A stretch of DNA of 64,000 bases from Myxococcota bacterium (GCA_041687695.1 JAWLBL010000011.1:165726-229725), one strand, 5' to 3'; shown: positions 1-64,000, numbered from the stretch's first letter. A program made the numbers and translations. Notes: generated from the sequence alone by a model not told the origin.

Positions 1-100
1 CCCCGGGACCCCGCGCCCCCTGGTGGTCGCCCCGGGCGCACGGACGCGGGGGGACAGGCCAGGGCTCCGCCCCGAGGTTGGCGGGACGGGGCGACGGCAC

Positions 101-275
101 GAATTTGTACAGACGTGCAATTAGTCGCCCCGGGACGACGCGGACCCAGGTCGTCGTCCCGGAACGACTAGGGCAAGTAGAGGTCGGGCGAGAATTCAAC
201 GCGTGAGTAATTAGTCGTCCCGGGACGACGGGCGAGGGGTGGCGGGGCAGGTACCAGTCCGGGACTACGGTCAGG
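101..275. repeat. Left arm of palindromic repeats flanking the HNH gene (GTCGTCCCGGGACGAC family)
   Basis: Copies at 124-139 (1 mismatch), 153-168 (1 mismatch) and 214-229 (perfect), plus a degenerate copy near 252-268. The reverse complement is co-linear with 1694-1998. Confidence 0.9.
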
Positions 276-1440
276 CGGTCTGGGCGGCACGGTCGGGCCG
301 GCGACCTCCTGCACCTCGGGCCGCTCGCTTGCGTCGCACGAACTCCGTGCCCAGCTCCTGTCGGGCGATCAGCTGGTTGTGGGCCTGACATAGCAGGCTG
401 ATGTTGTCGGCCGAGTGGGCCCCGCCGGTCGCGAACGGCTCGTGGTGGTGGAACTCCAAGCGCCGCCGCTCGCGACACCGTCCCGCGGGCCCCTCGTAGG
501 TGCAGCGCAACCCGTCCCGTCCGACCACCTCACGCTTGACGGTGGTAGGAATGGCGCGGCTGCGGTCCTTCGGCGCGACCGGCTCGCCCGGCGCGTCCGG
601 CGCGTCCGGCTCGACGGGCTGGGTGTCGGGTTCGACCTCGTGCTTCCCCTGCGGCGGTTCGGCGGGAGCAGGCGCGGGCGCGGCGGTCGCCTTCTTCACC
701 CTCGGCTTGCGCCCTACCCCGAACCGCTGCTTCTTCTTGGCGGTCAGGAAGGCGTCCAGCGCCATCTCGAACAAGCGTTCGTAGTCTCCAGCGCCGATCT
801 GATGGCCGGCCAGAGCCATCGCCTCCTCCAGCTTGGCTGCCACGCGGGCGTCGACGGTCAGCTGGACCTTGAACCGCGCCTCCGAGAGCGGCTCGACCCG
901 ATGCTTCGGCTTCGGCGCCGCCAGCTGGAGGCTGTCGTCCCGGGACGACTCGTTCTCAGGTGCCTTCTGTGCAACCGGCGCACCCGAGGGCCGGGCCGGC
1001 AGCCGAACGACCCGGGCGGGGACGTCCGGCCGAGGCGACCACCTGGCCATCAACAGCTGAAGCTCCTGCCGCGTCTTGCCCGCGGCCTCGTGCAGCCGCT
1101 CCAGAGCGTTGTCGTCGGACAGGTGCTGGCGGAGCGCACGCACGCCGCTAAGGCTGAGCCGCCCGCCCGCGATCATCTCCAACGCCAGCGGCCACTTGCG
1201 CGCCACCTCGACGACCTTGGTGTAGGTCCAGGCCTGGTCCTCGGACAGCCCCCACCGCGCCATGCACCAGTCGGCCAGCGTCGACGCGCCGTCGACCAGA
1301 TGAAGGTCCCGCCGCACCACCTCGACCAGGCATGCGAGCAGGTTGGCCGTCGTCTTGCGGTGCACCGCAACCAACCGGTCGGCCGTTGTCATCAAGTCCG
1401 AATCAGACAGCTTCTTCAAGCACCCGCTGCGCTCGTTCAT
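271..1440 (-). CDS. DUF222-like N-terminal domain + C-terminal HNH endonuclease
   Basis: C-terminal RAIP..VKREV..RDG.RC....C...LEFHHHEPF..GG....NI.LLC..HN is an HNH/zinc-finger motif. ATG at 1440 is preceded by a GAGGAG RBS. Confidence 0.88.
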   Translation of the reverse strand: MNERSGCLKKLSDSDLMTTADRLVAVHRKTTANLLACLVEVVRRDLHLVDGASTLADWCMARWGLSEDQAWTYTKVVEVARKWPLALEMIAGGRLSLSGVRALRQHLSDDNALERLHEAAGKTRQELQLLMARWSPRPDVPARVVRLPARPSGAPVAQKAPENESSRDDSLQLAAPKPKHRVEPLSEARFKVQLTVDARVAAKLEEAMALAGHQIGAGDYERLFEMALDAFLTAKKKQRFGVGRKPRVKKATAAPAPAPAEPPQGKHEVEPDTQPVEPDAPDAPGEPVAPKDRSRAIPTTVKREVVGRDGLRCTYEGPAGRCRERRRLEFHHHEPFATGGAHSADNISLLCQAHNQLIARQELGTEFVRRKRAARGAGGRRPDRAAQTA

Positions 1441-1693
1441 CGGCCCCACTCCTCGTGTTCGGGAGCGAGAAGTGTAGCACGGGGTGCCGACCGCCCCCGG
1501 AACACCCCCTGGACGGCCGTTCAGGCCTCTCGGACACCCCGCGGCGACCCTCTACCCTGATCAGCGCGCCCTCGGACCTGCCAGAGGGCCCCTGGCGCCT
1601 ACCCAGGCCCGACCCTCGATCGGCAAAATTCTGTCCACAAAACCTGTCAACGACTATTTCGCCCCTCGTGCCCACCAGGTGTCGATTCTTCGT

Positions 1694-1998
1694 CCTGACC
1701 GTCGTCCCGGGGTGGAACTCTCGCCCGACCCACCCTGCGCCCGTCGTCCCGGGACGACTAATTGCATGCCCATTCAATTAGCGCCCCTGGGTGCGACCCG
1801 TCGTCCCGGGACGACTAATTGCATGCCCATTCAATTAGCGCCCCTGGGTGCGACCCGTCGTCCCGGGACGACAGCCTGGGTCCGCGTCGTCCCGGGCCGA
1901 CAGCTTGGGTCCGCGTCGTCCCGGGGCGACACCCCCTGGCGCGTCCCGTTACTCGTCCGTCGTCCCGGGACGACTAATTGTGCGTCTGTTCAATTGTC
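1694..1998. repeat. Right arm of palindromic repeats, including a 57-bp tandem duplication
   Basis: 16-bp palindrome at 1743, 1800, 1857, 1886 (1 mismatch), 1915 (1 mismatch) and 1959, plus a half copy at 1701. Periods are 57, 57, 29, 29 and 44 bp. Confidence 0.92.
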
Positions 1999-2111
1999 GT
2001 CCGTGCACTGCCCTCCGCGCTTGGCGCCCGCGCCCCGACCAGCGCCCCCGACTCCGCACCGCCGCCACCTGTCGCACCCCCGGCACCCCGCCGAGCGTGC
2101 GGGACGCGCAG

Positions 2112-2259
2112 CGGCCCGGACGGCCCCGTCCGGGCCGATGTTGGCCACCCAGCCGCAGCGGAGGCCGGGGTCAAGGGCTTTGTCGTCCGCGAGGAATTGG
2201 ACCGCCCGCAGGGCGGGCCAAGGGGGACAAAGCCCTTGAGGCCGGCCGGAGCGGAGGCT
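2112..2259. other. Structured non-coding element (hairpins)
   Basis: 11-bp perfect stem at 2112-2137. 14-bp perfect inverted repeat TCAAGGGCTTTGTC (2171-2184)/GACAAAGCCCTTGA (2226-2239), with an inner hairpin and outer stems. Confidence 0.65.
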
Positions 2260-2389
2260 ACCGAACCTGCCCCCCCCGCCCGCGCCTTCGACACCGACCC
2301 ACGCAGCGGCTACCAAACCAGCAGCCAGCCGCCCCCACCCCCGCGCCGTAGCTTGCTGGCCCCCCACCTGCGTGGTACCGCTTGCGCCC

Positions 2390-3793
2390 ATGACCTCGAC
2401 GCCCCTCATCGAGCAGCGCGTGCCGTATCCCCGGCGGGTGTTCTGCAACCGCAACCTGCGCCTGGACCGGACCGACTTCATCGGCTTCGACATGGACTAC
2501 ACGCTGGCGCTCTATCACGAGAAGATGGAGCACCTGCAGGCCGAGATGGTCCTGGAGCGCCTGGTCGACGAGTACGGGTATCCTCGGGCCGTGCTGGCCT
2601 GCAAGTACGACCCGGGCTTCGCGATCCGCGGGCTGACGGTCGATCTGGCGCACGGCAACGTCTTCAAGATGGACGCCCACCGCTTCGTCGGGCGGGTGTG
2701 GCACGGCGCGGGGCCGCTCGACCGCGACAAGCGGCGCGAGATCTACACCAACCGCAAGATCGCCCCGGCCGACCCCGGCTTCGTCATGGTCGACACGCTG
2801 TTCTCGCTGCCCGAGATCAGCCTGTACTGCCAGCTGGTCGACTACTTCGACCGCGAGGCGCAGGCCACGCTCGGCACGTCGCGCCCGACCTACGAGCGGC
2901 TGTGGAAGGATCTACGCGACGGGATGGACTCGCTGCACCGCGACGGCAGCTTGAAGGCCGTCATCATGCAGGACGTGCCGTCCTTCGTGGTCAAGGACCT
3001 GGATCTGGCCGAGACGCTCCACCGCTTCCGCTCGGCCGGCAAGCGCCTGTTCGTCATGACCAACAGCGAGCCGGCCTACACCGAGGCCGTCATGAGCTAC
3101 CTGCTCGACGGCATGCACCCCGGCTACGCCCGCTGGGTCGACTACTTCGACTTCATCGTCTGCTCGGCGCGCAAGCCGCTGTTCTTCACCAGCGAGGACC
3201 CCTTCCTCGAGGTCGACGAGGCGACGGGCGCCATCTCCAGCGAGCCGGCGACCTCGCTGCGCCGCGGGCAGCTGTACGCCGGCGGCAACCTCAAGGATCT
3301 CACGCGCCTGACCGGCATGCTGGGAGAAGAGGTCCTGTACGTCGGCGATCACATCTACGGCGACCTCATCCGCGCCAAGCGCGGCACCTCGTGGCGCACC
3401 GCGATGGTGGTCCAGGAGATGGACCGCGAGCTGGGCCACATGCAGGGGCACGGGCCCGAGCTCGACCGCCTGGAGCGGCTCGAGGAGGAGCGCTTCCAGC
3501 TGGCGCTCGAGCTGACCGCGCGGGCCCGCGACGGCCAGCGCGACCGCGAGCTGCAGGGCCGCGTCCGGGATCTCGACCGCGAGATCGCCGCGCTCGAGGC
3601 CGCCATCGACCAGGCCTTCAACCCCTACTGGGGCATGCTCTTTCGCGACCGCGCCGAGCTGAGCGCGTTCGGCGAGCAAGTCGAGGACTACGCGTGCGTA
3701 TACACCAGTCGCGTGTCGAACTTCCGGCTGTACTCGCCGGTCTGGTACTTCCGGTCACCGCGCGACCGCATGGCGCACGAGCTGCTGCGATGA
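2390..3793 (+). CDS. HAD-IG family 5'-nucleotidase (cN-II-like)
   Basis: Motif I GFDMDYTL, TNS motif, ARKP, and motif IV YVGDHIYGD. Confidence 0.93.
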   Translation: MTSTPLIEQRVPYPRRVFCNRNLRLDRTDFIGFDMDYTLALYHEKMEHLQAEMVLERLVDEYGYPRAVLACKYDPGFAIRGLTVDLAHGNVFKMDAHRFVGRVWHGAGPLDRDKRREIYTNRKIAPADPGFVMVDTLFSLPEISLYCQLVDYFDREAQATLGTSRPTYERLWKDLRDGMDSLHRDGSLKAVIMQDVPSFVVKDLDLAETLHRFRSAGKRLFVMTNSEPAYTEAVMSYLLDGMHPGYARWVDYFDFIVCSARKPLFFTSEDPFLEVDEATGAISSEPATSLRRGQLYAGGNLKDLTRLTGMLGEEVLYVGDHIYGDLIRAKRGTSWRTAMVVQEMDRELGHMQGHGPELDRLERLEEERFQLALELTARARDGQRDRELQGRVRDLDREIAALEAAIDQAFNPYWGMLFRDRAELSAFGEQVEDYACVYTSRVSNFRLYSPVWYFRSPRDRMAHELLR

Positions 3794-6700
3794 GGCGGCT
3801 CGGCGTGGCGCTGGCCGCCCTGCTGCTGGCGGCGGGCTGTGGGCGGACGACCTGGGAGAGCGCGGCGCGGGACGCGGCCGAGGCGGCGCGCGGCGGCGAC
3901 GCCCAGGCGCGGCTCGAGGCGGGCGAGCTGGCGCTGCTGGTCGAGGCGCAGCCCGAGGCGGCCAAGGAGCACCTGCTGGCCGCGCTGCGGGCGCCTAGGG
4001 CCAGCGGGGCGACCCGGGCGAGGGCGGCGCTGGCGCTGGTCCATCTGGGGCACCTGACGGGCGAGGCCGAGGTCGTGCTCGAGGCCCTCGAGCGCGGGCT
4101 GCCGGGCGCCGGGCCCCACGAGGCCGAGGCGCTGGCCGGGTCGGCCTCGATGGTCTGGGGCGCCGACGCCGAGACCGGCCCCGTGCCGGCGCGGCTGCAC
4201 GAGCTGCTGACCCAGCTGGCGGACCGGCCCGGGGCCGAGTGGGAGCCGGCGCGGGCCGAGGCGCGCGCGCAGCTGCTGACGGCCGCCGAGCTGCTGGGCG
4301 AGCCCGACCGGGTCGCGGCCGCTCGGGTCCGCGCGGGGCGCGCGATGTACTACCGCCTGTCGTCGCCGTGGCCGGGCGAGCCGGTGCTGGACCTGCGGAC
4401 CGAGCTGGGCCCCGAGACCCGCCCGCTGGCCGAGCGCGAGACCGTCCCGGCGCCGTACACCAGCGCGCGCACGGCCTCGCTGCCCAGCTGGCACCTGGCC
4501 TTCTCGGACGGCGAGCTGCACTTCTTCGACCTGCCCCGCGAAGGCGCCATCGGCTTCGCCGAGACCTGGATCGATCTGCCGCCGGGGGCCGACCGGCGCG
4601 TGGTCGTGCGGCTCGAGGCCAACCGCTCGGTCCGGCTGTACGCCAACGCCGCGCCGGTGCTCGAGCACGACCGCTTCGGCGAGACCGGGCCGTGGCAGCG
4701 CCGCGTCGCCCTGAAGCTGCCCGACGGGCCGACGCGCCTGCTGGTCAAGCTGGCGTCCGAGGACGGTAGCGGGTTCGCCCGGTTGCACGTCTCGCACCTG
4801 ATGGGCGCGGCCGAGGTCGTGGTCGACTCGGGGCCGGCCGCGGCGCTCGGCGGGGCGGCCGAGGTGATCCCTGCGCCGCCCGGGTTCGTCGAGGCCTTCC
4901 CGCGCCAGGTGGGGACGGCGCGTCCGGCCGACTTCTTCCGGGCGATCCACGTCTTCGAGGCGCTGGTGCACCGCCCCGTGCGCGACGCGCGGGCGGCGGG
5001 CGAGGTGCTGGCGGCGCTGTCGCGGGCGCTGCCCGAGTATCCGGGGCTGTTCGAGGCGCAGGCGCGGCTGGAGGCGGTCGACCCGCACCTGCCGCGGCAG
5101 CTGGCCGAGGGGCGGATGCGCCAGAGCCTGCGCAAGGTGATGGAGTGGTGGCCGGCGCTGCCGGGGGTGCTGCGCGCGATGGCGCGGCTCGAGGCGCGCG
5201 ACGAGCGGCACGACGCGGCGTTGGCGCTGTACCAGCAGGCGCTGGAGCTGCGGCCGCGCGACCCGCGCACGCTCATCGAGCTGCTGGACTGGCAGTCCGA
5301 GCGCGGCTGGGAGGCCGACGCGCTGGAGACGGCGGGGCGGCTGGCCGAGCTGGCCCCGGCGGCGCCGCGGGTCCTGCAGGAGGTCTTCGACGCCTACGAC
5401 CGCTTCGGCCACCGCGACCGCGCCATCGAGGCGCTGGCGCAGCTGACGGAGCTGTTCCCGCGGGCGGCCCTGTCGCGGGCGGCGCACCTGGCCGAGGCGT
5501 CGGGGCAGCTGGCCGAGGCGGCCGCGCTGAACCTGGAGCAGTGGAAGGCGCACAACGAGCGGCTGGCGTTGGCGCGGCGGGCGGTGGCGCTGCTGCGGGC
5601 GGCCGATGACACGAAGGGCGCCGCCAAGGTCGTCGAGATGGTGCTGCGGCGGCGCCCGCGCGACGCCTGGGCGCTGGGCGCGCGGGTGCTGCTGGCTCTG
5701 CAGGAGGGGCGGCACGCCGAGGCGGGGGCGCTCATCGACGCCGCGCTCGAGGCGCACCCCGACGGGACGCACCTGAGCAGCCTGGGCGCCTGGATCGCCG
5801 GGCGGCCCGAGCCGCTGGACGCGGTCGAGGACGGGCGGGCGCTGCTGGACGCCTGGAACGCGCAGGGGGTCGCCCAGGGCGCGGGCGGCGAGGGCCGGCC
5901 GGACACCTCGCGGCACCCGGTGGTGACGCTGCTGGACCGCACGGCGATGCAGGTGCGCGCCGACGGCCGCGTGCTGTCGCTGACCCACGTGGTGCGGGTC
6001 GTGCAGAGCAAGGGCGCGGCCGACCAGCTGGGCGAGCTGCGGCCGCCGCAGGGCGCGCGGGTGCTGGTGGTGCGGACCCTCAAGGCCGACGGGCGGGTGC
6101 TGTGGCCCGACCGCGTGCCGGGCAAGCCGGATCTGTCGTTCTCGGATCTGCAGCCCGGCGACGCGGTCGAGTGGGCCTGGGTCGAGCGCGGCTCGGTGCG
6201 CCCCGAGGAGGGCGGCTACCTGGGCGGGCTGGCCTTCGCCTCGTGGGACGCGCCGACCGTGCACAAGCGCATCGACGTGACCGTCGCCGACGGGCTGACC
6301 CTGGTGCCGCGCCCGCGTGGGCAGGCGCCCGAGCCGCGGGTGACGATGCTGCCGGGCGGGGGCCGCGGCTACCACTGGCAGCTGCAGCACCTGCCGGCCG
6401 TGCCGCGCGAGCCGAACGCGGCGCACGCCCGCACCTTCTTCCCCTTCATCGATCTGACGGTGACGCGGGCCGGGCAGGGGCAGGACGACGCCGCGGCCTG
6501 GCTGGCCATCGCGCGCTGGTACGCCGCCCGCCTGGAGCAGCTGGCGCGGCCCGGGGCCCGCGTGGCGCAGGCGCGCGCGCAGATCGCCGAGAACGCCCAG
6601 CCGGGCGGGCTGGGGGCCGCCTGGGCCGCCTTCGACCACGTCAAGCAGAAGATGGCCATCAGCGAGAGCTACAACAGCTTCGAGTCCACGGCCGAGGCGG

Positions 6701-7695
6701 CCCTGGCCCTGGGCAAGGGCAACCGCACGGTCGTCCTGCTGGCCCTGGCGCGCGCGCTGGACGTGCCGGCCAAGGTCTGGCTGTGCGCGCCAGAGACCGA
6801 CGGCGCGACCGGCGACGAGGCGCGCCCGCTGCCCAACGCCAACCGCTTCTGGTACCCGCTGGTCGGCTTCGATCTCGGCGACGAGACGATGTGGGTCGAC
6901 CCGTCGCGGCCGTACTACCCCTTCGGGGTGCTGGCGGCGCCCCTGCGCGGCGCGGCCTGCATGGACCCGGCGGCCTGGCCTCGGGGCGCCCAGGCGCTGT
7001 TCGTGCGGCTGCCCGAGGAGGGCGGGCGCGAGGTGCGGCCGCCAGGCTGGGACTTCGACATCGCGCTGAAGGTCGACGCCGACGGCACCGCGCGCGGGAC
7101 GCTGACGGGGCAGGGCTTCGGCCACGCGGCCAACGGGCTGCGGCACGTCTACCTGAACGCCGACGAGGCGCGCCAGCAGCTCCTGTGGCAGCAGTGGGCG
7201 GCGTCGGTGCTGCCGGGCGCGCGGGTCGAGGCGGTCGAGGTCGAGGACGAGCGCAACCCCGACGCGCCGATGCGCTGGACGCTGCAGCTCGAGATCCCGG
7301 GTTACCTGCGCAAGGACGGCGCGGGCCTCGCCACCTCGCAGCTGGTCGCGACGCTGCTGGGCAACCAGCTGGGCGCCGCGCCGGCCCTGGAGGAGCTCAT
7401 CGCCCTGCCGGGCCGGCAGACGCCGCTGCGCCTCGAGCCCCACGAGGAGCGGCTCAAGCTGACCATCGAGGGGCCGGCGGGGCTGAAGGCGGCCTCGCCC
7501 CTCGAGGCCTTGAAGCTCGAGACGCCGCTCCTCGCGCTGAACCAGACCGCCGAGGCGCAGGCCGCGCGCCTGGTGCTCGAGCGCTCCGTCACCGTGCGTC
7601 CGGGCCGCGTCGACCCGGCCGACTACGTCGCCTTCCGGGCCCAGGCCGTGCGCGCCGTCGGCGCCATGAGCCGCGGCCTGACCCTGACGCCCTGA
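3790..7695 (+). CDS. Large lipoprotein with TPR repeats and DUF3857/transglutaminase-like domains
   Basis: ATGA overlap with the upstream stop; lipobox LAAGC; helical TPR-like repeats; ...DLQPGDAVEW DUF3857 signature; WVDP motif. Confidence 0.75.
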   Translation: MRRLGVALAALLLAAGCGRTTWESAARDAAEAARGGDAQARLEAGELALLVEAQPEAAKEHLLAALRAPRASGATRARAALALVHLGHLTGEAEVVLEALERGLPGAGPHEAEALAGSASMVWGADAETGPVPARLHELLTQLADRPGAEWEPARAEARAQLLTAAELLGEPDRVAAARVRAGRAMYYRLSSPWPGEPVLDLRTELGPETRPLAERETVPAPYTSARTASLPSWHLAFSDGELHFFDLPREGAIGFAETWIDLPPGADRRVVVRLEANRSVRLYANAAPVLEHDRFGETGPWQRRVALKLPDGPTRLLVKLASEDGSGFARLHVSHLMGAAEVVVDSGPAAALGGAAEVIPAPPGFVEAFPRQVGTARPADFFRAIHVFEALVHRPVRDARAAGEVLAALSRALPEYPGLFEAQARLEAVDPHLPRQLAEGRMRQSLRKVMEWWPALPGVLRAMARLEARDERHDAALALYQQALELRPRDPRTLIELLDWQSERGWEADALETAGRLAELAPAAPRVLQEVFDAYDRFGHRDRAIEALAQLTELFPRAALSRAAHLAEASGQLAEAAALNLEQWKAHNERLALARRAVALLRAADDTKGAAKVVEMVLRRRPRDAWALGARVLLALQEGRHAEAGALIDAALEAHPDGTHLSSLGAWIAGRPEPLDAVEDGRALLDAWNAQGVAQGAGGEGRPDTSRHPVVTLLDRTAMQVRADGRVLSLTHVVRVVQSKGAADQLGELRPPQGARVLVVRTLKADGRVLWPDRVPGKPDLSFSDLQPGDAVEWAWVERGSVRPEEGGYLGGLAFASWDAPTVHKRIDVTVADGLTLVPRPRGQAPEPRVTMLPGGGRGYHWQLQHLPAVPREPNAAHARTFFPFIDLTVTRAGQGQDDAAAWLAIARWYAARLEQLARPGARVAQARAQIAENAQPGGLGAAWAAFDHVKQKMAISESYNSFESTAEAALALGKGNRTVVLLALARALDVPAKVWLCAPETDGATGDEARPLPNANRFWYPLVGFDLGDETMWVDPSRPYYPFGVLAAPLRGAACMDPAAWPRGAQALFVRLPEEGGREVRPPGWDFDIALKVDADGTARGTLTGQGFGHAANGLRHVYLNADEARQQLLWQQWAASVLPGARVEAVEVEDERNPDAPMRWTLQLEIPGYLRKDGAGLATSQLVATLLGNQLGAAPALEELIALPGRQTPLRLEPHEERLKLTIEGPAGLKAASPLEALKLETPLLALNQTAEAQAARLVLERSVTVRPGRVDPADYVAFRAQAVRAVGAMSRGLTLTP

Positions 7696-7712
7696 CCCCA
7701 GCCGAGAACACC

Positions 7713-9041
7713 TTGAACGTCTCCACGCCCGCGGATCTCGCGGAACCGCGCCTGACCGGGCGTCTGCCGACCGGTGTCCGCGACCTGGCGCCGGCCGCCG
7801 CCCACGAGGTCTTCACCGTCCAGCGCACGCTGCTCGAGATCCTGGAGCGTCACGGCTACCATCGCGTGATGACCCCCTCGTTCGACACGGCCGAGGGCGC
7901 GCGCGCCTACCGGGTCGCCGAGGGCGGCCTGTTCCAGCTGCTGGACCCCGAGACCGGCGAGGTGCTGGCCCTGCGCGCCGACGTGACGCCCCAGGTGGCG
8001 CGCCTCGTGGCGACGCAGCTCGACCCGGCCGACGCGCCCTTTCGCCTGTGTTACGGGGCGCAGGTCTTCCGCCCACGCGCCCACCACGGGATCTCGCCGC
8101 GCGAGATCCACCAGGCCGGCGCCGAGCTGGTCGGCGAGCCGGGCGCCGAGGCGGACGTCGAGCTGCTGGGGCTGGCGCTCAGCTGCCTCGAGGCGCTTGG
8201 GCTGCGCGGCGTCGCGCTGACGGTGGGGCACCCGGGCATCCTGAACGGGCTGCTGGCGGCGGCGCGGGACCACGCCGGGGCCGAGGTCGCCGCGCGCGTC
8301 GCGGCCTGCTGCCGGCTGCGCGACCGGTCGGGGGCGGTGCGGGCGCTGGCCGGCACCGGACCGGCCCTGGCGCGCGCCTTCGAGCAGGTCCTGCTGGGCG
8401 TCGGCGAGCTCGACGAGGTGGCGCCCATCGCCGAGGCGCTGCCCTCGGGGGCCGCCCGGGCGGCCTGGGACGAGCTGCGCGGGACGCTCCGGCTCGCCCG
8501 CGAGTGCCTGCCCGACGCGCGTCTGGTCGTGGATCTCGCCGCCGAGCGCGGCCTCGACTACTACACGGGCCTCAGCTTCCAGGGCATCGCGCCCGGCGCG
8601 GGGCGGGCGCTGCTGTCGGGTGGCCGCTACGACGATCTCCTGGCCCGCTACGGCCGCGACCTGCCGGCGGTCGGCTTCGCGGTCGACGAGGAGGCCGTGC
8701 TCGAGGCGCTGGTCGCCCAGGGCGTGCAGCCGCGGCTCCCCCCGCGCGACGTGCTGGTCGTGGGCCGGGGCGCGGCCGCCGCCCGCCTGGCCGGCGAGCT
8801 GCGCGCGCTGCCCGCGGCCGTCAGCGTCGTGGTGTCGCTGCACGAGGAGAACTGGCGCGAGCTGCCGCCGGCGGCGCTCGCCGACCGCATGGCCCGCCGC
8901 CGCTTTCGGCTGGTCGTGTTCGTCGACGAGGCGGCCGGGTCGGGCGAGCCGGCGCTGACGCTGGCGCGCGCGGACGGAACTCGTGCGAGCGCCGCGCGCG
9001 AGGATGTGCTAGCGTCCGCCACCGTTCCGCCCAACGCATAG
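7713..9041 (+). CDS. hisZ: ATP phosphoribosyltransferase regulatory subunit (HisRS-like)
   Basis: LPTGVRD, LRADVTPQVAR, REIHQAGAEL, RGLDYYTG, GGRYDDL. Lies directly upstream of purA. The TTG start is approximate. Confidence 0.85.
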   Translation: MNVSTPADLAEPRLTGRLPTGVRDLAPAAAHEVFTVQRTLLEILERHGYHRVMTPSFDTAEGARAYRVAEGGLFQLLDPETGEVLALRADVTPQVARLVATQLDPADAPFRLCYGAQVFRPRAHHGISPREIHQAGAELVGEPGAEADVELLGLALSCLEALGLRGVALTVGHPGILNGLLAAARDHAGAEVAARVAACCRLRDRSGAVRALAGTGPALARAFEQVLLGVGELDEVAPIAEALPSGAARAAWDELRGTLRLARECLPDARLVVDLAAERGLDYYTGLSFQGIAPGAGRALLSGGRYDDLLARYGRDLPAVGFAVDEEAVLEALVAQGVQPRLPPRDVLVVGRGAAAARLAGELRALPAAVSVVVSLHEENWRELPPAALADRMARRRFRLVVFVDEAAGSGEPALTLARADGTRASAAREDVLASATVPPNA

Positions 9042-9117
9042 CCGTGCCTAGGGTACAGGGTCGTAGCCGGGGATGGGCCGGCGCGCGACGAAGACCGAGC
9101 CGACCGGGAGACAGCGC

Positions 9118-10407
9118 ATGTCGTCCATCGTCATCATCGGGGCCCAGTGGGGCGACGAGGGCAAGGGCAAGGTGGTCGACCAGCTGGCCGACCGGGCCGG
9201 GATGGTGGTCCGCTACCAGGGCGGCAACAACGCCGGGCACACCCTGGTCGTCGGCGGCAAGAAGACCATCCTGCACCTGGTCCCGTCCGGGATCCTGCAG
9301 GACGACGTCATCAACGTCATCGCGCAGGGCGTGGTGGTCGACCCCGAACAGATCCTGCGCGAGATAGACGGGCTGCGGCAGGCCGGCTACCTGCGCGACC
9401 CGCGCCAGCTCGTCATCAGCGAGCGCGCCGCCGTCATCATGCCCTACCACATCCAGGTGGACCTCCACCGCGAGGCCCGGCTGGCCGGCGGCAAGATCGG
9501 CACGACGGGCCGCGGCATCGGCCCCGCCTACGAGGACGTCATCGCGCGCCGCGCGGTGCGCATGGGCGACCTCTTGGACGAGGACCGGCTGCGCGCCCGC
9601 CTCGAGCGCGTCCTGCCCGAGCGCAACGCGCTGCTGGCCTGGCTGGGCGGCGATGCGTTCGAGGCCGACGTCCTGGTCGAGCGCATGCTGGCCTTCGGCG
9701 AGCGCCTGCGCCCCCACATCGGCGAGTCGGGGCGCCTGGTCCGCCGCGCGCTGACCGAGGACATGACCGTCCTGTTCGAGGGCGCGCAGGGCTCGCTGCT
9801 GGACGTCCTGCACGGCACCTACCCGTTCGTCACCTCGTCGAGCACCCTGTCGGGCGCGGTGGCGACCAGCGTGGGCCTGCCCCCGACCGCCATCAAGCGC
9901 GTGGTCGGCGTCGCCAAGGCCTACTGCACGCGCGTGGGCGCCGGCCCGTTCCCGACCGAGCTGGACGACGACGTGGGCCGCCGCCTGCGCGACGTCGGCC
10001 ACGAGTACGGCTCGACCACCGGCCGGCCGCGCCGCTGCGGCTGGCTGGACCTGGCGGCCCTGCGCTACGCGCACCGCTTGAACGGCTTCACCTCGCTGGC
10101 GCTGACGAAGCTGGACGTGCTGACCGGGCTCGAGACGCTGAAGGTCTGCGTCGGCTACCGCTGTGGCGACAAGGAGCTGGACGAGCTGCCGGCCGAGGAC
10201 TGCGATCTCGAGATCGCCCAGCCCATCTACGAGACGCTGCCGGGCTGGCACGAGGACCTGACCACGGCCCGCACCCCCGAGGACCTGCCCTACGCCGCGC
10301 GCGAGTTCATCGGCTTCGTCGAGCGGCAGGTGGGCGTGCCCGTCACCGTGGTCGGCGTCGGCCCCGACCGCGAGCACTCCATCGTCATCGGCGACCTGCT
10401 GGGCTGA
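9118..10407 (+). CDS. purA: Adenylosuccinate synthetase
   Basis: GAQWGDEGKGK, GGNNAGHT, GTTGRGIGPAY, EGAQG, TTGRPRRCGWLD. Confidence 0.98.
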   Translation: MSSIVIIGAQWGDEGKGKVVDQLADRAGMVVRYQGGNNAGHTLVVGGKKTILHLVPSGILQDDVINVIAQGVVVDPEQILREIDGLRQAGYLRDPRQLVISERAAVIMPYHIQVDLHREARLAGGKIGTTGRGIGPAYEDVIARRAVRMGDLLDEDRLRARLERVLPERNALLAWLGGDAFEADVLVERMLAFGERLRPHIGESGRLVRRALTEDMTVLFEGAQGSLLDVLHGTYPFVTSSSTLSGAVATSVGLPPTAIKRVVGVAKAYCTRVGAGPFPTELDDDVGRRLRDVGHEYGSTTGRPRRCGWLDLAALRYAHRLNGFTSLALTKLDVLTGLETLKVCVGYRCGDKELDELPAEDCDLEIAQPIYETLPGWHEDLTTARTPEDLPYAAREFIGFVERQVGVPVTVVGVGPDREHSIVIGDLLG

Positions 10408-10417
10408 CGAGGGCGCG

Positions 10418-10446
10418 CGCGACCCGCCGCTCAGGGGCGGGTCGCG
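10418..10446 (+). terminator. GC-rich hairpin downstream of purA
   Basis: 11-bp stem CGCGACCCGCC/GGCGGGTCGCG; no clear U-tract. Confidence 0.45.
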
Positions 10447-10465
10447 ATCCGTTCCCGGGCGGCCA

Positions 10466-10491
10466 GGAACAACCCCGTCAACGCTGGGGTT
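10466..10491 (+). promoter_or_regulatory. Putative ECF (SigR/SigH-type) promoter GGAAC-N18-GTT
   Basis: GGAAC at 10466-10470 and GTT at 10489-10491, upstream of the 10626 gene. Confidence 0.45.
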
Positions 10492-10625
10492 GCTTTCTAC
10501 GTCAGCCCCATCTGATTCGACGACGCCGCCCAGGCCACGAGGCGACCGCGCCCTCCGCGCGTTCGTTGCCCACGCCCGGCACCCGTCCGTCGCCGAAGCA
10601 GCCAACGTCACGAACGGAAGGTGCC

Positions 10626-11414
10626 ATGAGCCACCGCAGCCCGTTCCGCGTCCGCCTCCAGAAGGACAGCCTGAGCGCGCTCGTGCTCCTCGCCGACGCG
10701 CAGATGCCCCACCCGGCCGACGTCTACCGGACGCTGGTCGAGGAGGTCGAGGGCGCCCCCGCCGTGCTCGCCCTGGGCCGCGCGGAGAGCCGCGTGACCC
10801 TCGAGCTCCCCGACGGCGTCGCGACGCTGCACCACACGCCCCACCCGGTGCCCTGGTGCGAGCTCGAGGACGTCGCCAACGAGGCCTGGCACTGGCCCGG
10901 CGCCGAGGAGATCCTGCGCACCCACCGCGGCAGCGTGCTGGTCAACCTGGTGGGCGGCGGCGCCGACCCCATCGCCCGCGCCATCACCCTGTCCCGCCTG
11001 GTCTGCGCCGTGGCGGCGGCCGCGCCGTCCGCGGCGGTCCTGTGGCTGCCCGGCTGCGCGCTGCAGCCGGCCTGCCGCTTCGTCGAGCGCGCGCAGGCCA
11101 TCGATCGCGACGCCCTGCCGGTCGAGCTGTGGGTGCACCTGTACGTCGAGCCGGCCGGCGAGGGCGCGGCCAACCTGTTGACCCACGGGCTGTGGGCGCT
11201 CGGCCACATGGAGATCGAGGTCCACCACGCGGGCGGGGACCTGTGGCGCATCGTCAAGGCGGTCAAGGGCACCGCCCGGGAGATCCTGTCCGGCGACCAC
11301 GACCCCGGCCACGGCACCCTCATCCGGCCCGGCAACGTGCCCATCCGGGTGCTGCACGGCGCCTCGCGCTGGGACCGCGCCGAGTCGGTGATGGTGCTGG
11401 TCATCGGAGCCTGA
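10626..11414 (+). CDS. DUF4261-like domain protein
   Basis: WHWPGA..IL..H, LPVELWV and THGLWALGHMEIE resemble DUF4261 proteins; GAAGG RBS. Confidence 0.7.
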   Translation: MSHRSPFRVRLQKDSLSALVLLADAQMPHPADVYRTLVEEVEGAPAVLALGRAESRVTLELPDGVATLHHTPHPVPWCELEDVANEAWHWPGAEEILRTHRGSVLVNLVGGGADPIARAITLSRLVCAVAAAAPSAAVLWLPGCALQPACRFVERAQAIDRDALPVELWVHLYVEPAGEGAANLLTHGLWALGHMEIEVHHAGGDLWRIVKAVKGTAREILSGDHDPGHGTLIRPGNVPIRVLHGASRWDRAESVMVLVIGA

Positions 11415-12510
11415 GCGCCCGCTCCAGATCCAGCTCGAGCTGCTCGGGCGCGTCCGGGTCCGCGAAGCCCGAGACCGACACGCCGATGAGGCGGACCGGG
11501 CGCTGGGCGGCCTCGGTGGCGGTGCGCAGCAGATCGGCCGCGGTGGCCGCGACGAGGTCGGCGTCGTCGGTCACCGCCGGCAGGGTGCGGCTGCGGGTGA
11601 TGGTGGTGAAGTCGGCGTAGCGCACCTTGAGGGTGACCGTGCGGCCCGGACGGCGCAGGGCGCGAAGGTTCTCGGCGACCTCGCGGGCCTGGGCGCCGAT
11701 GACCTCGACCAGGCGCTCGATCGAGGTGACGTCGCGATCGAAGGTGGTCTCGCTGCCACGGCTCTTCGGCTCGCGGTGGGGCTGCACCGGGCGCGGGTCG
11801 TCGCCGTGGGCCAGGCCGTACAGGAAGCGCCCGTACTTGCCCAGCTCCTGCTCGAGGACCTGCGGCGGGACCTCGCGCAGATCGCCGGCGGTGCGCAGCC
11901 CCAGCGTCCGCAGGCGCGTCGCGGTGGCCGGGCCGACGCCCCACAGGCGCTCGACGGGGAGATCCTTCAGGAAGGCCAGGACGCGCTCGGGCGGGATGAC
12001 CACCAGGCCGTCGGGCTTGTCGAGGTCGCTCGCGATCTTGGCGATGAGCTTGCTCGGCCCCACGCCGGCCGAGGCGGTGAGCTCGACGGCGTCGCGGATC
12101 TCGCGCTTGAGCCACAGGGCCACGCGGCCGGCCAGGGGCTCGCCCAGGGCGTTGTCGGTCACGTCCAGGTAGGCCTCGTCCAGGCTCAGCGGCTCGACCA
12201 GCGGGGTCACGGCGTGGAAGATCGCCTGGATGGTGCGGCTGACCTCTCGATAGCGCTCCATGCGCGGCGGCACGAAGACCAGGTGCGGACACAGGCGCTG
12301 GGCCTGCGCCGCGCTCATCGCCGAGCGGACCCCGAACTTGCGCGCCTCGTAGGAGGCCGCCGCCACCACGCCGCGGCGGCGCGGATCACCGCCGACCACC
12401 AGCGGCTTGCCACGCAGCTCGGGGTGGTCGCGCTGCTCGACCGACGCGAAGAAGGCGTCCATGTCGACGTGGATGATCTTGCGCGGCCGGGCGGCGGCCG
12501 GGGTGGCCAA
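11401..12510 (-). CDS. dinB: DNA polymerase IV (Y family)
   Basis: IIHVDMDAFFASVE, AASYEARKFGV, SLDEAYLD, AKIASD..KPDG. Confidence 0.97.
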   Translation of the reverse strand: MATPAAARPRKIIHVDMDAFFASVEQRDHPELRGKPLVVGGDPRRRGVVAAASYEARKFGVRSAMSAAQAQRLCPHLVFVPPRMERYREVSRTIQAIFHAVTPLVEPLSLDEAYLDVTDNALGEPLAGRVALWLKREIRDAVELTASAGVGPSKLIAKIASDLDKPDGLVVIPPERVLAFLKDLPVERLWGVGPATATRLRTLGLRTAGDLREVPPQVLEQELGKYGRFLYGLAHGDDPRPVQPHREPKSRGSETTFDRDVTSIERLVEVIGAQAREVAENLRALRRPGRTVTLKVRYADFTTITRSRTLPAVTDDADLVAATAADLLRTATEAAQRPVRLIGVSVSGFADPDAPEQLELDLERALRLR

Positions 12511-12573
12511 GGGCGGACGGTCGGACAGTTTCAGGCTCCATGCGAGGCGCCGGTGGTCAGCGGGCCGGCGCGC

Positions 12574-12588
12574 GGCTAGATTCTAGCC
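12574..12588. promoter_or_regulatory. Palindrome in the dinB/MORN divergent promoter region
   Basis: GGCTAGA-T-TCTAGCC, a perfect 7-bp inverted repeat. Confidence 0.35.
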
Positions 12589-12615
12589 CGCACACACCCT
12601 CGGGGGACACACGGC

Positions 12616-14235
12616 ATGAACGAGCGGCGCGTGAGGCGAGTGTCGAGCTATGTGCGGGTGGCCGCCTTCGCGGTGGGCGCGGCCCTGCCCGGGACGGCCT
12701 GGGCGTCGAGCCCCAGCTGCCCCGAGGACGCCAAGCTCGAGGGCGCGCGGCCGCCGCTGGGGACCGAGCAGTGGTGCGAGACGCTGGACTACGACAGCGG
12801 CAAGTTCATGCGCCACGGGCCGGCGGTGCAGTACCACCGGGACGGGTCCAGGAAGGCCGCGGGCGACTACCAGCGCGGCGTGCAGGTCGGCCGGTGGACC
12901 GAGTGGCACGAGGACGGCTCGGTGCGCATCGAGAGCCAGTACGTGGCCGGGGTGCTCGAGGGACCCTACCGGCTGGTCGAGGACGGCGAGGAGACGGTCG
13001 GGACCTACCGCAAGGGCAAGAAGGTCGGCGTGTGGACCGTGCGCAGGGGCGGTCAGGTCGTAGCGCAGGGCGCGTATGCCGACGACGTGCGTGACGGCGA
13101 GTGGACCTTCCGCGAGGACGACGTCCGGCTGACCGGCAAGTACAAGCGCGGCAAGCGGGTCGGCGTGTGGACCTACACCGACGCGGCGAACCGGAAGACC
13201 GCCGAGGGGCCCTTCGTGGACGGGGCCAAGGACGGCGCCTGGGTCGAGTACCACCCGAACGGCAAGCCCCGGCGCAAGGGCAGCTTCCGCAAGGGCCAGC
13301 GGGTCGGGGTGTGGACCAGCTTCGCGCCCGACGGCCGCAAGACCGACGAAGGCGAGATGCGGGGCGAGGAGCCGGTCGGGTCCTGGACCGAGTGGTCGGA
13401 GGGCGGCAAGTGGCAGGTCGGGGCCTACAAGGGCGGGCGGCGGCACGGCAAGTGGACGCTGTACCAGGGCAAGGTGCCCGAGGCCGAGGGCGAGTACGTC
13501 GAGGGGCGCGCGGTCGGCGTGTGGACCTGGTTCGCGGCGGACGGCAAGCCGGCGGCGCGCGGCGAGCTGAAGGACAACGTGCGGGTCGGCGTGTGGAGCC
13601 TGTGGGCGGGCGACGGGGCGCGGCACGAGGGGCCGTACGCGAACGGCAAGCGCCACGGGACGTGGACGGAGTACGCGCCCGACGGGCGGGTCAGGTCGCG
13701 GGGGAGCTTCGCGGACGACCGGCCGGTGGGGCGCTGGGCGTACTTCGGCCCGGACGGCGGCAAGCAAGCCGAGGGCGAGCTGCGCGAAGGCAAGCGCCAC
13801 GGGCCGTGGTCGATGTGGGAGCCCGACGGGCGGCGCTTCGACATCGAGTTCCAGGCCGGCCAGCGGCACGGGGCCTTCGTCGAGCACTACGCCGACGGCA
13901 AGGTGCGCATCCGCGGCCGCTACGACGCCGGGGCGCAGGTCGGCGCGTGGGAGTTCTTCACGCCCGAGGGCCGCAAGGAGGGCGAGGGGCCCCTCAAGGA
14001 CAACCAGCGCCACGGCGCGTGGACGCTGTGGAATCCGGACGGGCGCAAGGCCTCGGGTCCCTACGTGAACGGGCAACGCGAGGGCACCTGGGTGCACTAT
14101 CACGCGAACGGCAAGAGGCACGCCGAGGGCCCGATGCGCGCGGACAAGAAGCACGGGCGCTGGGCCTTCTTCGACGAGCAGGGGCAGCTGGCCGGGCACG
14201 TCGACTACGAGAGCGACGTGCAGGTGAGCCGGTAG
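12616..14235 (+). CDS. Secreted MORN-variant repeat protein (YwqK-like)
   Basis: Signal peptide followed by about 20 G.Y..G.R.G.W repeats. Confidence 0.88.
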   Translation: MNERRVRRVSSYVRVAAFAVGAALPGTAWASSPSCPEDAKLEGARPPLGTEQWCETLDYDSGKFMRHGPAVQYHRDGSRKAAGDYQRGVQVGRWTEWHEDGSVRIESQYVAGVLEGPYRLVEDGEETVGTYRKGKKVGVWTVRRGGQVVAQGAYADDVRDGEWTFREDDVRLTGKYKRGKRVGVWTYTDAANRKTAEGPFVDGAKDGAWVEYHPNGKPRRKGSFRKGQRVGVWTSFAPDGRKTDEGEMRGEEPVGSWTEWSEGGKWQVGAYKGGRRHGKWTLYQGKVPEAEGEYVEGRAVGVWTWFAADGKPAARGELKDNVRVGVWSLWAGDGARHEGPYANGKRHGTWTEYAPDGRVRSRGSFADDRPVGRWAYFGPDGGKQAEGELREGKRHGPWSMWEPDGRRFDIEFQAGQRHGAFVEHYADGKVRIRGRYDAGAQVGAWEFFTPEGRKEGEGPLKDNQRHGAWTLWNPDGRKASGPYVNGQREGTWVHYHANGKRHAEGPMRADKKHGRWAFFDEQGQLAGHVDYESDVQVSR

Positions 14236-14242
14236 GGTCGGA

Positions 14243-15367
14243 TCAGCGCGCGGCCAGGTGCTGCGCGACGTAGTAGACGCGGCCGGTGGGGCCGTCGACG
14301 GCGGCGACGCCCATGCCGGCGCGGGCGACCAGCGGGTCGATGAGGGCCTGGCGGTGGCTGGGGCTGGCCCAGAGCTCGGCGTGGACGGCCTCGAGGGTCG
14401 GGGCCATGGCGACGTTCTCGAAGAAGCGCGCGGTGGACAGGCCGGCGGCGCGGACGCGGTCGAGGGCGTCGCGGCCGCCGGGCAGGCGGTGGGCGACGAC
14501 GCCGGCGCGGGCCATGGCGCGGGCGTGGTCGCGGGCCGTGCGGGCCAGGCGCGGGTCGGCCGACAGGGGGCTGAGGCCCAGGCGCAGGCGCTCGGTGTTG
14601 ACGCGGGCGAGGAGGAGCTCCTCGGGGGTGAAGGCGGCGTCGGCCGGGGCGTCGGCGGCGCGCGGGCCGGGGAGCAGGCGCACGGTAGGCAGGGGCGGGG
14701 CGCCGGCGCCGACCTCGAGCTCGGTGAGGGCGGCGACCTCGAGGCCGCGGGGGCCGCGGACGAGGAGCTCGAGGGCGTAGCGGCCGTCGCCGGCGACGAA
14801 GGGGACCAGGGCCTGCAGGCGACCGCGGCGCAGGGCGGGGCGGAGGGAGTCGATCTGGCCGTCTGGGCGGGCGAGCAGGAAGGTGGGCTCGGCGAAGCCG
14901 CGGCGGAGGCGGCCGGCGACGGACAGGAGGCGCTCGCCGCGCGGGGGGCGGAGCGGGGCGTCGAGGGTGACGAGGCGGCGGACGAAGACGGCGGCGAGGC
15001 GGCCGGGGCCGGCGGCGAGACCGTAGTGGGTGACGCCCTGGGGGACGACCTGGGTGGCGAGCCAGGCGGTGAATTGGGCCGCGGTGGCGGGGGCGTCGGG
15101 GGCGACGACGAGCACCGGGAGGATGAGGCCGTCGTGGACCCCGGCGCCGCGGAGGAGGGCGCGGACGTCCTGCTCGGCGTCGGTGGCGGCGACCAGGGCG
15201 ACGGCGGCGTCGAGGGCGGCGTCCCGGCTGGGCGCGGGCGCGCGGGCGTCGGCGAAGACGGCGGCGATGCGAGCTTGCCAGGGCGCCTCGACGGCCTGGG
15301 GCGAGGGCGGGGAGGGGGCCGCCAGGGACCAGGCGACGAAGCTGAGGGCCAGGAGCAAGGGCGGCAC
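14243..15367 (-). CDS. CAP/SCP domain secreted protein
   Basis: [31 protein letters not shown]. The start is approximate. Confidence 0.82.
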
Positions 15368-15585
15368 CCCGGAGCGGAGAGACGACGAGGTTCGGTGGTG
15401 CCGTCCGCCGGGCGCGCGGTCAACAATTTGACCTGGATGGCCGGGGCGCGGCGGCGGGTTTCGAGGGGCCGTGGAGGCTGGTGTCTCCGCCTGGACCCGG
15501 TGCTATAGTCCGCGCGCTTTCGCCCCCTCCCTCCCCAAAGCCCGCGCCCTGCGCGGTCCACTCTCCTCGAGCCGGAGTATCCGTC

Positions 15586-16695
15586 GTGATCATTGGCGTC
15601 CCCTCCGAGATCAAAGTCCGCGAGTACCGGGTCGGCCTCGTGCCCGGCGCCGTCAAGCAGCTCACCCAGGCCGGGCACCGGGTGGTCGTCCAGCGCGGCG
15701 CCGGCCTGGGTTCCGGCATCGAGGACGCGGCGTACGAGCGCATGGGCGCGGAGATCCTGCCGACCGCCGACGACGTGTGGGCCGCGGCCGACATGGTCGT
15801 GAAGGTCAAGGAGCCCATCGCCGAGGAGTACCCGCGGTTTCGGCCGGGGCAGATCCTGTACACCTACCTGCACCTGGCGGCCGTGCCGGAGCTTGCGGCG
15901 GCGCTGATGGAGCGCGGCGTGGCGGCCGTGGCCTACGAGACCATCGAGCTCGGCAACGGCCACCTGCCGCTGCTCAAGCCGATGAGCGAGATCGCCGGCA
16001 AGATGAGCGTCCAGGTCGGCGCGCACTACCTGCAGAAGGAGAGCGGCGGCATGGGTCTGTTGCTCGGCGGCGTCCCGGGGACGGCCCCTGGCCACGTCGC
16101 CATCCTGGGCGGCGGCACGGTCGGCACCAACGCCGCCAAGATCGCGGTCGGGATGGGCGCGCGCGTCACCATCCTGGACCGCAGCCTGGATCGGCTGACG
16201 TACCTGGACGACGTCTTCCTCGGGCGCGCGACGACGCTGCACTCGAACCCCGAGACCATCGAGCACTCGGTCCTGTCGGCCGACCTGGTCGTCGGCGGCG
16301 TCCTCATCGCCGGCGCGCGGGCCCCGCACCTGGTCACGCGTGACATGATCCTGCGCATGAAGCCGGGCAGCGTGGTGGTCGACGTGTCCGTCGACCAGGG
16401 CGGCTGCATCGAGACCTGCCGGCCGACCACCCACGAGAACCCCACCTACATGGTGGGCGACGTCGTGCACTACTGCGTGGCCAACATGCCCGGCGCCGTC
16501 GCGCGGACCAGCACCTTCGCCCTCAACAACGCGACGACCCCCTACGCCCTGAAGATCGCCAACCAGGGCCTCGAGGCCGCCATCTCGGCCGACCCGGCCC
16601 TGCGCCTGGGCCTCAACATCTACCGGGGGCGCTGCACCCACCCGGCCGTCGCCGAGTCGCTCGGGCTGCCCTACGTCGCCCCCGACAAGGCCTGA
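15586..16695 (+). CDS. ald: Alanine dehydrogenase
   Basis: [51 protein letters not shown]. Confidence 0.97.
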
Positions 16696-16868
16696 GTCGA
16701 GACCAAGGGGATTGGAACCGCCAGGACCGCGGGCCGATTCCGTCGGCCCGCGACGCCTCTAAACCACCGACATCAATAGAAAATTTCGCCCTGATGGCGC
16801 CCGGTGAGGGGTGCCCCTCATTGAAACGCCGCCGAGCGTGTCCATCCTTCCGAAGGAAGTCGCCTCGG

Positions 16869-16894
16869 GGAATAGCCCCACCGACCCTCATGTT
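16869..16894 (+). promoter_or_regulatory. Putative autoregulatory ECF promoter GGAAT-N18-GTT
   Basis: Exact match to the SigR-type consensus, about 60 bp upstream of the ECF sigma ATG. Confidence 0.65.
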
Positions 16895-16951
16895 CAAGGC
16901 ACCCGGAGCTCGCAGGCACCCAGTGCGTGCGGGACCCATCAGGAGCGTCCG

Positions 16952-17608
16952 ATGATCTTCTTCAAGAACGCGCGCGCCAAAGGCGAGGACGACGCGACCA
17001 AGGAGGCGTTCAAGCGCGAAGCGCTCGCGCACATGGAGAGCCTGTACAACGCCGCGCTCTACATGACGCGCAACCAGGGCGAGGCCGAGGATCTCGTCCA
17101 GGAGACCTTCCTCAAGGCGTACCGATTCTGGGATCGATACGAGCAGGGCACCAACTGCAAAGCCTGGCTCTTTCGAATCCTGACGAACACGTTCATCAAC
17201 CGGAATCGGAAGAAGCAGAAGATCCATCAGCCGATCGAGGAGACGGTGCCCGAGACGAGCCAGAACTCGTTCTACGAGGCGTCGAGCTTCTACGGCACCC
17301 CGGAGAGCTCCTACCTGGGCAAGCTGTTCCCCAAGCACGTCCGCGAGGCGGTCGAGAGCCTGCCCGAGAACTTCCGCCTACCCGTCATCTTGGCGGATCT
17401 CCACGACTTTTCGTACAAGGAGATCGCCGACATCATGGACTGCCCGGTGGGCACCGTGATGAGCCGCCTGTTCCGCGGGCGCAAGAAGCTCCAGGAGGCC
17501 CTGTTCGACTACGCGCTCGAGCAGGGTATCATCTCGCCGCGCGACGCGCGGGACGACGAGGGCGCCATCTCGCTCGAGGCGTACCGCGAACGCAAGAAGA
17601 CCGCCTGA
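16952..17608 (+). CDS. ECF RNA polymerase sigma factor (SigR/SigH-like)
   Basis: [56 protein letters not shown]. Confidence 0.93.
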
Positions 17609-17719
17609 CGTCCCGTCGCTGCCGGAGTGCAGGTCGTGGACTTGCCTTCGGCCATGCCAACGACTCCGTTGGCTGGTGGCGAGCGTCAGGCCCAGCCCCC
17701 CACCACGCTGACAGCCGGC

Positions 17720-18508
17720 ATGAACTGCGACGACGTACGGAACGGCATCTACGTTTATCTCGATGGCGAGTTCGCTCCCCCGGAGGAGGTCGCCTTCGAG
17801 CGCCACATCGACGCGTGCCCGGGCTGCCGCGCCATGGTGTGCTGCGAGTCCGAGTTCCTGAGCGCGCTGAGGACCAGCATGGACGCCCCCGTGGCGTCCG
17901 AGGCGCTGCGGGCCCGGATCTGCGACGCGCTGGCGCACTGCGCGACCACCGCGCGTGAGGACGATCGCGCCCCGCAAGCGCTGGTGGTCGCCGCGGGCGG
18001 TGGATGGCGTCGCGCGGTGATGCCCACGGCGGTGGCGGCCAGCCTGACGGCGGCCGTCGTGTGGAGCATGGGCGCCGTCGCGGACGCCGACAAGGCGCCC
18101 GAGGTGGTCGACGAGGCCGTGGCCGTGCACGTCAAGGACCTCCCCATGGAGGTCCGCGGGACCGAGCACCAGATCCGCGAGTTCCTGCAAGAGAACGTGC
18201 CCTTCGCGATTCAGCTGCCCTTCCGGGACGAACCGAACGTGCGCCTGGTGGGCGCGCGGCTCACGCAGCTCAACGGCCGCTCGGCGGTCCTGTTCAACTA
18301 CGAGTACCACGGCGAGCGCCTGAGCGTGCTGCAGCTCGCGCAGCCCGAAGGCGACGGCGCCTTCGACCGGGCGGGCTTCCAGGTCGAGGACCGCCAGGGC
18401 TATCGCGTGGTCACCTATCGCCACCGCGGCGTGACCAACTCGGTGGTCGGCCACGTCGGCGAGTCCGAGATGCTGCGCCTCGTGCCGGCCGGGTTCTCGC
18501 CGCGCTGA
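17720..18508 (+). CDS. Zinc-binding (zf-HC2/ZAS) transmembrane anti-sigma factor
   Basis: MNC...YLDGE....FERHIDACPGC (HxxxCxxC), a TM helix and a periplasmic domain; follows the ECF sigma gene. Confidence 0.88.
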   Translation: MNCDDVRNGIYVYLDGEFAPPEEVAFERHIDACPGCRAMVCCESEFLSALRTSMDAPVASEALRARICDALAHCATTAREDDRAPQALVVAAGGGWRRAVMPTAVAASLTAAVVWSMGAVADADKAPEVVDEAVAVHVKDLPMEVRGTEHQIREFLQENVPFAIQLPFRDEPNVRLVGARLTQLNGRSAVLFNYEYHGERLSVLQLAQPEGDGAFDRAGFQVEDRQGYRVVTYRHRGVTNSVVGHVGESEMLRLVPAGFSPR

Positions 18509-18541
18509 AGCTCGGCGGGCACGAAGCCCCCCGCGAAAGAC

Positions 18542-18580
18542 GAAGCCCCGGCCACGCTCCAAGGCGTCGCCGGGGCTTTC
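18542..18580. terminator. Hairpin between convergent genes
   Basis: AAGCCCCGGC...GCCGGGGCTT stem. Confidence 0.55.
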
Positions 18581-18600
18581 GCGTCGCTACGGGCGGGCGA

Positions 18601-20352
18601 TCAGGGGGCGCAGGTGGCGACGTTGGCCGCCCCCGCGGCGTCGTCGAGCAGCGCGAGGCCCATCTTCTGGATCCCGGTCTCGGCGTTGCCCTTGTTCAGG
18701 AACGTCAGGTAGACGCGGCCGCCCTCGGCCGGCAGGCAGCCTTCGGTCAGGGTCACGGCGAAGCCCTTGGAAGGCGAGGGTGCCTTGGCGCCTGGCACGA
18801 TGGCGTCGCTCTTCAGGCCGACCTTGGCGCCGTAGGTGACCTCGACCGGCTCGCCTCGGCGAAGCGCCAGGTCCATGTTCACTTCGCCGCCGCCGCCGCC
18901 GAAGGGGCCCTGCTGGGCCGACGCCTCCCAGGTGAGCGCGACGCCGGCCGTCCCCGCCGGGACGTCCACGTAGAACTGCACGTAGCCGGGCGCCCACTCG
19001 GTCATGCCGGGGACGGGCGCCGCCGTGCGGGTGGTCACCATGTAGGGCAGCCCGCCGAAGCCGGCCGAGAAGGCCTGCCACGGCTTGGCCCGCTCGCAGC
19101 CGATGAGGCCGTACTCCGTCAGGATGGCCTCGACCTGGGTGGCGGTGTCCTCGCCGATGAGCTCGGCCTCGGCCACGATGAGCTGCGCCGCCCCCTCGAA
19201 GCTGGTCTGCAGGGTCATCGCCTGGACGGCGCGCAGGATGATGCCGTCCGCCGTGTCCGCGCCCAGGGCCGCGCGGATGGCCCACATCGCGCTGCCGACG
19301 ATCTCGCCGTCGGCGTGGATCTCGGTGGTCAGATCGTCCGGGCACACGCGCTTTTCGGACAGGTCGCGCACCATGTTCGGGTCGAGCCCGCCGATGCCGA
19401 AGGCGCCGACCACCGGGTGGTCCAGCAGCGACGCGGCGAAGTAGTCGGCCAGGCCCTCGTTGAGGGCGCCCGGCAGGTTGTCCATGCCGAAGGCGTCGGC
19501 GAGCGTGCCAAACAGGCGGCCGGTGCCGATCATCGCGTGCGTGTACTCGTGCAGGATGACCGAGGCGTCGTAGGCGAAGTCGACCAGGGCGTACTGCCCG
19601 AAGACGATGGCGCCGCCCGCGCGCGGGCTCAGGCCCAGCTGCTGGATGCCTTCCTCGGGCATGAAGGCCGCGTTCGGGAAGGGCTGCCAGCCCTCGGACC
19701 CGCCGAAGAAGGGCGCCATGTCGGCGCTGACCCAGAACTGCACGTTGACCAGGGCGGACAGCGGGAAGTCCAGGTAGCTCAGCCCGTGCGTGCCCGAGAA
19801 GTAGTCGTGAATCGTGTTCACGTAGTGGTACATCATCACTTCGGCGAAGGGGTCGCCCGTGTCGCCGAAGTTCGCCGGGGGCTCGACGCTCAGGTAGTGC
19901 CCGTCGGGGTCGGGGAACACCGTCTTGGCCTCGCGGCACAGCCGCGCGAGGCCGCCCATGATGGTCTCGCCGCCGTCCTCGTTGAGGCAGTTGCTCACGT
20001 CGACGAACTCGCCCTTCAGGCTGCCGTCGTCGGAGACGGGCGGGCGCAGCGTGACCTTGGTCAGCTCGCTGCCGTCGATGGACGGGTCGTGGGCGAAGAC
20101 CCAGGCCTCGGGCGCGTCGAGCTTGGGCGGGGTGACCGGCACGTCGGGGCCGGCGTCCGGGGGCTCGGTCGCGTCGGGTTCGGTCGCGTCGGGTTCGGTC
20201 GCGTCGGCTTCGGCGCCGTCGGGCGACTTGGCCGTGTCGACGGCGACGTCCTCGGTGGGCGTGCCCTGGTTCGGCGAGTCGGACTCGCAGGCGGGCACGA
20301 CGAGGACGGCGCCGGCGAGGGCCAGGGCGGCGAAGGGCTTGCGGTTTCGCAT
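18601..20352 (-). CDS. M4/M36-like zinc metallopeptidase lipoprotein (catalytic domain, no propeptide)
   Basis: Lipobox VPAC, DATEP linker, NAAF, DASVILHEYTH, NEGLADYF, EIHADG. Confidence 0.85.
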   Translation of the reverse strand: MRNRKPFAALALAGAVLVVPACESDSPNQGTPTEDVAVDTAKSPDGAEADATEPDATEPDATEPPDAGPDVPVTPPKLDAPEAWVFAHDPSIDGSELTKVTLRPPVSDDGSLKGEFVDVSNCLNEDGGETIMGGLARLCREAKTVFPDPDGHYLSVEPPANFGDTGDPFAEVMMYHYVNTIHDYFSGTHGLSYLDFPLSALVNVQFWVSADMAPFFGGSEGWQPFPNAAFMPEEGIQQLGLSPRAGGAIVFGQYALVDFAYDASVILHEYTHAMIGTGRLFGTLADAFGMDNLPGALNEGLADYFAASLLDHPVVGAFGIGGLDPNMVRDLSEKRVCPDDLTTEIHADGEIVGSAMWAIRAALGADTADGIILRAVQAMTLQTSFEGAAQLIVAEAELIGEDTATQVEAILTEYGLIGCERAKPWQAFSAGFGGLPYMVTTRTAAPVPGMTEWAPGYVQFYVDVPAGTAGVALTWEASAQQGPFGGGGGEVNMDLALRRGEPVEVTYGAKVGLKSDAIVPGAKAPSPSKGFAVTLTEGCLPAEGGRVYLTFLNKGNAETGIQKMGLALLDDAAGAANVATCAP

Positions 20353-20366
20353 CGGGATCCTCGCGG

Positions 20367-21080
20367 TCAGCGGACGAGCCGGTCGTGGAGCCCGAAGGGG
20401 GCGCCGGTGGAGCCGTCGACGAGCACGACCCAGTCGGCCAGCGCCGGGGCGCCGGTGACCTGGATCTGGTACGAGACGACGCCGTAGTCGCCGCTGGCGG
20501 CGACGATCGTGCGGGTGGTCCCGCAGCCCAGGGCGTCGGCCGGGGTGGCCAGGCGGGCGCCGACCGCGGCGCGGGCGACGTCGCAGGCCGCCGCGGCGTC
20601 GAGGGTCGCGGGGGTGACCTGCGCGAGCGCCTGGGCGTCGCCTGCCAGGCTCAGCACGGTCCCGGCGGCGTCCACCGTCACGGTCACGCCGCGGCCGTGC
20701 ACCGGCAGGCCCTGCCAACGCTGCTCGAAGCGCACGACCCCACGATCGCGGGTCTGGACCGTCTCGGCGTGGGCCAGGTCGGTCGCGGGCAGCTGGACCA
20801 GATCGGGCCAGGCGGTCAGGAACGTCTCGGCGGCCCTGCGGGCGTCGCGGTGGCCGGTCTCGGTGGCCAGGCCGGTCACCAGCGCCGGCGTCGCGCGCCC
20901 CTTGCGCCACTGGACCCGCAGCCGGGCGCGCTGGTCCTTCAGCCGCTGCACGCTGGCTTCGGCGCGAGCGCGGGCAGCCTCCTGCCCCGCGGGGGCGTCC
21001 GGCGGGGTCGCCAGCGCGCTGGGCGCTCCGAACGCCAGCAGGGCGAGCAGGGTCCAGGGTCGCAGTCGTGTCCTCGTCAT
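20367..21080 (-). CDS. Stand-alone FTP/PepSY propeptide-like secreted protein
   Basis: Signal peptide; VVRFEQRWQGLPVHG (FTP); W.VLVDGSTG (PepSY); no HEXXH motif. Confidence 0.78.
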   Translation of the reverse strand: MTRTRLRPWTLLALLAFGAPSALATPPDAPAGQEAARARAEASVQRLKDQRARLRVQWRKGRATPALVTGLATETGHRDARRAAETFLTAWPDLVQLPATDLAHAETVQTRDRGVVRFEQRWQGLPVHGRGVTVTVDAAGTVLSLAGDAQALAQVTPATLDAAAACDVARAAVGARLATPADALGCGTTRTIVAASGDYGVVSYQIQVTGAPALADWVVLVDGSTGAPFGLHDRLVR

Positions 21081-21223
21081 GGGCGCCTCCTAGGTCGAAG
21101 GCGCGCACGATAGCGGATTCGGGCCCCCATGGGCCAACGGTTCCTTCCCGCGCGGGCCGCCCTCTCGGCGACGCGGCGGTCCCGGGGTTGGCCCCGCCCG
21201 GCCCCCGCCGCTATGGTACGCGC

Positions 21224-24133
21224 GTGCAGCGCACCCGGCTCGCCCCGCTCCTGGCCCTCCTCCTAGCGCTGGTCTCGTCCGCTGCGCCGCCGCCGGCCCA
21301 CGCCGGCACGGACCCCGAACGGCAGTGGTACACCCTGCTGACCGAGCACTTCGCGGTGCACACCTACGACGGCGGCGAGGCCCTGGCCCGGCGCGCCGCC
21401 GGCTGGGCCGAGGCCGCCTGGACCGAGCTGAACCCCGTCTTCGGCTGGACCCCCGAGGAGCGCATCCACGTCGTGGTGGTCGACGACGGCGACTCCGCCA
21501 ACGGCTTCGCCAGCGTGATGCCCTACGACGCGATCACGCTCTTCGCCCACCCGCCGGAGGCCGACGGCAGCCTGAGCGACTACGACGACTGGCTCAAGCT
21601 CCTCGTCTACCACGAGTACGCCCACGTCGTTCACCTGGACAACGCCGAGGGCCTGCCGCGCGTCCTCAACACCGTCCTCGGCAAGAGCATCAAGCCCAAC
21701 CAGGCCCTGCCGCGCTGGTTGACCGAGGGCCTGGCGACCTGGGTCGAGTCGACGTACACGGCCGCCGGCCGCGTCGGCTCGAGCCGCTTCGAGATGATCC
21801 TGCGCACCGCCGTCCTCGAGGACCGCCTGCTCGAGCTGGACGAGCTGACGGGCGAGCCGCTGCGCCACCCGCGCGGCACCAGCTGGTACCTGTACGGCAG
21901 CTACCTGGTCGACCACATCGTCCGCGCGACCGGCGCGGACGCCATCCGCGCCTTCGTGGACGCCTACGGTCGCCGCGTCATCCCGTTCTCGATGAACATC
22001 ACCGCGCGGCAGACCACCGGCAAGGACCTCGCCGCCTGGTACGCCGAGCTGAAGACCGCCCTGGTCGCCCGCGCCCACGCCACGCGCGACGCCCTGCAGG
22101 CCGCGGGGCGGCTCGAGGGGGTCCGCCGCACACGCGGCGGCGAGGTCAAGCTGTATCCCCGCCTGTCCCCAGACGGCCGCTGGCTGGTCTACGTCCGCGC
22201 CGACGGCCACGCCCAGGCCGAGCTGGTCGCCGCCCCGGTCGCCGACCCGTCCGACGTGCGCCCCATCATCCGCTGCGACGGCGGCTGCGGCCGCTTCGCC
22301 TTCACCCGCGACGGCCGCGAGCTCGTCCTGGCGAGCGGGCGCCCCTACCGGCAGGTCAACTGGTACACCGAGCTGGTCCGTGTCCCCTTCACCCCCCACC
22401 AGCCGCGCCGCGCCGGCCGCGTCCTGACCCGCGGCGCCCGCACCACCGAGCCTTCGGTGGCCCCGGCCGGCGACCTCGTCTGGACGGCCAGCTCGGGCTG
22501 GGGTCAGACCTGGCTCGAGGCCCGCGACGCCACGACCGGCGCGCTGCGCCACCGCTGGGATCCGCCGCCCTGGGCGCGCGTCAACACGCCCGTCGCCTCG
22601 CCGGACGGCCGCACCGTCTACGTCTCGATGCACCACGCCGGCAACCGCGACCTGTACGCGGTCGACCTCGCCTCGGGACAGGCCTCGCGCCTCACCGAGG
22701 GCCGCGCCCTCGAGATAGACCTGTCGCTGTCCCCCGACGGCCGCTGGCTCCTTTACAGCTCCGACACCACCGGCATCTACGACGTCTACGCCCGCGAGCT
22801 GGCGACCGGCCGCACCGTCCGCCTGACCCGCGTCCTGTCGGGCGCCTTCCAGCCGTCGGTCTCACCCGACGGGCAGATCCTGGTCTACACGGGCTGGACC
22901 GCCCAGGGCTGGGAGCTCTACACCCTGCCGTTCGCCCCCGACGCGGCCCCCCTGGTCGCCGATCCCGACGGCACCGAGCTGCGCCCCTCGGCCGGCGAGC
23001 CGCCCGCCATCGCCATCGAGCGCCGGCCCTACAACCCGCTGCCGACCATGCTCCCGCGCAACTGGATCCCGACCTACTTCGTCGATTCCTTCGGCTTCAG
23101 CCGCCTCGGCCTGACCTTCGGCGGCGCCGACGCCAGCGGCCGCCTGTCGAGCGCCATCGGCTTCGAGGTCGACCTCGACCGCGACGACTTCTCGGCCTTC
23201 GCCTCGGTCGGCGTCGGCCTGTGGTGGCCGCAGGTGACGCTGACGGCGGGCCGCTACACCTGGGACCGCTTCTCCTTCTTCGACGATCGCTTCGAGGACT
23301 ACCGCGAGGAGGTCCTCTTCTCGTCGCTCGACGTCTCGCTGCCCCTGCCCAGCGCCCACATCGGCATGTTCGTCGGCGGCACCTTCACCGCCGACCTGTC
23401 CCGCGCCGTGCAGGCGGCCCCGGTCGACCCCAGCCCCGACCAGTTCACCTCCTTCGTCCCGCGCGAGGGGCTGTCGACCTCGCTGCGGCTGTATTGGCAA
23501 CTCTCCGACGTCGAGCGCTTCGCCTTCAGCGTCTCCCCCATGCGCGGCGGCTCGGCCAGCGCGGCCTTCCGCCTGCGCCACCCGGCCATCGGCTCGACCC
23601 TGACCAACTACACCCTCAGCTACGGCCTGACGCGCTACCTGCCGATGCCCTGGGCCCAGGATCACGTGACCGCGCTGCGCATGCAGGGCGGCTGGAGCGG
23701 CGGCGAGTCGCCGGGCACCTTCACCCTGGGCGGCGTCCCGGACCAGAACATCTTCTCGGATCTGGTCAACCTGACGCAGGCCGGCGCCACCTGGCTGCGC
23801 GGCTTCGCGCCCAACGCCTACGTCGGCACCGCCTATCACCTGCTCAGCACCGAGTACCGGCTGCCGCTCATGCGCGCGCGCACCGGGCTCGAGACCCTGC
23901 CCGTCTTCGTCCGCGACGTCGCGGGGGCCCTCTTCGTCGACACCGGCCTCGCCTACAGCGACCCCTTCGACCTCGACACCTTCGAGCGGCTCCGCGTCGG
24001 CGTGGGCGCCGAGCTGCGCACCGAGCTCGAGCTCTTCTTCGGGCTGACCACCAGCCTCCGCCTCGGTTACGGCTACGGCCTGGGCCCCGACGGCGGCGGC
24101 CAGCTCTACCTGCTGATGGCGCCGCCGCCATGA
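21224..24133 (+). CDS. Peptidase MA-like + TolB/PD40 beta-propeller + Omp85/BamA-type barrel fusion
   Basis: HEYAH...WLTEGLA; repeated SPDG; C-terminal LRGF..., EYRLP, GVGAEL. Confidence 0.8.
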   Translation: MQRTRLAPLLALLLALVSSAAPPPAHAGTDPERQWYTLLTEHFAVHTYDGGEALARRAAGWAEAAWTELNPVFGWTPEERIHVVVVDDGDSANGFASVMPYDAITLFAHPPEADGSLSDYDDWLKLLVYHEYAHVVHLDNAEGLPRVLNTVLGKSIKPNQALPRWLTEGLATWVESTYTAAGRVGSSRFEMILRTAVLEDRLLELDELTGEPLRHPRGTSWYLYGSYLVDHIVRATGADAIRAFVDAYGRRVIPFSMNITARQTTGKDLAAWYAELKTALVARAHATRDALQAAGRLEGVRRTRGGEVKLYPRLSPDGRWLVYVRADGHAQAELVAAPVADPSDVRPIIRCDGGCGRFAFTRDGRELVLASGRPYRQVNWYTELVRVPFTPHQPRRAGRVLTRGARTTEPSVAPAGDLVWTASSGWGQTWLEARDATTGALRHRWDPPPWARVNTPVASPDGRTVYVSMHHAGNRDLYAVDLASGQASRLTEGRALEIDLSLSPDGRWLLYSSDTTGIYDVYARELATGRTVRLTRVLSGAFQPSVSPDGQILVYTGWTAQGWELYTLPFAPDAAPLVADPDGTELRPSAGEPPAIAIERRPYNPLPTMLPRNWIPTYFVDSFGFSRLGLTFGGADASGRLSSAIGFEVDLDRDDFSAFASVGVGLWWPQVTLTAGRYTWDRFSFFDDRFEDYREEVLFSSLDVSLPLPSAHIGMFVGGTFTADLSRAVQAAPVDPSPDQFTSFVPREGLSTSLRLYWQLSDVERFAFSVSPMRGGSASAAFRLRHPAIGSTLTNYTLSYGLTRYLPMPWAQDHVTALRMQGGWSGGESPGTFTLGGVPDQNIFSDLVNLTQAGATWLRGFAPNAYVGTAYHLLSTEYRLPLMRARTGLETLPVFVRDVAGALFVDTGLAYSDPFDLDTFERLRVGVGAELRTELELFFGLTTSLRLGYGYGLGPDGGGQLYLLMAPPP

Positions 24134-24240
24134 CGCGCCGCACAGGCCCGTCGGAGCATTACTTTTCGGCAGTTCGACGCATTTGACACCCTGACGGACG
24201 CATGGCTAGGCTCCCCGTCGACCCCCGTCCGGGAGACGCC

Positions 24241-25164
24241 ATGCCTCTGTTCGCCAGGCTCCTTCTCGCGCTCGGCCTCGTCGCGTCGACCGCGACCGCC
24301 GCCTCCGCCCAACCCGCCGAGGGGCGCCGCTACAAGGTGCTCGGCATGCAGGTCGAGGGCGGCGATCTGTCGGCCAAGGACCGCGACGATCTGTTCCGCG
24401 TCGTGCAGGCCAAGTTGCGCAGCTACCCCAACATCGAGCTGCTCAAGCCGCCCGCGGGCGAGCTGACCGACGAGATGATCGATCTCGAGTGCATCGATCT
24501 GGACGAGGAGTGCTTCACGCGCCTCGGCAAGAAGTACGGCGCCGAGCGCGTCTTCTACACCCAGGTCGACAAGGCGGCGCCCTACGCGCTGGTCGTCCGG
24601 GTGCTCGAGGTCTCGACCGGCAAGCTCATCCGCGACAACAAGGTCCCGGTGCGCTCGCTGCCCGAGCTGACGACGGCGCTCGAGCGCGAGGTCGAGCAGG
24701 TCTTCGGGCCGCCGCCGGCGCCCAAGCCCGAGACCGGGACGGTGGTCATCGAGTCGCCGGGCGCGAAGATCTACATCGGCGCGGACTACGTCGGGACGGG
24801 CAAGGTCACGTTGGAGAAGCCACCGGGCCCCTACACGCTGCGCGTGACGCGCGACGGCTACGAGGAGCAGGTCGGCGCCGTGATGGTCGAGGCGGGCAAG
24901 ACGACGACCAAGAAGATCGAGCTGAAGCCCGTGGGCCTCGCCGGCGGGGTGGTCGTGCCGACGGAGCCCCGGCCCGACGAGCCCAAGGCCTTCTACGAGC
25001 AGTGGTGGTTCTGGACCGGCGTGGGCGTCGTGGTGCTGGGCACCACGGTGGCCATCGCCGCGGCCTCGGACGACGCGTCGGACGTGCCGCGCGGGTCGGT
25101 GGTGGTCTCGGTCGACCCGCAGAGCGCCTGGCAGGACGCCGGGGTGAAGGGAGCGGCGCGATGA
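24241..25164 (+). CDS. PEGA domain protein
   Basis: Signal peptide; PGAKIYI..., PGPYTLRVTRDGY; C-terminal FYEQWWFW plus TM helix. Confidence 0.75.
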   Translation: MPLFARLLLALGLVASTATAASAQPAEGRRYKVLGMQVEGGDLSAKDRDDLFRVVQAKLRSYPNIELLKPPAGELTDEMIDLECIDLDEECFTRLGKKYGAERVFYTQVDKAAPYALVVRVLEVSTGKLIRDNKVPVRSLPELTTALEREVEQVFGPPPAPKPETGTVVIESPGAKIYIGADYVGTGKVTLEKPPGPYTLRVTRDGYEEQVGAVMVEAGKTTTKKIELKPVGLAGGVVVPTEPRPDEPKAFYEQWWFWTGVGVVVLGTTVAIAAASDDASDVPRGSVVVSVDPQSAWQDAGVKGAAR

Positions 25165-26969
25165 GGATGGGGCCGATGATGCGTCGGGGACGGTTCGCGG
25201 GTGTGGCGCTGGGCGTCGTGGCGGGGCTGGGGCTGGCCGCGGGCGGCTGCGCCGACCAGCTCGAGGACGACACGGGCACCCTCGTGGTCGGCCTGCGAGA
25301 CGAGACGGGCGGCTGGTTCCGCCTGCGGATCTTCTCCAGCCAGCCGAACGCGGCCCTCGAGGGCGACGAGATCTACGGCACGGGCTGCCTCGAGGCGAAG
25401 TCGCGCACCTACGAGCTGACGCGCATCCCCTCGGGCACCGATCGCTGGGTGGTCATCGAGAGCTTCCAGAGCGCGACCTGCGACGCGGCCGTGCGACAGG
25501 AGATGGGCTTTCGCGGCGGCGTCGAGATCCCGCGCGGTGGGACGGCGCCCTACTTCCACGTGCCGCTGTACGACGAGCACGGCCTCACCGCCCTGCCCGA
25601 GGACATCAACATCTCGGCCAGCCTGGCCGAGCCCATCGACACCTGCCTGACCGACGCGCACTGCGAGGCCGAGTTCGGGGCCGGTTACGCCTGCTTCGAC
25701 GAGCAGAAGCCCAGCTACTGGTGCCTGCCCTCGTGCGACGCCAACGCCGACTGCGCCGGCTATCACCCCGACGCGACCTGCGACCTGCCGACCGGCTACT
25801 GCATCCTGCGCTCGCCCTTCCCGCTGAACCTGTCCGAGCCGCGCGCGCTGGGCCACGCCGTCGGCCTGTCGGACGGCAGCGTCGCCTTCCTGGGCGGCTA
25901 CGGGCTGGTCAGCGCCGGGCGCCTGCAGGCCGGCCAGCACGCGGTCGAGGTGTTCGACGCGACCCTCGGGCTGTTCACGCGGCCCGAGATCGCCGGGCTG
26001 GACGCGCTGCCGGGTCTGTCCGGGCTGGCGCGCCTGTCGTCGGACCGGGTCGCCCTGGTCGGCGGCGCCGGCAGCCTGACCCTGAACTGGTCGGGCAGCG
26101 GCTCGGGGCTGACCCTCGAGGGGGCGGCGCCCACCGGCGGGACGTGCCCGGGGGCGACGTGCGTGGGCGAGCTGTCCGACGCGCTGGTCGTCGTCGACTT
26201 CGCCAGCGGCCAGGCCACGACCCAGACGCTGCCGACGGCGGTCGCGATGCCGGCCGTGGCGGTGCTGGACGACGGGCGCCTGCTGGTGATGGGCGGCCTG
26301 GTCGAGGGCGACGAGGGCGTGCAGCCGACGGACGCGACGTGGCTGTGCAGCGTGGGAGGCGACTGCGAGCCGGGTCCGACCCTGTCGACGCCGCGGGCCG
26401 GCGCGACCGTCGCCTGCCTGGGCGAGGCCTGCGCCGAGCGGGTCCTCGTGGGTGGCAACGCGACCGGCAAGCTGGCCGAGGCCATCGAGGTCGACGGCGA
26501 CGAGGTGGCCTTCGCGACCCTGCTCGAGGCGGACCTGCCGGCCCGCGTCTTCGGCGCGCAGACCTGCGGGGCGACCCTGGTCGCCGGCGCGGCCACGCCC
26601 ACGGGCGTCGGCGGCGTGACCCCGGCCCGGCTCGCCCGCGAGGGCAGCGACCTGAACGGCACGGCGGTGCCCACCGACGCCATCGAGGCCCTGCCGCTGT
26701 GGCCGGCCGTGGCGGCGATGCCCGGCGGCGGCTGCTGGATCTTCGGCGGCCTCGACGGTGACGGCCGCGTCAGCGCGACCACCTTCCGCGCCACGCCGGC
26801 CAACCTGCCGGCGACCACCTTCGACATGAGCCGCGGCCGCTTCGGCGCCATGGCCGCGCCCATCGGGGCGGGGCCGCTGACCGGCAGCGTCGTGGTCGGA
26901 GGCGGCCTGCGCCTCATCGACGGCAACGGCGTCGGGTTCGTCCGCGGCGCCGAGGTCCTGCGGCCATAG
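25161..26969 (+). CDS. Kelch-repeat/Cys-rich lipoprotein
   Basis: Lipobox AGGC; L.DG..L..GG Kelch-like blades; ATGA overlap. Confidence 0.65.
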   Translation: MRMGPMMRRGRFAGVALGVVAGLGLAAGGCADQLEDDTGTLVVGLRDETGGWFRLRIFSSQPNAALEGDEIYGTGCLEAKSRTYELTRIPSGTDRWVVIESFQSATCDAAVRQEMGFRGGVEIPRGGTAPYFHVPLYDEHGLTALPEDINISASLAEPIDTCLTDAHCEAEFGAGYACFDEQKPSYWCLPSCDANADCAGYHPDATCDLPTGYCILRSPFPLNLSEPRALGHAVGLSDGSVAFLGGYGLVSAGRLQAGQHAVEVFDATLGLFTRPEIAGLDALPGLSGLARLSSDRVALVGGAGSLTLNWSGSGSGLTLEGAAPTGGTCPGATCVGELSDALVVVDFASGQATTQTLPTAVAMPAVAVLDDGRLLVMGGLVEGDEGVQPTDATWLCSVGGDCEPGPTLSTPRAGATVACLGEACAERVLVGGNATGKLAEAIEVDGDEVAFATLLEADLPARVFGAQTCGATLVAGAATPTGVGGVTPARLAREGSDLNGTAVPTDAIEALPLWPAVAAMPGGGCWIFGGLDGDGRVSATTFRATPANLPATTFDMSRGRFGAMAAPIGAGPLTGSVVVGGGLRLIDGNGVGFVRGAEVLRP

Positions 26970-27043
26970 GCTCCTTCGGAAGACCCGGCCTCGGCGCGCT
27001 CCGCTCGAGGCCGTCGCTTCCCGGGCTCTCGGCCGCGCTCGGC

Positions 27044-28864
27044 GTGCTGGTCACGCTCGGGCTCATGCCGTTCGTGCAGGGCGACGTCGGCTGGTACGAC
27101 TCGGGCGAGCTGACCGCCGCGACCGCCGGCCTGGGGGTCCCGCACCCGACCGGCTTCCCGCTGCTGGTCGTGCTGGGGCACGCGCTGCAGCTGCTGCCGT
27201 TCGGCCCGGTCCCCTTCCGGGTCGCCCTGCTGAGCGCCGCCTCGGTCGGGCTGGCGACCGGGCTGGTCCACGCGACCGCCGTGCGCTTGGGGGCGCGACC
27301 GGGGCTGGCCGCCCTGGGCGCGCTGCTGGTGCCCGTGCAGCTGGTCGTCTGGACCAACGCCGTGCTGGTCGAGGTCTACGCGCCGACCCTGGCGCTGGGC
27401 GCGGGCGTCGCCTTCCTGCTGGGCCGGCCCGAGCCCGCCTGGCGCCAGGCCGCCGTCCTGACCGGGCTGGGGCTGGGCGCGCACGTCGGCTTCGTGCTGA
27501 TGGCGGGCGCCCTGTGGCTGGGCGCGCTGACCGGGCACCGGGCCTGGCCGAGGCTGCCGAGGCTGCTGCCCTGGGGGCTCGTGGGCGGGCTGGTCATCCT
27601 GGCGCTGCCGTTGATGGCCAGCCGCGACCCCTGGATGAACTGGGGCGACCCGTCGACGCCCGGACGGCTGCTGGACCACCTGACCGCGGCCAGCATCCGC
27701 GGGTCGTTCGAGGGCGAGATGGGGCGAGGCGGGGCGGCCAGCGCGCACCGCCTGGGGCAGTGGGCCGAGGACGTCGGCGGGCCCTTCGCGGCGCTGGCGG
27801 TGGTCGTCGTGGCCCTGGCGGCGCCGTTCGTGCGCCCGCGCTGGTTCGGCCTGGCGCTGCTCGGGGCGCTGGCGCTGGACGCGGCCTTCACGGTCTGGGT
27901 CAACCCGATGGGCCAGGCCGAGCTGCAGACCGGCACGCCGGGCGTGCTGGCGTTGGCGTCGTTGGCGGCCCTGGCGCTGGGGCAGCTGCCGTTGCGGCCG
28001 CTGCTGCGCGGGCTCGGTGGGGCCATCGTCGCGCTGGTGCTGGCGTTCACGCTGGTCTTCCGCTGGGAGGAGCGGCCCACGGACGAGCACGCGGGCCGCC
28101 ACGGGCGCCTGGTCCTGTCGGCCTTGCAGCCCGGCGCGCTGCTGCTGGCGACGTCGGACCACCTGGCCAGCCAGTCGCTGTACCTTCAGGGCGTCGAGGC
28201 GATGCGGCCCGACGTCGTCTCGCTGGTCATCCAGCATCTGCACGACGGCCCCGCGGTCGCCCGGCGCTACGCCTTCGCGGACCGGGCTGCCCCCGAGGCC
28301 TTCCTGGCCCTGCCGCGCGAGCAGGACCGCGAGCGGGTGGCCGCGCTGCTGCGCGCCGAGGGCCGCCACGGGCCCGTGTACTGGCAGCTGGGCGAGGGGC
28401 GCTACGACGGGGCGCTGACGGGCGTGCTCCGGGACCACGGCCTGGTCGAGCGCCTGGCGCCGCCCTCCGGCGTGGTCGCGGGGCCGCCGCGTACGACCGG
28501 CGCCGACGCCCTGTACGACCGGCTCACGGCCGTCGAGCCGGCGCGCGCGCGCACGCGCTGGGTGTGGAGCGAGGCGGCGCGGCTGCGTGGCCTGGCCCGG
28601 CTGCGCGAGGGGGCGCTGGACCCGGCCGCGCGCCTGCTCGAGGAGGCGATGCGGCTCGACCCCAACAGCGCCCGCGCCAACGCGGCCCTGGGCGCCGTGC
28701 GCTGGCGGCAGGGGCAGGCCGACGAGGCGATCGACCTGCTCGAGCGCGCCGTGCGGCTGGACCCGACCTACGCGCACGGGTGGCGGACGCTGGCGACCTA
28801 TCGCGAGGCCGCCGGCGACCCGCGCGGGGCGCAGCGGGCGCGCGATCGGCTCGAGGCGCTGTGA
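27044..28864 (+). CDS. DUF2723 (TMEM260-like GT-C glycosyltransferase) + TPR
   Basis: DSGEL....LGVPHPTGFPL, EVY, NWGDP, multiple TMs and a C-terminal TPR. The start is uncertain. Confidence 0.8.
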   Translation: MLVTLGLMPFVQGDVGWYDSGELTAATAGLGVPHPTGFPLLVVLGHALQLLPFGPVPFRVALLSAASVGLATGLVHATAVRLGARPGLAALGALLVPVQLVVWTNAVLVEVYAPTLALGAGVAFLLGRPEPAWRQAAVLTGLGLGAHVGFVLMAGALWLGALTGHRAWPRLPRLLPWGLVGGLVILALPLMASRDPWMNWGDPSTPGRLLDHLTAASIRGSFEGEMGRGGAASAHRLGQWAEDVGGPFAALAVVVVALAAPFVRPRWFGLALLGALALDAAFTVWVNPMGQAELQTGTPGVLALASLAALALGQLPLRPLLRGLGGAIVALVLAFTLVFRWEERPTDEHAGRHGRLVLSALQPGALLLATSDHLASQSLYLQGVEAMRPDVVSLVIQHLHDGPAVARRYAFADRAAPEAFLALPREQDRERVAALLRAEGRHGPVYWQLGEGRYDGALTGVLRDHGLVERLAPPSGVVAGPPRTTGADALYDRLTAVEPARARTRWVWSEAARLRGLARLREGALDPAARLLEEAMRLDPNSARANAALGAVRWRQGQADEAIDLLERAVRLDPTYAHGWRTLATYREAAGDPRGAQRARDRLEAL

Positions 28865-28880
28865 GGGCGGCGGCGCCCGC

Positions 28881-29465
28881 TCAGGGACAGGCGCGCGTGT
28901 CGCTCGACAGCTCGATGTCGAGCAGGACGTCGACCAGCATGTAGTCGGCCGAGAACGACGTCAGCTCGCCGGTGACGCGCACGTCCCAGGCGGGCTTGTC
29001 GCTCAGGGCCAGGTCGGCGATGAGGTCGCGGCCGGCCTGGTGGACGGTGAACTCGGGGTCGGCGAGCGTGTAGAGGTCGCGCTCGGCGACGAGGCCGTCG
29101 AAGTCGGCGAGCGGCACGAAGTTGGTCGTGCCGGCGGGGGCGACCTCGAGGCTGTACAGGAACGGCAGCGGGCTCTGGACGCTGTCGAGAGTGCGGATCT
29201 CGATGTACGACAGCGACGGATCGAGGCCGGCGCAGCGCAGGTGGCGGCGGAGATCGACGTAGCGGCTCTCGGAGCGCAGGTCGTCGAAGGGGATGACCGC
29301 CACGTGCGGGTCGTCGACCGGGAACGGGGTGTTCTCGTCGCCGTACACGATGCTCGTCTGCTGCTCGATCGAGAGATCGACCAGGGTGTGGTGGTCGCTG
29401 TCGCAGGCGGACGCGGCGAGGCCGGCCACGGCGAGGGGCAGGAGGCGAAACGGATTTGGCGTCAT
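28881..29465 (-). CDS. Hypothetical lipoprotein
   Basis: Lipobox AASAC; GC3-biased frame. Confidence 0.65.
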   Translation of the reverse strand: MTPNPFRLLPLAVAGLAASACDSDHHTLVDLSIEQQTSIVYGDENTPFPVDDPHVAVIPFDDLRSESRYVDLRRHLRCAGLDPSLSYIEIRTLDSVQSPLPFLYSLEVAPAGTTNFVPLADFDGLVAERDLYTLADPEFTVHQAGRDLIADLALSDKPAWDVRVTGELTSFSADYMLVDVLLDIELSSDTRACP

Positions 29466-29667
29466 GACGAGGCAGCCTATCGGTACGGGGTCCAACGGTC
29501 CAGCGGGACCGCGCGCGCGGGGGGCGGCGGGCCCGGCCGTGCTTGACAGGGCGGGCGAAACAGGGCCAAGGACGCCGGTGCGTGCGTCGTATTCACGCCG
29601 CGGGCGCGGACCCGGGATGAGGCGGGGCGCCCGGCGTGTTGTGAGCCGTCCAACAGTCGGGGGAGTC

Positions 29668-30591
29668 ATGGAGTCGTTCCAGCGCATCGAGCTCGTCACG
29701 CCCGACGGCGTCCGGCTCGCCGTCCACGACCGGCCGGGGCCGTCGCCCGAGGCGCCGGTGCTGTTCCTGTCCAACGGCCTGGGCGGCAACCTGCCGGCCT
29801 GGCGGCACCTGGTGGCCCACTTCGGCGCGACGCACCGCATCGTCAGCTGGGACTACCGCGGCCTGTACGGCTCGGCGTTCACGCCCGACCAGCGCACGCG
29901 CCACATCCCGCTGGACGTGGCCGCCCACGCGGGCGACGCCATCGCCGTCCTCGATCGCCTGGGCATCACGCGCGCGGTCTTCATCGGCTGGTCCATGGGC
30001 GTGCAGCTGAACTTCGAGCTGGCCCGCCTCGTGCGCCCGCGCATCGAGGCCATCGTCGCGATGAACGGGACCTACGGGCGGCCGCTGCACACGACCGTCT
30101 TCGGGCGCGTCGGCCCGCGCATCATCCCGCACGGCATGGAGGGCATGCGCCTGGGCCTGGTGGCGCTGCGCTCGCTGGTGCGCCGGGCCGCCGAGTTCCC
30201 GGTCGTCCTGGCCACGGCCAAGCGCCTGGGCGTCGTCGCCGACACGCTGGACGAGGCCGTCTTCCGCGATCTCGTCCGCGAGTACGTCCTGCTCGACTTC
30301 ACGACCTACAACAAGATCCTCTACGCCCTGGGCCGCCACGACTGCGAGTCGGTCCTCGCCGGCCTCGACGTCCCGGTCCTGGTCATCGCCGGCGGGCGCG
30401 ACCCGATGACGCCGCACTGGCTGTCCAAGCGCATGGTCGAGCTGCTGCCCGACGCCGAGCTGGCCGAGTTCCCCAAGGGCACCCACTATGTGCCGGTCGA
30501 GTTCCCGCGCGAGGTCAACGCGCGCCTCGAGCGCTTCCTCCGGGACAAGGTCGGACACCTCGGCGCCGAGGGGCGCGAGGCCACCGGCTGA
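29668..30591 (+). CDS. Alpha/beta hydrolase
   Basis: WDYRG, nucleophile elbow GWSMG, catalytic D (RDPM) and H (GTHY). Confidence 0.88.
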   Translation: MESFQRIELVTPDGVRLAVHDRPGPSPEAPVLFLSNGLGGNLPAWRHLVAHFGATHRIVSWDYRGLYGSAFTPDQRTRHIPLDVAAHAGDAIAVLDRLGITRAVFIGWSMGVQLNFELARLVRPRIEAIVAMNGTYGRPLHTTVFGRVGPRIIPHGMEGMRLGLVALRSLVRRAAEFPVVLATAKRLGVVADTLDEAVFRDLVREYVLLDFTTYNKILYALGRHDCESVLAGLDVPVLVIAGGRDPMTPHWLSKRMVELLPDAELAEFPKGTHYVPVEFPREVNARLERFLRDKVGHLGAEGREATG

Positions 30592-30657
30592 GCCCTTGGT
30601 CACGTGCGCGGCGTGCTTAGGGTCGCGCACGCCGAACGCTCGGGAGGAGGTGCGTCC

Positions 30658-31353
30658 ATGATCTTCGATCCGCTCTATCTGCTCATCCTCGTGGCCTCGG
30701 GGCTGCTGGGCTTTTGGGCCCAGCTCAAGGTCAAGGGGACCTTCCACAAGTGGAGCCGCGTCACGACCGGCGCCCGCATGACCGGCGCCGAGGTCGCGCG
30801 CGAGATCCTGCACGAGTCGGGCATCTTCGACGTGAAGATCGAGCGCGTCCACGGGTTCCTGTCGGACCACTACGACCCCGGCAGCAAGACGCTGCGGCTG
30901 TCGCCCGACGTCTACGACTCGACGTCCGTCGCCGCCGCGGGCGTCGCCGCCCACGAGGTCGGCCACGCGATCCAGCACGCGCGCCAGTACTTTCCCCTCC
31001 AGGTGCGCTCTTTCCTGGCGCCCGCCGCGGCCTTTGGCGGCAACATCTCGATCTACGTCATCATCCTGGGCATCATCACCGGCGCCCTCGGGATGGCGAA
31101 GATCGGCGTCCTGCTCTTTGGCCTGTCCACCCTCTTCGTGCTCGTGACGCTGCCGGTCGAGTTCGACGCGTCGAACCGCGCCAAGCGGCTGCTGCCGGCC
31201 CTGGGCCTGGCGCAGGGCGGGCACGAGGTCTCGGGCGTGCGGTCCGTGCTCAACGCGGCCGCGCTCACCTACGTGGCCGCCGCGGTCAGCTCGGTCGCCA
31301 TGCTCTTGTACTGGATGCTCCGCGCGGGGCTCATCGGCGGTCGACAAGAATGA
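30658..31353 (+). CDS. YugP-like neutral zinc metallopeptidase
   Basis: LSDHYDP, AAHEVGHAIQH, TLPVEFDAS.RA, AAALTYVAA; GGAGGAGG RBS. Confidence 0.92.
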   Translation: MIFDPLYLLILVASGLLGFWAQLKVKGTFHKWSRVTTGARMTGAEVAREILHESGIFDVKIERVHGFLSDHYDPGSKTLRLSPDVYDSTSVAAAGVAAHEVGHAIQHARQYFPLQVRSFLAPAAAFGGNISIYVIILGIITGALGMAKIGVLLFGLSTLFVLVTLPVEFDASNRAKRLLPALGLAQGGHEVSGVRSVLNAAALTYVAAAVSSVAMLLYWMLRAGLIGGRQE

Positions 31354-32120
31354 CGGACACGATTGACGGCGCGACGGACGCGGACGGCGCGGCCTCGGGT
31401 CAACCCATCGTCGCCCTGCGCGCGGTCGAGAAGGACTACGCGCTGGGCAAGACCACGGTCCACGCCCTGCGCGGCGTGGATCTGACCCTGGGACGCGGCG
31501 AGTTCGCGGCCATCGCGGGCCCCTCGGGCAGCGGCAAGACCACGCTGCTCAACCTGGTGGGCTGCGTCGATCAGGCGACCCGCGGGCAGGTCCTGGTCGA
31601 CGGGCAGGACACGGGCCGCCTGTCCGAGCGCAAGCTGACCGAGCTGCGGCTCAACAAGATCGGCTTCATCTTCCAGACCTTCAACCTCATCCCGGTGCTC
31701 GACGTGTTCGACAACGTCGAGTTCCCGCTGCTGCTGCAGAAGGGCGTGTCCAAGGCCGAGCGCCGGCGGCGCGTCCTGGACCTGGTCGAGCGCGTGGGCC
31801 TGACGGCGCAGCTGAAGCAGCGGCCGGGCGAGCTGTCGGGCGGGCAGCGCCAGCGCGTCGCCATCGCGCGCGCGCTGGTGACGCGGCCGCGCATCGTGCT
31901 GGCCGACGAGCCGACGGCGAACCTGGACAGCGAGACCGGCCGCCGCATCATCGATCTCATGCGCGAGATCAACGAGGCCGAGCGGACGACCTTCATCTTC
32001 TCGACCCACGACCACCAGGTGATGAGCTACGCGCGGCGCATGATCCGGCTGGTCGACGGCCGCATCGCCGAGGACGGCGCCCTCGCGACCGGGGCGGCGC
32101 CGCGGGCGGCGAACGGCTGA
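31350..32120 (+). CDS. ABC transporter ATP-binding protein (LolD/MacB-like)
   Basis: GPSGSGKT, LSGGQRQRVAIARAL, LADEPT. Confidence 0.95.
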   Translation: MTDTIDGATDADGAASGQPIVALRAVEKDYALGKTTVHALRGVDLTLGRGEFAAIAGPSGSGKTTLLNLVGCVDQATRGQVLVDGQDTGRLSERKLTELRLNKIGFIFQTFNLIPVLDVFDNVEFPLLLQKGVSKAERRRRVLDLVERVGLTAQLKQRPGELSGGQRQRVAIARALVTRPRIVLADEPTANLDSETGRRIIDLMREINEAERTTFIFSTHDHQVMSYARRMIRLVDGRIAEDGALATGAAPRAANG

Positions 32121-34192
32121 TGCTGCTCCGCATCGCCTTCCGCAACCTCTGGCTGCACCGCCTGCGCACCCTCATCGTCGGGGGCATCCTGACGTTCGGC
32201 ACGGTGCTGGTCATCGTCGGCAACGCGGTGCTCGACGCCATCGACGCCGGCATGGAGCGCAGCATCGTCCACAGCATCGCCGGGCACCTGCAGGTCTTCT
32301 CGGACGACGCCAAGGACGAGCTGCAGATCTTCGGCGCCATCGGCATGGCCGAGCAGGACATCGGGCGCATCGACGACTACGCCGCCGTCGAAGCGGCCCT
32401 GGCCGAGCTCGACAACGTGGCCGCCGTCGTCCCGATGGGGCAGCACAACTCCATCGTCTTCGGCTCGAACCTGCTCGAGCGCAAGCTGCGCGACCTGAGG
32501 CAGGCGGTCGAGGACCGGGACGCCGCGCGCGTGGCGTCGCTCAAGGCCCACGTTCGCAGCGTCGTGGCCGGCCTCGAGGAGGATCTGTCCAAGGTCGGCG
32601 AGCTGGCCGCCGACGACGCCGCCGACCCGCAGCAGCTCGAGGCGCTCGAGCGCGTGCAGCAGGACGCCTTCTGGCAGGGGTTCGACGAGGACCCGGTCGC
32701 CGCGCTCGAGCTTCTGGACACGCGGGTGGCGCCGCTGGTGATGAACCCGTCGATGTACTTCCTGCGCTACATCGGCACCGACCCCGACCGCTTCGCCGAG
32801 ACCTTCGAGCTGTTCGAGATCGTCGACGGGCAGGCCATCCCCGAGGGCGAGCGCGGGCTGCTGCTGAACAAGAGCGTCTACGAGAAGTGGATCAAGGACC
32901 GCACGGCGCGGCGCCTGGACGACGTCAAGGAGGCGCGCGAGACCGAGGGCCGGCGCATCGCCGACGACGAGAGCCTGCAGACGCTGGTGCGCTACAACCG
33001 CGAGCAGGTGGCCAGCCTGCTGCGCGAGATCGACCCCGACGAGGCGCAGGCCCTGGCCACGGCGCTGCGCGAGGCGCTGGGCGCGAGCGACACCGAGCTG
33101 CCCGCGCTGCTGACGAAGCTGCTGGACACGACCGACGCCAACTTCGACCGGCATTACGCCATCTTCTACGAGCACGTCGCGCCGCGCATCCCGCTGTACG
33201 CCTTCCCGGTCGGCAGCGAGATGACCATCACCTCGTTCACCCGCGCCGGGTACGTGCGGTCGGTGAACCTGAAGGTCTGGGGCACCTACCAGTTCCGCAG
33301 CCTCGAGAAGTCGGCGCTGGCGGGCGGGCACCACCTGATGGATCTGGTCAGCTTCCGCGAGCTGTACGGCTTCGTGACGGCCGAGCAGCAGGCCGAGATC
33401 GCGGTCATCAAGGACAAGGCGGGCGCCCAGGAGGTCGCGCGGGCCGAGGCCGAGGACGTGCTGTTCGGCGAGGACGCGGAGCTGGTCGACGAGACGGAGC
33501 GCACCGGCTTCGACGAGTTCCAGGGGGCGCAGCTGGCCGGCGTGCGGGCCGAGGCCGAGGCGCGGTCGACCCGCTTCACGCGGGCGGATCTGTACGAGGG
33601 GCCGGCCCTGAACGTGGCCGTGCTGCTGAAGGACCCGGCGCGGCTGCCCGAGACGCGCGCCGCCATCGAGCGGATCGCCGACGAGCGCGGGCTGGGGCTG
33701 CAGACGCGCACCTGGCACGAGGCGTCGGGCCTGGTCGGGCAGATGGTGACCTCGGTGCGGCTCGTGCTGTACGTGGCGGTCGCCATCATCTTCATCGTGG
33801 CGCTGGTCATCCTGAACAACACGATGGTCATGGCGACCATGGAGCGCGTGCGCGAGATCGGCACCATCCGCGCCATCGGCGGCCAGCGCGGCTTCATCCT
33901 GCGCCTGTTCCTGCTCGAGACGCTGCTGCTGGGCCTCGTCTTCGGGGTCGTCGGCGCGCTGGCGGGCGGCGGCCTGGTCACCTGGATGGGCACGGCCGGG
34001 CTGCCGGCCAGCCACGACATCCTGTACTTCCTGTTCGCCGGCCCGGCGCTGTACCCGACCCTGACCGTCGGGCACGTCGTCGGCGCCCTGTCGCTCATCC
34101 TGGTGGTCGGCCTGCTCTCGACCTTCTACCCGGCGGTCATCGCGACGCGCATCACCCCGATCGAGGCCATGAACGCCAAGGAGGCCGCGTGA
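32120..34192 (+). CDS. FtsX-like ABC permease with large periplasmic insertion
   Basis: IAFRNL..HRLRT; ERVREIGTIRAIG; 4 TM helices. Confidence 0.9.
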   Translation: MLLRIAFRNLWLHRLRTLIVGGILTFGTVLVIVGNAVLDAIDAGMERSIVHSIAGHLQVFSDDAKDELQIFGAIGMAEQDIGRIDDYAAVEAALAELDNVAAVVPMGQHNSIVFGSNLLERKLRDLRQAVEDRDAARVASLKAHVRSVVAGLEEDLSKVGELAADDAADPQQLEALERVQQDAFWQGFDEDPVAALELLDTRVAPLVMNPSMYFLRYIGTDPDRFAETFELFEIVDGQAIPEGERGLLLNKSVYEKWIKDRTARRLDDVKEARETEGRRIADDESLQTLVRYNREQVASLLREIDPDEAQALATALREALGASDTELPALLTKLLDTTDANFDRHYAIFYEHVAPRIPLYAFPVGSEMTITSFTRAGYVRSVNLKVWGTYQFRSLEKSALAGGHHLMDLVSFRELYGFVTAEQQAEIAVIKDKAGAQEVARAEAEDVLFGEDAELVDETERTGFDEFQGAQLAGVRAEAEARSTRFTRADLYEGPALNVAVLLKDPARLPETRAAIERIADERGLGLQTRTWHEASGLVGQMVTSVRLVLYVAVAIIFIVALVILNNTMVMATMERVREIGTIRAIGGQRGFILRLFLLETLLLGLVFGVVGALAGGGLVTWMGTAGLPASHDILYFLFAGPALYPTLTVGHVVGALSLILVVGLLSTFYPAVIATRITPIEAMNAKEAA

Positions 34193-35496
34193 AGCAGCTC
34201 TTGCGCATCGGGGTGCGGAACCTGCTGCAGAACCGGCGGCGCAGCCTGATGCTGGGCGGCGCCATCGCGCTGGTCACGCTGCTGCTGGTCATGCTGCTCG
34301 CCATCTCGGGCGGCATGCAGGCGACGATGCTGCGCTCGGCGACCACGCTGACGACCGGGCACGTCAACGTCGCCGGCTTCTACAAGGTGACCTCGACCGG
34401 GTCGGGGCCGCTGGTGTCGGGCTACCCCAAGCTGCTCGAGCTGGTGCGCGAGACCGTCCCCGAGGCCAAGCTGGTCGTCCCGCGGGCGCGCGGGTGGGGC
34501 AAGATCATCAGCGAGACGTCGTCGCTCCAGGCCGAGGTGGGCGGCGTCGACATCGCCGGCGAGGCGACCTTCCGCGAGGTCGTCCGGGTCGAGGAGGGCT
34601 CGCTCGACGGGCTGGCCGAGCCCGGCACGCTGCTGGTGTTCCGCAAGCAGGCCGAGCGGCTGGGGCTGGCGGTCGGCGACATGGTGACCATCAGCGCGCC
34701 GACCTTCCGCGGCGTGAACAACACGGTCGACGTGCGCGTCGTGGCCATCGCGGCCGATCTGGGGCTCCTCAGCCAGATGGTCGTGTTCACCCCCGCGCAG
34801 ACCGTGCGCAAGCTCTACCAGCTCTCGGACGAGACCACCGGCGCGCTGATGATCACCTTGCACGACCGGGCCGACGCGCCGGCCGTGCAGGAGCGGCTAC
34901 GCAAGGTCATCGGTGAGGCCGGCTACACGCTGATGGACGTGCAGGCCGGGCAGCCCTACTGGATGAAGTTCGACACCGTGAACCGCGAGGACTGGACCGG
35001 CCAGAAGATCGACGTCACCCGCTGGGACGACGAGGCGTCGTTCCTCAAGCGCATGGTCGACACCTTCGACGTGCTGGCGGCGCTGCTGGTGGGGGTGCTG
35101 CTGGTCATCATCGTGGTCGGCATCATGAACACCCTGTGGATGACCATCCGCGAGCGGACCAGCGAGATCGGCACCCTGCGGGCCATCGGGATGGCCAGGT
35201 CGCGGGTCCTGTCGATGTTCCTCATCGAGTCGTTCGTGCTCTCGGCCAGCGCCAGCCTCTTCGGCGCCGCGGTGGGCCTGGGCCTGGCGCTCGGCCTCGA
35301 CGGCTGGGGCATCCCCATCGGCAACGAGTCGCTTCAGATCTTCCTGATGAGTGACACCCTGCGCCTCGCCATCGACCTGCCGACGCTGGCGCGCGCGCTG
35401 GTCACGGTGGTCGCCGTGACGACGCTGGGCGCGCTGTACCCCTCGTGGCGCGCCGCCCGCATGCGCCCGGTGACCGCCATCCACACGGTCGGCTGA
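34189..35496 (+). CDS. FtsX/MacB-like ABC permease
   Basis: RNLLQNRRRS; ERTSEIGTLRAIG; YPSWRAARM.P. Confidence 0.9.
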   Translation: MKQLLRIGVRNLLQNRRRSLMLGGAIALVTLLLVMLLAISGGMQATMLRSATTLTTGHVNVAGFYKVTSTGSGPLVSGYPKLLELVRETVPEAKLVVPRARGWGKIISETSSLQAEVGGVDIAGEATFREVVRVEEGSLDGLAEPGTLLVFRKQAERLGLAVGDMVTISAPTFRGVNNTVDVRVVAIAADLGLLSQMVVFTPAQTVRKLYQLSDETTGALMITLHDRADAPAVQERLRKVIGEAGYTLMDVQAGQPYWMKFDTVNREDWTGQKIDVTRWDDEASFLKRMVDTFDVLAALLVGVLLVIIVVGIMNTLWMTIRERTSEIGTLRAIGMARSRVLSMFLIESFVLSASASLFGAAVGLGLALGLDGWGIPIGNESLQIFLMSDTLRLAIDLPTLARALVTVVAVTTLGALYPSWRAARMRPVTAIHTVG

Positions 35497-35525
35497 GACC
35501 GTCGGACCCCGCCAAGGAGCCCCCG

Positions 35526-36335
35526 ATGTCCTTCACGCTCGCTTCGCTCCCTCGCGCGCTGGCGCTGGCCCTGACCGCCGCGCTCGGCGCCCTGGCGCTG
35601 CTGGCGCCCTCGAAGGCCGCCGCGCTGGACGAGCCCGCCATGATCGAGCTGCTGAAGGAGGTCGACGTCCGCCAACGCAACTCGGGCGACTGGAAGGCGC
35701 TGGCCTACATGCAGCAGAAGGAGAAGGGCAAGAGCGACGTCGCCTACGAGATGGTCATCTATCGGCGCGACGCCGACGAGAAGCTGATGTTCCTGTTCAT
35801 GGCGCCCAAGTCCGAGGCCGGCAAGGGCTACCTGCGCATCGACGACAACATCTGGATGTACGACCCGAACGTCGGCAAGTGGGAGCGGCGCACCGAGCGC
35901 GAGCGCATCGGCGGCACCGACAGCCGCCGCGCCGACTTCGACCAGTCGAAGCTGGCCGTCGAGTACACGCCGACCTACCTGGGCGCGGACAAGCTGGGCA
36001 AGTTCGACGTCCACAAGCTCAAGCTCGCCGTCAAGGCGGGCCGCGACGTGGCGTGGCCCATCATCGAGCTGTGGGTGGACCAGGCGACCGGGAACGTGCT
36101 CAAGCGGCAGGAGTTCGCGCTCAGCGGCAAGCTGATGCGCACCGCGCTGTACCCCAAGTGGCACAAGGTCTACAGCGAGTCGAAGCAGGCCGACGTCTGG
36201 TACCCCAAGCAGATGTACTTCTACGACGAGGTCGAAAAGGGCAACCAGACCATCGTCAGCATCAAGGACATCGATCTGCGAGGGCTCGACAAGAACATGT
36301 TCACCAAGGCCTGGCTCGAGTCCAAGAGCCGATGA
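35526..36335 (+). CDS. Outer-membrane lipoprotein-sorting (LolA-like) protein
   Basis: F..PKSEAGKGYL...DNIWMYDP, GTD...D, C-terminal FTKAWLE. Confidence 0.82.
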   Translation: MSFTLASLPRALALALTAALGALALLAPSKAAALDEPAMIELLKEVDVRQRNSGDWKALAYMQQKEKGKSDVAYEMVIYRRDADEKLMFLFMAPKSEAGKGYLRIDDNIWMYDPNVGKWERRTERERIGGTDSRRADFDQSKLAVEYTPTYLGADKLGKFDVHKLKLAVKAGRDVAWPIIELWVDQATGNVLKRQEFALSGKLMRTALYPKWHKVYSESKQADVWYPKQMYFYDEVEKGNQTIVSIKDIDLRGLDKNMFTKAWLESKSR

Positions 36336-37807
36336 GGCGCGGGCTGGCGTGGGCCGCGGCGGTGACGGTCGCGCTCCATGGGGCCCTGTCCGCCGCCCCG
36401 GCGTCCGCCCAGCCCGAGGGCGATCGTCCCGACGAGGACGAGCTGTTCGGCGGGTCGGACGACGACACCGACGACGCGCCGAGCCAGGCGCCCCAGAGGC
36501 CGTCGACCGGCGACGCCGAGGCCGACCGCGAGCGCGACCTCTTCGGCGGCGATGACGACGGGGACGCGCGCCCGGGGACCGGCATCGACGAGTCGCTGCT
36601 GGTCGACCCGCTGACCATCGGGGGCCAGGTCTACCTGCGCTTTGTGACGCAGGTGCAAGACGGGCGCGCGCTGACCGACTCGGTCTTCTCGATGCCCAAC
36701 CTGCTCGACCTGTACCTCGACGCGCGCCCCGACCCGCGCGTGCGCGCCTTCGTCAACGGCCGGCTGGTGTTCGACCCGACCGTGGACGAGGGCGACGTCG
36801 ACCTGGTCGGCCAGCCCATCGCCCAGTCGCGGGTCCTGCTGGACCAGATGTGGGTCAAGACCGACATCGCGCGGCGCGTGTTCCTGACGGTGGGGCAGGA
36901 GCGCATCAAGTGGGGCGCGGCGCGCCTGTGGAACCCGACCGATTTCCTGAACGCGACCCGCCGCGACCCGCTGACCTTCTTCGACGAGCGCACCGGCGTG
37001 CCGATGCTGAAGGTCCACGTGCCGTTCGAGGAGCTGGGCTGGAACGCCTACGGCTTCGCGCTTTTCGACGGCGCCGACACGCTGGGGCAGGTCGGCGGCG
37101 CGGGGCGGCTCGAGATGGTCTTCGGCACCGCCGAGGTCAGCCTGAGCGCGGTGGCCGGCGACCAGCGGCGCGGGGCCATCGGGGCGGACGTGTCGGCCGG
37201 CGTGGGCGAGCTGGACGTCTACGCCGAGGTGGCGCTGACCCACGAGCGCGGCCGCAAGCGGTGGTCGGGCGACTTCTCCCTGAGCCCGCTGACCCTGCCC
37301 GCCGAGCGGACGCTGGACGACTGGTTCGTGCAGGCGAGCGGCGGTTTCAGCTGGTCGTTCAAGCCCAACGAACAGGACTTCATGGCCCTGGGCGCCGAGT
37401 ACTTCTTCAACCCGCTCGGCTACGAAGACGCCGACCTGTACCCGTGGCTCATCCTCAACGGCGCCTTCGAGCCCTTCTACCTGGGCCGACACTACGCGGC
37501 GGTCTTCCTGCTGGTCCCGTCGCCCGGCGACTGGAACGACGTCACCTTCACGACCTCGACCCTGGGCAACCTGTCGGACCGCACCTTCGTCACGCGCGTG
37601 GACGCGGCCATCCAGGTGCACAACCGCCTGCGGGTGGAGGCCTACGCCCAGGTGCACTACGGGCGCGCGGGCGGCGAGCTGCGCTTCGAGCTGGAGATCC
37701 CCGACCTGGGCCCCCTCCGCGAGCAGCCCGACGTGACGCTGCCGCCGCCGGGGCGCATCCCGCCGCCGCTGATGAACCTGGGCCTGAACCTGCGCGTCGC
37801 CATCTGA
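36332..37807 (+). CDS. Putative outer-membrane beta-barrel protein
   Basis: Signal peptide; GQERIKWG...WNPTDFLN; amphipathic strands; last gene of the ABC operon. Confidence 0.7.
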   Translation: MRRGLAWAAAVTVALHGALSAAPASAQPEGDRPDEDELFGGSDDDTDDAPSQAPQRPSTGDAEADRERDLFGGDDDGDARPGTGIDESLLVDPLTIGGQVYLRFVTQVQDGRALTDSVFSMPNLLDLYLDARPDPRVRAFVNGRLVFDPTVDEGDVDLVGQPIAQSRVLLDQMWVKTDIARRVFLTVGQERIKWGAARLWNPTDFLNATRRDPLTFFDERTGVPMLKVHVPFEELGWNAYGFALFDGADTLGQVGGAGRLEMVFGTAEVSLSAVAGDQRRGAIGADVSAGVGELDVYAEVALTHERGRKRWSGDFSLSPLTLPAERTLDDWFVQASGGFSWSFKPNEQDFMALGAEYFFNPLGYEDADLYPWLILNGAFEPFYLGRHYAAVFLLVPSPGDWNDVTFTTSTLGNLSDRTFVTRVDAAIQVHNRLRVEAYAQVHYGRAGGELRFELEIPDLGPLREQPDVTLPPPGRIPPPLMNLGLNLRVAI

Positions 37808-37826
37808 CGCCCGGGCCCGGGGACGG

Positions 37827-39065
37827 TCAGGGCCCGGCGTGATCCCAGCCGGGGTCGTCGCCCGCGAAGGCGTGGATCCAGGCGCGGCCGCTGATGGGCG
37901 CGCCCGTGGCGCTGGGCGCGGTGGTCCAGGCCTTGTCGGTCAGCACGTGATCGAGGCCGTCGGCCAGGAAGAAGCGCTGGTTGCTCGCCGCGGCCAGCTT
38001 CTGTTGGTCGAGCGCCTGCTGGACACCGTCGACCGGCAGGCCGAAGTACCCGGCGATGACCGCGTCCTGCCGGAACGAGACCACGCCGACGCGGCTGGGG
38101 GCCGGCAGCGCGTCGGCCAGGAACGGGAGCACCTGGGACAGGCCGTCCTCGCAGTCGTCGCAGCCCGCGGGCCACTCGGGCGCCCACACCTTCACCGCGC
38201 CGGCGAAGCGGTCCCAGGCCATGTCGATGGGCAGGCCGCCGTCGCTCAGCACGTCCACGCGGACGCCCGGCCCGAAGGCGGCCTGAAAGCGCGTGGCGTT
38301 GAACAGGGCGCCATAGCCGCCAGCGCTGAGGCCGAAGAGCACGACCCGCGTGGCGTCGGGGAAGCTGGTGGCCAGGCGGTCCGCGAAGGCCTGCATGTTC
38401 AGCGCGCCGACGTGGTGGAGATCGCGCGTTTGGCCGAGCGCTTCATAGGTCTGCACGCGCGTGCCGAGGTGCAGGTCGCCCGTGCAGTAGGGCAGGAAGG
38501 CCTGGTGGGCGTCGCGCAGCGGGTTGTCGACGTCGTCGCGGTCCATCAGGACGCGCTTGGAGTGGGCGGCGGCCTGGGCGACGATCGCGGCCTCGCCCAG
38601 GGTGTCCTCGACGTAGGCGGCGGTCTTCAGGCCGTAGCAGGCGCCGACCTCCCAGCAGGCCCCGCCGCCCTGCACCAGGACCACCAGGGTGCTGGCGTCG
38701 GGGCTCGCGCGCAGGGCCAGGCCGGTGTCCGAGCCGTTGCCGCACCGCGCGCCCTCGACGGGCAGCCAGGTCCAGCTGGCGGAGGGCGTGTCAGCGTCGT
38801 CGGTCACGTCATCGGCCGACGCGCCGTCTTCGGCGACGTCCGCGGCGACGTCCGGCGCTTCGCCGACGTCCATGGTGTCGCCGGCGGCGTCATCGGCCGG
38901 GGCGCTGGTGTCGTCCTGGACCTCTACGTCGGCCTCGTCGAGCGCGGTGTCGACGTCGACGTCGGGCGCGGCGTCGGAGATCACGTCCGCGGGGGCGGCC
39001 GGACCGGCGGCGTTGGGGCCGCAGGCGGCCAGGGCGATGAGGAGGAGGGGCGAGGTGAGGCGCAT
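37827..39065 (-). CDS. Pectinacetylesterase/Notum-family lipoprotein
   Basis: Lipobox LAAC; C.NGS; QGGGACW; PYCTGD.H.G; GLSAGGYG. Confidence 0.85.
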   Translation of the reverse strand: MRLTSPLLLIALAACGPNAAGPAAPADVISDAAPDVDVDTALDEADVEVQDDTSAPADDAAGDTMDVGEAPDVAADVAEDGASADDVTDDADTPSASWTWLPVEGARCGNGSDTGLALRASPDASTLVVLVQGGGACWEVGACYGLKTAAYVEDTLGEAAIVAQAAAHSKRVLMDRDDVDNPLRDAHQAFLPYCTGDLHLGTRVQTYEALGQTRDLHHVGALNMQAFADRLATSFPDATRVVLFGLSAGGYGALFNATRFQAAFGPGVRVDVLSDGGLPIDMAWDRFAGAVKVWAPEWPAGCDDCEDGLSQVLPFLADALPAPSRVGVVSFRQDAVIAGYFGLPVDGVQQALDQQKLAAASNQRFFLADGLDHVLTDKAWTTAPSATGAPISGRAWIHAFAGDDPGWDHAGP

Positions 39066-39119
39066 GGGGGGGCTCGGTCGTCGATCCGTGAAGCGACGCA
39101 CCATCATCGCTGGCTCCGC

Positions 39120-41087
39120 TCAGTAATAGAAGAGCGCGAGGAGCTGCGCGTCGGCGGCCTCGCCGCGCAGGCGCGCCTCGAGGCTGAGGCCCAGGTGCTC
39201 GGTGACCAGCCAGCGCAGCGTCGCGTCGACCGCGACCGGGTCGGGGCCGGCCTGCCAGGGCGACAGCAGCCAATCGGCCGTCACCAGCGCGACGAGCGGG
39301 TCGGACAGGCGCACACGCAGGCCGCCCCACGGCCCGGCGCTGAGGCGGACCGGGCCGTCCCAGGCGCCCGGGACCGTAGGCCCGCCCAGCACGCGCGTGT
39401 CGGCGCCGGCGAAGACCACGACGCGGTCGTCCAGCCAGCCCAGGGCGGCTCCGGCGGCCATGCGCAGCTGCCCCGCGAGGGCGCCGGGGCGGCCCAGGTC
39501 CTCGAGCGTGGTCACGCCGGCGTCCAGGCGCCAGCTGACCTTGTGCTCGATGCGGCGCAGGGGCGCCAGGGTGGTGACGCGGACCACGCTGGAGGCCAGG
39601 GCGAGGTCGTCCCAGGACGGCGCCGGGTCGTGGGTCAGGCGCAGGCGGGTCGGGAAGAACTCGAGGCTGGCCAGCTCGGGGTAGCCGCGGGGCGCGTCGG
39701 CGAGGTCGTGCATCGCCGGGCGCCAGTCCAGGGTCTGCACGACGCCGCCGGCGCGCGTGAGGCCCATGCCGAAGCCGAAGCGGGCCGAGCCGTGGGCGAG
39801 GTGCGGGCCCGACAGCGCGGTGGCCGACAGATCCAGCGCGGGGCTGGTGACGCCCAGGGCGGCGCGGCGGGCGAGCAGCGCGTGCTTCTTGTCGGCGCCG
39901 ACGCCCTCGCCGCGCAGCAGCTCGTCGGCGTGGCGCAGGTCGATGAGGTCGGCGGCGGCGTCCATGGCGGCGACCAGCTCGGCCTGGGGGAGGGCGGGCG
40001 AGGCGGCGCGCGGGTCGTCGGCCAGGGCGTGGGCCGCGTCGAGCTGGGCGTCGGTGAGCTGGGCGACGCGGCGGACCAGCTGCGTGCGCAGCGAGGCGCG
40101 GTAGCGGACGGCGCGCACCAGGCCGGGATGCTCCATCAGGCGCTTGACCGTGTCGGCCGGGATGACGTGGACGCCGAAGCCGTCGGTCAGCGGCAGGTGG
40201 GGCAGGGCGGCCTCGAGGGCGGCGAGGATGTGGTACGAGCAGTTCTCGTCCAGGTAGTAGTAGTCGAAGTGGGTCTGGCCCAGCTCCCAGAGGTGGGCGA
40301 GCAGCTGGCGGAGCTGGGCCGGGCTCAGGGCCAGCTCGTAGTCCCACAGGTCGCGCGACTCGTGGTCGTTGTACTCGCGGACCTTGTAGTAGTACGGGAC
40401 GCGCTTGAAGGTGCCGGGGAACTGGCCGGTCAGCCCCTTGAAGGCGTAGAGCGCGGCGTTGGTGGTGTCGACGTCGGCCGAGAAGTCGATGCCGAAGTCC
40501 AGCAGCTCGCGGCGCTCGCCGGCGAGGCGGGCGTCGTCGCGGTGCAGGCGCAGGAAGGTGTGGCCGAAGGCCGAGGCGGGCGCGCCCAGGTAGTAGCTGG
40601 AGAAGACCAGGCTGACGCCGCGCGGCGACAGGTCGGCGGCGAAGCGCTCGAGGCCCGGGCAGCGGACGGCGGGCAGGCGGGCCGGGTCGATGGCCAGCTC
40701 GGTGGACAGCCAGGCCAGCCGCGCCGGGAAGCGGCACAGGGCGTGGGGGCTGGGCGGCGGACGGACCGCGTCGGGGGGAGGGGGCGGGAGCGCGGGCGCC
40801 GGGGCGAAGAAGGCGCGCAGCGTGGCGGCCAGCTCGGCGCCGGGGTCGGTCTTTCCGGTGGGCGCCAGGAAGAAGGCGGCGCCGTCGGCTTCGCTCTCGT
40901 AGCCGCCGAAGGTCGTCGGCCGCCAGTGGCCCAGGGTCAGCCACTGCCGTGAGTGGGCGAGGCCCCGCTGGTGGGCGGCGGCGACGAGCGCCTGGACCTG
41001 TGGCGGGTCCGCGGGGAGCGCCACCGGGCGCGGCGCCGAAGCGCACGCGCCCAGGGTGGCGATCAAGACGACGAGGGCTTGGCGCAA
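39120..41087 (-). CDS. DUF4105 (Lnb N-terminal-like) domain protein with C-terminal barrel
   Basis: CRFPAR, P.SAFGHTFL, ESRDLWDYEL, FDYYYLDENCSY. Confidence 0.85.
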   Translation of the reverse strand: MRQALVVLIATLGACASAPRPVALPADPPQVQALVAAAHQRGLAHSRQWLTLGHWRPTTFGGYESEADGAAFFLAPTGKTDPGAELAATLRAFFAPAPALPPPPPDAVRPPPSPHALCRFPARLAWLSTELAIDPARLPAVRCPGLERFAADLSPRGVSLVFSSYYLGAPASAFGHTFLRLHRDDARLAGERRELLDFGIDFSADVDTTNAALYAFKGLTGQFPGTFKRVPYYYKVREYNDHESRDLWDYELALSPAQLRQLLAHLWELGQTHFDYYYLDENCSYHILAALEAALPHLPLTDGFGVHVIPADTVKRLMEHPGLVRAVRYRASLRTQLVRRVAQLTDAQLDAAHALADDPRAASPALPQAELVAAMDAAADLIDLRHADELLRGEGVGADKKHALLARRAALGVTSPALDLSATALSGPHLAHGSARFGFGMGLTRAGGVVQTLDWRPAMHDLADAPRGYPELASLEFFPTRLRLTHDPAPSWDDLALASSVVRVTTLAPLRRIEHKVSWRLDAGVTTLEDLGRPGALAGQLRMAAGAALGWLDDRVVVFAGADTRVLGGPTVPGAWDGPVRLSAGPWGGLRVRLSDPLVALVTADWLLSPWQAGPDPVAVDATLRWLVTEHLGLSLEARLRGEAADAQLLALFYY

Positions 41088-41088
41088 C

Positions 41089-41580
41089 TCAGATGAGGTT
41101 GTCGCAGGCGAGGGTCGCGTCCTGGCCGAGCAGGTCGACGATCCGGTCGCTGACCTCGACGTCGCTGGTCTGCGCGGTCGGGAAGATGGTCGCGTAGTTG
41201 GCCTGCAGGCGCTGGCCGACGGCCGCCGGGTCGCTGCAGCCGGCGAGGCTCGACAGGTTGGCCAGGGTCTCGCCGTCGCCCTTGGCGATGTCCTTGGCCA
41301 GCGCCTGGCGGTTGGTCTGGATGAAGTTGCGGGCGCCGACCTGGCTCACGACGTTGCTGCCGCAGTTCGAGGTCCCGAAGGTGATGCCGAAGGTCTGGCT
41401 GAACAGGAAGCCGTTGGTGGTGGCCGCCAGGACCTGGACGATGCCCGGCGTCGAGCCGAAGATCATGGAGCCCAGGCCGCAGCCGGCGTCGCCGTAGGAC
41501 CCGCGCTGGGCGGAGGCGGGTGCGGCGGTGAGGGTGACGAGCGCGAGGGCGAGGGCGGCGGTGGCGGCGATCTTCCGCAT
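41089..41580 (-). CDS. DUF3015 family secreted protein
   Basis: GDAGCGLGS, ATTNG....QTFGIT.GTSNC, DIAKGDGETL. Confidence 0.88.
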   Translation of the reverse strand: MRKIAATAALALALVTLTAAPASAQRGSYGDAGCGLGSMIFGSTPGIVQVLAATTNGFLFSQTFGITFGTSNCGSNVVSQVGARNFIQTNRQALAKDIAKGDGETLANLSSLAGCSDPAAVGQRLQANYATIFPTAQTSDVEVSDRIVDLLGQDATLACDNLI

Positions 41581-41742
41581 CGGGAGGCTCCTGGGTCTTC
41601 GTGGTAGGTGAGGGGGACGTCGCCTTGTTTACGGGCTTGCTGCGCTGCAAGGCAAGCGGGAGGGCGCGGCAGAGCGTCCGGTTCCAAGCCGCCTTCAGGC
41701 GCGGCTTGGTCGCGGGGCGGCCGGCGTGCTTCAATGCGGCCC

Positions 41743-42318
41743 ATGAAGACCTCTCTGTCTCGCAGGCCCTTCGCGCTCACGATCTCCGGCTGGGTCGGCG
41801 CGCTCGCCATCACCGCGGGCTGCGCCACCGGCGCCCCCACGCCGGCGCGGGCCGCCGAGAGAGCGCCCGTGGCCGCCGCGTCCGTCGCTCCGGCCGTGGT
41901 GGTCGCGCCGGCCGAGGAGGCGCCCGCCCCGCAGGCCTCGGAGCTGATCCTGCCCGCCCGCTGCCGCAAGGCCCCGCGTCCGGTCGAGCGCGCGCCCGAG
42001 GGTTTCCCCAGCGAGGTCAAGCTGCCGCCCAAGGTCCCCGGCGCGTGGCTGACGCGCCGCGAGACGCAGCGGCACGCCGACGGCCGGGTCGAGCCGGTCG
42101 CCGCCATCTACGAGCTGCGCGCGCAGCAGATCGACACCAAGAAGGTGCGGCGCCACTTCGAGCGCACCCTGCGGCGCTGGACCGGCGGCTTCAGCGACAC
42201 GGCCGAGGGGCCGGTCGGGCGCTTCCAGCGCGGCGACGTCTCGGTCGAGGTGCGGCTCGACGGCGCGGGCGGCCTGCGCCTGGTCGTCCGGGCGCTGCCG
42301 GTCTGCGCGGCCCGCTGA
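41743..42318 (+). CDS. Hypothetical lipoprotein
   Basis: Lipobox TAGC; GC3-biased frame. Confidence 0.55.
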   Translation: MKTSLSRRPFALTISGWVGALAITAGCATGAPTPARAAERAPVAAASVAPAVVVAPAEEAPAPQASELILPARCRKAPRPVERAPEGFPSEVKLPPKVPGAWLTRRETQRHADGRVEPVAAIYELRAQQIDTKKVRRHFERTLRRWTGGFSDTAEGPVGRFQRGDVSVEVRLDGAGGLRLVVRALPVCAAR

Positions 42319-42360
42319 CCGGCGCCGGCCGAGGCCGCCGCAGCGGCCCCGACGCGGCGA

Positions 42361-43140
42361 TCAGAAGTTCTCGCTCTTGACCTTGGCGCCGACGTACTCG
42401 CGGTACAGGCGCTGGATCCACTTGACCGAGATCTCCTTGGGGCAGGCGGCCTCGCACTCGAGCGTGTTGGTGCAGGCGCCGAAGCCCTCGAGGTCCATCT
42501 GCGCCACCATGCGCGCGGCGCGGCGGCGGCGCTCGGGCTGGCCCTGGGGCAGCAGCGAGTAGTGGCCCACGCGCGCGCCGACGAACAGCATGGCCGCCGC
42601 GTTCTTGCAGGAGGCCACGCAGGCGCCGCAGCCGATGCAGGCGGCGGCGTCGAAGGCCTCGGCGGCCACGTCGCGCCCGATGGGCATCGCGTTGCCGTCG
42701 GGCGCGCTGCCGACGTTGGTCGAGTTGTAGCCGCCGGCGGCCTGGATGCGGTCGAAGGCGCTGCGGTCGACCACGAGGTCGCGGATGACCGGGAAGGCCT
42801 TGGCGCGCCACGGCTCGAGTGTCAGCGCGTCGCCCGACTTGAAGCGCCGCATGTGCAGCTGGCACACGGTCGTGCCGCGGTCGGGCCCGTGGGCCTGCCC
42901 GTCGATCATGAAGCCGCACGAGCCGCAGATGCCCTCGCGGCAGTCGTGGTCGAAGGCGATGGGGTCGCGCCCCTCGCGGACGAGGTTCTCGTTCAAGGTG
43001 TCGAGCATCTCGAGGAACGAGATGTCGCTCGGCACCTGGCGGACCTCGTAGGTCTCGAATTGCCCAGGCTGGTTCGGGCCCGGCTGACGCCAGACGCGGA
43101 GCGTGAGATCGATGAGGGTCGACGTCTCGGAGGCTGCCAT
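42361..43140 (-). CDS. sdhB: Succinate dehydrogenase/fumarate reductase Fe-S subunit
   Basis: [34 protein letters not shown]. Confidence 0.96.
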
Positions 43141-43150
43141 CCCTAGGTCC

Positions 43151-45064
<1,914 letters not shown>

Positions 45065-45076
45065 CGCCGGTGCTCC

Positions 45077-45736
45077 TCAGGAGGCCATGGATTTGATGAG
45101 CGCCCAGATCGGGAAGGACGCGAAGCCCAACCCGAGGATGGCGGCCAGGACGAAGCCGCCCTGGCGGATGATCGGCGTGTACTTCTTGTGGGCGACGCCG
45201 AACGAGCGGAAGGCGCTGGAGATGCCGTGGAAGATGTGCCAGCCGATGAGCAGGCTGCCCACGAAGTACAGCGCCGCGTGGAAGGGCTGGGCGAGCAGGG
45301 TGCTGGTCTTGTCGGCCAGGTCCCCGCCGGCCGGCAGGCGCTGGAAGCGGTAGTCGTAGATGTGGACGATGATGAACAGCAGGGCCACGAGGCCGCTCAA
45401 CATCATCATCTTCGAGGCCGCCGTGCGCCAACGGTCGTCGCGCTTGCTGCCGCTGACGGCGTAGCGCTGGCCACGGGCCTCGCTGTTGCCCTTGATCAGC
45501 CACGACACGAAGATGACGTGGACCAGGAACGCCACGAGCAGCAGCACCTCGAGCACGGGCAGCAGCGCCAGCTCGTGCAGCTCCGACGCGTACTGGTTGT
45601 ACGTGACCGGATCGAAGTAGATGAGCAGGTTCCCGAGCAGGTGGAGGACCAGGTACAGCACCAGGCCGAGGCCGGTGACCGCGACGACCACCTTCTTGCC
45701 AATCGTGGAGGTCAGGACTTCACGCAACCAGCTCAA
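45077..45736 (-). CDS. sdhC: Succinate dehydrogenase cytochrome b subunit
   Basis: STIGKK...AVTG, HLLGNL, five TMs with His ligands; TTG start preceded by AAGGAG. Confidence 0.92.
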   Translation of the reverse strand: MSWLREVLTSTIGKKVVVAVTGLGLVLYLVLHLLGNLLIYFDPVTYNQYASELHELALLPVLEVLLLVAFLVHVIFVSWLIKGNSEARGQRYAVSGSKRDDRWRTAASKMMMLSGLVALLFIIVHIYDYRFQRLPAGGDLADKTSTLLAQPFHAALYFVGSLLIGWHIFHGISSAFRSFGVAHKKYTPIIRQGGFVLAAILGLGFASFPIWALIKSMAS

Positions 45737-45985
45737 CGTCCGTCTCCTTGCCGCCGTCGCGCGACGCCCGGGCCGCGCAGGCGGTCCAGCCACCGACGGG
45801 CGCTCACGCCCGCGGAGTCAGCCGGCCGCTCTGGCCGGCGCGATGCGTCGCCTGCGCCCGCTCAGCTAATGCAGAACGGCGCGGAAAACAAGCCTTTCAT
45901 CCCCGGAAACACGCGATAACCAACGCGACTGCGCGCGCGTCGCCGAGGCCCCTTCGCTGCGCCGCGACACGACCCGGCGCCGCCA

Positions 45986-46011
45986 GGAACAACCCGGCCG
46001 ACGCCCAGGTT
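45986..46011 (+). promoter_or_regulatory. Putative ECF promoter GGAAC-N18-GTT (also a GAACAACC/GGTTGTTC inverted repeat)
   Basis: About 60 bp upstream of the 46071 start. Confidence 0.45.
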
Positions 46012-46070
46012 GTTCACGGTGGCCGCGCCCTCCGCCCCGCGCGCCCGAGCCGCCTCCCGAGGAGGACCCC

Positions 46071-46715
46071 GTGACCGGCCGCCTCTTCCTCGCCCTGCTG
46101 GCCACCCTCATCGCCGCCCTCGCCCTGTCGGGCGTCTTCGACGACGACCCCGGGCACGTGCGACAGGTGCTCACCCAGGCCGAGCCCACGACCCACCTGC
46201 ACGTCCGGATGCAGGGCCGCGTCGAGCCCGACGACCTGCCCGCCTTCGTCGCCGAGCACGGCCTCGAGGACGCCTTCTGCCAGGCCGCGCGCACCGCCGC
46301 CACCGCCCCCAGCCCCAACGCCCTGCTGGTCCAGCTGCAGTATTGGTTCCGCGCCCTCGAGCCCCGCGACGCCGCCGACTGCCTGGGCCGCGCCATCCTC
46401 ACCTACACCCGCGACACGGGCTTCATCCCCTCGGGCTACGACGCGCCCCACGCCGTGGCCGTCTGCCGCAACCTGACCGCCTGGAAGGAGCTCGACCGCG
46501 CGCTGCCCGCCGACACCCTGGCGAAGCTGCTCGGCTCCCTGCCCACCTACACCGACTGCGAGGGCCCCCTCGGCGCGCTGCTCGAGGGCTCCCCCCGCGC
46601 CCGCCACCTCGCCGCCCGCGCCATCCAGGCCCACCCCCGCCTCGCCCCCGAGCTGAACGTCCCCCCCGACGCGCTCCTGCCCCCGCCCGGCGACCCCGTC
46701 GGCGACGCCCGCTGA
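46071..46715 (+). CDS. Hypothetical membrane-anchored protein
   Basis: GAGGAGG RBS, N-terminal TM helix, GC3-biased frame. Confidence 0.65.
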   Translation: MTGRLFLALLATLIAALALSGVFDDDPGHVRQVLTQAEPTTHLHVRMQGRVEPDDLPAFVAEHGLEDAFCQAARTAATAPSPNALLVQLQYWFRALEPRDAADCLGRAILTYTRDTGFIPSGYDAPHAVAVCRNLTAWKELDRALPADTLAKLLGSLPTYTDCEGPLGALLEGSPRARHLAARAIQAHPRLAPELNVPPDALLPPPGDPVGDAR

Positions 46716-47072
46716 TCCCGCTCGCCGCTCGCGCCGGCGCCGCCCTGGGAAATCGCTGCCTTACGCGCTGACGGCGCCAGACCCGTGACGGCGGTCCCCC
46801 GCTCGCCTACGGTGACCCACGGCTCACCAAAGCACGCGAGCTCGCACGAGCGGTCCCCCTCCGGCCCGTCGCCAACCCCTGGCGTCGCGCCTCCGAGCGG
46901 ACCCGTCGGCGGATGCGTCATCCGAAGCCCGGGCGCCTGCTGAAGGCCGCGCCGTTCGCTTCACCCGCGTGACCCCCCGCCGACGGACCCCTCGCGAGCT
47001 CCTCGGGTCCCGACCGCCGCACGGCGTCGGGGCGGCGCACCAGTTCGCCCGGAGCGGGCGGGGGAGGGTTCC

Positions 47073-50000
47073 ATGGTTGGCACCAAGATGCTGGGCCGTC
47101 TGGCCCTGGCGAGCGCCGTGGCGTTCGCGGGTTGCAGCGACACCGCGACCGGCGACGTCCGGGGCGACGAGGTGGACGCGGGCGAGCTCGAGCTGCCGCC
47201 CGAGGGCGCGCCGCCGGCGGACGCGGTGGACGAGGCCGCGCCGGACGTGGCGGACACCAGCGGCGAGGAGTTCGACGTCGCGGACCCGGCGCCCGGCGAG
47301 ATCGGCTGGCCTTGCAGCGACAACGGCGACTGCTTCTCGGGTTACTGCGTCCCGGCCGCGGTCGGTCAGGTCTGCTCCAAGCAGTGCGTGGACCGCTGCC
47401 CCGCCGGGTGGAGCTGCCGCGGCGTCATCAGCGGCGCGGACATCGCCTTCATCTGCATCCCGGCGAGCGGGCGCCTGTGCGAGCCGTGCACCTCGGACCA
47501 CCAGTGCAACGGCGGCCTGTGCCTGACCTTCGCCGACGGGCGGTCCTGCTCGACGCCCTGCGCGGACGGCGAGTGTCCGTCGGGCTACCGGTGCGAGGAG
47601 GTCGGCAGCGAAGAGGACGCCGAGGCTCCGGCCCGGGCGCAGTGCGTCCCCATCTCCGACACCTGCGACTGCCTGCCGGAGCAGGACGGCCAGACGCGCG
47701 GGTGCATGGTGGCCAACGCACACGGCGTCTGCTCGGGCAGCCAGACCTGCCAGCCCTTCGACCAGCCCGGCTGGTCGGCCTGCACGGCGCCCACGCCCTC
47801 CGAGGAGGTCTGCGACGGCCTCGACAACGACTGCGACGGCCTGGTCGACGTCGGCCTGGCGCCCGAGTTCTGCGACGTGCAGGCGGGCGTCTGCGCCGGG
47901 TCCACGCGCCTGTGCGGCGGCGCCGAGGGCTGGCTCGACTGCACGGCCGCGCAGTTCGGCCCGCACTACGAGGCCGTCGAGACCTCGTGCGACTACCTCG
48001 ACAACGACTGCAACGGCGTCGTGGACGACGGCTTCCGCGTCGACGGCAAGTACGTCGGCCAGCAGCACTGCGGGGCCTGCGGCGTCAGCTGCGACGGCGC
48101 GATCCCCAACGCGACCGCCGTCTGCGACGGGACGCTCGAGCAGCCGACCTGCGTCGTCGGCGCCTGTGACCCCGGCTTCGTCGCCATCGGGCCGCTGCAG
48201 TGCGTCCCGGCCACCCTGGGGGCCTGCACGCCGTGCCTGGACGACGCGGGCTGCGTGCTGCCGGGCGCCGCCTGCGTGCCGCTGGCCGACGGGTCGTTCT
48301 GCGTCAACCCGTGCCAGTCCGACTCCGAGTGCCAGCCCGGATACGGCTGCCAGGCGGTCGCCGAGGCGGGCGACGCGACCTACTGCGTCCCCGACACGCA
48401 GGCCTGCAAGTGCGACGGGACCAACCTCGCGCTGCAGAAGGCCTGCGAGCTGCCCGACGCGAGCGACGAGTACACCTGCTTCGGCAGCCAGCAGTGCACG
48501 CCGACCGGCTGGAGCGCCTGCGAGCTGCCCGGCGAGACCTGCAACTACGCCGACGACGACTGCGACGGGCTGATCGACGAGGGCTTCGTCGACGCGTTCG
48601 GCGCCTACGTCTCGGACCACCACTGCGGGGCCTGCGGCAAGGACTGCACGCTGCTGACCTTCAGCGGGACCGAGGGGGCCTGCAACGCGAACGTCGACCC
48701 GCCGATCTGCAGCGTCAAGTGCACCAGCAACTGCTTCGACCTCAACGCCAACCCGAACGACGGCTGCGAGTGCTGCGACCCCGGGCCCATCGACTTCCCG
48801 GACCCGCTGGCCGTCGACGCCAACTGCGACGGCATCGACGGCGAGAAGGACAACGCGATCTTCGTCTCCAAGGAGGGCGACGACGCCAACCCCGGCACCT
48901 GGAAGCAACCCAAGCTCACCATCCAGGCCGGCATCGACGCGGCGGTGGCCCTGGGCAAGCGCGACGTCCTGGTGGCCAGCGGCGTCTACGGCGAGGCCGT
49001 CACCCTGCGCAAGGGCGTCGGCGTCTACGGCGGCTACTCGAGCAGCTTCGTCGAACGCGACCCCCTGCTGTTCGAGGTGGCCATCATGGCCCCCGCGCCG
49101 ACCCAGGCGAAGCCGGGCGCCGTCAACGCCCTCGACATCACCGGCGGCGCCCCCGGCTCGACCATGCTGGACGGCTTCACCGTCTTCGGGTCCAGCGTCT
49201 ACGCCACCGGCGGGTCGTCCTACGGCGTCTACCTGCGCGGCTGCGACGCCACCGTCCGCGTCAGCCACAACCGCGTCCACGCCGGCAGCGGCGGCAAGGG
49301 CGCCCGCGGCCAGGACGGCCAGGACGGCCACGACGGCACCTCGGGCACCCAGGGCTTCGACGCGCTGGACCTGTACTTCGACTATGGGGTCAGCGACCAC
49401 GGGTGCAAGGCCACCCACCACTCGCCGGCCGGCGCCGGCGGCCAGAACACCTGCGGCGCGCTGCCGACCCACGGCGGCGGCGGCGGCGACCGCGTCTGCC
49501 CCAGCTGGGACGCCGCCAACGACCGGCCCAAGGCCCCGGTCGCCAGCGAGCACGGCGCGGCCGGCGCCAACGGCGGCGCGGCCGGCGGCCTGCCGGGCGC
49601 GGACGTCTTCCACCAGGCCTACCAGTGCCTGGGCTACGCCACCTACGGCATCTCCGAGGGCACCAACGGCGCGGACGGCCCGAGCGGCGGACACGGCGCC
49701 TCGGGGCCCGGCTGCGGCGACGCGGACGGCGCGGTGGTCGCCGGCCTCTGGGCGCCGGGTCTGGCGGGCGCCGGCACCCCGGGCACCCACGGCGGCGGCG
49801 GCGGCGGCGGCGGCTCGGGCGGCGGCGCCTACGTCCACACCTCGTGCTTCTCGAAGGGCTTCGGCGGCGACAACCTGGGCGGCACCGGCGGCGGCGGCGG
49901 CTCGGGCGCCTGCGGCGGTACCGCGGGCAGCCCCGGGACCGGCGGCGGCGGCGCCTTCGCGGTGTTCGCGACCTGGAGCAGCGCGCCCGCCTCCGTGCCG

Positions 50001-50393
50001 ATCGTGAGCGACAACGCCCTGTACGGCGGCCACGGCGGCGACGGCGGCGACGGCGGCAACGGCGGCACCGGCGGCGCGGGCGGCGCGGGCGCGTTCGGCG
50101 GCGAGGGGGGCGGCGTCTTCGACCCGGTCGACCCGACCTACCCGGCCTTCAAGGGCGGCAAGGGCGGCAAGGGCGGCAACGGCGGCCACGCCGGCGGCGG
50201 CGGCGGCGGCTGCGGCGGGCCCAGCTTCGGCATCTACGCCGCGGGCCAGGGCGGCCTGTCGCTGAGCGCCTGGAAGGCCGGCAACAGCTTCGAATCCCTG
50301 GGCAAGGGCGGCGATCCGGGCCTGGGAGGCTTCTCGCTGGGCAACCCGGGCGGCGCTGGCCAGCCGGGGCCCGCGGCCGCCACCAACTTCTGA
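47073..50393 (+). CDS. Cys-rich surface lipoprotein with MopE-like repeats, DUF1565-like beta-helix and Gly-rich tail
   Basis: Lipobox FAGC; E.CDGLDNDCDG repeats; FVSKEGDDANPGT...P..TIQAGI; PGRS-like C-terminus. Confidence 0.8.
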   Translation: MVGTKMLGRLALASAVAFAGCSDTATGDVRGDEVDAGELELPPEGAPPADAVDEAAPDVADTSGEEFDVADPAPGEIGWPCSDNGDCFSGYCVPAAVGQVCSKQCVDRCPAGWSCRGVISGADIAFICIPASGRLCEPCTSDHQCNGGLCLTFADGRSCSTPCADGECPSGYRCEEVGSEEDAEAPARAQCVPISDTCDCLPEQDGQTRGCMVANAHGVCSGSQTCQPFDQPGWSACTAPTPSEEVCDGLDNDCDGLVDVGLAPEFCDVQAGVCAGSTRLCGGAEGWLDCTAAQFGPHYEAVETSCDYLDNDCNGVVDDGFRVDGKYVGQQHCGACGVSCDGAIPNATAVCDGTLEQPTCVVGACDPGFVAIGPLQCVPATLGACTPCLDDAGCVLPGAACVPLADGSFCVNPCQSDSECQPGYGCQAVAEAGDATYCVPDTQACKCDGTNLALQKACELPDASDEYTCFGSQQCTPTGWSACELPGETCNYADDDCDGLIDEGFVDAFGAYVSDHHCGACGKDCTLLTFSGTEGACNANVDPPICSVKCTSNCFDLNANPNDGCECCDPGPIDFPDPLAVDANCDGIDGEKDNAIFVSKEGDDANPGTWKQPKLTIQAGIDAAVALGKRDVLVASGVYGEAVTLRKGVGVYGGYSSSFVERDPLLFEVAIMAPAPTQAKPGAVNALDITGGAPGSTMLDGFTVFGSSVYATGGSSYGVYLRGCDATVRVSHNRVHAGSGGKGARGQDGQDGHDGTSGTQGFDALDLYFDYGVSDHGCKATHHSPAGAGGQNTCGALPTHGGGGGDRVCPSWDAANDRPKAPVASEHGAAGANGGAAGGLPGADVFHQAYQCLGYATYGISEGTNGADGPSGGHGASGPGCGDADGAVVAGLWAPGLAGAGTPGTHGGGGGGGGSGGGAYVHTSCFSKGFGGDNLGGTGGGGGSGACGGTAGSPGTGGGGAFAVFATWSSAPASVPIVSDNALYGGHGGDGGDGGNGGTGGAGGAGAFGGEGGGVFDPVDPTYPAFKGGKGGKGGNGGHAGGGGGGCGGPSFGIYAAGQGGLSLSAWKAGNSFESLGKGGDPGLGGFSLGNPGGAGQPGPAAATNF

Positions 50394-50425
50394 CGACGGG
50401 CCGTCGACGCGGCCTCCCCGACGAG

Positions 50426-50459
50426 GCCGGCCGTGGGCATCCGACGCCCCACGGCCGGC
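50426..50459 (+). terminator. Hairpin downstream of the Cys-rich protein gene
   Basis: 12-bp stem GCCGGCCGTGGG/CCCACGGCCGGC. Confidence 0.5.
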
Positions 50460-50517
50460 TTCGCCGTTATCGGGTCCGCCGAGCGGGCGGAAGGGCGACC
50501 GAAGGTAGGCTGGTGAC

Positions 50518-51420
50518 ATGAAGCCTTCGCAAGCCGAGACGTGGCCCGCGCTGCCCTACGAGGCCTGGGCCGAGACCAAGGCGACGCTGCACCGCTACTG
50601 CCAGATCCTGGGCAAGGTGCGGTTGGCGCTGACCCCGCCGCGCAACCACTGGTGGCACGTCACGCTGCAGGTCGGCGCGCGCGGGCTGACCACCGGGCCG
50701 ATGCCGTGCGGCGGCGGCCGCTTCGCCGAGCTGGCGCTGGATCTGATCGACCAGCAGCTCGTCCTGCAGACCAGCGACGGCGGCGACGAGCGCTTCGCGC
50801 TGGCCGACGGGCTGAGCTGCGCGGACTTCTACCAGCGCCTGTTCGCGGCGCTCGACCGGCTGGGCGTCGCCGCGCGGATCTGGACGCGGCCCTTCGACCT
50901 GCCGGGCCCGCGGCTCGACCGCGACCGCCAGCACGACCGCTGGGACGCCCAGGCCGTGGCCCGCTACTTCGAGGTGCTGCGGCGCAGCACCGAGGCGCTG
51001 TGGACGCTGGCCGGCGACTTCGTCGGCAAGCAGAGCCCGGCGCACCTGTTCTGGCACAGCCTCGATCTGGCCATGGCGCGCTTTTCGGGCCGGCGGGCGC
51101 CCGAGCGGCACGGCGCCGACCCGGTGACCCGCGAGGCCTACTCGCACGAGGTCATCGCCTTCGGCTTCTGGCCGGGCGACGCCAAGGTCCCCTTCCCGGC
51201 CTACTACGCCTACGCGGCGCCGGCCCGGCCGGGGCTGACCGAGCGGACGCTGTGGCCCGAGGCGGCCTGGTGGGACCACGACGCGGGGACCGCCTACCTG
51301 AAGTACGACGACGTGCGCGCCAGCCGCGACCCCCAGGAGACGCTGCTGGCCTTCTGGCGCGGCGCCTACCTGGCCGGGGCGGAAACTTCGGGATGGGATC
51401 TGTCCGCGCTCAGGAGATGA
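50518..51420 (+). CDS. DUF5996 family protein
   Basis: WPALPY..W..T..TLH, NHWWHV, FWHSLDLA..RFSGRRAP, REAYSHE..GFWPG. Confidence 0.85.
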   Translation: MKPSQAETWPALPYEAWAETKATLHRYCQILGKVRLALTPPRNHWWHVTLQVGARGLTTGPMPCGGGRFAELALDLIDQQLVLQTSDGGDERFALADGLSCADFYQRLFAALDRLGVAARIWTRPFDLPGPRLDRDRQHDRWDAQAVARYFEVLRRSTEALWTLAGDFVGKQSPAHLFWHSLDLAMARFSGRRAPERHGADPVTREAYSHEVIAFGFWPGDAKVPFPAYYAYAAPARPGLTERTLWPEAAWWDHDAGTAYLKYDDVRASRDPQETLLAFWRGAYLAGAETSGWDLSALRR

Positions 51421-54070
51421 GCTTCATGCCGCCGCGGGCGACGCCCAGCTGCTCGTCGCAGTCCAGGGCGGCCAGCAGCGCGGCGGGCGTCGTCTGGCCG
51501 GCCAGCAGGCGCTGGTAGGCGTCCAGGACGGCCGCGGTCTCGGCGGCGGTCTCGCGCACCAGCTCGACGCGGAAGCGGCGCACGCCGGCGTCCAGCAGGC
51601 GGGGCACCAGGCTGGCGGCGGACTGCGGGCGGGCGTTGAAGACCGTGTTGCGGCAGCCGGCGTCGACGATGACCGGGTGGGTCTGGCCCAGGTGGTCGCG
51701 GACCGAGGCCTCGCGGGCTTCGCAGGGGCGGCCGCAGGTGTGGTAGTCGCGGCCGCGGCTGAGCAGGTGCGCGTACAGGCAGTGCTCGGTGTGGAAGGTC
51801 GGGATGCGGTGGTGGACCATGACCGTCAGGCGGTCGGCGGGCGCGCGCGCGACCAGGGCCATCAGCTGCGCCTCGTCCAGATCGAACGAGGCGGTCAGCG
51901 TGTCCAGGCCGTAGGCCAGCAGGTGGTGGGCGGTCAGCCCGTTGGTGACGTTGAGCGAGAAGTCGCCGTGCAGCTGGGGGCGCGCGTCGGCGGGCAGCGT
52001 CGAAAAGCGCGTCAGGGCGCCCCAGTGGCGGACCAGCACCCCGTCGGGGCGCAGGCGGGCGATGCGCTCGGTGATGGCCTCCTCGCCGGGTTTTTCGATG
52101 CGCAGGGTGGCGACGGTGACGCGCAGGCCGGCCTCGCGGGCGCGGGCCACGGCGCGGCCCAGGCCCACCAGCTCCATCCAGTCCAGCTCGACCTCGGGCA
52201 GGCCGGCGGCGATGACCGCCTCGAGCTGGGCCAGGCTGCGGCACAGCGGGACCAGCTCGGGGGCCGACGCGAGGCGTGGTGCGAGCGCGGCCTGGCGGGC
52301 GCGCAGGCGGTCCAGGGCGCCGGGGGCGTTCAGGGCGCGGACGGGGCCGCGCTCGACGGCGGCGGTCAGGGCCTCGACCAGCGCGCGGCGCAGGCGCTTG
52401 AGCTCGGAGACGGGCAGGTGCAGCCCGGCGGGCAGCGCCGAAAGGTCCAGCGCGCCCAGGCGGAAGGGCGTGCCGCCGAAGGCGCCCAGCTTGGAGGCCA
52501 GCAGCTCGGCCGTGAGGCCGGCCCCGCTGGACGGGGTGAGCGGGCTGTCGCTGGCCGCGCTGGCCTGGGCGCCGCGGGCGGTGGCGGTGACCTGCAGCGG
52601 CGCGTCGGGGGCGCCGGAGACGGTCAGGTCGACGGAGACGCGGCCCTCGGGCGCGCGGGCGGTCAGGCGCTCGACGTCCCTGGCCACGGCGGGGTCGCGG
52701 GTGACCCAGACCCGGTCGCCGACGCGGACGCGGCCCAGGTCCGGGCCGGGCTGGCCGAAGCCCAGGACCAGCTCGCGGCCGCCCGGCCCGGGGCGGTCGA
52801 CGCGGAAGATGGGGCCGCCCGGCTCGTGCTTGTCCTCGGGATCGCCGGCGTCGAAGACCACGCCCATGCCCGGGGCCACGTCCACGGGGGCGATGGCGGC
52901 GCCGTCCGCGCTGTCGGTCGGGCCGCCCAGGGCGGGCAGGGGGGCGCTGACCTGGCCCTCGGGGCCCTGGGCGCGCGCCTCCGGCAGGTCCAGGGCCAGG
53001 GCGCCGGTCCAGGGGCGGCGGTCGGGGGCGACCGTCACCTCGGCGCGGCCGACCGAGGCGACCCGGCCCAGCAGGAGGCCGCGGCTCTTGGGGAAGCGCC
53101 CCTCGACCAGGCTCTGGTGGTCCGAGCCGGCGAGGAAGCCGTCGGCGAAGCCGCGGGTGTAGCTGAGCGCCATCGCGCGCAGATCCTCGGCGAGCTGCCG
53201 CTCGGCGGGTTCGCGCTGGGCGCCGGCCGCCTGCGCGTCGACCCAGCGCCGGTAGCCGCGCACCGAGGTGGCGACGTACATGGGGCCCTTCTGGCGGCCC
53301 TCGATCTTCAGGCTGGACACGCCGATGCCGGCCAGCGCGGGCACGGCGCGCACCCCGGCCATGTCCTTGGGGCTGAGCAGGTAGCGGACGTCGCCCAGGT
53401 CCTGCGCCTGGCCGTCGACCACGAAGGTGTAGGGCATGCGGCACGACTGCGCGCACTGCCCGCGGTTGGCCGAGCGGCCGCCCCAGGCCTCGCTGGTCAG
53501 GCACTGCCCGCTCCACGACACGCACAGGGCGCCGTGGATGAAGACCTCGAGCTCCAGCTCGGTCTCGCCGGCCAGGCGGCGGATCTCGGCGACCGACAGC
53601 TCGCGCGGCACGACCACGCGCGTGACGCCCAGCGCCTTGGCGAAGGCCGCGCCGCCGGCGCTGGAGACGGTCATCTGGGTCGAGGCGTGCACCTCGAGCG
53701 CCGGGCACACCTCGCGCGCCAGCAGCGCCACGGCCGGGTCCTGCACGATGAGCGCGTCCACGCCCGACGCGGCGACGGCGCGCAGGATCTCTTCCAGCCG
53801 CGGCAGCTCGGGCTCGAAGACCAGCGTGTTGAGGGTCAGGTACGCCCGCGCCCCGGCCCGGTGGATGCGGGCGACGGTGTCGGGGAGGTTGGCCAGCGTG
53901 AAGTTGGCCGCCCGGGCGCGCGCGTTGAAGCCCTCGTCCAGCCCGAAGTACACCGCGTCGGCCCCAGCCGCGAGCGCCGCCTCGAGCGAGGGGAGATCTC
54001 CGGCGGGGGCGAGGATCTCGGGGAGGCGGGGGGCGGGCGAGGGGCTGGCGCTGGGCGGCGGTGCGGACAT
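51410..54070 (-). CDS. U32 family protein with DUF3656 (RlhA-like rRNA hydroxylation protein)
   Basis: EILAPAG, GADAVYFG, HASTQM, HGALCVSWSGQC, NRGQCAQSCR, LKIEGR. Confidence 0.88.
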   Translation of the reverse strand: MSAPPPSASPSPAPRLPEILAPAGDLPSLEAALAAGADAVYFGLDEGFNARARAANFTLANLPDTVARIHRAGARAYLTLNTLVFEPELPRLEEILRAVAASGVDALIVQDPAVALLAREVCPALEVHASTQMTVSSAGGAAFAKALGVTRVVVPRELSVAEIRRLAGETELELEVFIHGALCVSWSGQCLTSEAWGGRSANRGQCAQSCRMPYTFVVDGQAQDLGDVRYLLSPKDMAGVRAVPALAGIGVSSLKIEGRQKGPMYVATSVRGYRRWVDAQAAGAQREPAERQLAEDLRAMALSYTRGFADGFLAGSDHQSLVEGRFPKSRGLLLGRVASVGRAEVTVAPDRRPWTGALALDLPEARAQGPEGQVSAPLPALGGPTDSADGAAIAPVDVAPGMGVVFDAGDPEDKHEPGGPIFRVDRPGPGGRELVLGFGQPGPDLGRVRVGDRVWVTRDPAVARDVERLTARAPEGRVSVDLTVSGAPDAPLQVTATARGAQASAASDSPLTPSSGAGLTAELLASKLGAFGGTPFRLGALDLSALPAGLHLPVSELKRLRRALVEALTAAVERGPVRALNAPGALDRLRARQAALAPRLASAPELVPLCRSLAQLEAVIAAGLPEVELDWMELVGLGRAVARAREAGLRVTVATLRIEKPGEEAITERIARLRPDGVLVRHWGALTRFSTLPADARPQLHGDFSLNVTNGLTAHHLLAYGLDTLTASFDLDEAQLMALVARAPADRLTVMVHHRIPTFHTEHCLYAHLLSRGRDYHTCGRPCEAREASVRDHLGQTHPVIVDAGCRNTVFNARPQSAASLVPRLLDAGVRRFRVELVRETAAETAAVLDAYQRLLAGQTTPAALLAALDCDEQLGVARGGMKLIS

Positions 54071-54208
54071 CCGCGGCAGTATCGGCACCTGGGCGGTGGG
54101 TGGCAATGGTGGGTTGGGGCGTGGCGGCCATGGCCATCGTAACGCTTGCCCGAGCAGGGTTCGGTTCGGGACGACGCTCCCCTCCCGGCTGGCGGGGCCA
54201 GCCGGGAA

Positions 54209-54624
54209 AGCGCCGGCATGGCCGGCGCGGTCCATAGCGCCGGCATGGCCGGCGCGGCCCACAGCGCCGGCGTGGCCGGCGCGGTCCATAGCGCCGGCGT
54301 GGCCGTTTCGTTCCGCCGCCGCAGGCGGCTTTGGAGCGCGCAGGCCTTGCCTGCGCTGTGCGATTGTAGCGAAGCCTCTGAACCCGGGGCTCGCGACAGC
54401 GCCGGCATGATAGCGCCGGCATGGCCGGCGCGGTCCATAGCGCCGGCGTGGCCGGCGCGGTCCATAGCGCCGGCATGGCCGGCGCGGTCCATAGCGCCGG
54501 CGTGGCCGGCGCGGCCCATAGCGCCGGCGTGGCCGGCGCGGCCCATAGCGCCGGCGTGGCCGGCGCGGTCCATAGCGCCGGCGTGGCCGGCGCGGTCCAC
54601 AGCGCCGGCGTGGCCGGCGCGGCC
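54209..54624. repeat. 27-bp tandem repeat with GCGCCGGC-N3-GCCGGCGC hairpin, in two blocks
   Basis: 3 full units plus a partial at 54209-54305; a partial plus about 8 units at 54398-54624. Confidence 0.95.
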
Positions 54625-54647
54625 GCCTGTGGCCTCGAGCATTTGCT

Positions 54648-54998
54648 GAAGGTCGGGACCTTCCGACGGGTGGTCGCGAGGGCTTGCGGAAGGTCGGGAC
54701 CTTCCGACGGGTGGCTCAGAGGGCTCGCTGAAGGTCGGGACCTTCCGACGGATGGCTCAGAGGGCTTGCTGAAGGTCGGGACCTTTCGAACGGGTCGTCA
54801 CAGGCCCGGGAAGAAGGTCGGAACCTTTCGAACGGGTCGTCACAGGCCCGGGAGGAGAGGTGGTGACCTTTCGAACGGGTCGTCACAGGCCCGGGAAGAA
54901 GGTCGTGACCTATCGAACGGGTCGTCACAGGCCCGGGAAAGAAGGTGGTGACCTTTCGAACGGGTCGTCACAGGCCCGGGAGGAAAGGTAGGGACCTT
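54648..54998. repeat. 41-44-bp tandem repeat with AAGGTC-NN-GACCTT palindromic core
   Basis: About 9 cores (54648, 54689, 54730, 54771, 54813, about 54857, 54898, 54941, 54985); two spacer subtypes. Confidence 0.93.
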
Positions 54999-55029
54999 GC
55001 CGGCGACGGTCGGGGGCCTGGGGGAAGGG

Positions 55030-55902
55030 TCAGGTGGCCTCGAGGGCGTCGATGCGGGCGAGGTCGGACGGGGTGAGGCGGACGTCGAGGGCCTTGACCG
55101 AGTCCTCGATGCTGGAGGCCCTGGAGGCGCCGGGGATCGGGAGGACGCGGTCGGACTTGGCCATGAGCCAGGCGAGGACGACGCAGTAGACGCTGGTGTC
55201 GTGGGCCTGCGCGATGGCGACGAGGTCGGGGAGCTCGTCGAGGCGCTTGACGCGGCGCGAGCCGCCGAGGGGGCTCCAGGGCAGGAAGGTGAGGCCGAGG
55301 CGGTCGCAGTGGGCGAGGACGCCGTCGCGCTCGGGTTTGCGGACCCAGGGGTTGTGCTGGTTCTGGACGGAGACCACGTCGACCAGCTTTCGGGCGCGGT
55401 CGATCTGCTCGGTCGAATAGTTGGAGACGCCGACGAAGCGGATGAGGCCGTCCTGCACCGCCCGGGCGACCGGCTCGAGGGACTGCTCGATGGTGAAGGA
55501 GGGGTCGGGGGCGTGGTGCTGCCACAGGTCGATGGGGCGGTCGCCGCCCAGGGCCGCGTGGCTCTCGCGGATGGTGCGGGCGACGTGCGCGGGGTCGCCC
55601 AGGACCTGCCACTCGCCATGGTGTCGGGTCAGCCCGCCCTTGGTGGCGACGACGATGGCGTCGCGGTCGCCGTCCCACTCGCGCAGGGCGCGGGCGACCA
55701 GGCGCTCGCCGTGGTGCTTGTCGTCCTCGTCCAGGCAGTAGGAGTCGGCGGTGTCGATGAAGGTCACGCCCAGCGCCAGGGCGCGGTGGATGACCTTTAC
55801 GGACTCGGCCTCGGGCGGGCGGTCGCGCAGGGACATGGGCATCTCGCCGAGGCCGATGGCGCTGACGCGCACACCGGTCCGGCCCAGCTCGGTCGTCTGC
55901 AT
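55030..55902 (-). CDS. Aldo/keto reductase
   Basis: LGRTGVRVSAIGLG, GVTFIDTADSY, ATKGG, GVSNY, WSPLGG, PIPG. Confidence 0.93.
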   Translation of the reverse strand: MQTTELGRTGVRVSAIGLGEMPMSLRDRPPEAESVKVIHRALALGVTFIDTADSYCLDEDDKHHGERLVARALREWDGDRDAIVVATKGGLTRHHGEWQVLGDPAHVARTIRESHAALGGDRPIDLWQHHAPDPSFTIEQSLEPVARAVQDGLIRFVGVSNYSTEQIDRARKLVDVVSVQNQHNPWVRKPERDGVLAHCDRLGLTFLPWSPLGGSRRVKRLDELPDLVAIAQAHDTSVYCVVLAWLMAKSDRVLPIPGASRASSIEDSVKALDVRLTPSDLARIDALEAT

Positions 55903-55936
55903 GGGCGGCTCCGTCGCGGTGGGGCAGGGGAGGGCG

Positions 55937-56377
55937 TCAGGCCTTGCGAGCGCGGGCGCGCGTGGGCACGTAGCGGGTGCCGCGCTTTTCGCCCTTGACC
56001 GCGAGGCGCTTCTCTTCGACCAGCCACTGCAGGTAGCGCCGCGCCGTGTTGGCCGGCACGCCGAGCGCGTCGCTCACCTGGCCGGTGGTCAAGGCGCCGT
56101 GCTTCTTGGCCGCCGCGACCAGCACGTCGTCGAGCCCGGGCTCGCGCTCGCCGTCCGCCTCGCCGTCCTTGCGGTCCTCGTCCTCGCCGTCGCCGCGCAG
56201 GCGTTTGATCCACTTGCGCAGCGTCCAGACGCTGAGGTCCTTCTTGTCGGCGAACTCGCCGTGCGACTGGCCGCTGGCCTCCCACTCGGTGACCAGGCGC
56301 TCCCAGTCGGCGGGCTCCAGCTTCTCGGGCTGCTTGCGGTCCTTGGCCGCCCCTTTCGTCGCGCCCTTCGTCGCCAT
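55937..56377 (-). CDS. Small DNA-binding protein: IS66 TnpA-like HTH + winged HTH
   Basis: W.RLV.EWEASGQS..EFA....LSVWTLRKW; C-terminal TTGQVSDALGV...TARRYL..LV...GEKRGTRY. Confidence 0.65.
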   Translation of the reverse strand: MATKGATKGAAKDRKQPEKLEPADWERLVTEWEASGQSHGEFADKKDLSVWTLRKWIKRLRGDGEDEDRKDGEADGEREPGLDDVLVAAAKKHGALTTGQVSDALGVPANTARRYLQWLVEEKRLAVKGEKRGTRYVPTRARARKA

Positions 56378-56485
56378 GGGCTTTCCTCGCTGCTCTGTGG
56401 CATTGCGTGTGGGTGTGGACCCACTATGCCACCGCGCGCGCGGCACGTCACGGGGCCGCCGTCGATTGCGTCGCCACGCGCCGCC

Positions 56486-58240
56486 TCAGCCGGGCCGCAC
56501 CGCCGCCGCGAAGGCCGCCGCCGATCGCGTGTTGAGCACCTCGGCGGTGCGCACCCCGGCCCGCCGCGCCATGTCGACCGCCCAGTGGAAGGCCGTCAGG
56601 CCGGCGGTCGAGTGGGCGTCCGACGACAGCACCAGCGGGATGTCGCGCGCCCGCGCCTCGCGCACCCAGGGCGGCGCCAGATCGAGGCGGTAGGGGTCGC
56701 CGTTGATCTCGATGGCGGCGCGCGACTCGGCCGCCGCGTCGAGCACCTCGCGCACCCGGCAGGCGATGGGCGGCCGGCGGCCCAGCAGGCGCCCGAGGGC
56801 GTGGCCCCAGATCTTGAACAGCGGGTGCCGCATCGCGCGGACCAGGCGCGCGGTCATCGCGTCCTCGTCCAGCCTGTAGCGCTGGTGGACGCTGGCGATG
56901 ACGACGTCCAGCCGCTCGAGCACGCGGTCCGGGTAGTCGAGCGCCCCCTCGCGGGTGATGTCGGCCTCGGTGCCCTTGAGCAGCCCCACCTTCACCCGCG
57001 CCTGCACCTCGTCGATGTCGGCCCACTGCCGCTCGAGCCGCGCCAGATCCAGCCCGCCCGCGTAGTGCGCCGTCGGCGAGTGGTCGGTGATGGTCAGGTA
57101 CTCCAACCCAAGCGCCTCGGCCGCCCGCGCCATCGCCTCGACGCCGTCCTTGCCGTCCGACCAGGTCGTGTGACAATGCACCGCGCCGCGCACGTCCTCG
57201 CGGGTGACCAGGTCCTGGAAGGAGTCGCCCGCCAGCGCCGCCTCGACCTCGCCGATGGCCTCGCGCAGCTCGGGCGGGACGAAGGGCAGGCCCAGCCGCG
57301 CGTACAGGTCGGGCTCGTCCCGCAGCGCCAGCGGCCGCCTGGCCCCGCGCTCGAACAGCCCCTCGGCGCTCAGCCGCAGCCCGCGCGCGTCGGCCTGCCG
57401 CGCCAGACACTCCAGGTGGCCGGGCGAGCCGGTGTGGTGGTGCACCGCCGCGACGAACCGCTCGGGCGCGGCGGCGACGACGGTGACCGGGAGGTCGACC
57501 GCCCGCCCCTCGTCGAGCCGCACCACGCCCCGCTCGCCATCGCGCTCGACCACCTGACGCACCTGCGGGAAGGCCTCCAGCCGGTCGAGCACGCGGTGCG
57601 GCGCGGGCGCCGAGGCGACCAGCACCAGCTCCGAGGCCAGCTCGACCCGGCGCCGCACCGACCCGGCGGCCTCGACCCGCGCGTCCGGGACGCCGTCCTC
57701 GAGCCACGCGACGAGGCGCTCGGCCAGCCCCACCGCCTGGTGGAGCAGCAGCTCCGGGGCCCCGGAGGACTCGGGCGCCGCGCGCAGGAACTCGAGCAGC
57801 CGCGACTCGAGCTTGGCGGAGAAGCCCGGCACGGTCCGCACCCGGCCGGCGACACAAGCCGCCTCGAGCGCCTCGCGCGAGGTCACGCCCAGCGCGGCCT
57901 CGAGCGCCTCGATGCGCTTGGGCCCCAGCTCGGGGATGCCCCGCAGCGCCACCCGCCCGGCCGGCACGCGCGCGCGCAGCTCGTCCAGGGTGGTCGAGCG
58001 CCCGGTGCGCCACAGCTCGCCCACCACCCCGGCCAGGCCGTCGCCGATGCCCGGCAGCTCGGTGAGCCGCTCCTCGCGCAGCCGCGCCTCCAACTCGTCG
58101 GGGGCCAGCCGCTCCAGCACCCGGGCCCCGGTCGCGTAGGCCCGCGCGCGGAAGCCGCCTTCGCCGGAGGCCTCGACCAGCTCCGAGATCTGCCGCAGCG
58201 CCGCGACGATGGCTGGCTTGTCGACGCCGGGCGCGCTCAC
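56486..58240 (-). CDS. polX: DNA polymerase X family / PHP domain protein
   Basis: FRARAY, HhH LPGIG/IPELGPK, TGS..H, PPELRE; PHP motifs HCHT..SDG, TDHS, SDAH. Confidence 0.92.
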   Translation of the reverse strand: MSAPGVDKPAIVAALRQISELVEASGEGGFRARAYATGARVLERLAPDELEARLREERLTELPGIGDGLAGVVGELWRTGRSTTLDELRARVPAGRVALRGIPELGPKRIEALEAALGVTSREALEAACVAGRVRTVPGFSAKLESRLLEFLRAAPESSGAPELLLHQAVGLAERLVAWLEDGVPDARVEAAGSVRRRVELASELVLVASAPAPHRVLDRLEAFPQVRQVVERDGERGVVRLDEGRAVDLPVTVVAAAPERFVAAVHHHTGSPGHLECLARQADARGLRLSAEGLFERGARRPLALRDEPDLYARLGLPFVPPELREAIGEVEAALAGDSFQDLVTREDVRGAVHCHTTWSDGKDGVEAMARAAEALGLEYLTITDHSPTAHYAGGLDLARLERQWADIDEVQARVKVGLLKGTEADITREGALDYPDRVLERLDVVIASVHQRYRLDEDAMTARLVRAMRHPLFKIWGHALGRLLGRRPPIACRVREVLDAAAESRAAIEINGDPYRLDLAPPWVREARARDIPLVLSSDAHSTAGLTAFHWAVDMARRAGVRTAEVLNTRSAAAFAAAVRPG

Positions 58241-58584
58241 CGCCGCCGCCCGCTGGGCGCCGGCGGCGGCGCCTCGCAGACCTGCTGCGAGCACACCTCG
58301 CCCGGCGCCGCGCAGAGGCCGCAGCTGGCGTTGCAGCAGCTCAGGCCGGGCGCGCAGATGGAGGGGCCGCAGGCCGTGCCGGGCACGCAGCCGCAGGCGT
58401 CCATGCTCCAGGCGTAGCCGGCCACGCACAGGCCGCTGATGGCGCAGGCGCCGCGCTCGTCGACCACGCTGGGGGGCGGGGGCTCGGCCGAGCCGCCGGT
58501 GAGGCCGGCGCAGCCGGGCGCCAGCGCCAGCGCCAGCAGCGCGAAAGACAGGATCGGGAGCAGGGAGGCCACCCGGGCGCGCAT
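58237..58584 (-). CDS. Small Cys-rich lipoprotein
   Basis: Lipobox APGC; CCNASCGLC; GTGA overlap with polX. Confidence 0.7.
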   Translation of the reverse strand: MRARVASLLPILSFALLALALAPGCAGLTGGSAEPPPPSVVDERGACAISGLCVAGYAWSMDACGCVPGTACGPSICAPGLSCCNASCGLCAAPGEVCSQQVCEAPPPAPSGRRR

Positions 58585-58876
58585 GTCGGACCTCCGGCGC
58601 AGCGGGACGGGTCGGGCTCTGTCTGCAGCAACCCGGCCGCGCGTCGCGGGCTTCCGTCAGGGTCCGACGCGGACGTGCGGGATGGCGAGTACAGGTGCGG
58701 CTCGGGGCCGGTGGCGGGCGGCGGCGCGGGAGCGCGGGCGACGGTGGCGCCACGGCCGGCGAGTCGGCCGACCCGGCGGCGGGAGCCTCGGAGCGGGCGG
58801 CCGGCGCGTCGTCGGAGGCGTCCCTGCTCGTCGCGCGTCGGCGGCGAAGCGGGCAGTGCGTCGGCGTCCGGAAGGG

Positions 58877-60871
58877 TCATGATCGCGGCGAGACCGAATG
58901 CGGCGGTTCGTGTGGCGCGTCCGGATCGGGGGCGATCGGCAGGCTGAAGCTGAACCAGGTCTCCTCGCCGGGTGTGGACTCGACCCAGACGCGGCCGCCG
59001 TGGGCCTCGACCAGCGATCGCGTGATGTAAAGGCCCAGGCCGATGCCCTTGGGAGAGCCGGGGCGCTGGCTGTTGGGCGAGCGGTAGAAGCGCTCGAAGA
59101 GCCTGGGGACGACCTCGATCGGGATCCCCTGGCCGCGGTTGACGACCGAGACGACCAGCTCGTCCCCGCGCCGCCGGGCCTCGACGCGCACCGGGGTCCC
59201 CGGCTCGCCGTACTTCATCGCGTTGGTCAGCAGGTTGGCCAGGACCTGCTCCATCCGATCGGGGTCGACGTCGACCGGCGGCAGGTCCTCGGGCACGCAC
59301 ACGTCGACCCGGCGCCCGGGGACGGGCGCGCAGCGGCGGGCGAGGGTGTTGCGGACGAGCGCGGCCACGGTCACCCGCTCGGGGTAGATGCTCAGGCGCG
59401 CGGCGTCGATGCGCGAAGTGTCGAGGAGGTCGGCGATCATCCGCTCGAGGGAACGCGCGGAGTCGATGATGGCCTGCAGGGACTCGCGCTCGAATTCGCT
59501 CAGGTGGGGGCCGCGCTTGCGCAGGAGGTACTCGGACGTGAGGCTGATGGCGCTGACGGGCTGGCGCAGGTCGTGGGCGATGACGCTGGTCCACTCCTCG
59601 CGTTGCCGCTCGAGGACCTTCATGGCGGTGACGTCGTGGAACAGGCCGATGGCGCCGGCGAGGTGCCCCGAGAGGGCGACCGGCGCGGCGCTGGCGAGCA
59701 GGGACCGGTGCGTGCCGGCGGCCGTGACCGCCTCGAGCGCCTCGGGGGCGACGCCGCGGCCGGTCGCGAGGGCGCGCTCGATGGGCCAGTCGTGGAGGGG
59801 GAGCCGGGGCCCGCCGGGGCGACGGAGGTCGAGGTCGGGGTGGGCCTCGGGCGGCGCGGGCTCGGATGGGGCCATGGTCAGGGTGAGGGCGGCGGCGTTG
59901 CAGGACCAGTGGCGGCGGCCGTCGCGGCCGACGCGCACGACGATGATGGGCTCGGGCGTGACCTCGATGACGGTGGAGAGCCAGGCGCTGGCCTCGCGGC
60001 GGCGCAGATCCTGGGCGTTGAGGCGGGCGGCGGCGAGCCAGAGCAGCGCCAGGCCGGCGGCGGTGAAGGCGGCCGAGACGGTGGCGAAGCCGGTCGAGAG
60101 GGAGGTCAGGCCGGAGTCGTGGGCCAGCTGGGCGAGCCAGCCTATGGCGGCGGGGCCGAAGAGGCCGGGCAGCAGGAGCCAGCGGCTGAGGGCGCCGCCG
60201 GCCGCCTCGGAGGTGAAGACGCGCGTGAACGGGTGGCGGGGGCGCACGGCGAAGCTGCCCAGGGTCAGGAACACGCAGGCGAACGCGGTCGGGATGGACA
60301 TGCCGGTCGAGAAGATGTGGGGGACGGGGTAGACGAAGGTGGCGCCGTAGGCGTAGCCGGTCAGGGCGACCAGCCCCACGATGCCCGGGACGGCGAGGCC
60401 CACGCCGCCCAGCCGGCGGGTGTGGCGCCCGCGGCTCTGGGTGCCCAGGTGGCCCAGGCCGAAGGCCAGCAGGGCGAGGACGCTGGCGGGTGAGGCCACG
60501 CCCTCCCAGCCCGATTCGTAGGCTGTGGACTCCGCGAGGAGGCTGGGGGCGGGGACGTGGAACGCGCCGAGGTATCGGGTGAGCTGCGCGGCGCTGGCGA
60601 TGGCGACGGTGGCGCCGGCGGCGGTCGAGAGGAGGCGCCAGGCGCGCCGGGTGGGGAGGGTCGAGAGGACGGCGCTCGCGGCCACGATGAGCAGCAAGGC
60701 CGTCGAGAGGACCATGCCGGGGCGGCCGGGGAACCAGCGGGTCAGGGCGGGGAGCGCCAGGGCGTGGCCGAGCGCGCTCTCGAGGCCGATGAGGGCGGTG
60801 GCCGTGGCGAGGGCGACGCCGAGGCGGCGGCTGGTCGCGTCGAGCCGCGCTTGGGTGGCGTGGTCGGCCAT
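58877..60871 (-). CDS. Membrane sensor histidine kinase with PAS-like domain
   Basis: Multiple TMs; H-box AHDLRQP; N-box NLLTNAMKY; G2 GIGLGL. Confidence 0.9.
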   Translation of the reverse strand: MADHATQARLDATSRRLGVALATATALIGLESALGHALALPALTRWFPGRPGMVLSTALLLIVAASAVLSTLPTRRAWRLLSTAAGATVAIASAAQLTRYLGAFHVPAPSLLAESTAYESGWEGVASPASVLALLAFGLGHLGTQSRGRHTRRLGGVGLAVPGIVGLVALTGYAYGATFVYPVPHIFSTGMSIPTAFACVFLTLGSFAVRPRHPFTRVFTSEAAGGALSRWLLLPGLFGPAAIGWLAQLAHDSGLTSLSTGFATVSAAFTAAGLALLWLAAARLNAQDLRRREASAWLSTVIEVTPEPIIVVRVGRDGRRHWSCNAAALTLTMAPSEPAPPEAHPDLDLRRPGGPRLPLHDWPIERALATGRGVAPEALEAVTAAGTHRSLLASAAPVALSGHLAGAIGLFHDVTAMKVLERQREEWTSVIAHDLRQPVSAISLTSEYLLRKRGPHLSEFERESLQAIIDSARSLERMIADLLDTSRIDAARLSIYPERVTVAALVRNTLARRCAPVPGRRVDVCVPEDLPPVDVDPDRMEQVLANLLTNAMKYGEPGTPVRVEARRRGDELVVSVVNRGQGIPIEVVPRLFERFYRSPNSQRPGSPKGIGLGLYITRSLVEAHGGRVWVESTPGEETWFSFSLPIAPDPDAPHEPPHSVSPRS

Positions 60872-61225
60872 GCGGCGCTCGGAGGTGGGGCGTTGAGGGG
60901 CGCGATGCTCGGCGCGCGCGCGGGGCGCGGGCGGGCGAGGGGAGCGCAGAGGGGGCAGGGCGCCCGGTCGGCGACGGGGCGTCGGCGCGGGGCGAGCGTG
61001 GCACCATCGTGCCTCGGTGCAGGCGCGAGGTCGAAGCCGCGGCGGGTTTCGGCCGGAGCGTGAAGGCCCGGCGCTTGGGGCGCGGCGAAGGGCCGTGTTA
61101 TCGATGGGGCAAGCCGAGTCCAGGTCCGCAACGGCTCGACCGCAGCGCGAGGGCGACAGCCCCGGGCGACGGTGGGTCGCCGCACCGCCGCCGAGGCGTG
61201 CGGGCGGCACCTGCTCGGCTCATAG

Positions 61226-62149
61226 TTGCTGCCCGAGGACGTCTTGCCCCTGGCCCCAAGCACCTGCCGCGCGGCGCGCCTGCTCACCGCCGCGCTGACC
61301 CTGACCACGGGGTGCGCGACGAGCCGGACGCTGCCGAGCGACCCGCAGCAGCGCACGATCGCCTGGAGCGACGACTGGCGGCGCGTCGGCGCGCTGGAGT
61401 ACGCGGTCACGCTGGGGTCGGGGACGGTGGCGGCCTGGGCCGAGCTGGGCGTGGAGCGTCCGGAGATCAGCTGGCGCGGCGGGTGGCTGTTCGACGACTG
61501 GATCCAGGACCGCGTGGGGCGTTGGAACCACGAGGGCTTCTGGTCCACCGCGAACCGCATCAGCGACATCGGCTTCGTGGGGCTGACCCTGTACCCGCTG
61601 GTGGTGGACCCGACCTTCGTGACGCTGCTGGGGCACGGCGAAAAGGACGTCGCCTGGCAGCAGTGGGTCATCAGCGCGCAGTCCATCGCCCTGTCGGGGC
61701 TGGTCGCGACGGCCACGCACGCCTTCATCGGCCGAGAGCGGCCGTACATGCGCCACTGCGAGGACCCCGAGTGGACCTTCGACCCCGGGTGTGACGACTG
61801 GGACGTCGGCGCCAGCTTCATCGCCGGCCACACCGCGATGGCCATGGCCGGCGCCGGCCTCATCTGCGCCCACCACGAGCACCTGCCCCTGTACGGCGGC
61901 GGCTGGGGCGACGCGCTGGCCTGCGGCATCGCCCTGACCTACGCCACGGCCGGCGGCGTGCTGCGCATCATGACCGACAAGCACTACACGTCCGACACGG
62001 TCGTCGCGTGGGTGGTGGGGCTCGCGGCCGGGTACCTGCTGCCGACGCTGGTCTACTACAAGGGCAAGCCGCACGAGCCGCGGCCGTCCCTCGGCGCGTC
62101 GGCCGCGGAGACCACGACCACGCTGCCGCTGGTGTTCGGCGTGTTCTGA
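61226..62149 (+). CDS. PAP2 superfamily phosphatase
   Basis: GRERPY, SFIAGHT, LRI..DKHY.SD. The start is uncertain. Confidence 0.82.
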   Translation: MLPEDVLPLAPSTCRAARLLTAALTLTTGCATSRTLPSDPQQRTIAWSDDWRRVGALEYAVTLGSGTVAAWAELGVERPEISWRGGWLFDDWIQDRVGRWNHEGFWSTANRISDIGFVGLTLYPLVVDPTFVTLLGHGEKDVAWQQWVISAQSIALSGLVATATHAFIGRERPYMRHCEDPEWTFDPGCDDWDVGASFIAGHTAMAMAGAGLICAHHEHLPLYGGGWGDALACGIALTYATAGGVLRIMTDKHYTSDTVVAWVVGLAAGYLLPTLVYYKGKPHEPRPSLGASAAETTTTLPLVFGVF

Positions 62150-62159
62150 CGGGGCGGCG

Positions 62160-62522
62160 TCAGCGCGGCGGCGGGATGACCGTGTAGTGGATGGTCATCG
62201 CGCGGATGAGGCCGTCGCGGACGAGGTAGGAGTCGGCGCCGTCCTCGACCCGGGCGCCGTTGTCGGCGACGGCGGTCCACTCGAGGAAGCCGAGCTCGCC
62301 GTCGAACATGACGTTGGTGTAGGTCCAGCGGCCGCCGGGCAGCTGCTCGGCGAGCAGGCGCGCCTTGGCGCGGACGCCGTCGTGGCCGCGGTAGACGCCG
62401 TAGGTCGTCAGCAGGACGACGTCGGGGGCGAAGTTGCGGCCGAGGTCGACCTCGAAGTCCCAGGTCTCGGCCAGCTTCAGGTGATCGTCGAGGACCTCGC
62501 GGCCCGGGCGCGCGTTCGGCAT
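62160..62522 (-). CDS. SnoaL/NTF2-like protein
   Basis: Y.GHDGVR, FLEWTA, DGADSYLVRDGLI...TIHY. Confidence 0.8.
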   Translation of the reverse strand: MPNARPGREVLDDHLKLAETWDFEVDLGRNFAPDVVLLTTYGVYRGHDGVRAKARLLAEQLPGGRWTYTNVMFDGELGFLEWTAVADNGARVEDGADSYLVRDGLIRAMTIHYTVIPPPR

Positions 62523-62571
62523 GGGTTCGCCTCCGTCGCCGTGCACTGTACCGGCGAGGCGGCGGCGGGCG

Positions 62572-63642
62572 TCAGGGGGCGGGCGCTTCGGGCGAGTCCT
62601 TGCAGCACAGGACGCCGCCCTGGCCGAGGCCGGTCTTGACGACGTTGAGCGCCTCCTTCTGTCCATCGGAGCCGCAGGACCAGACGTTGTCGAGGTCGGG
62701 GTGCTTGCCCAGGTGGTTGCACCAGTCGCCGCAGTTCTTGTCGTTGCGCAGGCCCTTGCAGAGGTCGTGCGAGGACAGCTGCAGCGGGGCGCACTGGGGG
62801 ACGCCGCCCATCCAGCAGCCGAGATCGCCGCAGCCGAACAGATCGTTGGTGCCGCCGCCCGGGGTGCAGGCGAAGGCGCCGGTCGAGGACAGCTGCGTGA
62901 CGTAGAAGACCGGGGTCGCGGCGCCACCGTCCATGATGCCCTGGCAGCCCTCGGGGTTGCGCGTCAAGACGTCGTCCTGGCCGTAGCAGACGTGCCAGCC
63001 CTCGGCGCAGACGTCGGCGACGTTGCAGCCCTGGCCGGTCGGGTTGGCGCCGTCGTTGCCGGCCTGGCGGTCACAGGCGGGGAGGTCGTGGTAGACGCCG
63101 GGGACGTCCCAGGCGGCCTCGCAGCCGGCGATGAGGGGGAAGGCGACCAGATCGAGGAAGCCCTCGCGGGTGGCGTCGGAGCAGCCGGCCTGGGTGGCGG
63201 TGGGGACGATGGGGCCGGGGTCGGGATCGGTGGCCGTGTCGGTGGCCGAGGCCGTGTCCGGGTCGGTGGCGGCGTCGGTGGCCGAGGCCGTGTCGGTGGC
63301 CGAGGCCGTGTCGGTGGCCGTGGCGGTGTCGGTGGCCGAGGCCGTGTCCGTGTCTGTGGCCGTGTCCGGGTCGGTGGCGGTGTCGGGGGCCGTGGCCGTG
63401 TCCGGGGCCGAGGCCGTGTCGGGGGCCGTGGTCGTGTCGGTAGCCGAGGCCGTGTCCGGGTCGGTGGCCGTGTCCGGGTCGGTAGCCGTGTCGCTCGCGG
63501 AGAGGGCGTCCAGCGCGTCCGTCGCAGCGAAGCTGACGTCCTTGCTGGCGGCGCCGTCCTCGGCCCCGGCGCCCTCGGTCGCGTCACTGCACCCAACCAA
63601 CCCAAGCGCCAGCAGCCCGGCCATGAAGCGATGAGCCCGCAT
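62572..63642 (-). CDS. Lipoprotein with Asp/Thr/Ala hexapeptide repeat linker and Cys-rich C-terminal domain
   Basis: Lipobox LVGC; (DTATDP/DTASAT)n; GCSDATREGF...CAEGWHVC...GGVLCCK. Confidence 0.75.
   Translation of the reverse strand: MRAHRFMAGLLALGLVGCSDATEGAGAEDGAASKDVSFAATDALDALSASDTATDPDTATDPDTASATDTTTAPDTASAPDTATAPDTATDPDTATDTDTASATDTATATDTASATDTASATDAATDPDTASATDTATDPDPGPIVPTATQAGCSDATREGFLDLVAFPLIAGCEAAWDVPGVYHDLPACDRQAGNDGANPTGQGCNVADVCAEGWHVCYGQDDVLTRNPEGCQGIMDGGAATPVFYVTQLSSTGAFACTPGGGTNDLFGCGDLGCWMGGVPQCAPLQLSSHDLCKGLRNDKNCGDWCNHLGKHPDLDNVWSCGSDGQKEALNVVKTGLGQGGVLCCKDSPEAPAP
63230..63492 (-). repeat. Coding 18-bp minisatellite
   Basis: About 14 imperfect units encoding DTxxxx. 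Confidence 0.85.
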
Positions 63643-63833
63643 CCCGTCCCCCTCCGCGAGTGTGGCCCCATTGCATGGGCTGGCCCCCCGCTTGTCAACG
63701 CGCCCCGCTCCGATTCGCGTCGGAGCGACGCGTCGTGACGGCACGAAGGTGCCGCGACCGCCCCGGCTGCGGTATGAACCCCACCGGGTGGCCGCCGCGC
63801 GACCCGCGAACCGTCCTCGAAGGAAGCGCCGTG

Positions 63834-64000
63834 ATGCCGACGAACGCCCAGCCGCAGGTCACCACCCCCACCGATCGCGAGATCGTCCTCACGCGCGTCT
63901 TCGAGGCGCCGCGCGCCCTCGTGTTCGAGGCCTACACGCGCCCCGAGCTGCTCGCCTACTGGGTCGCCGGCCCGGGCTGGACCCTGGCCGCCTGCGAGGT
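63834..64000 (+). CDS. SRPBCC/AHSA1 family protein (truncated by the window end)
   Basis: MPTNAQPQVTTPTDREIVLTRVFEAPRALVFEAYTRPELL..W. Confidence 0.85.
   Translation, partial: MPTNAQPQVTTPTDREIVLTRVFEAPRALVFEAYTRPELLAYWVAGPGWTLAACE

Follow-up and report, generated by a model that had tools for sequence, protein, structure and literature searches.

The window analysed here, 64,000 nucleotides of a Myxococcota genome (G000:C11:165726-229725; host assembly 7.97-Mb, 73% GC), opens with a gene for an HNH nuclease enclosed by inverted arrays of a 16-bp palindrome, and raises the question of what kind of genetic unit joins such an enzyme to such repeats. In the original prediction, the arrangement was put forward as a candidate REP-like element driven by the nuclease. 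A site scan found the palindromes on both flanks of the gene, as had been described. The feature is real, and it is larger and more general than first noted; the build of the element is shown, and so is its occurrence at some orthologous sites but not at others. Exact copies are fewer than the "at least 3 left, 6 right" that had been counted, as one is present on the left (position 214) and four on the right (1743, 1800, 1857 and 1959), and another, not noted before, lies inside the gene (934-949). The sites at 124-139, 153-168, 1886 and 1915 each have one mismatch. With up to two mismatches allowed, the window contains 11 matches as compared with 0.21 expected, and 10 of these 11 lie within 124-1974; the match at 39606 looks like a chance occurrence.

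The gene, on the minus strand at 271-1440, encodes a 389-aa protein and is one of 22 paralogs. The 3′ palindrome array (101-275) is an inverted copy of the 5′ array (1694-1998), and the reverse complement of the former is identical to the latter at 146 of 175 positions, consistent with the co-linear inverted arms initially proposed; the right arm carries ~130 nt of extra cassettes relative to the left. The 3′ array includes sites at 124, 153 and 214 and a degenerate site at ~253-268, and it does start at the stop codon of the gene (271-273). Positions 1-100 (no strand assigned) are the inner part of the left (3′) arm with degenerate CCCGGG sites. In the 5′ array, a degenerate site at ~1701 is followed by those at 1743, 1800, 1857, 1886, 1915 and 1959, and an identical 57-nt duplication is included. 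Between this array and the gene, all on the minus strand, are a predicted ribosome-binding site (1445-1453), a predicted extended -10-like motif (1471-1480) conserved in 21/22 paralogs, and a conserved TTGAC motif (1643-1651) located 59 nt inside the innermost site and present in 21/22 paralogs and in 38/46 distant homologs having an upstream palindrome. A scan for sigma-70 promoters and terminators found none, and an Rfam search of positions 1-2400 returned two noise matches only.

The arms extend beyond the segment originally described, to 2263 on the right and to C11:165322 on the left. On the right, the array is followed by a variable spacer (1999-2099), for which the closest match in the genome is the left arm of the same element (79%, rank 1 of 37), and by a conserved terminal element (2100-2263, minus strand) found in 43 copies that are 80-100% identical. 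The latter consists of a small hairpin (2113-2136) and a long imperfect hairpin (~2150-2262) that folds strongly (z -6.0), and its outer end is sharp at 2263, reading GGTAGCC inward. On the left, a 10-N gap (C11:165716-165725) lies just before the window and is followed by two sites, a spacer and an inverted terminal hairpin (C11:165322-165487), so that the element ends at C11:165322, 404 nt before the window. With their outer parts included, the arms are identical at 328 of 381 positions. The whole unit, 2.67-kb long (2,667 bp from hairpin to hairpin), thus has the order hairpin, array, gene, inverted array and inverted hairpin, and is located between divergent Lon and 5′-nucleotidase genes. 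As judged by gene and domain annotation, the unit includes no partner methylase or immunity gene.

Across the host genome, the 22 near-full-length paralogs are dispersed in intergenic positions on 13 contigs and form subfamilies A (n=7, 71-100% identity) and B (n=15, 51-57% identity), which are the two sides of a fully supported branch. The palindromes are enriched near these paralogs genome-wide, as expected from the proposal that they are tied to the HNH gene rather than to a transposase. Among 33 exact copies of the 16-mer, 24 are within 1.5 kb of a paralog, eight within 1 kb of a terminal hairpin and one at a contig end, and 32 of the 33 are at elements or gene-less derivatives. Likewise, 323 of 352 copies of the core CGYCCCGGGRCG are found at elements, which cover ~1.65% of the genome, as compared with 0-10 of 28-127 copies near paralogs for seven control palindromes of the same design. 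Sites occur upstream of all 22 paralogs and in the coding linker of 21, where their position differs between A and B. The terminal hairpin is located upstream of 19/19 paralogs with enough flanking sequence and, inverted, downstream of only 7/21. Its 43 copies divide into 26 at paralogs, eight at contig ends, eight at gene-less units and one alone; gene-less units composed of hairpin, array and hairpin were found on C3, C7 and C27. The 22 paralogs are under purifying selection, which includes the HNH domain in both subfamilies, with dN/dS values of 0.08-0.23 in three domains versus 0.50-0.88 in the linkers.

The sites also bear traces of copying. In subfamily B, the A|B form accounts for 83/128 upstream sites and the B|A form for 31/51 downstream sites, giving polar hybrids that face the gene, and in one gene-less unit the B|B and A|A forms alternate. 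The two arms of an element are 79-91% identical and match each other best (rank 1-2 of 37 in 9/10 cases). Outside the hairpin ends, G-rich short tandem repeats are present in 24/40 cases (56/500 for windows taken at random), and in 6/41 the start of the hairpin has been copied again in part. In the hairpin itself, 12 of 48 pairs show compensatory changes across 36 copies; such changes also arise from arm-to-arm DNA copying. The host genome encodes Ku.

To establish whether the unit is an insertion, filled and empty sites were compared in relatives, as the original prediction had proposed, and empty sites do exist. In contigs of a relative (89-91% identical) from sequencing runs X1 and X2, which belong to two studies, the distance from the 5′ end of Lon to the 5′-nucleotidase gene is 187 nt, and the corresponding interval in the host genome is 3,101 nt; short joints from other organisms were left out of this comparison. 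Metagenome relatives of the 5′-nucleotidase locus (31 loci, lacking the HNH gene and the hairpin) were considered as further empty sites but rejected because their synteny with Lon is lost. For other members of the family, the sister genomes G217 and G321 were compared, with L089 (one syntenic flank) and L215/L222 (filled in both genomes) left out, and the four G217 elements with synteny on both sides are all missing from G321. Three of the four G321 empty sites have no palindrome, and one of these three holds unrelated genes. At the fourth (L060), a single palindrome of the family type is present, its arms being different, and sites can therefore be scars or targets. In the cleanest of these comparisons, the two palindromes are set in from the element's ends by 17 and ~30 nt, and 25 nt of host sequence was replaced with nothing duplicated. 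No target-site duplication was detected at the hairpin ends of seven paired units in the host genome or in the filled and empty pairs of G217 and G321. The junctions are blurred by 10-15% host divergence.

The number of copies points to insertion rather than loss. As the paralogs are no more than 80% identical to one another, a recent jump was not caught. Nevertheless, dispersed copies with terminal repeats, gene-less derivatives and empty sites make up the pattern of a mobile element. With 22 copies, absence from the relative's site and a gene in which HNH is the only enzymatic domain recognised, the unit is likely mobile without a transposase of known type.

The encoded protein was examined for domains that might account for the end palindromes. 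Pfam and NCBIfam searches identified HNH only, and recombinase domains of the DDE, HUH, serine and tyrosine classes were not detected in the gene; a PDB sequence search gave weak matches, nearly all of them to HNH domains. The HNH residues C313, C322, H332, N346, C351, H354 and N355 are conserved. The structure model (pLDDT 83 for the whole protein and 95 for the N-terminal domain alone) predicts a three-domain fold comprising a helix-turn-helix domain, a ribbon-helix-helix domain and a McrA-type HNH domain. The last (aa 292-363, positions 352-567, minus strand) matches EcoKMcrA best (Z 8.0), together with the GVE2 HNH endonuclease and the IscB HNH domain (Z 6.6-8.0 overall, and 6.6-7.5 for IscB). 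The predicted ribbon-helix-helix domain (aa 187-241, positions 718-882, minus strand), assigned from fold matches to NikR, Rv0298, MazE, ParD2, TraM and AmrZ (Z 4.3-4.8), would probably serve in dimerisation. The exact palindrome at 934-949 encodes S-S-R-D-D in a linker.

The predicted helix-turn-helix domain (aa 8-138, positions 1027-1419, minus strand) resembles those of ParB, Noc and KorB. Residues 26-138 match ParB-parS 6s6h (Z 6.5), KorB (6.2-6.4) and Spo0J (6.2), values that are middling for a helical domain. The top five Foldseek rows for the N-terminal domain alone are Noc-NBS, ParB and Spo0J, though these are weak (E 1.9-2.5, probability ~0.5), and a whole-protein search gave HNH matches only (E≥0.025). 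The ParB-type assignment is therefore a prediction on which two programs agree with middling scores, and the match would predict the DNA that is observed. In PMC7383237, ParB and Noc are described as two-fold dimers that bind 16-bp palindromes via a recognition helix, and the Noc site NBS has a CCC-GGG centre, the same as the palindrome of the element. The putative recognition helix of the window protein is formed by aa 66-82 (positions 1195-1245).

The family is large (11,206 clusters at E≤1e-30) and patchily distributed, with homologs in at least 27 of 301 genomes of the phylum (E≤1e-40); tblastn gave no match in plasmids and phages. In homologs from other phyla, the element ends are marked by an 18-20-bp palindrome peculiar to them, and homolog clades were found to have palindromes of their own, a point that the original prediction had proposed to check. 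In a positional test of 133 full-length loci out of 159 (26 partial, oversized or G016 loci being excluded), 18-bp palindromes peak at -300 to -200 upstream (39/126 loci) and again at the 3′ end (14/132 and 35/129), other bins having mostly 0-6. This test replaced a metric based on the most frequent 10-bp palindrome, which was discarded since 25/300 random windows pass it. After a further 11 loci with short flanks were dropped, 64 of 122 loci have end palindromes, versus 5 of 105 control windows; at the strict cut-off, 18 of the 122 have palindromes at both ends and 58 at neither.

The half-site consensus of the family palindrome is AACT-NNN-YCC. In G217, where paralogs differ in their palindrome arms, 14 of 16 sites are perfect palindromes when the arm bases are left free (control 0). 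Most relatives have a single palindrome per end rather than arrays, and the basic unit is ~1.3 kb. The elements of G011 have independently arranged arrays and inverted arms of 217-425 nt in 8/9 copies, and those of G287 have inverted repeats of ~50 nt without a palindrome. The long hairpin was not found in 106 other genomes of the class, save for one 41-nt piece; the feature of the family is therefore the palindrome and not the hairpin. A weak RuvA C-terminal-like domain is present at the end of 5/38 homologs, a hint of helicase recruitment.

If the predicted helix reads the palindrome, the two should change together. The helix segment 66-74 differs between subfamilies and clades having different sites. 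In the Acidobacteriota-type set (40 loci), T is found at site position -4 in 6/6 loci having Asn72 and in 0/34 others, and the pairing occurs in at least two parts of the tree. By these comparisons, one residue of the recognition helix appears to track one base of the palindrome. A mutual-information scan of co-variation is confounded by phylogeny and was kept as a lead only. The co-variation is drawn from ~22 effective sequences, and non-helix columns score equally high. The left and right sites of an element sometimes differ, and SEATAFHRI, a single helix sequence, occurs in G217 with several arms; specificity is therefore loose.

The reading favoured here, with a probability of about 0.55, is that of a self-mobilising element in which a dimeric protein binds the end palindromes, its HNH domain nicks the DNA, and the synthesis and repair machinery of the host copies the unit. 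The dimer would bind the element's own 16-20-bp palindromes through helix 66-82, and such binding by the predicted ParB-like domain is suggested by the fold, the symmetry of the sites and the co-variation. That the HNH domain would nick at or near the end palindromes is suggested by its intact conserved site, and that host replication and break repair would copy the element to a new site is suggested by the traces left in the sequence. The chemistry of movement is the most speculative part. An HNH nick leaves a 3′-OH. HNH enzymes are not known to make a covalent intermediate, and insertion would therefore need host enzymes. The symmetric site may fold back, or rejoin at CCC|GGG in either orientation, which could give rise to an inverted arm for which the 5′ arm of the same element served as template and to tandem and alternating cassettes, as well as to co-varying palindrome halves and ragged junctions. 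In the host lineage, a unit with one site per end may then have grown arrays and the terminal hairpin.

Other explanations place the palindromes or the nuclease in a different role. The palindromes might be operators for autoregulation or looping, with the unit moved in trans by an enzyme such as a Y1/RAYT transposase acting on the GTAG hairpin. The upstream site lies 28-85 nt from the TTGAC motif, an operator-like spacing, the strongly folding terminal hairpin does begin with GTAG, and RAYTs act in trans according to PMC8266576. Yet the 11 Y1_Tnp matches in the genome lie away from the elements, with 0/43 hairpins and 0/352 cores within 3 kb of a Y1 gene and no exact 16-mer near one, and at C22:44011 the Y1 gene has another repeat family, itself abundant, on its flanks. 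The full hairpin was found in 1/107 genomes, yet hairpin-free relatives show empty sites. Together with the purifying selection on the HNH domain in both subfamilies, this makes movement by another enzyme unlikely. Still less probable is a role for the arms, or for the ~200-nt leader, as a source of structured RNA serving the HNH enzyme as guide or regulator, as in HEARO/OMEGA systems, or of CRISPR-like repeat RNA. The original prediction had offered transcription into repeat RNAs as its alternative, and this is unsupported, as there is no Rfam match above noise, the spacers are duplicated rather than unique and the long hairpin occurs only in this genome, most relatives having one 20-bp palindrome per end without it. 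The conserved leader motifs and the compensatory changes in the hairpin would fit an RNA, though the latter are also expected from arm-to-arm DNA copying, and the weak resemblance to IscB (NCBIfam E 2e-6, besides the structural match) is restricted to the HNH domain, at 27 bits versus a cut-off of 175.

It is about equally improbable that the protein is a McrA-like defence or addiction nuclease spread by horizontal transfer and recombination, the palindromes being self-marks or by-products. EcoKMcrA as the top structural match, the patchy distribution and purifying selection on every copy would all be in keeping with defence, and are to be set against 22 dispersed copies with terminal repeats, gene-less derivatives and empty sites, the pattern of a mobile element, and against the lack of a methylase or immunity partner in the unit. 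Misassembly of a repeat beside a scaffold gap is a very improbable origin of the inverted arms. The 10-N gap does lie inside the left arm, and the strain is matched by no sequencing run (best share 0.06), but the arms at 79-91% identity are not exact copies, four other two-armed elements are gap-free, the inverted arms recur in G011, and the order of Lon and 5′-nucleotidase genes is confirmed in the relative.

If the preferred reading holds for the family as a whole, the DUF222-like HNH genes, of which there are over 11,000 clusters at 50% identity, would be an unrecognised class of autonomous mobile elements free of a transposase. Their ends would be held by ParB/Noc-type and ribbon-helix-helix domains, nicked by HNH and copied by fold-back or break-repair synthesis, with helix and palindrome pairs co-evolving lineage by lineage. 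This extension is put forward tentatively, at slightly less than even odds. Were mobility to need the HNH domain, it would represent a transposition chemistry other than those of the DDE, HUH, serine and tyrosine classes, and the ParB/Noc fold would be linked to selfish DNA. The family would also be a natural library of palindrome-specific nucleases, with thousands of helix-site pairs for the study of how DNA specificity evolves.

Several known systems share parts of this plan. A McrA-type HNH domain in a selfish element is known from IscB/HEARO (OMEGA) systems and from HNH homing endonucleases, and to this extent the element resembles both. Unlike in IscB/HEARO, no RuvC was detected, nor any guide RNA as judged by Rfam. 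A free-standing homing endonuclease has one cognate locus, and its insertion splits the recognition site, whereas the element occupies 22 dispersed loci and keeps its putative recognition site at both ends. Classical insertion sequences have a DDE or HUH (IS200/IS605) transposase, those of the DDE type with target duplication. Like them, the element is a unit of 1.3-2.7 kb that has a single gene and inverted ends, occurs in many copies and shows empty sites, but it lacks both a transposase of the DDE or HUH type and target duplication, and its junctions are ragged. No RNase H-fold DDE domain was matched by sequence, and the model is taken up by the helical, ribbon-helix-helix and HNH domains. 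By these descriptions, the element is set apart from IscB/OMEGA systems, DDE insertion sequences and single-locus homing endonucleases.

The likeness to ParB-parS, Noc-NBS and KorB lies in the predicted helix-turn-helix fold, in the 16-bp palindromes present in multiple copies, with a centre as in NBS, and in a specificity that, as far as the alignments indicate, tracks residues of the helix. Unlike ParB and Noc, the protein begins with the helical domain and has no N-terminal CTPase domain (no ParBc match) and no parA neighbour, it ends in an HNH nuclease, and its sites travel with the gene.

With REPtrons and TIRtrons the element shares one nuclease gene bordered by inverted palindromic repeats in local arrays; its gene-less inverted-pair derivatives resemble REPINs. 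The tetranucleotide GTAG, which stands 5′ of the hairpin in REPtrons, is found here on the lineage-specific terminal hairpin but not on the family-wide palindromes. It departs from them in having an HNH enzyme where RAYTs have a HUH/Y1 enzyme, in a gene that is multicopy and probably mobile, with empty sites, in repeats that stay at the elements, and in loop-less palindromes, one of them inside the gene, that would suit binding by a dimer to double-stranded DNA. The tnpA-REP gene is usually single-copy, with no evidence of mobility, in the available parts of PMC3733652 and PMC8266576, and HNH is not mentioned in that portion of the REPtron account PMC3733652. Hence the element is REPtron-like in layout but is not a REPtron, as enzyme, gene copy number and repeat dispersal all differ, and the term REP-like applied to it at the outset does not hold.

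The closest relatives are the DUF222-HNH proteins, including those of the REP13E12 type, with which the element shares homology along the protein (an N-terminal helical domain and a C-terminal HNH domain) and the multicopy state. The description of the gene as DUF222-like stands as regards homology, since the family profile (A1) aligns with the DUF222-HNH protein of G016, a true member (PF02720 E 5e-20), at an hhalign probability of 99.1 (E 1e-18). It does not stand as a Pfam assignment, as neither the window protein nor 38 aligned members match PF02720 at E≤0.05, and one homolog matches it weakly (23.5 bits versus a cut-off of 24.4). REP13E12 is named just as a repetitive element in the part of PMC10589994 that was available. 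Literature searches, which gave little coverage of subscription journals, turned up neither end palindromes nor a domain assignment, a function, a mechanism or a way of spreading for DUF222-HNH genes, and no published account of palindrome-bounded HNH elements or of such a domain plan. The DUF222-HNH gene of G016 carries its own palindrome, both upstream and inside the gene, as does the gene in the window. Multicopy DUF222-HNH genes are abundant in bacterial genomes, and for homologs of these genes the ends are now defined, empty sites and non-autonomous derivatives are on record, and a predicted domain plan would account for the ends. As each gene adjoins its own candidate recognition site, binding, cutting and mobility are directly testable.

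Beyond the outer end of the terminal hairpin of the HNH element (window position 2263) and beyond other hairpin ends, the sequence carries G-rich, strand-biased short tandem repeats, the outer 40 nt containing 53% G and 20% C. The start of the hairpin is also partially re-copied outside these ends, and together the repeats and partial copies resemble the products of iterative end synthesis. At two loci of genome G217 (L089 and L082), the end palindromes are lengthened to 28-33 nt, with nested symmetry at L089, as fold-back synthesis would give. The paralog at G000:C2:132586-133581, in the genome under study, lacks the first ~70 codons and the promoter, and the upstream array is joined directly to the remainder; this is a deletion with an endpoint adjoining a palindrome site.

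Upstream of the HNH gene, window positions 1471-1651 include a conserved extended -10-like motif and a conserved TTGAC motif, the latter with conservation extending to other phyla. The two are separated by ~165 nt, which is too great a distance for a single promoter. Long, unrelated branched hairpins adjoin the gene in other lineages (L032, L041 and L100 in G011; L035 and L044 in G016), and their stems are of the TGTGG/CCACA type, resembling DnaA-box-like motifs. A weakly matching RuvA_C-like C-terminal domain, found in 5 of the 38 homologs (P0026 and four more), could serve to recruit RuvB.

The 5'-nucleotidase gene (PF05761; window 2390-3793) is followed by a TPR/DUF3857/transglutaminase-like gene (window 3790-7695), and this order is preserved in relatives. 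In G321, a ~1.28-kb insertion (L215:2602-3883) immediately follows the 3' palindrome of an HNH element. This sequence, present in about 30 copies in the sister genome G217, is probably an unrelated IS.

The genome under study includes a third hairpin repeat family of 40-57 motif copies (C42:42200-42700, C42:46900-47705, C27:86600-86700 and the C44 flank), which frequently adjoins HNH-element remnants and is seldom close to Y1 transposase genes. The Y1_Tnp gene at G000:C22:44011-44241 is flanked by seven copies of a repeat distinct from those of the HNH element, and 16-mers related to this repeat occur >110 times across the genome. This gene and its flanking repeat appear to be the true RAYT/REP system of this genome.
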